Part shown: one piece after another, positions 1 to 49,318 of the stretch
How positions within the stretch are numbered: the first letter of the stretch is position 1
Layout of the letters: every line of letters starts with the position of its first letter
Assembly (NCBI GenBank): GCA_000388065.2
Contig: KB932201.1
Source: Fonticula alba ATCC 38817
Taxonomy: Eukaryota > Protista > Nucleariida
Direction: 5' to 3' (one strand)
DNA: 49,318 bases
Translations under genes and position numbers: made by a program
The notes under the pieces: generated by a model
The model's database searches: none
What the model was told of the DNA's origin: nothing
The model's input: the letters and a program-made list of their open reading frames with translations, nothing else

Positions 1-67
1 CCCCTTTACATCGCGGTATCCCATCTGACCTTGCCCACTTCCCGGGCCCCTCGCACGCGGCACGCAG

Positions 68-768
68 GATCCCTGTCGACCTTTCTTCAGAAGAATCGCC
101 ACTCACTTATCCCCAGCATGCAGCAGGCGCAAAAGCTATCCCTTCGCAAGCGCCTGGCCCTGGGGGGTGATGGCGGTGCTGACGGCCCGCCGCCGACGCA
201 TTCGCGCGACGCGCCGCTCATCTCCCTCGAAGAAGCCATGCCCGGGTATTCGGAGGTCCTGGAGTCCATCCAGCTTGCCTCGAGCCTGTCCCTGGACAAG
301 GACTTCCCCGACACGCTGCATGAACACCTTGGCAGGCAGTCGCCATCGGCCGGCGGGCGTGGGCGCTCTGCCCCGGTGGCCGCCCCCTTGGTGGCCTCAC
401 AGGGCTCCTACGCCCTGCTGGCACGCGGCCCAGGCGCACGCATGAGCCAGTGGGAGTCCCTTTCCTCGCGAGACCAGCCCGGTGCCGGCTCCTCCTCGGG
501 CTCGAGGGGGGCCGCCGCGACGGCCGCCCCCCCATCGGGCCCCCGTCCGGCGGCCGGGGTTTGGAAGGCCCGCGCCCGGGCATCGGACCCGGCGGCCGGC
601 GTGGATCCGGCACCCGGCGGCCCCCCTCGGCCACACGGTGACTCGGTTTCCGAGGATCCGGGCGACGTCGGCACTGGCGGCCCGAGCAGCGGCCGTACTG
701 CCGCTCCGGCGGCACGGATTGGCCGCCAAAAGTCCCGTCAGACTGACCTGACCCATTTGTTCTTCTGA
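68..768 (+). CDS. Terminal exon of a gene starting upstream of the window; unknown protein with a helical-looking segment followed by a Gly/Ala/Pro/Ser low-complexity tail (ends ...RQKSRQTDLTHLFF*)
   Basis: CTGAC branch-like motif near 24-28 and acceptor ...CACGCAG at 61-67. Open frame 68-768 (2+699 nt) to TGA, followed by a pyrimidine-rich non-coding tract. No recognisable domain. Confidence 0.5.
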
Positions 769-1603
769 TTACGCTCGCCCCTTCCCCCTCCCCCCTTCCC
801 CTCCCCTTGGGTCCTCTCCTCTAACTTGCCCGGGAATCCGGCACCCTTTCCGTCCCTCCCCACTTGCTTTATCTTGTTTCTCCCTCCTCCTTTTCCCCTG
901 CCCCCGCCTTCGCTTTTCTCCCTGCCTCTCTCCATCAATACACCGTCCCCCCTCGCCTTTCATCCGAGATCTCCTATTTCCACATCTCCCTACTTCGTCG
1001 CAACCCCTCCCCCCCCCCCTGTCCTTCTCCCTCCTCCTTTCGGGGCGCGGCTCAGACAATGATGGAGTTGTTTAATATGATACAAAGTGAGCGGTGGGGG
1101 GGGGGGGAATGGCACATCTCCGCATACCCTAATGGGCTGTAGGAGCTGGGGTGTTCCCCGGGGAAAGTGTTGTTGCGCCATCCCGCGGGAGGGTGCATGC
1201 GCGTACATGGGCAAAGAGCGCAGAAATGCCGCGCTCTCGTTGCTTTGCCTCGAGAGCACGCACACATGCTGCTCGAGCAGGGCCGCATGCCGCATTGCCG
1301 AGACCCTGGCTGGCTCCACGCAGCCCGGCACATGCTGAGGCGTCTGGACGAGCACCTGCATGGTGAAGCGGTGTACAAATGGATGACCAGGGCGCTCAGG
1401 GGGGCGCGAGGGGCGAGGGGAGAGCGCGGGAGGGGGGGGACAATGCACAACACACCACGTCACTTGGGAAAGGCCCTCCCCGGAGATCGTGGTGGCCACA
1501 TTACAGCCCACTGCACTCGGCCCCTTCCTCTCCCTCTTCTCGGGGAATGTGGACATGCCTCTGGACGCATGTCCGTGGGGGTCCCTTCGGACGCCTACTT
1601 CCC

Positions 1604-3310
1604 TTAGAAGGGAGGGATATCTGCCTCCGGCAGGGAGGCATTGCGGATGTACTGGGTGAGCTCTTGGTCCGAAGGGCTGTCATCCTCATCGCCACTGATG
1701 GCACCTCGTCCGTCAGCGCGACCCAGCATGCTGTAGCCGTGGTCGAGGTCCGACTTGTGACTGCCATCATCGCCATGTGACTCGTCCAGGCTCAAGGCGG
1801 ACTTGTTGGCGGCCGGCGCTGCCGGTGCCGTTGTCGTCACATGGGCGAAGGCCGAGAATGACGACGACCGGGTGTCCGGTTGGCGGCCTGCACCGGGCCC
1901 CGGGGCCCCGGAACTCCCGGCGTCCGACCGGCCACCCACAGGCACACCCGCCTCGCGATCCTCCGTGTCGCGGCGCCGACGCGTGACCACCACCAGAACC
2001 ATCAAGGCCGCGGCGATGACCGACGCGCAGGAGGCCGCACACACGGCCACCATCTCGGTGAAGGTCATCCGCCGAGAGAAGGATTTCGGGTCGTCCTGCT
2101 TGAAGCTGCTGATGTTGAGCTGCTCATCGGAGATCTTGATCCGCCGGCCGGCCGGGCGCATGCGGGCTAACACACAGCCAAGAGGAAGCACAGCGCCGCG
2201 CGGGAGCGGGGGGGGGGGGGGCCAAAAGAAAGGCGCACAGACACGTAGACACACGGATTACGGCGGGGGTCAGACATCCACCCTGGCGGCGGCAAAGCCC
2301 TCAGGAGCCAGCTGCCGGGAGAAGTCGGCAAGTAAATTGCCCCGAGTGCCGCGCCACATAGCCGCCCACGCCCCTCCCCCTCTGGACTCCGGTCACTGGG
2401 GAGGGAGAGAGAGCAGAAGAAAGGAACGCCCCCCCCCCCTCCCCCAAACATGCGACCATGCCACCCCATGGGAAACGCACTGCGCTGCGCCAGCCGGTCA
2501 TCCGGCACACCATTGAAGCCGGCATACCCAACGGCAAGCTGCTCGGTGGGGAAGCGCGACCGCACCCTGGCGGCCCCATCGGGCGTGGTGGCGTCGCGTG
2601 GGGGGGAGTCCGACCGACGAGCCATGGCCCGGCCGTCGGTCGATTCATGCGTGTGCTCCGGGTGGTTGTTCTTTTGGCCATCCTCCTGGGCGTCCTCCAC
2701 CTGGGCCTCATCGGCGACATCGGCTTGATCGTCGCTGCGGAAGAAGATTGCCTGTGGCTGATGCCCGGGAGGGAAGTACAGAGCCCCGCCGCCGGTGTTG
2801 GGCATGATGGTGGCCCCGCCGAAGGGCGGTCCGGCAAACTGGGCACCCGGGGCCGCACTGTGGGCCATCGGCTGCTGGTAATACCGGCCGGCGGGCACCG
2901 GCATCGGGGCCGCGTATGGGGCCATCCCCTCGGCCATGTGCATCGGGTAGCCGCCGCCCGGCGGGGGATAATGCTGCTGGTATGCCGGGCCGGCAACCGG
3001 GGGCGGCGGTGGCGGCCCGTTGGCCGCGGGATTGGCCGTCACAAAGACATATTGCGACTGGGAGTTGTAGCCGTTCGCGGCGGCCGGAGCGGTGGCCGAG
3101 GCGCCGGGATTCGCATTGGCATTTGCGTTTGCATTGGCGTTGGAGTTGGCGTTGGAGTTGGAGTTGGAGTTGGAATTGGAGTTGGAGGTGGAGTTGCCTT
3201 GCGAGTTACCACCAGACGAGCCGGAGGACCCCTGGTTCGACTGGTTGCATGATCCGCACCCCGAAGAGGAGCACGGGCACACCACCACCACCGGGCTGGT
3301 CGGCTTGGGG

Positions 3311-3349
<39 letters not shown>

Positions 3350-4689
3350 AGTGGATGACGCGGCGGCTCCGGCACCGACGGCAGCAGGACGCCGAAGTCC
3401 CCGTGCTTCATGGCCTTCTTGAAGGCCTTCCGACTGTTGCCGCCATGGCGCCGGTGCTCCTCCTCCTCCTCCTCTTCCTCGCGGCCGCGCAGGCGGCCTG
3501 GGTCCTCGTGCGGTGGTAGATCCGCGATCGGGGCCGACGGCACCTGGACACCACCATCATTATCGCCATCGGCATCGTCATCGCTATCAGCATCCCCGTC
3601 GGTCAGCCCCCCTTGCTGGCCGCTCTCCGGGTCAAGGTCGGTGCCTTCGGAATCACTCGGGGCGTCACTCGTCTGGGAGCCTTCGGGCTCGGTGGCCGAA
3701 CCATCGACGGCACCGTCGCCTGCCCCGTGGCCGGGAGGACTTGAATCATCGCCGCTCGATGGGTCAGCGGGCAGGCTGTCCGAGGACTGATGCCCGGCCA
3801 AGCTCCCGTCCTTGGTCAGATCTGGCGGCGCCGAGCTCCGGACATCACGGCGAGACCGCATCAGCCGGACCAGCGCATCGGCCTCCATGCGCGCCGCGGC
3901 CAGTGGCTCCTCCTGGGAATCCCACCCATTCCGGAGCTGGTCGCGGCGTCCGCGCGTGAGGGTGACCGTCTCGGTGGTTCGCTCGAGACGCTCCTCAAGG
4001 CGGCCGGACACCCAATCGCCGGCGCTGTCGGCCGCGTCCGACAGCCAGTCGCCAGCATCGCTGGCCGCACCGCCGAGCCAGCTCCCGGCGTCGTCGATGG
4101 CCCCGCTGATCCAGCTCCCGGCATCGCGACCGACATCGCTAATCCAGTCCCCGGCGGCATCGAACCAGCCGGAGTCATCTTCACGGGCATCCTCGCGCCG
4201 GGGCCGCCGCGCGCCGCCAGCCGTCGAGGGAACGGTCGTCCCGCAGCGGATCACGCTGCCAGGGCCGGCTCGGTGGTTGTCACCGGCCTCCCGCCCGACT
4301 ACCTCCTCCTCCTCCTCCTCGTCATCGTCCTCGTCGTTGTCCTCGTCGTCCTCGTCGTCGTCCTCATCATCATCATCATCATCATCATCATCACGGCGAG
4401 GTGCGCGCTCGCGGGCCAGGTTGGCCAGCGCCCCGACAGCTTGCTTGGTTAGCTCGGACTGGGCCAAGTCCGCGATGTGCTGGGCCTCTTCCGATTCCAA
4501 TGCATCTTGGACGGTCTCCTGGATGTCCTGCGGGTCGGGCATGTTGTTGCGGGCCACTTCCTCGGCCAGGTGCTTCAGGACCGCCGGCGAACTGGGGCTC
4601 GAGTCCATGTGGGGGGAAGCCGTGGCGGACACCGCGGCCACCGAGGCCACGGCTGCGATGCCGCCGGTGATGACAAGCTTCCGGAGCAT
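1604..4689 (-). CDS. Large secretory/cell-surface low-complexity precursor, probably type-I single-pass membrane protein (~920 aa if exons 4689-2481 and 2166-1604 are joined directly)
   Basis: ATG at 4689 gives a signal-peptide-like start (MLRKLVITGGIAAVASVAAVSATA). The long exon ends at a GTGCGT donor (2480, phase 1). A TTAG acceptor (exon start 2166, phase 1) leads into a hydrophobic helix MVAVCAASCASVIAAALMVLVVVT followed by RRRR and a cytosolic-type tail. A middle exon near 2395-2260 cannot be excluded, and linkage of the two parts is inferred. Confidence 0.6.
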
Positions 4690-6324
4690 GGCGCTCTGCA
4701 GGGGGCAGCCGGCCAGCCAGATGTCCGTGTCCGGCCCGAGGTCCAACAAAAGAGGCAAAGGAGGCGCAGATATGGTAAGTTCACGGCCGATAGGACATTC
4801 AGATAGGGTGTGTCGGCGGGGACTGCCCTTTGGCCACCTCTCGGCCGGCAGGCCAGGGGCCAAGCGTCGGCGCCTGTCTGCCGGCACCGGCACACGGGGG
4901 TGTCTCAGGCTGCATGGGGGATAGCCAGCTCGGGGAGGGTGGATGTTGGCATGGCGAGTAGGGACACAGGAAGGCAAAGGGGCGGGGTAGCCTGCGCACG
5001 GGGCAATCTAGATGGAGGGATGTGCGTCTCTGGACACAGTATACCGGCGTGTCGCGACACGAAGGGCGGAAGCCAGGGCGGAACAGTGTGCGATGGGAGT
5101 GCAAAAGTGTCTTTCCCTTGGCCCTTCCCCGGGAGGCGGCCCGCTGGCGGCTTTTATGTTATCGGCACCTGAAGGCCGGTCCTGGCTTTCTACCAGCCAC
5201 CGGCATTCTCCTCCACTGGCGGACAGACAATGACGAGCCAAGAACGAAGGGCACCCGGGCTCTTGCTCGGGCGCACAGCCCCACCAGTCATGGTGAGGTG
5301 AGCCAGGGGCGGAGGCGGGGGGGGGGGGGGGGGGGGGGGGGAGGGGCGCGCACCCCGAGTGCCAGTCCCCTGCACTCATGCCACAGCAAAGAGAAGGAGT
5401 CATCGGCCCACCGGCAGAGGGGGCCATGCAGGGGGGTGTGTACGCTCGTCATCCGGGACGCCTCCGGTCGCCCCCCGTGTGTGTGCCCTCGGCTGCCCGA
5501 GGCTTTCGCCCGGAATCAGCACGCGCACTGACATCAGCGGCCATGGTGATTAGACGTGCGGGGCACCGGCACGGTCGATTCAAGGACAGATAGATGGCCG
5601 CAATGCATGGGCCAGATCGACCTGGAGGAGGAGGGGCTCCTCGCCACGGCGCTCCGATCTAGGGCATTGCCGCTCTCTCCCACTCTCTCTTGGCTCCTGC
5701 TCGTTTGTCTCTCTCACTTTCTTGGGCTGCTTCCGGCCTCCTCCTTCTCGCCGGCCCAGGCAAAGGGGGCCACCCGACGGGGGACAGAAAAAAACAAATC
5801 CCCCTTCCGCCCGATGGCATTTCAAGCCCACAATTCCACCTCCTTCGCGGGTCCCAACCGACCCTGTCCCACAGGATGCATGTGCCACATGGGCCAGCCC
5901 AATGGCCTCCACGACCGCCACCCGTCTCGGCCGCCCCCCCCCCCCCCGACACACATATACACACTCACACCCACACACCCACACACGACCAGAGAAGGAA
6001 GACCGAATGGGAAAACACGGCAAGAGAGAGAGAGAGAGAAAGAAAGAAAAATAGGCAGATAAGGATAAGTTAATGATGTATTCCATGAAGTGCAGACAGG
6101 CGAGACATCCGGAGCCATGGCGACACACAAGCACACACTCTCTCTTGCATGGCCACCACTTGGCTTCGGGTCTTGTCGATGCTGGGCCTTGTGGATGGTG
6201 GGCCCAATCGCCGGTCCATGTGCAGTGGGGGGACTACCATGTGTGCATGCGTGCACATAACACGCGGCATGCAACGCCCCCATGGCCGGCAAAATCAGCC
6301 ACAACCGGCAGCATGAGAGCGGCC

Positions 6325-7029
6325 TCAGGCGTCAAGGATATTCGCGCAGACCGTTGGCAGCCGCGGGCCCTGATAGCGCTGGCAAATTTGCCGGACAAAG
6401 TCCGCCACCGTCGACCCGTTGGGGCAGTTGTACCAGGACCCACCGTCGCGGACACACACAATCTCATCGTCGATAACCACGGTGCAGGACTTGCTGTGGG
6501 CGGCGGTTTTTTGTCGGGATTTTCCCCGGTCCATGAGAGATCCAAACAGGAAGGAGCAAAGTGTATGTGTGTGTGTGTGTGAGAAAACGCTTCTCCCCAC
6601 AATGGGACCCCCCGAGAACTTGCTCTGCACCGAGCACACGTCCGAGCTTTCACCCCCGGCCTGTCCGTCGGGCGATTGCCACGGTCGCCACCGCGCGAGC
6701 CCGCCCAGGCGCGCAGACTGGTGGCTATGTCCCCCCCCCCCTCGCAGCCAGCCACCCCCACGGGACGGGGGAACTTTGCAAAATGCCGGGCCTTGTCCAC
6801 AATCAAACCACCATTCTACGCACGTGATACCCCTCTCCTTGGTGCGCATGACCGACTCATGCAGCAGCTGGCCACCGTAGCCGTAGGGCTCGGTGCAGTT
6901 GCGGAAGGCGTCCATATTGAGATCGAGGTCGTTAGCGCACTCCAGGCCGTTTCCGGGGATGGCGCCGATGTTTTCGCCTGGAGGGGAGGTCAGACCGTAA
7001 GCGAAGGGGAGGATGGGTTAGTGGGAGAA

Positions 7030-7075
<46 letters not shown>

Positions 7076-7519
7076 AGAAGGCAAGGGAAAGGGGAGGGGA
7101 GGGGGGGGGGACAAGAGGCGGGCAAATGGAGCAAACGCACTCTGGCACAGAACAAAGTCGAACCAGCCATTGGGGTTGAAGCCGGAGTAGATGCTGTGCG
7201 CGCAAAGTTGCTGGATGTTCCCCTGGCACTCGCCGCCACCATGCATACAGCGAACACCACCGTGGGGCTCATACCGCGGGTCGGAGCTCGGGCTGCCGAT
7301 GTACTCGGTGTTGATGTCGGTGATTCGACCCACTTGGGTCAGGACGTCGGCGAAGACATTCTCACAATGCACCGCATCAGGGCACTGGGACATGACGTGC
7401 AGGGTGACCGGCACACGGGAGGGCCGCGGGACGCTGATGCACGCGACCGGTGTGGCCGACACGGCCAACAGGCCGACCGCCAGGAGGAGAAGGGCGGCAA
7501 GGCGCCGCATATCGGACAT
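6325..7519 (-). CDS. GILT: GILT-family (gamma-interferon-inducible lysosomal thiol reductase-like) protein; exons 7519-7141, 6977-6824, 6493-6325; 233 aa
   Basis: Signal peptide (MRRLAALLLLAVGLLAVSA), active-site region VTLHVMSQCPDA, GILT signature CMHGGGECQGN..QLCA, and C-terminal ITKSCTV...CVRDGGSWYNC. Two GTGCGT..CAG introns give a 702-nt in-frame CDS. Confidence 0.88.
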
Positions 7520-8449
7520 TGGAGGAAAAAGACTCGGGCAGAGGGGGGAAGGAGGAGAGGACAAAAAATAGGCCGGGAGGGAGGAAGAGAGAAGGGCTGC
7601 CTCGGCCTGGGGAGGGACTTGGCGCCTTTGAGGGCCGCCCCTTCAGTCAGAGACTGTCCTGCCGCCCGCCGGGGGCCATACCGGGGCATTCCGAGCGCCC
7701 AGGGGAATATCGGACCCGGGAGGGCAGCAGGGGATCCGCGGGGTGCCGCGGGGTGGGGGGGAGGGAGGGGCGGCGGATTGCCTGTCCATCAACTGTCCCC
7801 TGAAGTGAAGATGGCGGCCCCCTTCCTCCGGGGGAGGCTGGCAACTGCGTGGCCGCCACAGTCATGGTGTTGGTGTCCGGCACCAAGACCATCCCCCCCC
7901 CCCCCTCCCCCGGCCCAGGCCCTGCAGGCTCAGCATGTGTTTCCGGGCATATGCACATGCGCGACCACCCGCAATCCAGTCATCCAGTGAGGGAAAACAA
8001 GGAGGGGGCGGAGCACCGATCGGATTCCAGGGTGCCGGCAAAAAAATACGCACGCGTGTTGACCAGCACCGGGGGGGGGGGGGGGGCCGGGGAAGGGGCA
8101 AAGAAGGCCCCAACGCGTGAGAGCGCCCGGGGGTGGGGCTCGGAGTCGGCCGCGCAGGCCTGGGCCACGTCTGCTTACGCCACGCCAGTCGTCTCCGGGG
8201 GAGAAAGTGGGACAGGCGAACTGCCACCGGTGGTCGGTATGCGAGCGGGGGTGGCGTGATCCGACATGGTGGCGTGGCCTGGGGCCCGCGCGTGATATGG
8301 GCCCGCGCGCTTGCATGGCTCCCGCCGTGGATCGGATCGCACTGCCGTCCGGCTCCCACCCCTTCCGCCGGATCGACCCGTATGCCCCTCGCCCCACTCC
8401 TGCTTTTCGTCCCCTTTGTGTAAATGTGAATGTGTATGCGTGTGTGTGT

Positions 8450-8493
<44 letters not shown>

Positions 8494-8696
8494 CAGAGAG
8501 AGGGAGGGCCCCACAGTTCTTTGGTGACCATCCCAGAGAGCATGGTCAACGCGGCGAAGATCCACCCATGCTCCTAGCCTCCCCCCCCCCCCTTCCCTTT
8601 CTTTGTCTGCCCTCTCGCTTTCCCTTGTCATCTTCCACCCCCTGCCCGTCCCTCCCCGCGGCCCCAGCACATCGACTTGCTCCTCCTCCTCCGGCC

Positions 8697-11600
8697 ATGT
8701 CGCAGCCTCGCAAGCGGCACAACGTCAAGGGCCGCCAGCACAAGCGCGGTGACGTGCACGGTGTCGTGGTCACCGCCTCCGGCGCCAAGGTAACCATCGA
8801 CTCGAATGCCGCGGTTCTCGACGCCAATCTGATCAACGTGCGGCCCTGCCTCCTTCTTCGCCGATCCTCCCTCTCTCCATATTCACTGACCCCCTGCTGC
8901 TCCTCGTCCCTGCCAGACCTCGGTCAAGCAGGAACAGCAAAAGAAGAATGCCCAGAATGACCTCCCTCCCGAGAAGCGCATGACCTCCACGCAAAAGAAG
9001 CGCATGGAGAAGTATGTGGTACGTGGCCCGCGCTGTCTTCCTCCTGGCGTCGGTAGGCCCGACGCCCTCGCCTTTGCCTGCCTTGCCCCTCCTCGATGGT
9101 CTTTGCTGACAAGTCTCTGCCGCCGTCCTGCCATATCCATGCGCCTGTGCGCATGCACCCCCACACACACACACACAGCAAGCCCAACTGAAGAAGGAGG
9201 AGCGTGGCCGTCTTCTTGAGAAGCTCTCGTACGTTCGGCACATGTCCCCGTTGCCCCACGCGGCCTGTGCCTGATCGCTCGCTCACCCTCCCACTCGACA
9301 GTGCTTCGGCCACTCAGGGCTCTGCCGGGGTTACCCTGCAGGAGACCAAGCACCTTTCGCGTATGGTTCGTCCTCTCCTGCCCTCTGGCGCTCTGGCGCC
9401 GAAGCGCGGGACCCCAAACGCCACCTCTCTCTCTCCCCCTCTTTCTGGGCTTCCTCCCTGTGCTGACCCTCGTCCCATGCAAAGCTCAAGCCGAAGGTCG
9501 ACAAGAAGCGTGCCTTCGGGGAAATCGACTCGGCCAGCGAGTCGGAGGACGAGCCGGAGGACGATATGCCAGCCCTGCCGACCGTCCATCTGGAGACTGT
9601 GTCGGCGCCGCGCGAGGTGGCCGACTTCGCCATGACGCCAGCTGCCCCGGCTGCCGGGGCGCGTCCGGTCAATGTGGCCCGGATTGCGTCGGCCCAGCCG
9701 GCGCCCGCTCGGAGGTCAGAGCCGGCCACCGCTGCGGAGCCTACCCCTGCCCCGGCTCCGGCGACTGCCCCGGCGCCTGTCCCCGCGGCCGGTGTCCCCG
9801 CCACCGATGCCCCCATGGACACCGATGCCCCGGTCGTCGCGGCGCCACGCCTCATCTCCTCTACGTACGGCATCCCTCCGCATGCCTGCCTGAATGCTTC
9901 CTGCTCCTCCCCCGCTTGCCCGTGCTGACTGCCATGGTGCTGCTGCCGCCCCGCGGCCTCCCTTGCATATATTGGGTATGAGCAGCAAGACCCACCGGAA
10001 CAGCAGCGGCAAGGCCTTCTATGTGACGGTCAACCGGAAGGCCGAGATTCAGGAGGCCCGCATGCGGCTGCCGGTCTGCCATGAGGAGCAGCCCATCATG
10101 GAAAGCATCATGGAGAATGACATCGTGGTCATTTCCGGTGAGACCGGCTCCGGCAAGACGACGCAGGTCCCGCAGTTCCTCTATGAGGCGGGCTTTGGCC
10201 ATCCCGACAGCGGTACGTCCACACATCGCCCCTGTCCGGCCCCGTTGGGCCACTTCTCTCGCCAGACTCACGGCCTGGGACTGACGGGCTTGGCTCCTCT
10301 CTTGCCTCTCCTCGCCGACTCCATGTGCTGCCTTCTCCTTCGGTGCGAATGCCTGCCACACGGCCACAGACCGCCCCGGACGAATTGCCATCACCGAACC
10401 CCGCCGAGTGGCCGCCGTTAGTATGGCCAAGCGCGTGGCCGAAGAGATGAGCCTCTCGGACAAGAAGGTCTCGTACCAGGTGCGTCCCCCTGCTCCCGGC
10501 CCACCCTGGCCCGGCCCCATGGGTGCCCTCTCTCTCTCTCTCTCGCTGGCTCGCTCGTTCGCTCGGCTCCTTTCTCCTTCCCTCTCTTTCGCACCAGGGC
10601 CTTCTTTTTGCTGATCTCCGCCTCCTGTCCGACCTCCGGCCGGGGCTCGATAGATTCGTTACGAGGGCACGGTCAGCGACGAGACGTCCATCCTCTTCAT
10701 GACCGATGGTGTGCTGCTCAAGCAAATCTCCACGGATTTCCTGCTGACTGGCTACTCGGCCATCATTATCGATGAGGCGCACGAGCGCAACCTCAACACC
10801 GACATTTTGATCGGCCTCCTTTCGCGCATTGTTCCCCTGCGTCGGAAGATGATGGAGGAGCAGCGCCAAATGGGCCTGAAGAAGACCATCATGGTGCGTC
10901 TGATGCTTGACACGTTCGCCTCTTTTTTTTTTCCCCCTCCCAGGCACCCTCCTCCCTCGGCTTTCTCTTGTCATGATGCCCCATCCCGGGCGTTATCTCT
11001 GACATGGGTCCCTCTCGCCCCTCCTGACGTCTCTCCGCCCCCCCCCCGTAGCCCTTGAAGGTGATCATCATGTCGGCTACCATGCGCGTGGCTGATTTCA
11101 CCGAAAACACGCAGCTCTTCAAGACCCCGCCGCCGGTGATCAACGTTGACGCGCGCCAATTCCCGGTGCGACTTGCCCTGCCCCCTCTCTCCGCCGCCGC
11201 CTGCGACCTGATGCTGACCTCCTCCCCATGTAGGTCACCGTGCACTTCAACCGCCGTACCCCCCTCGACGGCCATGTCGACGCGGCCTTCAAGAAGATCT
11301 GCAAGATCAACCGGCGCCTGCCGCCAGGCGGTGCGTTCCTCCCATGCCTTCCCACATCTGCAGCCGCTTTCCTCTCTTGCCGGTGCCAACTCACGCATCG
11401 GTCCCCCCTTCAATGTCTCTTCTCTCCACCACCCCCGCCTCCCCTCCCCTCCACCTCCCTCCCTCCCTGTACACAGGCATCCTGGTGTTCCTGACTGGTC
11501 AGGACGAGATCACCGATCTGTGCAAGAAGCTGCGCAAGAAGTTCCCGGAAAAGGCTCTGACCAGCGATGCTGAGGAGTCGACCACTTCGGCCAACGCCCA

Positions 11601-14600
11601 GGCCGCCGATCAGGGTCAGGCATCGAGTGATGTCTTCGATGAAAGTGCGTGCTGTGCCCCCCCCCCCCCCCCTCCCCCCTCCCCCTTTTCATCCTCGTGA
11701 GCTGCCTATCGCTCCTCGGACGAATGGCCCTAACGCGTGCGCACTTGTCTGCCGGGGGGGGCTCCCCCCTCACAGTCGAGCTCAACCCGAACTTCGCCGA
11801 TGATCGCGATGACTTTGATGATGCCAATGACGACACGGCCTTCGACAGTGCCGACGACTCGGAGGAGTCCGGCGACGAGGATGACGAGCTCCTGGAAGAG
11901 GTCATCACCCCGGATGGCAAGGCCAGTGCGTTTTTGTCCCCCATGCTGCACGTGTATCTTTGTGCAGCCCATGTTCCACCCCCCCCCCCCCTCCATCCGC
12001 TCCTGACAGCTGCCGTTTGCTCCTTCTCCCGGGTCCTCCCCCTTCAAGCCCCCCTCCACGTCCTGCCCCTTTACTCGATTTTGGCCCCGGAGAAGCAGAT
12101 GGTACGTGAGCTTGGGCCCCTTTGATCGCACTTCGGGAGAGGGGTTGTGGTCTTGGCTCGGATCCATCTTGCTGACTTTTGGCCCTGACCCGACGCACCG
12201 GGTGTAGCTTGTCTTCGAGGAGCCGCCCGCCGGCACTCGGCTGTGCGTGGTGGCCACCAACGTCGCCGAGACGTCGATTACCATTCCCGGTATCAAGTAC
12301 GTGGTGGACTGCGGCAAGGCCAAGCAGCGGAACTATGACATGAACACCGGCATCCAGACCTTCAACGTGAGCTGGATCTCCAAGGCCTCGGCGGACCAGC
12401 GCTCCGGTCGTGCCGGCCGTACCGGCCCGGGCCACTGCTACCGCCTCTTTTCCTCGGCCGTGTTCGACAACCACTTCCCACAGTTCTCCGACCCGGAGAT
12501 CGTCGGCATGCCAATCGAAAGTGCGTCACATCGGCTCCTCCCCGGTGCCCATACATGTCACCCTGCATGCTCGCCGGCACACTGGCACACGTGTGCGCGT
12601 GCAAATGGCCCCTGCCGCGGCATCTGACCCGTGTCCCTGGTCCTCTTGCTTTGTCTCCTGGCGGCAGATGTTGTCCTGCAGATGAAGTCCATGAACATCG
12701 ACAACATCGTCAACTTCCCCTTCCCAACGCCACCGGCCCGTCGGGCCATTGAGAAGGCCGAAGAGCTCCTGGTGTACCTTGGTGCTCTGGAAGCCACCTC
12801 CAAGAAGATCATCCAGGCCGGCAAAGTCATTGCCTCTTTCCCCATCTCGCCGCGCTTTGCCAAAATGTGCGTGTGTTTCTCCCCTTGCTGGGGCTTTCTT
12901 TTCCTCCCCCGGCTTCTGTTCTGCCTTTCGATTTTTCTCGCTCTCCCTCTCTCTCTCTCTCTTGGCCTCCTTGAAGATGCATTTTTGCTGTGTGGCTGTG
13001 CCTGTGTTGCTGATACCCCTGGGATGTCCCTGCCATCGTGCTTCGCGTCGTCCAGGCTCATCCTTTCCAAGCAGCGGAATTGCTTGCCCTATGCAATTGC
13101 CATTGTGGCGGCCCTGACCGTGGGTGACCCCTTCATCCAGGAGACTTTCATCGAGGGAGACGGAAATGACGAGCTTGACGCCATGGTCCAGGAGGCTTCC
13201 AGCACCGGTGAGGAGGTCAATCCCCAGCTGCTCAAGCAGATCGCCCAGGCGCAGAAGAAAAATCGCCGGGTGCAGTATCTCCAGGCTCAGGCGGTGCGTG
13301 TCCGGATCCCTGTCCCCTTTCATCCCATGATGCCGGCTGCTCAACATTGACCCATATGCCGGCGCAGAAATTCACCTCCGGCACGCTGCGCAGCGACGCC
13401 CTCAAGTACCTGCGGGCCATCATTGCCTATGACGAGGCCGCGGACCCGGATGCCTTCTGTGAGCAGTATCTCCTCCGGCCGAAGGTACGCCCTGGAGCGG
13501 AATGCCACACCCGTGCCATGCGCCCCTCTCCCCCCCCCCCCNNNNNNNNNNNNNNNNNNNNNNNNNNNNNNNNNNNNNNNNNNNNNNNNNNNNNNNNNNN
13601 NNNNNNNNNNNNNNNNNNNNNNNNNNNNNNNNNNNNNNNNNNNNNNNNNNNNNNNNNNNNNNNNNNNNNNNNNNNNNNNNNNNNNNNNNNNNNNNNNNNN
13701 NNNNNNNNNNNNNNNNNNNNNNNNNNNNNNNNNNNNNNNNNNNNNNNNNNNNNNNNNNNNNNNTGGTCAGGCCATGAACGAGATTCGCAAGCTTCGTCGG
13801 CAGCTGACCAACCTGGTCAACTCGGTGGACAGTCACGCCGGGGCCACCATGCCGCTGACCATGCCGCTGCCGTCTCCGGAGCAGGAGCAGCTCCTGTGCC
13901 AGGCCCTCTTCTGCGGGTTTGTGGACCAGGTGGCCACGCTGAGTGATGCGGCGGCCGCGGCGGCCGTTGCCGGCCCCAATGGCCTGCCTCGTGGGACAGG
14001 CACCGCCAGCCGGCCCTATCAGACCATGTTCCAGGAGGAGCTGACATACATTCACCCGACGTCGTGTGTGGCCCGGCGGGCTGGCGGCCCGGCTCCGGCG
14101 TTCTTGGTCTTCCTGGACCTGGTTCGCACGACCAAGCGCGTCCAGATGAAGACCTGTACGGAAGTCCGGCCGACATGGCTCGCGCGCCTGGGCGCCGGCC
14201 TCTGCCAGTATTCGGACCCGTTGGAGAACCCGCCGGCGCGGTATGTCCCCGAGCGGGACACTTTGGTGGCCTTTTGCGAGGGTCTCTACGGCCCCCGGAG
14301 GTGGATTCTGCCGGTGGTGGAGATCCCCCACCCGGCTGGCTTGGACCGGATGAAGCTCTTCGCGCGGCACCTGCTCGAGGGTGATGTGGCCTTCGGCCTG
14401 CGGGAGCACGCGACCGCCGATCGCCTTATCACCAAGCCGCTGGTCATCCAGAAGCCGTGGACCCATGCGCGGTCTGTGGACTTTGTCCAGGCCCTGGTCC
14501 GGGAGAAGGTCGACTCGAAGCAGGCTCTGCGTCGGATTTGGCTGCGCCAGCCGAAGTTCCTCCTGAAGGAGTACCTCCTCTGGGTGAAGCCGGAGTTCCA

Positions 14601-14682
14601 TACGGCCGTGTCGGCTACCTGGCCGCCGGCCCTCGACCCTCCGGTGGCTCCCTCTGCTTCGGATGTGGCGATGCGCATTTGA
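8697..14682 (+). CDS. DHX37: DEAH-box RNA helicase DHX37/Dhr1 (SSU processome); 18 exons: 8697-8837, 8917-9018, 9179-9228, 9302-9365, 9485-9864, 9986-10212, 10370-10479, 10654-10893, 11052-11165, 11234-11330, 11477-11644, 11776-11925, 12049-12101, 12208-12520, 12668-12866, 13056-13293, 13368-13484, 13771-14682
   Basis: Motifs [109 protein letters not shown] and [10 protein letters not shown]. The TEPRR variant, GFG after LYEA and the acidic insert after motif IV are typical of DHX37. All junctions are phase-consistent. Intron 17 contains an N-gap. Confidence 0.92.
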
Positions 14683-15332
14683 AGGAGCGCATGCTCAACC
14701 AGCCACGGTTGGAGGCGCCTAAATGCTCTGCCATTCCATCCCTTCACTAGCCTCCCCCCCCCCCTCCCTCACACAAAATGTGGGGGACCGAATAGACTGC
14801 TGCTCGTACGCGAGGAATGGCTCGACTGGGGGGGGGGGGGGGGGGGTGCCTCTCTTGTCCCTCCATACACACACACATACACACGACGCACCGGCGCCTC
14901 TGGCGCCTTGCGCTTCCATATGCCTAAGCCGCGGAAAAACAAGGGGCCCTCACAACTGTCCATGAGTCTACCCCCTGCTCCAAGGAGCTGCGCGTAAGGC
15001 AGAGGGCAGAAAAAAAAAAGAAAACCATGAGATGCACACATACACACACACACACAAGGGGCTGAATGTAAGGTGTGAGAAGAGGGGGGAAGTCTAGGGG
15101 GTAGTATTGCTGAACAGCGTCTCGTAGGGGCGGCTGAAATACGGTACTCGGGGAAGTCGCCGACCGGCGCGAGGCATGTGAAAACAATCAACAGGGAGGT
15201 AGTGGGGGGGAGGGGGGGGGAGAGAGGAGATATGGTACAGTTCGCTCCCCATCGAGACGGGGGGGGGGGGTAGGAGGGAGATGCAGCAGCCAGCCACACG
15301 GGTGCAGACGCCTTGGCAGCCTCTGCCGCGCG

Positions 15333-18300
15333 TCAGATCTCCGTCAGATGACTGACATTCGACCGGTAGGACTCGGCCACGGGCTGCTGCTCATACGAAG
15401 AAGGAGGAGGCAGGATGATGGGCACGCCCACGGCCGCCGGCGGCGGGGGCGGCGGCAGAATCACCACCGGCATGGATTCCAGCTGAATGGCACCCCCTGC
15501 GGAGAGGGCGCTCTCGCCGACCGTGTCGCCACCAGACGCCAGAGGGGGCGAAGAGGAGGATGAGAGGCTCGGGCTGCCCGGGCCGCTGGTGGCCGCCGAC
15601 TTGGACATGGACAGGTCATCGTCCATGGTGGTGGCGCTGTTGCCGGCGGTGCTGCCGAATTCCGACAGCTCGATGGCACCCTGCGAGTCGACACTGGCAC
15701 TCTTGCCACTGCCGCCGCCGCCGCCGCCGCTGCTGCCGCCGCCGCCGGACATGGACTTCTTGGAGGAAGAGCCATCGCCATTGCCACCGCCGCCCCGGGA
15801 GGAAGAAGACCCCCCGCCACAGCTGTTAGGGTGACTGGTGCAGCCGGCCCCGTTGTTGTCATCATTGTCGAACTTCTTCCGCCAGGCCGACGGCAGGCAG
15901 GCAATGAAGCCACGACGAATGGCCCGGCAAAGACGAGTGACCGGCGAGAAGAACCAAGCAATGGCGGCCGTGACCCGATCAACCTTCTGTTGAACCACCG
16001 CCTTGAACTTGGCCGGGATGACCAGGATCCAAATGCAGGTGACGATGATGAACACCATGCAGACGGCCGTCATCCACAGGGTGATGACCCACCAGCGATC
16101 AAGGTTGATGACCACCAGGATGCAGAAGAAGCCGGAGAGAATTTGCATCGGAAGACCGAAGCAGGTGTAATCCAGGAACCGATATCCACCAGGTGCCTGG
16201 ACCATGAGGTTGGTCTGGTAGCCGATGGGGCTCATGAAGTCGGCGGAACTGGCAAACATCAGCACATACAGCATCACCTCCATCGGGAAGTAGCCCTTCT
16301 GGTAGATGGTGTAGGCGATGGGGAACATGATGGCCACGCAGGCGTTGTTGGTGACCACCGAGTTGAAGACCACGCAAATGAGGTAGAAGCAAATCAACAG
16401 CACATGGGAGCCAGCCTTGGAGGCCGAGTCGATCAGGGCCTCGGCCACGAGTTGCGCCGCGCCGGAGTTACTGAGCGCCGCGGACAGGGCAAACCCAGCC
16501 GCGATCATGATCATCACCTCGAGATTGAGCGACCGCCGGGCCTGGGCCGCCGACAGGCAGCCCGTCAGCATGAGCACCCCGACGCCGAACATGGCGCACA
16601 GGGCAATCGACACCTCGGCCAGGGCCGACACCGCGATGATGGACAAGATCACCAGGAAGGAGATGATGGCCTTGTAGTGATCCACGACGCTGGCCTGCAG
16701 CAGGGCCGCACGGTGGGAATGGATATTGCGCGAGGAGGAGTCCAGCTCGGCCGGAGTCGGCTGCCGGTAGGCACCCACGCGCCGGACCAGGGCAAAGGGC
16801 GAAGACAAGGGCGAGGCATCCTTGTAGGTCTTGAGGAAGTTGGGCGTGGCCACCAGGAGCAGGGCGTCACCCGGCCGCAGGACCACCGCACCGATGCCGC
16901 CATTGGAATCGGCATTCGGCCGGCGGGTGTTGGTGCGCACCCGGCGGAAGGAGGCCGCGCCCCCGGCAATGGGGTTCCGACGGAAGCGCCGCTGGCCGCC
17001 ATAGCCGGCCTCCGGGTCCGAGGTGAAGTCCTCCTCATCGGACAGGCCATCGGTGGAATTGCGGCCGGAATCGAAGAAGGCCGAGTCGGCGCCGCTGGTG
17101 GTGCCGGCCCCGGCGCGGCTGCCGCCACCGACCCCGCTCTCGGTGGAAAGAGCATGGGGCCCGGCCGGCGACTGGGGTGACGACGGCAACAGCAGCGCCC
17201 CACTGGCGCTGGTGGCCACAAGCGGACTGTCAGCATAGTCGTCCCCCATGGCCGGACCATCGAAGGAGTAGCCCTTGGCCGAGGGGAGGGTGGTGAAGCT
17301 CTTGGCCCGGCCACGCATGCCGGGCAGCGGGGTCGAAGCCGCGGCATTGATGCCGGTCGACCGGCGCGGGGACTCCGGGAAGACACCGGACTCGAAGTCC
17401 ACCGAGTGCAGGGTCTTCATGCCGGGCTGCGGGGGCTTCATGTAGGGGGTGGGCCGGTCGCAAACACGCTCACCGCCACGGTGCACGGCGATGATGGCCG
17501 CCTGGAAGCGAGTGCGGAATTCGACATCGCGCACGGTCTTCCCGACGATGGCGCCGCCCTTGAAGGATCCACCGGCACCGAGGACCACCTCCACCAGCTC
17601 GCGATTGCCGCGCAGGTTTTCCAGGTCCGGATGCCGGGGATCCTCGGCCAGGACAAGCCCATGCGCCAGGGCACGGGTGGTCAATTGGGCCACATTCGAC
17701 ACGTCGCCGGCGAAAACCAGCTCGTCACCCGGCAGGAGGATGGTCTCCGGGCTGGGAGCAGGCAGAGAGAGGCCAGACCGGACGACATCCACCAGGAAGA
17801 GCCCGGGCAGGTGGCGGAGGCCGGCCTGCTCGACAGTGCGGAAGGCAGCCGAGGAAGCGGGGTTGCTGGCGGAGGAGGCACCGGCGGCAGGGGTGACCGC
17901 GGTGGCGGTGGCGGTGGCGGTGGCGGTGGCGGTGGCGGCGGGGCTGGCGGCGGTGACGGCGGCGGTCGAGTTGCCATCGGCATCGGTGGCCGGGCGCACG
18001 GGCCGGAGGTGATCCACGGCCGAGGGGACGGTGGTGGCCGAGGAGGTGGCCGTGACAGCGGGGGCCGCCCCGTTGGTCGAGCCCTCCAGGGACTTGACCG
18101 AGGTGTTGTTGTTGACACTGAGCACATGCACGGAGACCAGATACTCGCGGGGGTTTTCGAGCACGGTGCTGGCGGTCACACGCGAGGGCAGGAGATCCGA
18201 AAAGACCATGAGGTACGTGCAGCAGGAGACGAAGACCGGCAGGCCAATGCGGCCGAGATCGAACATCTGGATGTCCACATCGATGCCGCGCTGCTTGGCC

Positions 18301-19159
18301 ATGCCAAGGGCCACAAGGTTGGTGGATGTGCCGATGATGGTGAGCGTGCCGCCGACGATGACACAGAAGCTCAGGGGCATCATCATCTTGCTGGGGGAGA
18401 GGCCATTCTCGCGGGCAAACTGCTCCAGCACCGGGATAAAGATGGCCACCACCGGGGTGTTGTTGATGAAGGCCGAGATGACACCGAGGATGACCACCAT
18501 GCGGCCCATCGTCAGGGGGAAGGGCTCGGACCGGCGATACCCGTAGAACATGAAGCGTTTGATGTACTCCAGGGCGCCGGACGATTCGACCGAGGCGCAC
18601 ACCATGTATAGGACCATGACGGTCATGAGGCCCTCATTGGCGAAACCCTGCACGCGAAAAGGGAGTCCGGGGGAGGGGGGCGAAGGGACATATGGTTGGA
18701 GGCGCCTAAATGCTCTGCCATTCCATCNNNNNNNNNNNNNNNNNNNNNNNNNNNNNNNNNNNNNNNNNNNNNNNNNNNNNNNNNNNNNNNNNNNNNNNNN
18801 NNNNNNNNNNNNNNNNNNNNNNNNNNNNNNNNNNNNNNNNNNNNNNNNNNNNNNNNNNNNNNNNNNNNNNNNNNNNNNNNNNNNNNNNNNNNNNNNNNNN
18901 NGGGGGGGGGGGGGCACACCGTCAGCGCTTCATTGATGGAGATGATGCCCGGAGCCACGGTCATGATGACGGCGCCGAACATGAGGAAGTCCTGGGGGAA
19001 GTAATCGGTGGCCAGCAGGACGAAGAGAACCGCCACGACAACAAGAACATAGATGGTCTGCCATAGGGGGGGCGCAGCCTCGGAGGCGGAGCTTGATGCC
19101 GAGGAGGCCAGCAGGCCCATCAGCTGGTTGCTGGTCTCACTGGAGAAGAAGGGCAGCAT
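15333..19159 (-). CDS. SLC13/CitMHS-type anion (sulfate/carboxylate):cation symporter with two cytosolic TrkA-C domains (bacterial and algal SLT/SAC1-like architecture); exons 19159-18920 and 18647-15333; 1184 aa (longer if upstream in-frame ATGs are used)
   Basis: EALT|GFANEGL, ISAFINNTPVVAIFIP, PSKMMMPLSFCVIVGGTLTIIGTSTNL, TrkA-C motifs (TVEQAGLRHLPGLFL...LLPGDELVFAG; GKTVRDVEFRTRFQAAIIAVHR...VLRPGDALLL), and C-terminal TNNACVAIMFP, SADFMSPIGYQTNLMV, GGYRFLDY. One intron (GTGTGC..CAG, phase 0) spans an N-gap. Confidence 0.9.
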
Positions 19160-19211
19160 AATGACTCTGAGGGACGGCAGGGCGGAGAGGGGGGGAGGGG
19201 GGCGGGGGTCA

Positions 19212-19260
19212 GCGGAGAACATGGCGGAGAACATGGCGGAGAACATGGCGGAGAGGACAT
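19212..19260 (-). repeat. 12-bp tandem repeat (CATGTTCTCCGC)x3 plus a variant unit, giving tandem ATGs upstream of the permease
   Basis: Plus strand GCGGAGAACATG x3 at 19212-19247, followed by GCGGAGAGGACATG. Confidence 0.9.
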
Positions 19261-20008
19261 GCGGTGCGTCGCGCGCGCTGGGGGGGGCGGAGTGGACAGG
19301 AACATGGGGCTGGGAGAAGAGGGCTGACCAGGGAGCCAGCAGGCCCCACGGGCGGAGGGAGGACGCACGCGCTGAACGGTGTTCTCCAGCTTGGGGATAG
19401 GCAGACCCGAAAGCGGGGGGGAGTAATGGAGACACGAACCAGCAACGGGGGCTGTCTGGGCAGAGGCCAGAAAGGGGAGGGGGATGAAGGCCACGGGCCT
19501 TCGCTGCGAGAGGAGCACAGGCAGACGGTGATCGATAAGCGGGAATGGCGGGGGGCGGGGATCCGCGGCGGCCTACAGAGGAGGCCTTTGTTGGGAGAAG
19601 GGAATGAGGTGGGTGATCCAGGGCCGGGGCGCCGCATGGCAGCCTGAGAAGTGTGCCTTTAAAGTTGGCGCCGTGCCCGGAGGTGCTGGCGGAGGCCCGG
19701 GCGGAGAGGCGAGGAGGGGGGGGGCGGGGCGGACCAAGATGCGGAGTGCCGGCCACAAACGGCCTCCCCCCCCCCCCCCCCCCCCGACACCGCACAGCCC
19801 GGGCCCCCGCTTCACCCCCCGGGTGCGGAGGGGGGGGGAGACGGCGAGGACTGGCCTTCTCGCAGGGAGGGACAGCCGGCCAGCCGGCCACCAACAGATC
19901 TCCCTGACTCATGCGTGGTCGAGGGGGGGGGGGACCTGCCAGGACTCTCGCGTGTAGGGTGTGGCCGGTCAGCCGGCCCGTTGGGCTCGGGTCCCAGCTG
20001 CATGGTCA

Positions 20009-20040
<32 letters not shown>
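20009..20040. repeat. (CAGC)8 tetranucleotide microsatellite
   Basis: Read directly from the sequence. Confidence 0.95.
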
Positions 20041-23000
20041 AGAGTCGGGATATCGCAAGGGGCTCCTCTCGCCCCCCCCCCNNNNNNNNNNNNNNNNNNN
20101 NNNNNNNNNNNNNNNNNNNNNNNNNNNNNNNNNNNNNNNNNNNNNNNNNNNNNNNNNNNNNNNNNNNNNNNNNNNNNNNNNNNNNNNNNNNNNNNNNNNN
20201 NNNNNNNNNNNNNNNNNNNNNNNNNNNNNNNNNNNNNNNNNNNNNNNNNNNNNNNNNNNNNNNNNNNNNNNNNNNNNNNNNNNNNNNNNNNNNNNNNNNN
20301 NNNNNNNNNNNNNNNNNNNNNNNNNNNNNNNNNNNNNNNNNNNNNNNNNNNNNNNNNNNNNNNNNNNNNNNNNNNNNNNNNNNNNNNNNNNNNNNNNNNN
20401 NNNNNNNNNNNNNNNNNNNNNNNNNNNNNNNNNNNNNNNNNNNNNNNNNNNNNNNNNNNNNNNNNNNNNNNNNNNNNNNNNNNNNNNNNNNNNNNNNNNN
20501 NNNNNNNNNNNNNNNNNNNNNNNNNNNNNNNNNNNNNNNNNNNNNNNNNNNNNNNNNNNNNNNNNNNNNNNNNNNNNNNNNNNNNNNNNNNNNNNNNNNN
20601 NNNNNNNNNNNNNNNNNNNNNNNNNNNNNNNNNNNNNNNNNNNNNNNNNNNNNNNNNNNNNNNNNNNNNNNNNNNNNNNNNNNNNNNNNNNNNNNNNNNN
20701 NNNNNNNNNNNNNNNNNNNNNNNNNNNNNNNNNNNNNNNNNNNNNNNNNNNNNNNNNNNNNNNNNNNNNNNNNNNNNNNNNNNNNNNNNNNNNNNNNNNN
20801 NNNNNNNNNNNNNNNNNNNNNNNNNNNNNNNNNNNNNNNNNNNNNNNNNNNNNNNNNNNNNNNNNNNNNNNNNNNNNNNNNNNNNNNNNNNNNNNNNNNN
20901 NNNNNNNNNNNCGGGCAGTGCAGGCGGGGGGTGTAGATGCACCCGCGCGCATCGGCCACACGCAGGGGGCCGGGAAACATTAATCGTGCCCGGGGGGCCA
21001 ATGCCCCGGCGTGCCCCTTTTTGCTCAGCGCGAAGACCGCCCAGGGCGCGCGCGCTCTCGCACGAAGGCATATCCTTGCGCCACTCCCCGGCACTTGCCC
21101 GCGAGAGTCGCGCCCTGTGCCTCCCCAGGAAGTTGTTCCCCCGCTGGGGGCATATGGGACACTCGGGAGGCGGGGGGGGGGGTTGGGGGGTCCTGGCCGC
21201 GCGTCGCAAAGGCCTGCAGTGCCCCCGCAAGACCTCTCGCCCCCCCCCGCCCTCTGCCGCCCCCGAGGCCTTGCGCCTCGTGAGAGAGAGGGAGGGCGGC
21301 ACCGGTGCCCACCCGGCCAGCCGGGACATTCATGTGAATAGCCTGGGAGCGTACCCGATCCCCAGGGGCGGGGTGCCAACATTCAACCTCGGGAAGGGAC
21401 ACGCACTTGTGCGATGAGGGTGGGGGATGCGCGCCCGGGCAACATCCCCAGCCTTGGCGCGACTTCGGTGACCTCACACATGGTGGGCGGGGGTGGCTGG
21501 GGCGCCCCGCTCGGGCACAGGGGGCCCTCGGCCCTGGGGGGGGGGGGGGGGGGNNNNNNNNNNGGTCGCGCGGCCGGGGGGTCACAGATGGGGCGGACGC
21601 CCGGGCGGGGGACGGAACGCGGCCAGGCTCCGCGGGGCACATGGGTGCCCGGCACGCGCTGCCCGGCGGTCTGGCGCGGGGCCCGCACCCCAAGGGATGC
21701 AGGCATGCACGCCTGAAAAACCGCGCCCCGCCAGGCGCGGGCCTCGGGCCTCTGCGCATGTGTGGTGTGTGTGTGTGTAGGTGCGCGCTCGTGTAAAAAA
21801 GGGCGCGGCGCCCGTGGTCTCCCGGAGGAGGGACCTAGCTCGGGCTCGAGCCGGGCCGGGTGTCTTCTGTTGTGCCGGCTCCTCCGCGGGGCGCAGGGCC
21901 GGGCGGCTGCTCTGGCGCGCCGGGATCGGTGCGATGGAGCGAAGACACCCGCCGGCGGGCCAGTGCCCCGGAGCCGCCGCCACTCTCGCGCCTCTCGCCG
22001 GCCGTCCTGCCGGTCCGGAGTTGCAGAGGCCCAACCGGAGGACGCGGGGCGAGCGCCGGGAAGGGGGGCCTGGCCGCGGCGCGGCCTCGGTGCGCCCCTC
22101 CTTGCCCGGCGGCCCCGTGGAGCGACGGGAGCCGACTGACTGGCCCCCCGGGCCGCCCTGAGCGCCCCGGCCACGCAGGCGTAGAGGTCAAAATTGAGCA
22201 GGCCCACCAAATTTCCCCTCCCGGGAGGAGGCCCCGACCGGCCGGCCGGTGGCGGTAGCCCCCGGACGTCGGACAGCATGATGAAATGTGCATTATCTAT
22301 TACCGGGACCCGGGGATGAGGCGTATTACATAACAAGGCAAGTGAGGCCAGCGAGCGCCCGGGAGCGAGGTCGTGTGACTCGGTCGCCGCTCCCCGACCC
22401 CGCCGGGGGGGGCCGGGGCGACATCCGCTGAAAGGCCCCTGCCTCTTAGGGCGAGGGGGGGGGGGGGGCCGGGGCGCGGGAGGAGCCATCACCCGGCACG
22501 GTCGCGCCCGCGACCGCCAGAGGCTGCCCGTGCGCCGCCGCCACCAGCACGCCAGAGAAATCGGCCTTTTCACGGGCATCTCCCAGGGCGGGCGTGGGAT
22601 GCTGGGGGATTCACGCCGGCTTGGGGCGCTGCGCCGGTGTTCGCCCACCGCCATCGGGGCCACGCCAAGCTGCGCCCGCGTGCCGGTCCAGCCCGTGCCG
22701 ACGCCCCCCCGCCCCCCTGCCCCCAGGGGATGGGGGCGGGGGCAGGGACGGAGGCCACCCCCCCCCCCGCTGCCCCCCGCCCGCCCGGCTTCACACCTTT
22801 TACACCCGCATCGGNNNNNNNNNNNNNNNNNNNNNNNNNNNNNNNNNNNNNNNNNNNNNNNNNNNNNNNNNNNNNNNNNNNNNNNNNNNNNNGCCCCCCC
22901 CCCCCCCCCCCGAGGCGCTCATGTGGGCGCCGCCGGCGGGCGGGGCGCGCAGAACGCCGGGTCCCAGGTGCGGGACCCGATCGGCCGGCGCGCCCCGGAC

Positions 23001-25006
23001 CACAGCCGGCAGCAGGAAGCCGCGCTCGAGCCCGGGTGGCGATCGCCAGGGGGTGCCCTTTGCGCCAGCGTGGTGGCCGAGTCCGTGACCGCCGCCCCCA
23101 AGTTTCGCCGGCCGGGGTTGGGGGGAGAATTGGCCATGAGGGGTCGCCCATGGGAAGACTCCGCGCTTGCTCTCGCTCCGTCGCTCTCAGCCGGCCGCGC
23201 GTGCCCCGGTGCGTGGCCGATGGCCCGGCACGCGTGGGTGCGGAGGCCTCGTGTCTGCATGCCCTGCCCCGCCCGCCCCTGAGGCCCGGTCGCTCCCTCG
23301 GCCAGGGCTCCCTCCGCACGCACCGCCCCCGTTCACCCGCCCAGCCTACCACGACCGGAGGAGGGGGAGATGGCGAACTCCGCGCTACTCATCGGCCGGC
23401 CCGTTGTCCGGCTAGCACGGTCATATGTTGGGCTGCAGGGAGGCGCCTTTCGGGCGGGGCACCGCTGGTCTCGGAAAATGGGGTCAAGACCCGGTGCGCA
23501 GGGGCGAATGTCCCCCCCCCCCTCCCTGGCGGGCCCCGGTCTCCCCAGCCGCAAAGGCGGCCGAGGCCCCGTCCTCTCCCATACCCCCGAAACCTTGCCT
23601 CGCCGCATGGCCGCCAGCGGAGGCATCATCCCCCGGCCCTCCCTCCCGGGAGGAAGGGAAGTGTGATCAGCCACGAGCAGGGACACAAGGCGGAAGCCCG
23701 AGGACAGGACACACAGGGAAAGCCGGAGTGTAAAGACGTCGCAACGTCTCCCCAGCCGGGCGGACCGGTCAAGAGCCTGCCCCGCCCGCCGCCGCCGCTA
23801 ATATTCCGATGCACATCGCACACGTTCTCACGCTGGCGGGGCCGATTCCCCCCAGCGCCGGTCGCACACACATAAACATACACCGACCGAGGCACTCGCC
23901 CTGCCCGTCTGTGCCTGATGCATCATGCCCCAGGCTGGCTGGGCGTGCACGCGCGAGAAGGCGACCAGGCAGCCCCCGGGCCCTGGCGCGTCTCAGGCCC
24001 GGATGCCACAATGCGCCTGGCCCCACCTACCCCCGGGAGGGGGGGGAGGGGGCGGGGGGGGTACCCCCTCTCGATGGACGGACCCACGTCCACTTCCGCG
24101 CCGGCGCCCGCAACCGGGTCCGTCCTGGTGGCACATCAAGCGAGCACGCAGACACGAACAGCCCGCCCGGACCTCGGACAGAGAGGTTGAGCCCGGGGCG
24201 TGCCGGAACAACGCCCGCCCCGACTTGAGCTGGCACTCCTGTCCGGGGAGGGGGGGGGGCGCCAGGGCGGCCGAGTGGAGGGTGCCGGGGAGCTGGGGCA
24301 AACGCCCGGGGCCTTGGGGCCGCGGAGGGTTCGCAAGAAAAAGGCAACAGGGGCATGGCGTCCGATGCCCCTTATCCGGTGGCCTCACGCGGCCTGCCCT
24401 GCTCTTGCCACACACACACACACACACACCCCTCCCCCCGTGTTTCCCTCCAGACGACACAATGGCCGCGCCGGGCGTGTGACGCGGAGCGATAAAAATG
24501 GGCCAACGGTCATCGGGGGCATTCCCCTGGCCGGCGTGCTCCGCCCGGGGGCCCCTGGGGCGCGACTCGGCGAGCAAACCCGACCGTCTGAAACACCAAT
24601 CGCTCTTGGGACATACTGCGCCGGAAGGGAGCCCGGCTCAAGGGAGGTCGGACACGCCCGGAGGCCAGCCACAGAAAAGGGAAGACCGCGGCGAGTGCCG
24701 GCGCGAGGCGCGGTGGGAGGGGCGCAGCCAGGCTGGGGCTAGCCGAAAATTGCTCCCCCCCCCCCCGCCGGGGGCTCTCGTCCACGCGCGCTCCCGCCCG
24801 TGCCGAGCAGACCCCGAGAATACACCACGTGCAGCGTAAACAAAGGCGCCCCCGCGCGGCCAGGCCGCCGCCGACCCCCGAGCGACCAGGGGAAGCCACA
24901 GAGCATGCCTACTCGCCCGGGCACGCATGCCCGGCCGTCCGTTCGGAGAGGCCCTCCGCGCCACGAAAAGTGGCTGGCATTTTACGGCCAGCTCCCCCAA
25001 GCACAT

Positions 25007-25024
25007 ATTGGCCAAAATATAAAG
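25007..25024 (+). promoter_or_regulatory. Possible core promoter (inverted CCAAT + TATAAAG) in an AT-rich island ~0.93 kb upstream of the WrbA-like ATG
   Basis: ATTGGCCAAAATATAAAG lies in an AT-rich patch within GC-rich DNA. Motif-only evidence. Confidence 0.2.
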
Positions 25025-25954
25025 CACCAAATAATTACTGACTTTTGATTGAGCCCCCCTGACCCCCCCACTTTCCCCCCCCCCCCCCCGGTGCACTTGT
25101 GTTACCCCGGGGGACACATACACGCTCATTGCATGCCGCGGCGCAAGCGCGCCTGTCAGCCCCAGCGTAGAGGGCTTCCGTTTTCGGGGACACCTCACCC
25201 GCCATCGGTGTGCCAGCAGGGGGAGGGGGGGGGGCCTCTGGCAGGTTCTCGCCCCCCATCGGCAGACACTCCCCCCTCCCCCCTTTGCCCGGAAGGCTGC
25301 TTATCTTTCAGTGTCACAAGTTAATAGCCGCGCCCGGCCCCGCGTGCTCTCCCCCCCCCCCCCTAGGGGAGGAGAACACCCCGAGACTCGACTGATGTTC
25401 CGGCAGAGCAGCCGGCACCGGAGACCGCGGGGCGGCCCCGAGGGGGGCCGGCTCGTCGTTCGCGCGCGCATCCGCTCCCAAGCATGCGCGAAGGGCGGGT
25501 TTTAATCCAGCAACCTGCCCTCGGCCGCCCCCCCCCCCCCCCCCCGGTGCCTCGCCCCGCGGCATTCCCGCCCACTCCTCCCAGCGATGGTGCCAGCCTG
25601 GCCACATGGGCACCCAATGAGTATGTCCACGCGGACATCCATTGAATCACATGTGCTCCCGCATGACAACCCCATTGCCAATGCAATGTTTGCCGAGGTG
25701 CCACCGGTGGCCGGGCCTGCCGCCGCCCAACACCGCCCGCGAGAGAGGGGGGTCGCGACAATTTGCCCCTTTTTTTCGCCGCCCCCCCTCCCGCCTGCCC
25801 TCCTGACCGAGTCCTCCAGCAGCACCAGCCCCTCTCCACCCACCCCCCCCCCCTCACGCCTGCCTCCCTCTCGCATTTCCCACCCCTCGCCTCCGCATAG
25901 CCCCACGACACACGACACACGACACACACACACACACACGCACACACACGCGCA

Positions 25955-27087
25955 ATGTCCCCGGCCCCCCGCATCCTCGTCATTTGCCACTCGCGCCAAG
26001 GCAAGACCGCGACTTTGGTGCTGAATGCGGCCAAGGCCGCGGCCGCCGCTCTCGATTCGACCGGCTCCGTGGACGTTCTCTGCCTGGAGGGCACCCCGGC
26101 CGAGGGCTTCCGCGCGGCCGGGCTGAACGTGGTATCCCCCAAGCTCGACACCGATGCCGGCCTCCGGGCCCTGGCCGAGTATGACGGCTTTCTGCTGGCC
26201 TCGCCGGTGTCGGTCGGCGGGCACTCGGCCGCCCTGCAGGCTTTCCTGGAGCAAACCACGCCGCTGATCGCCTCGGGTGCGTGGCTCGGCCCACTGGGGT
26301 GTCCTTCCCTCTCTCTCTCTCTCTCTCTCTCTCTCCCCCCCCCTGCTCCCTCCTTCTTCTTTTTTTTTTCGCCCCGCCCGGCCATCACCGTCTGTCGCCC
26401 TGCCCCGAACCATCGGGGGCTGTTCCCAACCCCCTCCCCTTCGAGGCCCCGCGAGCCCGACACACCGCCATGCCAGCCCCCCCCCCCCGGAGTCCGAGAG
26501 GGTCCCTCCTTGCCGGCGTAACGCACGCACCCTCACACACACAGGCACGCTGTACTTCTCATCTGGCTCGCCCCCCGCCCCCCCCCCCCCCCCCCCCCTA
26601 ACCCACCCAATGCCTCCGCACACAGGGGCCCTGGCATCGAAGCCGGCCTCCGTTCTTTTCTCCGCTGCCACTCCGTCCGGGGGAATCGAGACGGCCATTC
26701 GCAGCCTCCATGCGGCCCTTGCCCACCATGTACGCCCTCGCCGATGGCCGGTCGCCCCCTCTCTTTTCCCCTTGATTTGTTGGCTGTTCTCGTCCATCCT
26801 CGCCCCCCCCCCCCCATTCCTCCCCCCCCCAACAACCTAACACACTGGGATGCTTTTTCCTTCCTTCGCTCACGCAGGGCATGCTCCTGGTGACTCCTTG
26901 CTTCCGGGGCATGGACGACGACATGCAGGCCGGGGTTTCCGCCTCGGCGGCCGCCTTTGTGGCCGTCACCGGCATCGACGGCAACGCCCCATTGAGTGAG
27001 GGTAGCCTGCGCGGCGCGGCGCGCGTTGGCACCACTCTAGCCGCCACTGCCCGTCGGCTTGCTGCCGGAGCTCGGGCCTCCCCTTGA
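25955..27087 (+). CDS. Flavodoxin-fold WrbA/Pst2-like NAD(P)H:quinone oxidoreductase homologue, divergent; exons 25955-26276, 26626-26729, 26878-27087; 211 aa
   Basis: N-terminal RILVICHSRQGKT (flavodoxin phosphate-loop position), LAEYDGFLLASP, and GALASKPASVLFSAATPSGGIE...ALAHHGMLLV, which matches the WrbA pattern GAL.GK.AS.F.ST...GG.E...LAHHGM. Introns GTGCGT..CAG and GTACGC..CAG are phase-consistent (636 nt). Confidence 0.8.
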
Positions 27088-27438
27088 GGCGGCATCCTCC
27101 CTCCGGTCGGGGCTTTGTTCTGCCGATGGGCGATCCCCTTCCAAAAAAAAATAATCCAACAAAAAGTCCACTCAAGCTTCTGTCCCGGTGGGGAGGTCCC
27201 CGCGCGTGCACACATTTAAACCCGACATCCAGGGGGCCCAAAGGAAAAGGCAGCCTCGCTGACACATGTGCGCAGGCTGGCCACCAGTGTGGTAGAGACG
27301 TATTTGTATATTCTCCCAGGGCACACCCTCCCTGTCTGTCGCTCTCTCTCTCTCTCTCTGTCGGCCTCTTCGCCTCCTTCTCCAGGAGGTGGTGGTGGTG
27401 AGATGGGCGCGCTCCGACATGGGCGCTGTCTACGTATA

Positions 27439-29460
27439 TCACCGATACTCCAGAAGTGGCTGGACTCCGCGGCTGATGGCGTCCAATTTCAACTGACAGA
27501 AAACCACCCGCGCTTCGATGGCCCCGATGAAGGTCCCATGCGTGCCGAACGGGTCATCCGGTCGTGCAGGATCCGGGTCCAAAAAGGCCGGGTCAGGTGG
27601 ATCGTCATTGGTCTCTTGGAAGGGGGGTGGTGCTCGGGGGGTGCCATGAGACGAGAAGGACTGGTGGTAGGGGGGGTGGGCAGGATGCGGGGAATGGAGA
27701 GGGTGGGGATATTGCTGGGCACCCAGCCCCGCGCCCGAGGGCCCGGGATAGTGGTAGGGCGGATCCCCGGGCCAGGCCGGCTGAGACGGAGGCAAGTCCG
27801 ATCCCGCGTCGAACCCCGGCACCCGGCCAGCCGACGGGAACGGCGCAAAGGGAAGATTCCCAGCTCCAAACCAGGGGGGCCTCCCAATGCCAGGGCCTGC
27901 CGGCCCCGGGTCCGGTGGCGGCCGGGTGGATTCCGAAAAGCCGGGTCTCGGGTGGTCAGCAGGCCCATAGGCTGGCATCCAGTCGCCCGGGGAGAAGGGC
28001 GCTGGCGGCCAGTCAGGGCTGCCAGGTGGCGCCGCGGCCGTGGCAGCCGTGGCGCCAGAACCCCCGGGTGGCGCAAATGGCGAAGGCGAAAAGCCCACAT
28101 CCTCGGAGTCGCTGTCGCTGGCGAAGAGGGGCCCGCCGGTGGCCAATCCCGGCCCGACATCGCTGTCATCCGACGTCGGGTCCACATGAAACAGCTCGTT
28201 GGAGATCTGAGCCAGGATCTGGTCGATCCAGCTCAGCTCGGTCGCCGTCGTCGACGCTGCCGAGTGGCCGGCCGGGGCCCCGGGCACTCGAGAGGGGGAG
28301 CTTGGCCGGGGTGGCTGAGCCGGTGCCGGGCCGGGCGAGGAAGCAGTCTCGGTACCGGGACCGGGGCCGGGGGTCGAGCTCGACCGCATGGGCGAGAGGG
28401 AGTCATCTGAGGAAAGGAGCTGAAGCACATCGGCGCTCAGGAGAAACTGCTGCAAAAGTAGGGGATCCTGCGCAAGGGGCGGCGGAGGTACTTGAGCATG
28501 TGCCGGAGCCGGGACCGAGACCGGGGCCGAAGCCGGGGCCGGGGCCGGGGCCGTGAAATCCACGGGGACGGGAGACGGAGAGACCGGCCGCTGGGGGACC
28601 GGTCGCCGGATGGCCACCGGCTCCGGAGGCAGTGGCGTCGTCGGCGGGGAGATTGACACTGTCCCGACGATTGGTGATCCTCTGGAGGCGGCTTGGTCCT
28701 GGCGGAGTTGCTGCCGGGATTCCAGCAGGGCCCGCGCGTAGGCCATTACTGAGGCAATCTCCTCCGAGTGAACGAAGTCGCCACCATCGGAGTCACCAGA
28801 CTCCGGCCCCGGGGAGGTGGGCCCCCCCTCGGACCGGGAGGATTTCAACATGTCAATCAGGCCCAGTACCCGCGAGTAGAGCCGGTCAATTTCGTCGATG
28901 GCACTGTCGGTATAGTCCTGCACCGGGGTTGGACCCGGGGTGACCGGGATCGAAGCCGGCCCAGGGGCCGGATGGCTCGTCGGCAGGCTCCCCACAGGGG
29001 CTCCGGCCATTGAGATCGATATCCCCGGTAGGTGGTCCAGTTCGCCGGCAAAGTGGCCCTCAGTCACTGGCGGCGGCATTGTGCCCCGGTCCACCGGGAA
29101 GGGGGACATTGGGCCCGGGGCCCCAGCATCCCAACCTGGCGAGGCGGGGCCCGCCTGCATGGGAACCTTCTCTCCGGGCAGGAACTGCTGGTACATTGGA
29201 TGTGACGAGTGGTTTGCCTGTGGCGATTGTGGCTGCTGGTGGTGATGCTGCGGCTGCGACTGCGGCTGCGGCTGCGGCTGCGGCTGATGGGGCAATGGCG
29301 ATGGCGGTGGCTGGTGCGCCGTTGACAAGGGGGGTGGTGGCGCCGGCGGCGGGGCATAGAAAAGGGCCGCGCGCGCATCGCCGGCCGGGGCATGGCGGAA
29401 GGCGCCCTCCGCGGGTGAGGCCCCAGCATGGGGGGGCTCCGGGCGAGCTGCGGCGGTCAT
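27439..29460 (-). CDS. Hypothetical Pro-rich, largely disordered protein (673 aa, single exon)
   Basis: 2022-nt uninterrupted ORF with high GC3, flanked by non-coding-looking sequence. Short amphipathic segments are embedded in Pro/Ser/Gly-rich sequence. No domain recognised. Confidence 0.65.
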   Translation of the reverse strand: MTAAARPEPPHAGASPAEGAFRHAPAGDARAALFYAPPPAPPPPLSTAHQPPPSPLPHQPQPQPQPQSQPQHHHQQPQSPQANHSSHPMYQQFLPGEKVPMQAGPASPGWDAGAPGPMSPFPVDRGTMPPPVTEGHFAGELDHLPGISISMAGAPVGSLPTSHPAPGPASIPVTPGPTPVQDYTDSAIDEIDRLYSRVLGLIDMLKSSRSEGGPTSPGPESGDSDGGDFVHSEEIASVMAYARALLESRQQLRQDQAASRGSPIVGTVSISPPTTPLPPEPVAIRRPVPQRPVSPSPVPVDFTAPAPAPASAPVSVPAPAHAQVPPPPLAQDPLLLQQFLLSADVLQLLSSDDSLSPMRSSSTPGPGPGTETASSPGPAPAQPPRPSSPSRVPGAPAGHSAASTTATELSWIDQILAQISNELFHVDPTSDDSDVGPGLATGGPLFASDSDSEDVGFSPSPFAPPGGSGATAATAAAPPGSPDWPPAPFSPGDWMPAYGPADHPRPGFSESTRPPPDPGPAGPGIGRPPWFGAGNLPFAPFPSAGRVPGFDAGSDLPPSQPAWPGDPPYHYPGPSGAGLGAQQYPHPLHSPHPAHPPYHQSFSSHGTPRAPPPFQETNDDPPDPAFLDPDPARPDDPFGTHGTFIGAIEARVVFCQLKLDAISRGVQPLLEYR

Positions 29461-30280
29461 CGGAGTCAGGTAGCAGGAGCTGTCCGCCGATCAGGGAGGG
29501 GAGGAAGAGGGAGTCAGATGCGAGGGGTGGGGGGAGGAGGAAGGGAGGAAGTAGGCAAACAACGGGAGCCAGTGATGCTCAGTCGGGTCAGCGCACCGGG
29601 CGCGGCCATGGCAGGTCGGCCGAAGAGGCGGGTTGTGTGACGGGAGCCCTGGGGTCGGCTCGATCGTCGGAATATTGGAGGGGNNNNNNNNNNNNNNNNN
29701 NNNNNNNNNNNNNNNNNNNNNNNNNNNNNNNNNNNNNNNNNNNNNNNNNNNNNNNNNNNNNNNNNNNNNNNNNNNNNNNNNNNNNNNNNNNNNNNNNNNN
29801 NNNNNNNNNNNNNNNNNNNNNNNNNNNNNNNNNNNNNNNNNNNNNNNNNNNNNNNNNNNNNNNNNNNNNNNNNNNNNNNNNNNNNNNNNNNNNNNNNNNN
29901 NNNNNNNNNNNNNNNNNNNNNNNNNNNNNNNNNNNNNNNNNNNNNNNNNNNNNNNNNNNNNNNNNNNNNNNNNNNNNNNNNNNNNNNNNNNNNNNNNNNN
30001 NNNNNNNNNNNNNNNNNNNNNNNNNNNNNNNNNNNNNNNNNNNNNNNNNNNNNNNNNNNNNNNNNNNNNNNNNNNNNNNNNNNNNNNNNNNNNNNNNNNN
30101 NCCCCCCCCCCCCAAGCCAAGAAAAAGAAAAGTCGACGCTCACGCTCCCAACGGTGGTGGTGCACAGATCGCGCGGGTCCTGGCCCGCGGCGCCCTCCCC
30201 CAACCAATGACTTATGGTGGTCCTGGCTGGGGCCCCCTCGTCGGCTGGCGCCTCGTTCACTTTGCTGCCCAGAGGTCAGC

Positions 30281-30317
30281 ACCGGCCACCACCGGCCACC
30301 ACTGGCCACCACTGGCC
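30281..30317. repeat. 10-bp tandem repeat ACYGGCCACC (~4 copies) in the divergent intergenic region between the Pro-rich gene and RsmH
   Basis: accggccacc accggccacc actggccacc actggcc. Confidence 0.85.
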
Positions 30318-31198
30318 GGCAACGGCGCCAACGGTGTGCCGGATCTCATGCCGGGCCTTCAGATCTGAAGCGAATTTAGGGAATGCCCCCCTCCGTCCCC
30401 ATCCCAGCTCGGCCTCTCCTGGTCGACTCGCGCGTTTGGCCTTGCCCGCCCTCGGTCCTTGCCACTCACACTGACAGATGGCGCGCATGTGTTCACGCAG
30501 CCCCAGTCCGTTCCTGGGCCTCTCGCGCCGCGGGTGGTGTTGGTGGCGGCGGCGGCCACACGCCTCGGCAGACGGTGAGATGCCCGCGGATCGGGGTGTC
30601 ATGGTGGCGCCCTGCGCATGTGATCCTGCCTCCGGCACGCGGCACCCGTCGGCATATCCCCCCTCACGCGGTCGCCCGCTGGCTGCGTGTGCTCCAAGCC
30701 GATGGGCGACGCTTGCCTTGCCCCCATATTCCCAGCCCGGGCCCGGCCTGTGTGTGCGTGAGGGGGGGGGGGNNNNNNNNNNNNNNNNNNNNNNNNNNNN
30801 NNNNNNNNNNNNNNNNNNNNNNNNNNNNNNNNNNNNNNNNNNNNNNNNNNNNNNNNNNNNNNNNNNNNNNNNNNNNNNNNNNNNNNNNNNNNNNNNNNNN
30901 NNNNNNNNNNNNNNNNNNNNNNNNNNNNNNNNNNNNNNNNNNNNNNNNNNNNNNNNNNNNNNNNNNNNNNNNNNNNNNNNNNNNNNNNNNNNNNNNNNNN
31001 NNNNNNNNNNNNNNNNNNNNNNNNNNNNNNNNNNNNNNNNNNNNNNNNNNNNNNNNNNNNNNNNNNNNNNNNNNNNNNNNNNNNNNNNNNNNNNNNNNNN
31101 NNNNNNNNNNNNNNNNNNNNNNNNNNNCCCCCCTCCGTCCTCCCTTCCACCGCGCCCGGTCTTGGCTCGAGCTCACATCATTGGTGCAGAGGGAAAAC

Positions 31199-34100
31199 AT
31201 GCTTCGCTTGCCTGGCTTGTTCCTCCGGTCTCAGCCGCTTCGGGCACTCGAGCGCTCGACCTTCGTTGGCCTTGTGGCGCGCAGCAAGGACGAGCCCCGG
31301 GCTGTCCCAGCGCGCGCGTACGGCACCGGACGCCGCCGACATGGACGCGCTCCGTCCGGCAGCGCGGCCACCGCCACGGCCTTCGGCCACTTTGAATCGG
31401 AGCCGGATGCCCAGCTGTCGCCCTTCGATGAGTCGGTCCCTCCGCCGGTGTCCCCGTTCTTCGGGATGGGCCAGCCGCAGGTCACACATGGCCGGCGCCG
31501 AGCGGGCGCCCACGCCACTCCCAGCGTTCCGCCGGGCACCACCTTCTCCCAGGTGGCCAGTGTCGGTGAGGACCTCTTCCACCAGTCGATGGAAATCCCC
31601 CAGGTGAATGCCCTGCTGAAGCAGGTAAAGCACCCGCTGGTGCAGGAGACCTTCAGCGAGCGCGATCGCATCACCCTCCGTGGGAATGCCCTCGGCTTGC
31701 TGGAAGTGGAGGAGGAGCTGCGCCAGGCGCGCGAGATGATGCTGGATTCCGAGGGCCGCAGTCTGCCCGGGCGTGGAGATGCCTTCCATCGCCGGGAGGC
31801 GGAGTTCTATTACCAGGACTTGCAGCGGCAAATCCAAATCCCGGCCGAGCGACTGGCGGCCATCGCCGAGACGGTGTCCAGCGAGCTGGAGGAGCTGGAA
31901 AAGCAGCGCCTTTCCAAGTGCAACAATGTTCCCCTGCCCATCATGTTCGATGTGCCGCCGAATGCCACCGCCGAGGAGCTTCTCGGCCTGCTGGGGCTCA
32001 CCCCCCGGAAGGGGGGCGTCGTCCTGCCGACCGAATGCCGGGGCTCCTTCGAGCGCTTTGTCTTCATCCTGGCGGCGCAGATGGAGCGCATCCACTTCCG
32101 CGCCAGGCAGCTGGTGAGTCTGGAGCAGCAGGTCCCCGTGGCCGATCGGCCCAAGTTGCACAAGCAACGTGCCGAGCTGGCCACCGCCCTGCGTGAGATG
32201 GATGCCCGCATGGCGCCGCAACTGCGCGAGCTCATTCTCGATCGCCAGCGGCGCTTCGAGGCCGGCGAGAATCCGGACCTCGACGAGCCGGAAGAGTTGA
32301 GCCCGGAAATGCTCCAGCGCGTGGCCCGTCTCACCCAGATGGAGGGCGATTCGGCCACCATGAATCCCAAGCTGGCCGTCGAGGCCTATCTGTCCCTGCG
32401 GGCGGCGGTCGACGCCAAGCGCCTGTCCCTGCCGGCGGCCGAGGCGCGGCTCCTCTTCCCGGAGCTGTCGAAGGCCGAGCGCCTGCGCTTTGCCTATCGG
32501 GACTTGATGCGATACAGCCGCACCGATGCCGGCACCCTGCGCCCGGATGAATGCTTCCCCGATCTGTCCACCGAGCAGGGCCAGACCGAGGCCTTCCTGG
32601 ACAATCTGTACGACGGCTTGCAGATGAACGGCCGCACGGCCCTCAACATGCTCAAGGCCGGTGGCCGCCAGGCGGAGATGGAGATGTCCAAGCTTCAGAA
32701 CATGACCCCTGCCCAGATCATGCGCGAAACCATGAAGGAGCGCCAGGAGGAGCATCTTGCTCAGTTGGACGAAGTGATGGAGGTCGTCAGCCGGCCGGCG
32801 CCCATCAGCCTGAAGAGCATCACCGGCAATCCGGCGGCCGAGGCTGCCACCGCCACCGCCACCGCCGACCAGGAGTCAGACGCGGCCTTCGATTCGGATG
32901 ACGCCTTTGATCCGGACGCCCAGCCCAGCGTCGGGTCTGGCATCATGAGCAGCCTGACATCGGATCTGCGCGAGGACCGTCCCGGGCCGTCGGCTCGGGT
33001 GGAGGATCTCCTGCAGTCGGTGGATGACCTGACTGATGTGGCCCAGCTGGAGCGTGCCATCGAGCGCATGGAGCTGTCCGGTGCCGCGGCCGCCGAGCGG
33101 GCCCTGCTGCATGGGCTTCGGGATATCGGCCACCAGGCGGCCTCGGTGCGGGACCTCATCTCGCAGATGGCCGCCATGGATGCCGAAATCCGGGCGAGCA
33201 ACCTGGACAATGTGTCGGCCCGGAAGATGTTCAGCAACCCGGACAGCCAGGACATGAATGACATCCTTGTTCGGAAGTTGCACCTGGAGCTGCAGCTCAA
33301 TGTGGCCAAGAAGCGCCTGGACAGCATGGTGACCGATCTGGAGCCGGCCTTGGCGGCCAGTCGGTCGCGCCTGCGTGCCCGGACCGATGCCCTGGTCCCG
33401 GCCGAGGGGAGTATCTCCTACAATGAGCAGCTTTTGCGCGATCTGCCGGAGGACCTGCGCCAGGTGGTCCGGCTGCTGGATGACCCGGACTCGAGCCTGG
33501 ATCAGGTGTTGGCTGTTCTGGGCCAGGTTTCCGGGGATTTGGGCCTCGGCGACCAGGGCGGCATCGATGACACCGACGCCGAGGATGACAACGACGATAA
33601 TTGGGGCTTTGTGCCGGGGGAGAAGCGTCCCGCTCCGGGTGCCACTGGCGCCCGGGCCTCCGGCGTCAATGCCTCGGCCGCCGGCGGTAGTAGTCCCCCC
33701 GCCGAGGGGGCGGATGGGGTCAACTCCGCCGAGCAAATTTCCCTGCATGTGGATGGCTTCAAGGACGGCCAGCCGGAGTACTCGGTGGTCCGGGAGGTGG
33801 TCGACCAGAAGACTGGCGCGGTGACCTCGCGCGATGTGGAGCATGTGGGCAGCATGCCGCGCCTGCCGCACACGCCGGTGCTCCTGCCGGATGTCCTGCA
33901 TTATCTCTTCCCCCATCCGAAGGGCATCTATGTGGATGCCACCTTCGGGGCGGGTGGCTACACCCGGGGGATCCTGGCCGCCACGGGCGGGCAGGCGCGT
34001 GTCATCGGCATCGATCGTGACCCGTCTGTCTTTTCGCCTGACATGCACAATCTGGAGCCCGACGCGCCGGTGATCCTGCGTGCTGGGCGTTTCTCCGACC

Positions 34101-34661
34101 TGAGCATGCACCTGGACACCGTCCTCTCTGGCCAGTATATGGCCGAGTTCATGGGGGATGCGGCGCTGACCGGGGTCGTTGGTGCCGAGAGTGGCCTGGT
34201 GGATCCGGTGACTGTGCCGGATGTCCTGCTGGCTGAGAGCCCGCTGTATCCCTTCCCGGCGACCAGCATCGTGACGCGCACTCTGCACGAGCGCCGGTAC
34301 CCTCCGGTGCTGGAGTCCCTGCTGGGGAGCAGCATGGCGGGGTACCATGCCCCGGCGCCGCCCATGCCTCTGCGTGTTGATGGGATTGTCTTTGATTTGG
34401 GCGTGTCGTCCATGCAGTTGGACCAGGCCGAGCGGGGCTTCTCCTTCCGCTCGAACGGTCCCCTGGACATGCGCATGTCGGCTGGTCAGCTCCCGGAGCA
34501 GCCGAGCGCCCACTCGGGCATCAGGTCGATGGCCATGCCGCCCCGTTCGGCGGCCGATGTGGTCAATGACCTGCCTGAGGCCATGATCTCTGACATTATC
34601 TTCCGCGTACGTCACTGTCCCCCCCGCCCCCGCCCACACAGCGCGCACATTACACCCCCCC

Positions 34662-34703
<42 letters not shown>

Positions 34704-34725
34704 CTCTCTCTCTATCTCTCTCTCG

Positions 34726-34756
<31 letters not shown>

Positions 34757-34768
34757 CCGCTCTCTCTC

Positions 34769-34801
<33 letters not shown>

Positions 34802-35673
34802 TCTCTTCTTTTCCTCCCCTCGCCTTCCCTGGTTTATCTCCCTCTCTCTCCCTCTCTCACACACATGCATGCACCCTCTGCTTCTTGGCTGACGCTCCAA
34901 CGACGAACAAAGTACGGCGAGGAGCGCTACCACCGGCGCATCGCCAAGGCCATCGTCGAGCACCGGACCACCCATGGTGCCATCAAGGACACCTTTACTC
35001 TGGCCAACATCGTTCGCGGGGCCTACCCGGCCGATGCCCGGCGCCAGGCCTTTGTCGATCCGGCCACGCGCACCTTCCAGGCCATCCGGATTTTCGTCAA
35101 CGACGAGGTGCGTCTGTTGCATGGTGACTCTGCTCCTGTGTGAGCATCTTTTCACCCTGTGGTGGGGTGCCGCGCTCCGGGCTGCCTCCTTTCTGGGCGA
35201 CTGGCCATGCGGTGTATCGACTTGGGATCGGTGAGGGGGGGTTTCTTTCTTTCTCCCCTTTTCATCCTACTGACCGGAGGACAAAAACACCCCCTTCCCC
35301 AACATGTCAACATTTTTTTTCTGCGATCCAGCTGCGCGAGCTTCTCCAGGCTCTGATCCATGCCGAGAGCATGCTGGCCCCTGGCGGCCGGCTGGTCGTG
35401 GTGTCGTACCACTCGCTGGAGGACCGTGTGGTGAAGGACTTCATCCGGCGCTGCTCGGCCCCACGGTCTGTGTCCACCGACCCCGAGATGGAGATGGCCC
35501 AGCCGTCTCTCACCTGCCTGACCAACCGCGTGGTGACCCCGAGCAACGAGGAGGTCATGATGAACCCGCGCTCGCGGTCGGCCAAGTTGCGCGCGGCTGA
35601 GCGCACGACCAACGGCCCTGTGGCCGAGCGCCTGTACCGCCAGCTGCAGGAGGCCAACCTCTCGCACTCGTGA
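31199..35673 (+). CDS. METTL15: Mitochondrial rRNA m4C methyltransferase (RsmH/MraW/METTL15 family) with an ~890-aa N-terminal extension; exons 31199-34606, 34913-35107, 35332-35673; 1314 aa
   Basis: [55 protein letters not shown]...GPLDMRM, IIFR|[22 protein letters not shown]|[28 protein letters not shown]. The N-terminus [17 protein letters not shown]...ARAYG resembles a mitochondrial presequence. The start codon is not proven, because an N-gap lies just upstream. Confidence 0.9.
34674..34800. repeat. Imperfect (CT)n microsatellite in RsmH intron 1
   Basis: Long CTCTCT run with occasional CTAT/CTCG units, preceded by a C homopolymer. Confidence 0.9.
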
Positions 35674-37230
35674 AAAGGATGGCGAGCGCCTGCCACGCCG
35701 TGTGGCTTTTGTCGAGCACGCCAAAGGGAGGGAGAGATCCCCCCCCCCTTTTTTTCAGCTCTAGCACAAGGGGGGGAAGCACGAGCGGTGCCATCCCCGT
35801 CCCAGAAGGATGGGCGAGAGAGGCACCGCATACGTGTCTTTGGAAGAGAGTGAGGGGGGGGGGGGGAAGAACCGCGGCTGGGGTGGCCCTACCATTAGAT
35901 GCCAACCCTCTGCCACCCCAGCCGAGCCCACGGTCAAATGTCGCCCTCACTCGTCCCCCTCTTCGACCCCCCCCCCCCCCCCATATGCCTGCATGTAGGA
36001 GAAGCAGCAAACCTCCACCGTCCTCAGGCGACGCTCATGCTGCCTGGGCAATGGGTCTCACTAATGCATGCGCCAGTCTTGTTTTTGCCTGTGTGTGTAT
36101 GTGCGTGTGCGCGTCGGTGTCTGCGCGCGGGGGGCGGCCGCCCTCGCCCTCACGCGGTGACTGGGCAGGAAGGTGGGGGATTTCTCAGGCTCTGCAACGA
36201 GCCACGCAGAGTGGGCAGGTCGTTTTCGATCGTACGTGCATGTGCGCGCGCACCGCGCTAGGGGGAGAACGGCTGGCACACAGGCAGGCCCGGGGGGCCG
36301 GGGGCCGAGAGGCCAGCTCCTTGATCCCCCGCGCCCGGGATCCCCCCCCCCCCCCCCGGTTGCGGTGGGAGTTCGCATAACGGAGGGTTCCTGCCTGGCC
36401 AGCCGAAAGAATGGCGCCCGGCTCCGGGCCGGGGGGGGGGGGCCATACGCGCGCCGCCACGGAACCATACGCCACCTCCCAGCCCCCCAGGGTCTGGGCA
36501 CCGAGGCGGGAGGGCGAGGAGTCTGCCGGACCAGGGCCCCCCCGGGGGCGCGGGGGCGGAACAGGGGCACTCATGCCTTTCTGCCTTGGACCGGGGGCGC
36601 TCCTCCTGCGCCTCGGCAGCGAGAAAAAGGCCCGGGGCCAGGGGCGAGCATCGGAACATAGGCCCAAGAGCCTTTCCTGTTCCTTGGCTCAGTCCTCGAG
36701 GGAGAGTGAGTGTCCCTCGCCCGTCCGCCCCCCCCCCCCCCCCGCCCCGCGCCCCCGGGGGGAGGCTGGGAGTGACGAATGTCGTTACGCCAGCGCACCC
36801 CCGGCCACGGCTGGCTGCGGCCGAACATCTGAGGATGGGGCCAGCGCATCCCGGGAAAGAAGCAATCCCCTTCTGGGCTGGCAATCGCGGGTCGATCATA
36901 TTCCCCGCTTCTGGGGGCGCGAGTAGGGGGGGGGGGGGGGCTCGCGCCGGGAAGACCCGGGCGGCCGGTTCGGGGAGAATATTCCCCCCACCACATTCGG
37001 AAGGCTCCTCGAGAGCGAGGCGCACATAGAAGCCCTCTGGGGCAGCGGGGCCGCCTGGGCCGAAACGCTCGCCCAAGCCAAGATGGGTGCGGGGGGCCCT
37101 GCGAGCCATGAGGGGCGCCGCCCCCTGCGGCGGAGTTTCCCGCCCCCGTTCCCTCGGGTGCGTCCGCGCCCCGGCAAGGATGCCGCTATACGGCTCCCCC
37201 GCCCCCACTCGAAATCCCCGCTGCATGCGG

Positions 37231-37261
<31 letters not shown>

Positions 37262-37508
37262 GCCCGCTCGTGGTTGGTAGTCGCTGGGTGCACGCGGGTG
37301 TTCCACCTTCACAGCCCCCCCCCCCCCCCAAGCTCCTCCACCGCACCCTCCTCACGCCGCCACTGGCTGGCGCTTTTTCGGGCCCCCTTGCCAGGCACCC
37401 CTGGCAACGCTGGGGGCTGGCAGCCCCCTCCCTTCCCCCCTCCCCCTCTTCCCCTCTCCCCGCCCTCTCCTCTCCCCGTCCTCTCCACCACCCTACACAG
37501 CGTCAACC

Positions 37509-39365
37509 ATGTTCCGCAGCAAGCCCAAGATGGACATCCGGGATGTCAAGAACATCCAGGAGGGTCTGAAGGGCATCTACAAGAATAAGGTCAAGCCCAC
37601 CGAGGAGCATTACATGTTCACGGAGTTTCACTCCACGCGTCTGATGGATTCGGACTTCGACGCCAAGCCCATGGTCCTGCTGCTGGGTCAGTATTCCACC
37701 GGTAAGACGAGCTTCATCAACTTCCTCATCGAGCGCGAGTTCCCCGGAAGCCACATCGGCCCGGAGCCGACCACCGACAAGTTCATCGCCGTCATGCACA
37801 ATCGTGAGGACCGCGTGACCCCGGGTAACGGTGCGTGTCCTCATCTCTCCCTCTCTCTCTCTCTCTCTCTCTCGCTCCTCCTAGTGCCCTGGGTTTATGT
37901 GTGCTATGCTGTCACATCTTCATTTTCCCCTCGATTCCACGTTGTTCCCCCCCCCTCCTCCTCCCATACTGACGTGCCTGTACATCGCAGCTGTCGCCGT
38001 CCAGCCGGACAAGCCCTTCCGCGGGCTGGAGATGTTCGGCGGTGGTTTCCTCAGCAAATTCCAGGCCAGTGAGTGTAACGCCCCCCTGCTGGAGGAGATT
38101 ACCTTCATTGATACGCCCGGTGTGCAGGCCGGCGAGAAGCAGCGCAGCGGCCGTGGCTACGACTTCACTCAGGTGGCCTCGTGGTTTGCCGAACGCGCGG
38201 ATCTGATCCTGCTCCTGTTCGACTGCCACAAGCTGGATATCTCGGATGAGTTCAAGAAGACCATCGAGTGTCTGCGGGTACATTGCCACCACATATACAC
38301 ACATGCATACCCCTTCCCTCGCGCTCCTCAGCCCCCTCGCTTTTGCCCGTGCTCCTCCTGCTGGGACAGTGGCACTTCCCTCTGCATCCTGTCCTGACAC
38401 CATGGTGCCACCACGCCCCTCGCCACCACGCCACCGGAAATGACATCGCCCACCGTGCTGGCACCCAAACAATCAGGGCCATGATGACAAGATTCGCGTC
38501 GTCCTCAATAAGTCGGACATGGTCAACACCCAGCAGCTAATGCGTGTGTATGGTGCCCTCATGTGGTCTCTGGGTAAGGTGATTCGCACGCCGGAGGTGG
38601 CCCGTGTGTACATCGGCTCCTTCTGGGCCAACCCCCTGCATTACACGGAAAATGCCCCGCTCTTCCAGGCCGAGCAGGCGGATCTCCTGCGTGACCTGCG
38701 CAACCTCCCCTCCAATGCCATGATCCGCAAGGTCAATGAGCTGGTCAAGCGCACCCGCCAAGCACGCGTGCACGCCATCATCATCAGCCACCTGCGCAAG
38801 CAGATGCCCGCCATGTTTGGCAAGAGCACCAAGCAGGAGGAGCTGCTGGCCGACATGCGCAATGTCTTTGAGGAGATCCAGCGGGCCAACAAGCTCCCGG
38901 CCGGCGATTTCCCTGATCCGGAGAAGTTTGTCCAGCTCTGTCGGAACATGGACTTCTCCAAGCACTTCAACAAGTACAATGCCAAGGTACGTATGCGAGT
39001 GGCCGGGGCAGCTCACAAGCTCATGCTTAAATTGCCATCATCAGCGGGGGGGAGGGGGGGGGGGGGGGGCCAATCCAGAACTGTCTCTTTGCTTGCCCCT
39101 CCTGTCACATTGCGTTTCCCTGACCTTTGCTCGTTCCCTTATTCTTTTTTTCCCCTCTCCCTCTCCCTCTTGCTCACGTTCTTTATCCCTTCTGTAGCTG
39201 ATCAACAGCCTCACCGAGGTTCTCGATAAGGACCTTCCTGCCCTGATGACTCGCTTCCCGCCGGAGGTTCTCTCCGGGGAGAAGGCCGGCAACTCGGCTG
39301 ATGTCATCTTGAGCACTGGTGCGTGTTTTTTCTCGGCACAAGCTGCCGCCTTTTCTCTCCAGCCC

Positions 39366-39405
<40 letters not shown>

Positions 39406-39883
39406 AACGCACGCACCAAACACACAATGCTCACGGTGTGCCATCCAACTAGATATGGGCTTTGCCAACCGCATCACCCAGGGCGGCATCAACAACCCGA
39501 ACCCCCTGGCCCGCGATGCTGTGGTCAGCCCGTCGGCTTCGCGTGGCTCGGCCCTGGCCCTGCCCGCCCCGGCGGCCCCGGCCGACCCGTGGGCTGTCTC
39601 GGCCAGCGAGCGGTCCAACTTGATCGCCGAGTTCCATCGGCTCAATCCGCCGAACGGCCTGCTCAGCGGTGGCCAGGCCAAGGAGGTCCTCCTGCGCACC
39701 GGGCTCGACAATGAGTCCCTCAAGCGCATTTGGTTCCTCAGTGATGCCGATCAGGACGGTTTCCTCTCGCAGGACGAGTACGTGGCGGCCCTGGTCCTGG
39801 CCCGCGGTGTTCGCTCCGGCATGGCCATCCCGCACAGCCTGCCGGCCTCCCTGCAGTCGGGTGGCTCGAGCAACCCCTTCTAA
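37509..39883 (+). CDS. EHD1: EH-domain-containing dynamin-like ATPase (EHD/RME-1 family); exons 37509-37830, 37991-38277, 38477-38986, 39198-39318, 39453-39883; 556 aa
   Basis: KPMVLLLGQYSTGKT P-loop, HIGPEPTTDKF, PGNA..V..DKPF, FIDTPG, LLFDCHKLDISDEF, GHDDKIRVVLNKSD, YGALMWSLGKVIRTPEVARVYIGSFW, and a C-terminal EH domain (LKRIWFLSDADQDGFLSQDEY). All four introns are phase-consistent. Confidence 0.95.
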
Positions 39884-40026
39884 ATGCATTGTCGGGGGCC
39901 ATGCTGGCTCTCGGTCCTTCTCCCTCCTACCCCCCCCCCCAGTCGGGTGGCTCGAGCAACCCCTTCTAAATGCATTGTCGGGGGCCATGCTGGCTCTCGG
40001 TCCTTCTCCCTCCTACCCCCCCCCCC
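39855..40026 (+). repeat. Perfect 86-bp tandem duplication spanning the EHD stop codon
   Basis: 39855-39940 equals 39941-40026 (AGTCGGGTGGCTCGAGCAACCCCTTCTAA...CCTAC11). Confidence 0.92.
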
Positions 40027-40712
40027 TTTTACGCGTTTGCGGCCTCCTCTCTTTGCGCTTCCTTTTCATCACACGGGGCCATGCGTGTGCGCCCACGCCG
40101 CAGAAGAGCAGGAGACCCTTAGTAAGGGAGGAGGGAGACTGTACATAGTACCTGGGGCAGTGCGCGGAGGCGAGGGATCACGATCAAAGGGGAGCGATCA
40201 AGGGACCGACATGCACGTGTACACACGATAAAACCGGCATGCGGGTCCGGACTTCTTTCCTTCCCTCCCCCTCCCTCTCTTCCTCCTGTCGCATTTGGAA
40301 AGCCCATGCCATTCACACCTCCTCCCCCTCCTCCTCCTTCCCCTCCCTACGCCTTTCCTTGTACAAATAAAATCCACAAAATCCGGACACAACTGCTTTG
40401 CTCGAACCTTTGGGGAGAGATCATGCGCGAGGAGGGGTAGGGAGAGAGAGAGAGAGAGGGGGGGGGGGAGGGAGGAAGGTAGTCGGGACAAACCAGGCGC
40501 GAATGTGGGTGGTAATGTACATTGTGTTGGCGCAGAAGAAAATGCGAAAGCCGACATGGCATATCCCCAGCATTGAGGGAGACTGGGAGACGAGAGGAGG
40601 GAATATCGCTCCCGGTCGGGGCGGGGCGCGTCCTGATAGCACATGCACACACACACGCACAGGGAAAGGGGGGCAGGGAGAGAGAGGGGGGGGGGGAGAT
40701 GAATAACGCCCA

Positions 40713-41393
40713 TCAAGTGGCGATCTTCTCAATGTACTCCGGGGGGAAAACACCGTACTCGCCGCGAGTCTCGCCCTGGGCGTCATGGTGGGAACAAAAA
40801 ATGGCAGCGGTGTGTGCGTGAGACGGGGGCGTGTGTCGAAAAGAGGTGGTGGGGATTTTCCGCTCGATCGGCGGGCGCGCACCTCCCAGCACTTAGGATC
40901 AACGTCGGAAGACTGCTTGAAGACGTAGACCAGCTCGTCTGTGTGCCCCACACAAGGCGCAGAGGGACGCAACAGGCAAGAAAAGGCATTGGGGGTGAAT
41001 AAACACACATACACACACATGGTGACAGGCCATGCGGCGAGGCTGCCACCGCTGTCGATGTTGTTTGTGCGCTTGCCAGCTGGGGCGAGCCATGCCAGAG
41101 GAAAGAGGCGAAAAGGGAATGGCCGCAAGAGACCGGACAGCCGGGCACCTGATGCGACGTACCTTGGAAGAGAGTAAGATACTTGTTGGACTCGGGAATG
41201 TAATCGCGCACCACACGGCCAACCATCAGGATCTTGGGGGCCGGAACGGTGGGGACATCGTCATCCCAGTCGCTACCGCTGTCGGAGTGGTTCTGCATGC
41301 GGCAAGGAGGGCGGGGGGGACATGTCAGGGCCAATAGGCGGAACTGGTGCGTGCGTGAATGGGCAGGCCGGACGGGATGCAACATACCGGCAT
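40713..41393 (-). CDS. Small SH3-only protein with an N-terminal acidic-Trp motif (84 aa); exons 41393-41388, 41292-41163, 40938-40883, 40775-40713
   Basis: CACCACC-ATG-CCG|GTATGT micro-exon. The spliced product MPNHSDSGSDWDDDVPTVPAPKILMVGRVVRDYIPESNKYLTLFQDELVYVFKQSSDVDPKCWEGETRGEYGVFPPEYIEKIAT* carries SH3 hallmarks (DY, W.G, G.FP..Y). Three introns are phase-consistent (255 nt). Confidence 0.85.
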
Positions 41394-42234
41394 GGTGGTG
41401 GCGGTGGTGGGGGGGGGGGGAGGGGGGGTAGAACAATCAAGAGGGGGGTGGAGGGAAAAATGCAGACAGGTCTGACTGTGCCCTCACCAGGCCATGCCGG
41501 GAACCCTGGCGGAGGCCCCTTTAAGTTCAGGACACCCTGAAGCTCGGCCCGGAGGACAAGGCTCGGACCGTGAGTCTCTCGCGCCGCCGGCCTCCTCCCT
41601 TGGGCAGGGTCGAGACGCAGGGAGGCCGTAGGTCCGGACGGGGCCGGGCGAGAAAGAGTGGGGACACCACAGGGGCCGAGGCAGGCACTGGAACTTTGGA
41701 AGAGAAAGTGGAGGGGAATTTCGATCAGCGAGGGCTGGCATTCAGTACAGTGATTTGGGCGCATGGCGTGACATATCGGCTGATCTTTGGCCCCGGTTGG
41801 GAATGCCCCTCGGTTAAGGGGGGCCGTCCTTGCTTAGCTCTCTTTCTTTACTGGCCCAGCTGTTTGTCATTGCGAATCCTGCGCCGCGGCCCTGCGACAG
41901 ATTAAGATCTCCGTTCCTCCGCCATTTCTCGCCCGGACCCGCATCTGGTCGAGGATTCTGGCAAGGGTGGGACAAGCACCACTCGTGGGTTGCCACGATC
42001 GCGCCCTCCTCCGGCAAGGACACCAAACGCGAAGGATTGCCTCTTGGTGTGTCAATTCATGAATGGGAGCAGCGTGACCGGGAATACATGTCGGGTGCCG
42101 CAGTCGACGGTGGGTGACACCACGCACTCGCAACAAAGTCAGGAACTCTCCGCGCAATTGTTGGCGATCGATTTGACCGATATGACTCAAGTTGTGTGGC
42201 AGGAAGGAGAGACGGAGGAAGCGAGCGAGCGAGC

Positions 42235-42240
<6 letters not shown>

Positions 42241-42306
<66 letters not shown>
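42241..42306. repeat. (GA)33 microsatellite
   Basis: Read directly from the sequence. Confidence 0.95.
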
Positions 42307-42307
<1 letters not shown>

Positions 42308-43336
42308 GGGGAATGAGCGGGCTGTGTTGGAAGATTGCCGTCCGCTCGCTTCACGACCACACACTAAATGATCGGCGTCGTGTGCCTGAAGCGGCAGGCC
42401 CCGAGGCATGCACGGCGCAGCAGCCTCGGTCACATCGCCTCGAACATCGCCAATGGGTGCATGCGTGGCAGAGACACAACTAGGAGGAAGGTGATAAAAA
42501 TACAGTATATTGAAGAGATCTGGGTGGGAGGGGGTGGTGGGGAGGGGGAGGGTGGTGCGACAGGCAGTCGATAGGGCTATTAATAAGCCCCATTCGGTGG
42601 CTTTCTCTCGTCCGCCAGGCACAGCCACCTGTGGNNNNNNNNNNNNNNNNNNNNNNNNNNNNNNNNNNNNNNNNNNNNNNNNNNNNNNNNNNNNNNNNNN
42701 NNNNNNNGGGGGCATATACGTACGCACGCACGCGCGCGCAAACAGCCAGAGAACATATGCACATAGGGCACTAGTACACACACACACACTCTGAGAGGAG
42801 GAGGGGGCTCCAGTTTCTCGTACTCTCTCTGGGGTTACTACGGGGGAGGAGAAGGGAGCGGATGTGGAGGGGGGAGGAGAGAGGGATAAACAAGGACGAG
42901 GATGGGGGACGTTGACGGGTATGATACACATGCGCGCGCACGCGCGCGCGCGCGCGCGCGCGTACGTGTGTGCTTGTGTGTGTGTGGATGGGTGGGTGTG
43001 CGTATGCGATGTAGCATACACCACACAAATGGACTTGCGCACACGCGCGTCGCGAGAGGGAGAGAGAGAGAGAGAGGGGAGCGGCAAGCTGGATGCTCGC
43101 GCCGCGGATGTCTGCAGTGAAGAGGGAGAGGGGGAAGAGAGAGGGAGAGACACGGGCGGGAAAGGCGCCCGCGCATGGACCCAGATCCAGACCCACACGC
43201 CACTACCACCGAGAGGAGGGGAAGGAGGAAGAGAAAGAGACGAAGGGGGAGAAGAGTCACATGCCGACAGAGAGACACACACACACACACACGTTAACAC
43301 CGACACGCACGCGCGAGATCGATGGCCTCCACGCGA

Positions 43337-45394
43337 TTAGGAGGACGCAACCGACGGAACGACGGTGCCGTCAGCCCGCTTGTAAGCGTACGCCCGGTGG
43401 TGGCGGTCGTTGATGTGAGACAGGAAGAAGGTGCTCGGGGCGATGGTATCCTGGTGCGAGGCAACCGGAGAGAAGGAGGCAGCCCCATGGGCGGCCTCCC
43501 GCCGAGACAGGGCATCAGTGAAGTGCTGGGGAGAGACGGCGGTCCGGGCATTGAGACGCGCGGCCAGATCCTCCAGGCCGACGGGGATGGCGGGGCCGCG
43601 CACACGCAGGCAGAACATCGACGAGGCCAGACCACTGCCATAGGAGAAGACCATGAGCCGGGCGCCGGCCAGCTTGTCAAGCGGCTCGCTGGCCAGGACA
43701 CTGGCCAGGGAAGCATACGCCGAGGCGGTGTAGCTGTTGCCGACGTTCTTGGCAATCAGGGTGGCCGGGGACACCTTGTCGGACCAGAGGCCAGAGCTGA
43801 CCTTGCGGAAGCCGGCCTCCAGGGCCGCGCAATCGCGATTGGTCTCGGGGGTGCTCTCGGCCACGAGCTGCTGCAGCTCGGCCGACACCTGCGGGAAGCG
43901 GGTGGCCGCCAGCTCCGGGCTCTTGGCCGCCGCGGCCACATAGTCCAGATAGGCCAGCCGGCTGACGGACTTGCGCACCAGCTTCAGGTAGGGCGAGTGG
44001 AAGACCAGATAGTCCAGGGACCCGGTGTCGACGGGGGTCTCATTCGGCCGGAGGGCGGCCCCGCGCTCCTGCAGGCGCCGGTAGCAGGTGTCCAGGGCGC
44101 GGGTGAAGCAGGTGGCCGACAGGCGCCCATCAACGGCCGGGTACTCGGAGGAGAAGTCCGGCTTGTAGAAATCGTAGACGTGCTCGAAGTGCGAAGAGCG
44201 GAGGCCTGAGAGGAGGGGAGGGAGAGGGCACACGGCCGGCGAGCAGCAAGCGGCAAGCAGCAGGAAGGGGGGAAATGGGGGGGATACCGGAAGGGGAAAG
44301 GACGGGGGTGTGAGTGGCCAGGCGGATCGTGTGAATGGAGGGAGAGGAGGAGAAGGAGGGAGAGGAGGAGGACAAGCGGCAAACGCACCGGGCTCCAGGT
44401 AGACGGGGGCATTGGGCCCGACAAGCATGGCGATGGCAGCACAGCCGCCGGTCGGCCGGGCGGCCTTGGTCCCGTAGACGGCGATGTCGGCGGCGACCAC
44501 GATGCCATAACGCCCGCACCAGGAGGACCCCTCCATCCAGGCAACGGTGTTGAAGAGGGCCGCCGTGCCGCCGTAGCAGGCATTGGTGGTGTCGATGCCC
44601 TCGACGTCGGTGTTGCCGCTGTTGGCAAAGAGCTGCATCAGGACGGTCTTGGTGGCCTTGCTCTTGTCGATGATGGTCTCGGTACCGACCTCCAGGCGGC
44701 CGATGGCGCTGTAGGGGAGTCGAGTGCGCATCATCAGCCGGCTGACCGCCGTCAGGCAGATGGAGTTGATATCCTCATTGTCGTCGACCACGGCCATGCG
44801 CGACTGCCCAAGGCCGATGGTGTACTTGCCGGAGCTGACATTATCGAACTCCTCTGTGCATGCGTGTGTGTGTGTGTGTGAGGGGGGAGAGGGGGGGGGA
44901 GGGAGTCGGGCGGGAGACAGGGGTAAGTGACGAGGGAGGGGGCCATGGAAGCCAGAAGAAGACACTGTGTGTGTGTGTGTGTGTGCGTGTGTATGCGTGG
45001 GGATGAAGAAGCAGGGAGCGCGCGCACCGAGGTCGGACTGCTCGACGAAGCTCTGGGGGAAGTACACCTCCATGGCCAGGATGCCGATGTCCTTGGGCCG
45101 GCCAGCCGATGCATCGAAGGGGGTGCCGATGTTGGACAGAGCCGGGGGGAGGGGGACGGCTGGCTCGCGCGAGGTGTCCGGATTGACGAAAACCATGGCC
45201 TCCGAGGCGAAGGAGGTCACCGGCGAAGTGGACACCGAGGAGCCGCACATCTCCGGGGTCAGGGAGGGCGACACGTCGGCCGAGGGGGAGGGCGATACGT
45301 CGGCCGAGAAGGAAGGCGACACCGGGGCCGTGGCAGCGTTCTGGTCGATCGGCTGGCCCTGTTGAAGGGTATCACTGGAGGCGGAGGTGGACAT
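43337..45394 (-). CDS. HMGCS: Hydroxymethylglutaryl-CoA synthase (mevalonate pathway); exons 45394-45028, 44853-44389, 44205-43337; 566 aa
   Basis: RPKDIGILAMEVYFP, GKYTIGLGQ, EDINSICLT, IGRLEVGTETIIDKSKA, catalytic NACYGGTAALFN, ARPTGG..AIAML, YDFYKPD, VFHSPY, VGNSYTAS, FSYGSGLASSMF. Confidence 0.96.
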   Translation of the reverse strand: MSTSASSDTLQQGQPIDQNAATAPVSPSFSADVSPSPSADVSPSLTPEMCGSSVSTSPVTSFASEAMVFVNPDTSREPAVPLPPALSNIGTPFDASAGRPKDIGILAMEVYFPQSFVEQSDLGARAPCFFIPTHTHAHTHTHTVSSSGFHGPLPRHLPLSPARLPPPPSPPSHTHTHACTEEFDNVSSGKYTIGLGQSRMAVVDDNEDINSICLTAVSRLMMRTRLPYSAIGRLEVGTETIIDKSKATKTVLMQLFANSGNTDVEGIDTTNACYGGTAALFNTVAWMEGSSWCGRYGIVVAADIAVYGTKAARPTGGCAAIAMLVGPNAPVYLEPGAFAACPPPLPPSPPLPPFTRSAWPLTPPSFPLPVSPPFPPFLLLAACCSPAVCPLPPLLSGLRSSHFEHVYDFYKPDFSSEYPAVDGRLSATCFTRALDTCYRRLQERGAALRPNETPVDTGSLDYLVFHSPYLKLVRKSVSRLAYLDYVAAAAKSPELAATRFPQVSAELQQLVAESTPETNRDCAALEAGFRKVSSGLWSDKVSPATLIAKNVGNSYTASAYASLASVLASEPLDKLAGARLMVFSYGSGLASSMFCLRVRGPAIPVGLEDLAARLNARTAVSPQHFTDALSRREAAHGAASFSPVASHQDTIAPSTFFLSHINDRHHRAYAYKRADGTVVPSVASS

Positions 45395-45438
45395 TATGGT
45401 CGGGGGGAAGGGAGGGCTGGCGGGTGGTGCGAGGCAGT

Positions 45439-45440
<2 letters not shown>

Positions 45441-45492
<52 letters not shown>

Positions 45493-45515
45493 CGGGGGCG
45501 GGGGGGGGGGGGGGG

Positions 45516-45550
<35 letters not shown>

Positions 45551-45554
45551 GGGG
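45441..45554. repeat. ~114-nt almost pure G tract immediately upstream of HMGCS, running into an N-gap
   Basis: Read directly: G run with a few C/A interruptions. Confidence 0.85.
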
Positions 45555-46626
45555 NNNNNNNNNNNNNNNNNNNNNNNNNNNNNNNNNNNNNNNNNNNNNN
45601 NNNNNNNNNNNNNNNNNNNNNNNNNNNNNNNNNNNNNNNNNNNNNNNNNNNNNNNNNNNNNNNNNNNNNNNNNNNNNNNNNNNNNNNNNNNNNNNNNNNN
45701 NNNNNNNNNNNNNNNNNNNNNNNNNNNNNNNNNNNNNNNNNNNNNNNNNNNNNNNNNNNNNNNNNNNNNNNNNNNNNNNNNNNNNNNNNNNNNNNNNNNN
45801 NNNNNNNNNNNNNNNNNNNNNNNNNNNNNNNNNNNNNNNNNNNNNNNNNNNNNNNNNNNNNNNNNNNNNNNNNNNNNNNNNNNNNNNNNNNNNNNNNNNN
45901 NNNNNNNNNNNNNNNNNNNNNNNNNNNNNNNNNNNNNNNNNNNNNNNGGGGAGGGTAGCAAGATCCGGGGGCGCGTGCGCCCCACCACGGGGGGGGGGGT
46001 GGAACGAGAGGGTTCGGCCCCGACCCCCCCCCTTCGCCAACGGTAGGGAAGACGGGCTGGGGAGGGCGCTATCGCCTGACCGGTGGATCCCCCGGGCCCG
46101 CGGCAGGTTGAGGCGCCAGGTGCCTAACGGTGGGGACGCGTGCAAGAAAACGGCCGATCTGCGGAAAACCGACAGACACCGGGAAGCCAGTCGCGGGACT
46201 GTGGACGGGGTGGGGGGCTAACCGTGTGGGAAACCGGCGCATCTGGCGCCAGGCAGGGAGTGGGGGGGTGCCCTGGCTGCCGTCGTATCTCTCTGCCTGC
46301 TTGGGGAGTGCGGCCTCGAGGACGGCCACACGGGCACGCCCGTGTGGCGGGGTCTCCGTTGCCGCGGGGCCAGTGTGCCCGGGCCGCCCCGGATCAGCCA
46401 GAAAAAGCCAGCCCCAAGGGGACGCGCCCCCTCCCTCGCTGTCCCCCCCGCCCCCCCCNNNNNNNNNNNNNNNNNNNNNNNNNNNNNNNNNNNNNNNNNN
46501 NNNNNNNNNNNNNNNNNNNNNNNNNNNNNNNNNNNNNNNNNNNNNNNNNNNNNNNNNNNNNNNNNNNNNNNNNNNNNNNNNNNNNNNNNNNNNNNNNNNN
46601 NNNNNNNNNNNNNNNNNNNNNNNNNN

Positions 46627-46671
<45 letters not shown>

Positions 46672-49318
46672 GCCGATCCCGTCCAGATCGGCGGGGCACA
46701 GGTGCGCCTGGCCGAACCGGCTTGAGAGCCAGGCGAACGCCATCGAAGAATGGGGCCGCTGCCCACTCTCGCCTCGCTGGAAGGCCGGGCCGGGCCGGGG
46801 GGGGGGAGTCTCGGCGCGGGCGGTGTGCGGGGATCGGATGCCCCGGCGGTCCGTCCCCCGGCCGGGGGCGGGTCCAGCCCGGCCTCGCGCTGCGGGTGCT
46901 CCCTAGCCGAGGGGGGGGGAAATATCGTACGATTTCTCCCCCACCCCCCGGTCGCCGGCCCCCTCTGCCCCGGCCCAGCCCGGCCCGCCCCCGTTCGCAA
47001 GCCAGGCACAGAGACATGGAAATATGCCAGCCGTCGGTCGGAACGCAGGGGCGCAAGCGCCCGGCCCGGGAAGGAATGCCCAAGCTCGAATGCTCCGACC
47101 GCGGTGCACATCACCCGATTCCCCGCCCCCCCCCCCCCCGCCCACAGACAGCGTAGCTCCATGTCGAATCTCACCTCACCCCCCCGTGGTACTTGGGCTC
47201 GCGAGGGCGCCGAGCATCGATTGTGTCGCCGACGCGCCTGCGCCCTCCCCGCGGCTGTTGGTAGACTCATTCCCCCGGCACCCCCCCCCCCCCCCGGCAA
47301 ACCGGCGGTCTGCCGGAAAAAGCGAGGCCTGGTGGCCTTGGGGCTCGCCGGGGCCTGATGCCTCGAATTCGAAAACCCCCCCTCTCGCGGGGTCCCATCG
47401 ATTCTCCCGCCTCCGGGGAGCGAGGGGTTAGCGAGCTGCGGCATGGGGCCCGGGGGCGGCCGTCCTTCGGCCACGCGCCGGCCCAGGCTCATCTTCCGGG
47501 CATATTCCCGGAAGCCACGGCCGCTGAGCTGGAGGGCGTCTGCCAGGCCACGGCCGATGACGTCCCCGGCCGGTAGCCCCGCCCCACCCGCACACTCTGA
47601 GAGGCGCGCCGCATGCTCGCCCGCCCGGCCTTTCTTGAGTGGCCTGATCTCCGCCCCCCCCCCCCCCCCCCCCCCCCCTCTGCGCGCGCGTGCCGCGGCT
47701 CTACAGGGCCTTGAATCTCAAGGGAGGCCGCGTTTGGCGATGTGGCGAAACCGCAGCCTTCTCGCCGCCGGCTCCGGCGAACGGGCACAAGCTCCTCGCC
47801 CCCCCCCGGGCCGGTCCAGAAACAGACGCGAGTCCCAGCCAACATAGGATCAGGCCATTTTCTCCCTTTGCCACGGTCGCACGTCCGCGGGCCCATGGCC
47901 CAGGCGCGCGAACGCGCACGGAGGGCAAGCGAGGAACGCCCCGAGAAGCCGGCAGGCGGCCCCCGCCTCCCCCCCCCCCACCGGGAGGAAGGGACAGACA
48001 TGACAACGCTCAGCCGGCCCCTGATCAAGGGACAGAGACATCAGGCCATTCCTGGGCCCGACCGGCGCTCCCGCCCCCCCCTTGCCGGGAAAGAGCGAGG
48101 GAGAGGAAGGGAGACCTTTTCGCCGGAGTCCGGCCGGTGGGCTTCCGGCCGCGGGGAGGTCTCGATCGTCGGAAATATGGTCGGCGCCTGGCCGGCGCAT
48201 CAGGGAATGCTCCACCATGGACTGACCATCCAGGGCGAGAGATGCGGGGCAGGGGGGCAGAAGGGCCGGCAAGTCACCTCGCCCGCGGGTTCCCCCCTTC
48301 GCCACCCCGGGGAACACAACAGCGAGAGCAAAGGCCGCTGGATGCACGGCGCGCGCCCCTAATGCAGGATTAAGCCCAGAAGCACTGGTGCCGGTGGCCC
48401 CGATTGATTGGAGTGTCAGGTGCACAGGAAAGGGCCCAATAAATAATGCCGGGGATCATAGCGCGCGGTTTTTCGCGACACTCTCGCTGTTTTCCGCTTC
48501 GGCGGCCCTGAGGGCTCGAGGACCGCCTTGCCGGCCCGTGCGGCTTCCGTAGGACCGATGGATGCGGCTGGTCGCGGCCTTCTTTCAGCCCCCCGCCCCC
48601 CCGCTCCTCCAGCCCGCCATTTCAGGGAACCGCCGCCCAACTGCGCTGCCGGGCGCTCGGGCCCCGATCAGAGAATGTCTCACCCCTGAGGGCGGCCGGC
48701 CATGCGTCCTCGCGGCCGGGGAGCCAGAGGAGAAAGGCCGGGGGATGCGGGGTGCGGGGGGGGGGGGGGGATCCGCATGCTCCAGGGCCAAATGGGTGCG
48801 GGTCAAGGGGCGGGGCGCGGGCGCCTCTGCGGGCCACGCGTCCGCCATTCGCCCAGAGCAAAGTGGTGTTGTCTTTGTGGCTGGATGCGTTGCTGGGCGC
48901 GCCTGGTTGAGGCTAGTTACTAGTGGGTGTTTGGACGCGCCATCGAAACGGAGCTCGGGGGATATCGCTGCGAGAGGACGTTCGCCAGTTGAACGCCGCG
49001 TCCGATGCTTCTTGCCTCTTCGCTTTCTCTCTCGCGCTCTCATTTTGTAACAGCCAGGGCCCTGGGGGCGTGTCCAGGACAGGCCTCGCGGTCCTTCTCT
49101 GCCAGTGGCCGGAGCAGAGGGGGACCGTGTCTTCGGCGCCCACACGGGAGGCCGCGTGTGGATTCAACAGTAGGGCTCTGAGGCGCCCCGGAGGCTGGGG
49201 GCGAGGGGGAGTTGCAAACAGCGATGGTTGTGTTACTCTTCTCCAGCCGGGGCGCCATGAACTTTCTGTCACCTTGACGTCTCCCCTTGGCCTTGACCGC
49301 GGGGGGGGGGGGGGGGGG

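What the first reader, a model, noticed from the sequence alone, without database searches (positions are those of the whole stretch)
31199..33868. RsmH/METTL15 methyltransferase fused to an ~890-aa N-terminal helical/coiled-coil region
Seen: the RsmH motif HTPVLL starts at residue 891. The extension and the first part of the methyltransferase lie in one 3408-nt exon with no stop or obvious splice break, so this is unlikely to be a gene-model fusion. The extension has a presequence-like start, long E/L/R/Q-rich helical stretches (e.g. [36 protein letters not shown]), non-repetitive cores ([44 protein letters not shown]) and an acidic/Ala-Gly linker. Established: bacterial RsmH is ~310 aa and human METTL15 ~400 aa, acting on SSU rRNA during mitoribosome assembly. 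Inference: the extension may be a lineage-specific mitoribosome SSU assembly scaffold or a captured second factor, i.e. an undescribed assembly module.
Basis: partly seen in the sequence, partly recalled or inferred. Interest (0 to 1): 0.72.

Follow-up and report, generated by a model that had tools for sequence, protein, structure and literature searches.

The report
RsmH/METTL15 methyltransferase with orphan N-extension
The amoeba Fonticula alba has one three-exon gene that puts about 885 residues of helical and floppy sequence, matching nothing else in public data, in front of an intact RsmH/METTL15-type ribosomal RNA methyltransferase; what the added part does is unknown.

Summary
Observation confirmed. 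The window is Fonticula alba. The gene (31199-34606, 34913-35107, 35332-35673, + strand) translates exactly to the public protein H696_00637 (1314 aa).

- **Enzyme:** Residues 886-1314 are a complete RsmH. They score 268 bits on TIGR00006 against a cutoff of 154. All conserved motifs are present, and both introns restore conserved motifs.
- **Extension is coding:** Residues 1-885 are real coding sequence in the same frame. There are no stops in 890 codons, against 13-21 expected. Codon bias matches the enzyme part in every 180-nt window, and the gene sits in one gapless contig.
- **Extension is an orphan:** It has no Pfam, NCBIfam or PDB match and no relative among 1.84 billion representative proteins. 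It has no internal repeats.
- **Predicted shape:** The models are low-confidence. They show two helical blocks (117-530, 601-780) between disordered, acidic linkers, behind an Arg-rich presequence-like start.
- **Other long RsmH proteins:** These are neighbour-gene fusions, so extensions like this are not routine.

The "assembly scaffold" or "captured factor" reading has no direct support. Earlier notes of this scan, which I did not test, report giant orphan tails on several mitochondrial small-subunit ribosomal proteins elsewhere in this genome, so this looks like one case of a lineage-wide pattern. The scan did not note this gene itself before.

The parts
30773..31127 (.). Assembly gap (run of N) 71 nt upstream of the start codon. 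The promoter, 5'UTR or conceivably an upstream exon may be hidden here.
31199..31372 (+). Start codon (A at -3) and Arg-rich presequence-like N-terminus, residues 1-58: 12 K/R against 3 D/E, rich in S, T, A and L. Amphipathic moment is only modest.
31199..31546 (+). Residues 1-116, predicted without regular structure (pLDDT 24-36).
31547..32788 (+). Helical block 1, residues 117-530: about 15 predicted helices, pLDDT 35-62, no repeats, no family match.
32789..32998 (+). Acidic Ala/Asp/Ser-rich disordered linker, residues 531-600.
32999..33538 (+). Helical block 2, residues 601-780. Folded alone it gives two long helices (about 629-666 and 681-732), pLDDT up to 92, mean 66. Only generic helical-hairpin structure matches.
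33539..33853 (+). Acidic/Gly/Ala linker, residues 781-885. The coding score is weakest here, but this frame is still the best of six.
33854..33856 (+). Met886, which aligns with the native first Met of E. coli RsmH and lies where alphaproteobacterial RsmH proteins begin. Probably the retained ancestral start, and a possible internal start.
33854..34606 (+). First part of the RsmH domain in exon 1: HTPVLL 891-896, FGAGGY 916-921, IDRDP 938-942, DLGVSS 1066-1071, GPLDMRM 1087-1093.
34121..34372 (+). Lineage-specific insertion of about 80 residues inside the methyltransferase domain (about residues 975-1058), before the DLGVSS motif. No family match.
34607..34912 (+). Intron 1 (GTACGT...AG), 306 nt, 83% C+T with a (CT)n microsatellite. 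Its length is a multiple of three with no in-frame stop. Its removal restores the conserved IIFxYGEER motif.
34913..35107 (+). Exon 2, 65 codons, RsmH profile positions 170-219.
35108..35331 (+). Intron 2 (GTGCGT...AG), 224 nt. Its removal restores the conserved FVNDEL motif.
35332..35673 (+). Exon 3, the C-terminal part of the RsmH domain ([16 protein letters not shown]) and stop codon TGA at 35671-35673.

Best explanation
Shown: one nuclear gene of Fonticula alba encodes a 1314-residue protein. Its last 429 residues are a complete, motif-intact RsmH-type SSU rRNA cytosine-N4 methyltransferase. Its first ~885 residues are genuine coding sequence with no detectable relative, predicted as two helical blocks joined by acidic disordered linkers. 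Inferred: the Arg-rich N-terminus directs import into mitochondria. There the C-terminal domain methylates the C1402-equivalent cytidine of the mitochondrial SSU rRNA late in small-subunit assembly, as METTL15 does in mammals. The extension is a non-catalytic, lineage-specific appendage that arose in front of the retained ancestral start (Met886). It is one case of a wider inflation of Fonticula's mitochondrial-translation proteins. If it has a role, the likeliest is a flexible helical docking or tethering arm that holds the enzyme on an enlarged pre-SSU particle. My odds are about 1 in 4 for a specific docking role. The remainder is mainly a tolerated, largely neutral expansion, with small shares for the rivals listed below.
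For: - Gene model equals public protein H696_00637.
- RsmH identity: PF01795 in all exons; TIGR00006 equivalog 268 bits against cutoff 154; E. coli RsmH 5e-58 and mouse/human METTL15 about 3e-56; every invariant column of an alignment with six bacterial RsmH proteins is kept.
- Extension is coding and in frame.
- The whole gene lies in one gapless contig, 31128-42634.
- Orphan status.
- Helical/disordered layout.
- Met886 aligns with the bacterial start, and no presequence follows it, so import would need the distal N-terminus.
- Other long PF01795 proteins are neighbour-gene fusions only.
- Scan notes report giant orphan extensions on Fonticula mS26, mS29, mS22, uS2m, uS10m and several other enzymes. 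These are untested leads.
- Precedent that an appended part of Mettl15 makes assembly-factor contacts: in T. brucei the C-terminal part binds Mettl17 (bioRxiv 10.1101/2024.12.18.629302).
Against: - No transcript or protein evidence was obtainable here, so a single mRNA and a full-length product are not shown.
- Mitochondrial targeting rests on composition only, and the helical amphipathic moment of the first 40 residues is modest.
- The structure models are low-confidence (mean pLDDT 42 and 66), and nothing links the extension to ribosomes.
- With no relatives, purifying selection on the extension cannot be measured.
- The enlarged-mitoribosome context comes from unchecked notes.
Confidence: 0.65

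Rival explanations
1. Captured second factor: the extension was once an independent mitochondrial protein, fused upstream of RsmH and perhaps cut off again after import. From my own knowledge, tandem mitochondrial precursors such as S. pombe Rsm22-Cox11 or yeast Arg5,6 behave this way.
For: Met886 aligns with the ancestral RsmH start, and a ~105-residue disordered linker separates the two parts.
Against: No free-standing or fused homologue of the extension exists in 1.84 billion representative proteins or in the 5.8-billion word search. It has no domain. The segment before Met886 is acidic, not presequence-like, so no internal processing signal is evident.
Confidence: 0.08
2. Two products: the working enzyme is made from Met886, by an internal promoter or internal initiation. 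The upstream 885 codons are then translated only in a minor long isoform, or belong to a separate transcript.
For: Met886 has a good start context (A at -3) and sits exactly at the ancestral start. Scan notes report other Fonticula genes with an intact ancestral start behind an extension, and one case with two mRNAs (untested).
Against: A protein starting at Met886 has no presequence and begins directly with the catalytic domain, so it could not reach mitochondrial rRNA by the usual route. The upstream frame has no stop and full codon bias right up to Met886, so it cannot end as a separate protein without an undetected frame-changing splice. Only one weak donor-like motif exists in the exon, and no C+T-rich intron-like stretch.
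Confidence: 0.1
3. Not a real extension: a chance open frame in GC-rich DNA, or an assembly or annotation artefact.
For: GC-rich DNA gives long spurious ORFs, for example the 525- and 590-aa antisense ORFs. An assembly gap lies 71 nt upstream.
Against: Three-base periodicity and RsmH-trained codon scores are as high in the extension as in the enzyme part. None of 2000 shuffles was open. There are no gaps inside the gene. The antisense ORFs also cover the proven RsmH exon and have no family match, so they are by-products of the sense codon bias.
Confidence: 0.03

Closest known systems
Human/mouse METTL15 (PDB 7PNX, 7PNV, 8IPI), mitochondrial 12S rRNA m4C methyltransferase
   Same: Same enzyme family (E about 3e-56) with the same conserved SAM-binding and catalytic motifs. 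Expected to be a late mt-SSU assembly factor with an N-terminal import signal.
   Different: METTL15 is about 407 aa, with only about 60-70 residues before the HxPV motif. The Fonticula protein has 890 residues there, plus an ~80-residue insert in the domain. In my small tree the Fonticula domain sits with bacterial RsmH and not with chytrid and fish METTL15, but a single eukaryotic clade is not rejected (AU p = 0.075).
Bacterial RsmH (E. coli 3TKA; alphaproteobacterial RsmH of about 324 aa)
   Same: 50-57% identity over the conserved parts. Passes NCBI's RsmH equivalog cutoff. Met886 aligns with the bacterial start.
   Different: Bacterial genes sit in the dcw cluster (mraZ-rsmH-ftsL-ftsI) and have no extension. 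This one is a spliced nuclear gene with an 885-residue addition.
Trypanosoma brucei mt-SAF14 / Mettl15 (PDB 6SG9 chain FF, 474 aa)
   Same: A mitochondrial RsmH homologue whose lineage-specific added part (residues 402-470) makes contacts with another assembly factor, Mettl17, on an enlarged mitoribosome precursor. This is a functional precedent for the docking-arm idea.
   Different: The addition is C-terminal and about ten times shorter. Sequence similarity is weak (E = 4.8e-5). There is no similarity to the Fonticula extension.
Other inflated mitochondrial-translation proteins of Fonticula alba (scan notes: mS26, mS29, mS22/mS45, uS2m, uS10m, tRNase Z, RsmE-like)
   Same: A conserved core with a long orphan extension in the same genome.
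   Different: Those are mostly structural ribosomal proteins with C-terminal tails. This is an assembly enzyme with an N-terminal extension. No sequence similarity between the extensions was detected, since one search found no second Fonticula protein. I did not check those notes myself.

Membership tests
RsmH / MraW methyltransferase (PF01795, TIGR00006) | Profile match above the curated cutoffs | tested here: met
   PF01795: 105.3, 40.1 and 80.3 bits for the three exons against cutoff 27. TIGR00006 equivalog: 268.3 bits against 154.3 for residues 886-1314.
RsmH / MraW methyltransferase (PF01795, TIGR00006) | Conserved SAM-binding and catalytic motifs (HxPV, FGxGG, DRD, DLGVSS, GPLDMRM, HSLEDR, NPR-RSA-LR) | tested here: met
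   All columns invariant among six bacterial RsmH proteins are kept in the Fonticula protein. Aligned to E. coli RsmH and mouse METTL15.
RsmH / MraW methyltransferase (PF01795, TIGR00006) | N4-methylation of the C1402-equivalent cytidine of SSU rRNA | not testable with these tools
   Needs biochemistry or rRNA modification mapping.
METTL15 (eukaryotic mitochondrial orthologue group) | Groups with other eukaryotic METTL15 in a tree | tested here: inconclusive
   In a 26-row tree from a biased sample, Fonticula falls among dcw-cluster bacterial RsmH and apart from chytrid and fish. The AU test for one eukaryotic clade gives p = 0.075, not rejected.
METTL15 (eukaryotic mitochondrial orthologue group) | Mitochondrial import signal and localisation | tested here: inconclusive
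   First 58 residues have 12 K/R against 3 D/E and are rich in S, T, A and L, but the hydrophobic moment is only 0.17-0.39. No targeting predictor or localisation data were available.
Any known domain or family for the extension (residues 1-885) | Significant sequence or fold match | tested here: not met
   No hit from Pfam or NCBIfam, PDB sequences, the two large protein searches or the Atlas. Foldseek and Atlas structure searches gave only generic helical hairpins at E > 0.3.
Canonical coiled coil | Long helices with heptad periodicity | tested here: inconclusive
   Long helices are predicted. A 3.5-residue hydrophobic periodicity stands out in only two of six (462-530, 684-732), and it was not tested against shuffles.

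The most novel reading that the evidence does not exclude
The extension is a purpose-built docking module that co-evolved with the giant orphan tails reported on Fonticula's mitochondrial small-subunit proteins. On this reading the amoeba has a greatly enlarged mt-SSU, and its assembly enzymes carry matching lineage-specific arms. That would be a new, independently evolved case of mitoribosome and assembly-machinery expansion, outside trypanosomes and ciliates and within the sister lineage of fungi.
Probability: 0.2. Interest if true: 0.65.

Novelty: new variant of a known kind. Interest (0 to 1): 0.38.

Why it matters
RsmH/METTL15 is among the most size-conserved rRNA modification enzymes, at about 310-470 aa from bacteria to trypanosomes. 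A 1314-aa version whose extra 885 residues have no relative anywhere is an outlier.

On its own it is a curiosity of a fast-evolving, GC-rich protist genome. Other reports of this scan describe giant tails on Fonticula's mitochondrial small-subunit proteins. Taken with those, it suggests that this organism's mitoribosome and its assembly pathway are unusually enlarged. That could be tested directly by cryo-EM of purified mitoribosomes and precursors.

It also gives a clean case, with the ancestral start codon still visible at Met886, for studying how long orphan coding sequence is added in front of a conserved enzyme.

Tried and rejected
1. **Transcript evidence.** Single-mRNA status is untested.
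2. **Family scans of the extension.** I scanned it whole and in five pieces at E up to 10. Only sub-threshold noise came back: Apolipoprotein 0.046, Abhydrolase_9 0.27, Nuf2-like 0.4.
3. **Relatives of the extension.** The word-index search and the exhaustive phmmer search both returned only the protein itself.
4. **ESM Atlas feature search**, on the whole extension and on residues 117-530: no usable hit.
5. **AlphaFold2 without an alignment.** Residues 1-890 gave mean pLDDT 42. Residues 596-785 gave 66. Foldseek against PDB and the Atlas shape search gave only generic helical hairpins such as CINP, FliJ, EnvC and SH3BP5, which I reject as uninformative.
6. **Self-comparison for internal repeats:** none.
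7. **Hidden introns in the extension.** There is one GTGAGT at 32114, inside a high-scoring coding stretch, and no C+T-rich stretch like the two real introns. Rejected.
8. **Antisense ORFs of 525 and 590 aa.** They have no family match, and one overlaps the proven RsmH exon. Rejected as by-products of the codon bias.
9. **Horizontal transfer of the RsmH domain from bacteria.** The free tree suggests it, but the AU test does not reject eukaryote monophyly and my sample was picked by similarity to Fonticula. Left open.
10. **Literature.** I found nothing on Fonticula mitoribosomes or on METTL15 with long extensions.

Full report
**What is there.** The window is from Fonticula alba. The translated extension retrieves one protein at 100% identity, H696_00637, 1314 aa, on scaffold KB932201.1 of assembly GCA_000388065.2.

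Reading the DNA gives a three-exon gene on the + strand:
- Exon 1 is 31199-34606 (3408 nt) and ends at a GTACGT donor.
- Intron 1 is 34607-34912.
- Exon 2 is 34913-35107.
- Intron 2 is 35108-35331.
- Exon 3 is 35332-35673, ending in TGA.

This model translates exactly to the public protein. I searched the exons one by one, by reference. For anything that needed the spliced protein I used the public record P0001 by its id. No hand-joined sequence was sent to a search tool. The join was made only inside a script, to compare it with P0001.

**The enzyme part.**
- PF01795 matches in all three exons.
- Residues 886-1314 score 268.3 bits on NCBI's RsmH equivalog model, whose cutoff is 154.3.
- Against solved structures the best matches are E. 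coli RsmH (5e-58) and mouse and human METTL15 (about 3e-56). T. brucei mt-SAF14 is a distant match.
- In an alignment with six bacterial RsmH proteins, every invariant column is kept: HxPV, FGAGGY, DRDP, DLGVSS, GPLDMRM, GEER, PATRTFQ, HSLEDR and NPR-RSA-LR. The two splice junctions fall inside ungapped conserved motifs, which confirms both introns.
- The domain carries an extra ~80 residues (about 975-1058) before DLGVSS, and a smaller insert after GPLDMRM.
- Met886 aligns with the native first Met of E. coli RsmH. It lies where alphaproteobacterial RsmH proteins start.

**Is the extension real coding sequence?** In a genome of 65-70% GC an open frame alone means little. The antisense strand has ORFs of 525 and 590 aa, with no family match, and one of them overlaps the proven RsmH exon. 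I therefore tested coding statistics.
- GC3 is 0.77-0.90 and GC2 is 0.35-0.60 in every 300-nt window from 31199 to 34606.
- A codon-usage model trained only on the RsmH exons scores the RsmH frame best of all six frames in every 180-nt window. Values in the extension (0.2-0.7 bits per codon) are as high as in the enzyme part. The lows fall at the presequence and at the acidic linker, 33539-33720.
- The 890 codons have no stop. Shuffles give a mean of 20.6 stops, or 12.8 when codon positions are preserved, and none of 2000 shuffles was open.
- The only strong donor-like motif (GTGAGT at 32114) lies in a high-scoring coding stretch. No C+T-rich stretch resembles the real introns.
- The whole gene lies in one gapless contig, 31128-42634, so it is not a scaffolding join.
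- One caveat: a gap (30773-31127) ends 71 nt before the ATG with no stop in between, so an upstream exon cannot be excluded. The ATG has A at -3 and opens an Arg-rich, acid-poor segment, which fits a true start.

**What is the extension?** Nothing known.
- There is no Pfam or NCBIfam family, even in pieces at E up to 10.
- There is no PDB sequence match at E up to 10.
- There is no relative in the 5.8-billion word search or in an exhaustive phmmer search of 1.84 billion representative proteins. There is also no second Fonticula protein, so it is not a module shared with other inflated proteins.
- The ESM Atlas gave nothing usable.
- There are no internal repeats.
- AlphaFold2 without an alignment gives mean pLDDT 42. 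It predicts coil at 1-116, 531-600 and 781-890, and helices at 117-530 and 601-780.
- Residues 596-785 folded alone reach pLDDT 66, and up to 92 in two long helices.
- Structure searches return only generic helical hairpins at E > 0.3.
- Heptad-like periodicity appears in two of six long helices only.

So "helical with disordered acidic linkers" stands, and "coiled-coil" is unproven.

**Are such extensions routine?** No. I searched with the RsmH part while admitting only proteins of 723-2300 aa. This found eight others. All carry domains of neighbouring genes: FtsI, MraZ and Mur ligases in bacteria, a transposase in a fish, and ABC and GTPase domains in a chytrid. The nearest relatives of the domain are alphaproteobacterial-type RsmH proteins of about 324 aa, at 50-57% identity.

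**Origin of the domain.** A 26-row tree places Fonticula among bacterial RsmH. Its two nearest rows are in dcw clusters. It falls apart from chytrid and fish METTL15. My bacterial rows were chosen by similarity to Fonticula, and the two other eukaryotes have long branches. The AU test does not reject one eukaryotic clade (p = 0.075). I leave this open.

**How it most likely works.**
- Shown: an intact RsmH enzyme is encoded in one frame behind 885 orphan codons.
- Inferred from established knowledge of RsmH and METTL15: it makes m4C at the C1402-equivalent position of mitochondrial SSU rRNA during late small-subunit assembly.
- Inferred: the distal N-terminus serves for import. The argument is that nothing presequence-like lies next to the domain, so a product starting at Met886 could not enter mitochondria by the usual route.
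- For the extension I commit to a non-catalytic appendage added in front of the retained ancestral start. I put about 1 in 4 on a real docking or tethering role on the pre-SSU particle. The remainder is mainly tolerated, largely neutral expansion, with small shares for the rival explanations.
- A precedent exists: T. brucei Mettl15 uses its added C-terminal part to bind Mettl17.

**Context from this scan (leads, not tested by me).** Notes on other pieces of this genome describe giant orphan extensions on mS26, mS29, mS22/mS45, uS2m and uS10m. They also describe extensions on a tRNase Z, a DTWD1 enzyme and MIS12, and an insertion-laden RsmE-like methyltransferase. This changed my reading. The gene is best seen as one case of a lineage-wide pattern that seems concentrated in the mitochondrial small subunit, not as a unique fusion. 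I found no paper on this.

**What could not be done.** There is no transcript evidence in this report. No nucleariid genome is reachable with these tools, so conservation of the extension in Parvularia or Nuclearia is untested beyond the blank protein searches.

**Verdict.** The enzyme is ordinary and intact. The extension is real and orphan, and its function is unknown. The "assembly module" reading is possible but unsupported. Novelty: a new variant of a known kind. Interest is moderate, at 0.38.

Noticed in passing
window 34607-34912: Intron 1 is a (CT)n-rich, 83% pyrimidine stretch of 306 nt, a multiple of three, with no in-frame stop. Intron retention would therefore insert 102 Ser/Leu/Pro-rich residues into the methyltransferase domain and would not truncate it. 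This is why the mechanical ORF runs from 30383 to 35143.
   Followed up: partly
window 34121-34372: An ~80-residue lineage-specific insertion lies inside the RsmH domain, between the second SAM-binding strand region and the DLGVSS motif. It has no family match.
   Followed up: partly
window 30207-30578: The public annotation has a 75-aa, Pfam-less gene squeezed between two assembly gaps (29684-30101 and 30773-31127) just upstream of the RsmH gene. The region shows no three-base periodicity in any + strand frame (minus-strand frames not examined), so the model looks doubtful. It could instead be promoter or 5'UTR sequence.
   Followed up: partly
window 31178-32755 and 32876-34648, minus strand: Long antisense ORFs (525 and 590 aa) mirror the sense gene. 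They are by-products of GC3-rich codon usage, not genes.
   Followed up: yes
P0001 residues 886-1314 against P0002, P0004 and bacterial RsmH: In a small tree, Fonticula's RsmH domain groups with dcw-cluster bacterial RsmH and not with chytrid and fish METTL15. This raises the question of a separate bacterial origin. The AU test is not significant (p = 0.075).
   Followed up: partly
window, ten runs of N (e.g. 13542-13763, 20082-20911, 29684-30101, 45555-45947): The scaffold is heavily gapped. Gene models that cross these gaps need care.
   Followed up: no
window 37509-39883, + strand (L001 16311-18685): The downstream neighbour is an EHD-type dynamin-like ATPase of normal size (556 aa). An FMN reductase (211 aa) lies upstream, and an HMG-CoA synthase (566 aa) lies further downstream. 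Protein inflation is therefore not universal in this neighbourhood.
   Followed up: no
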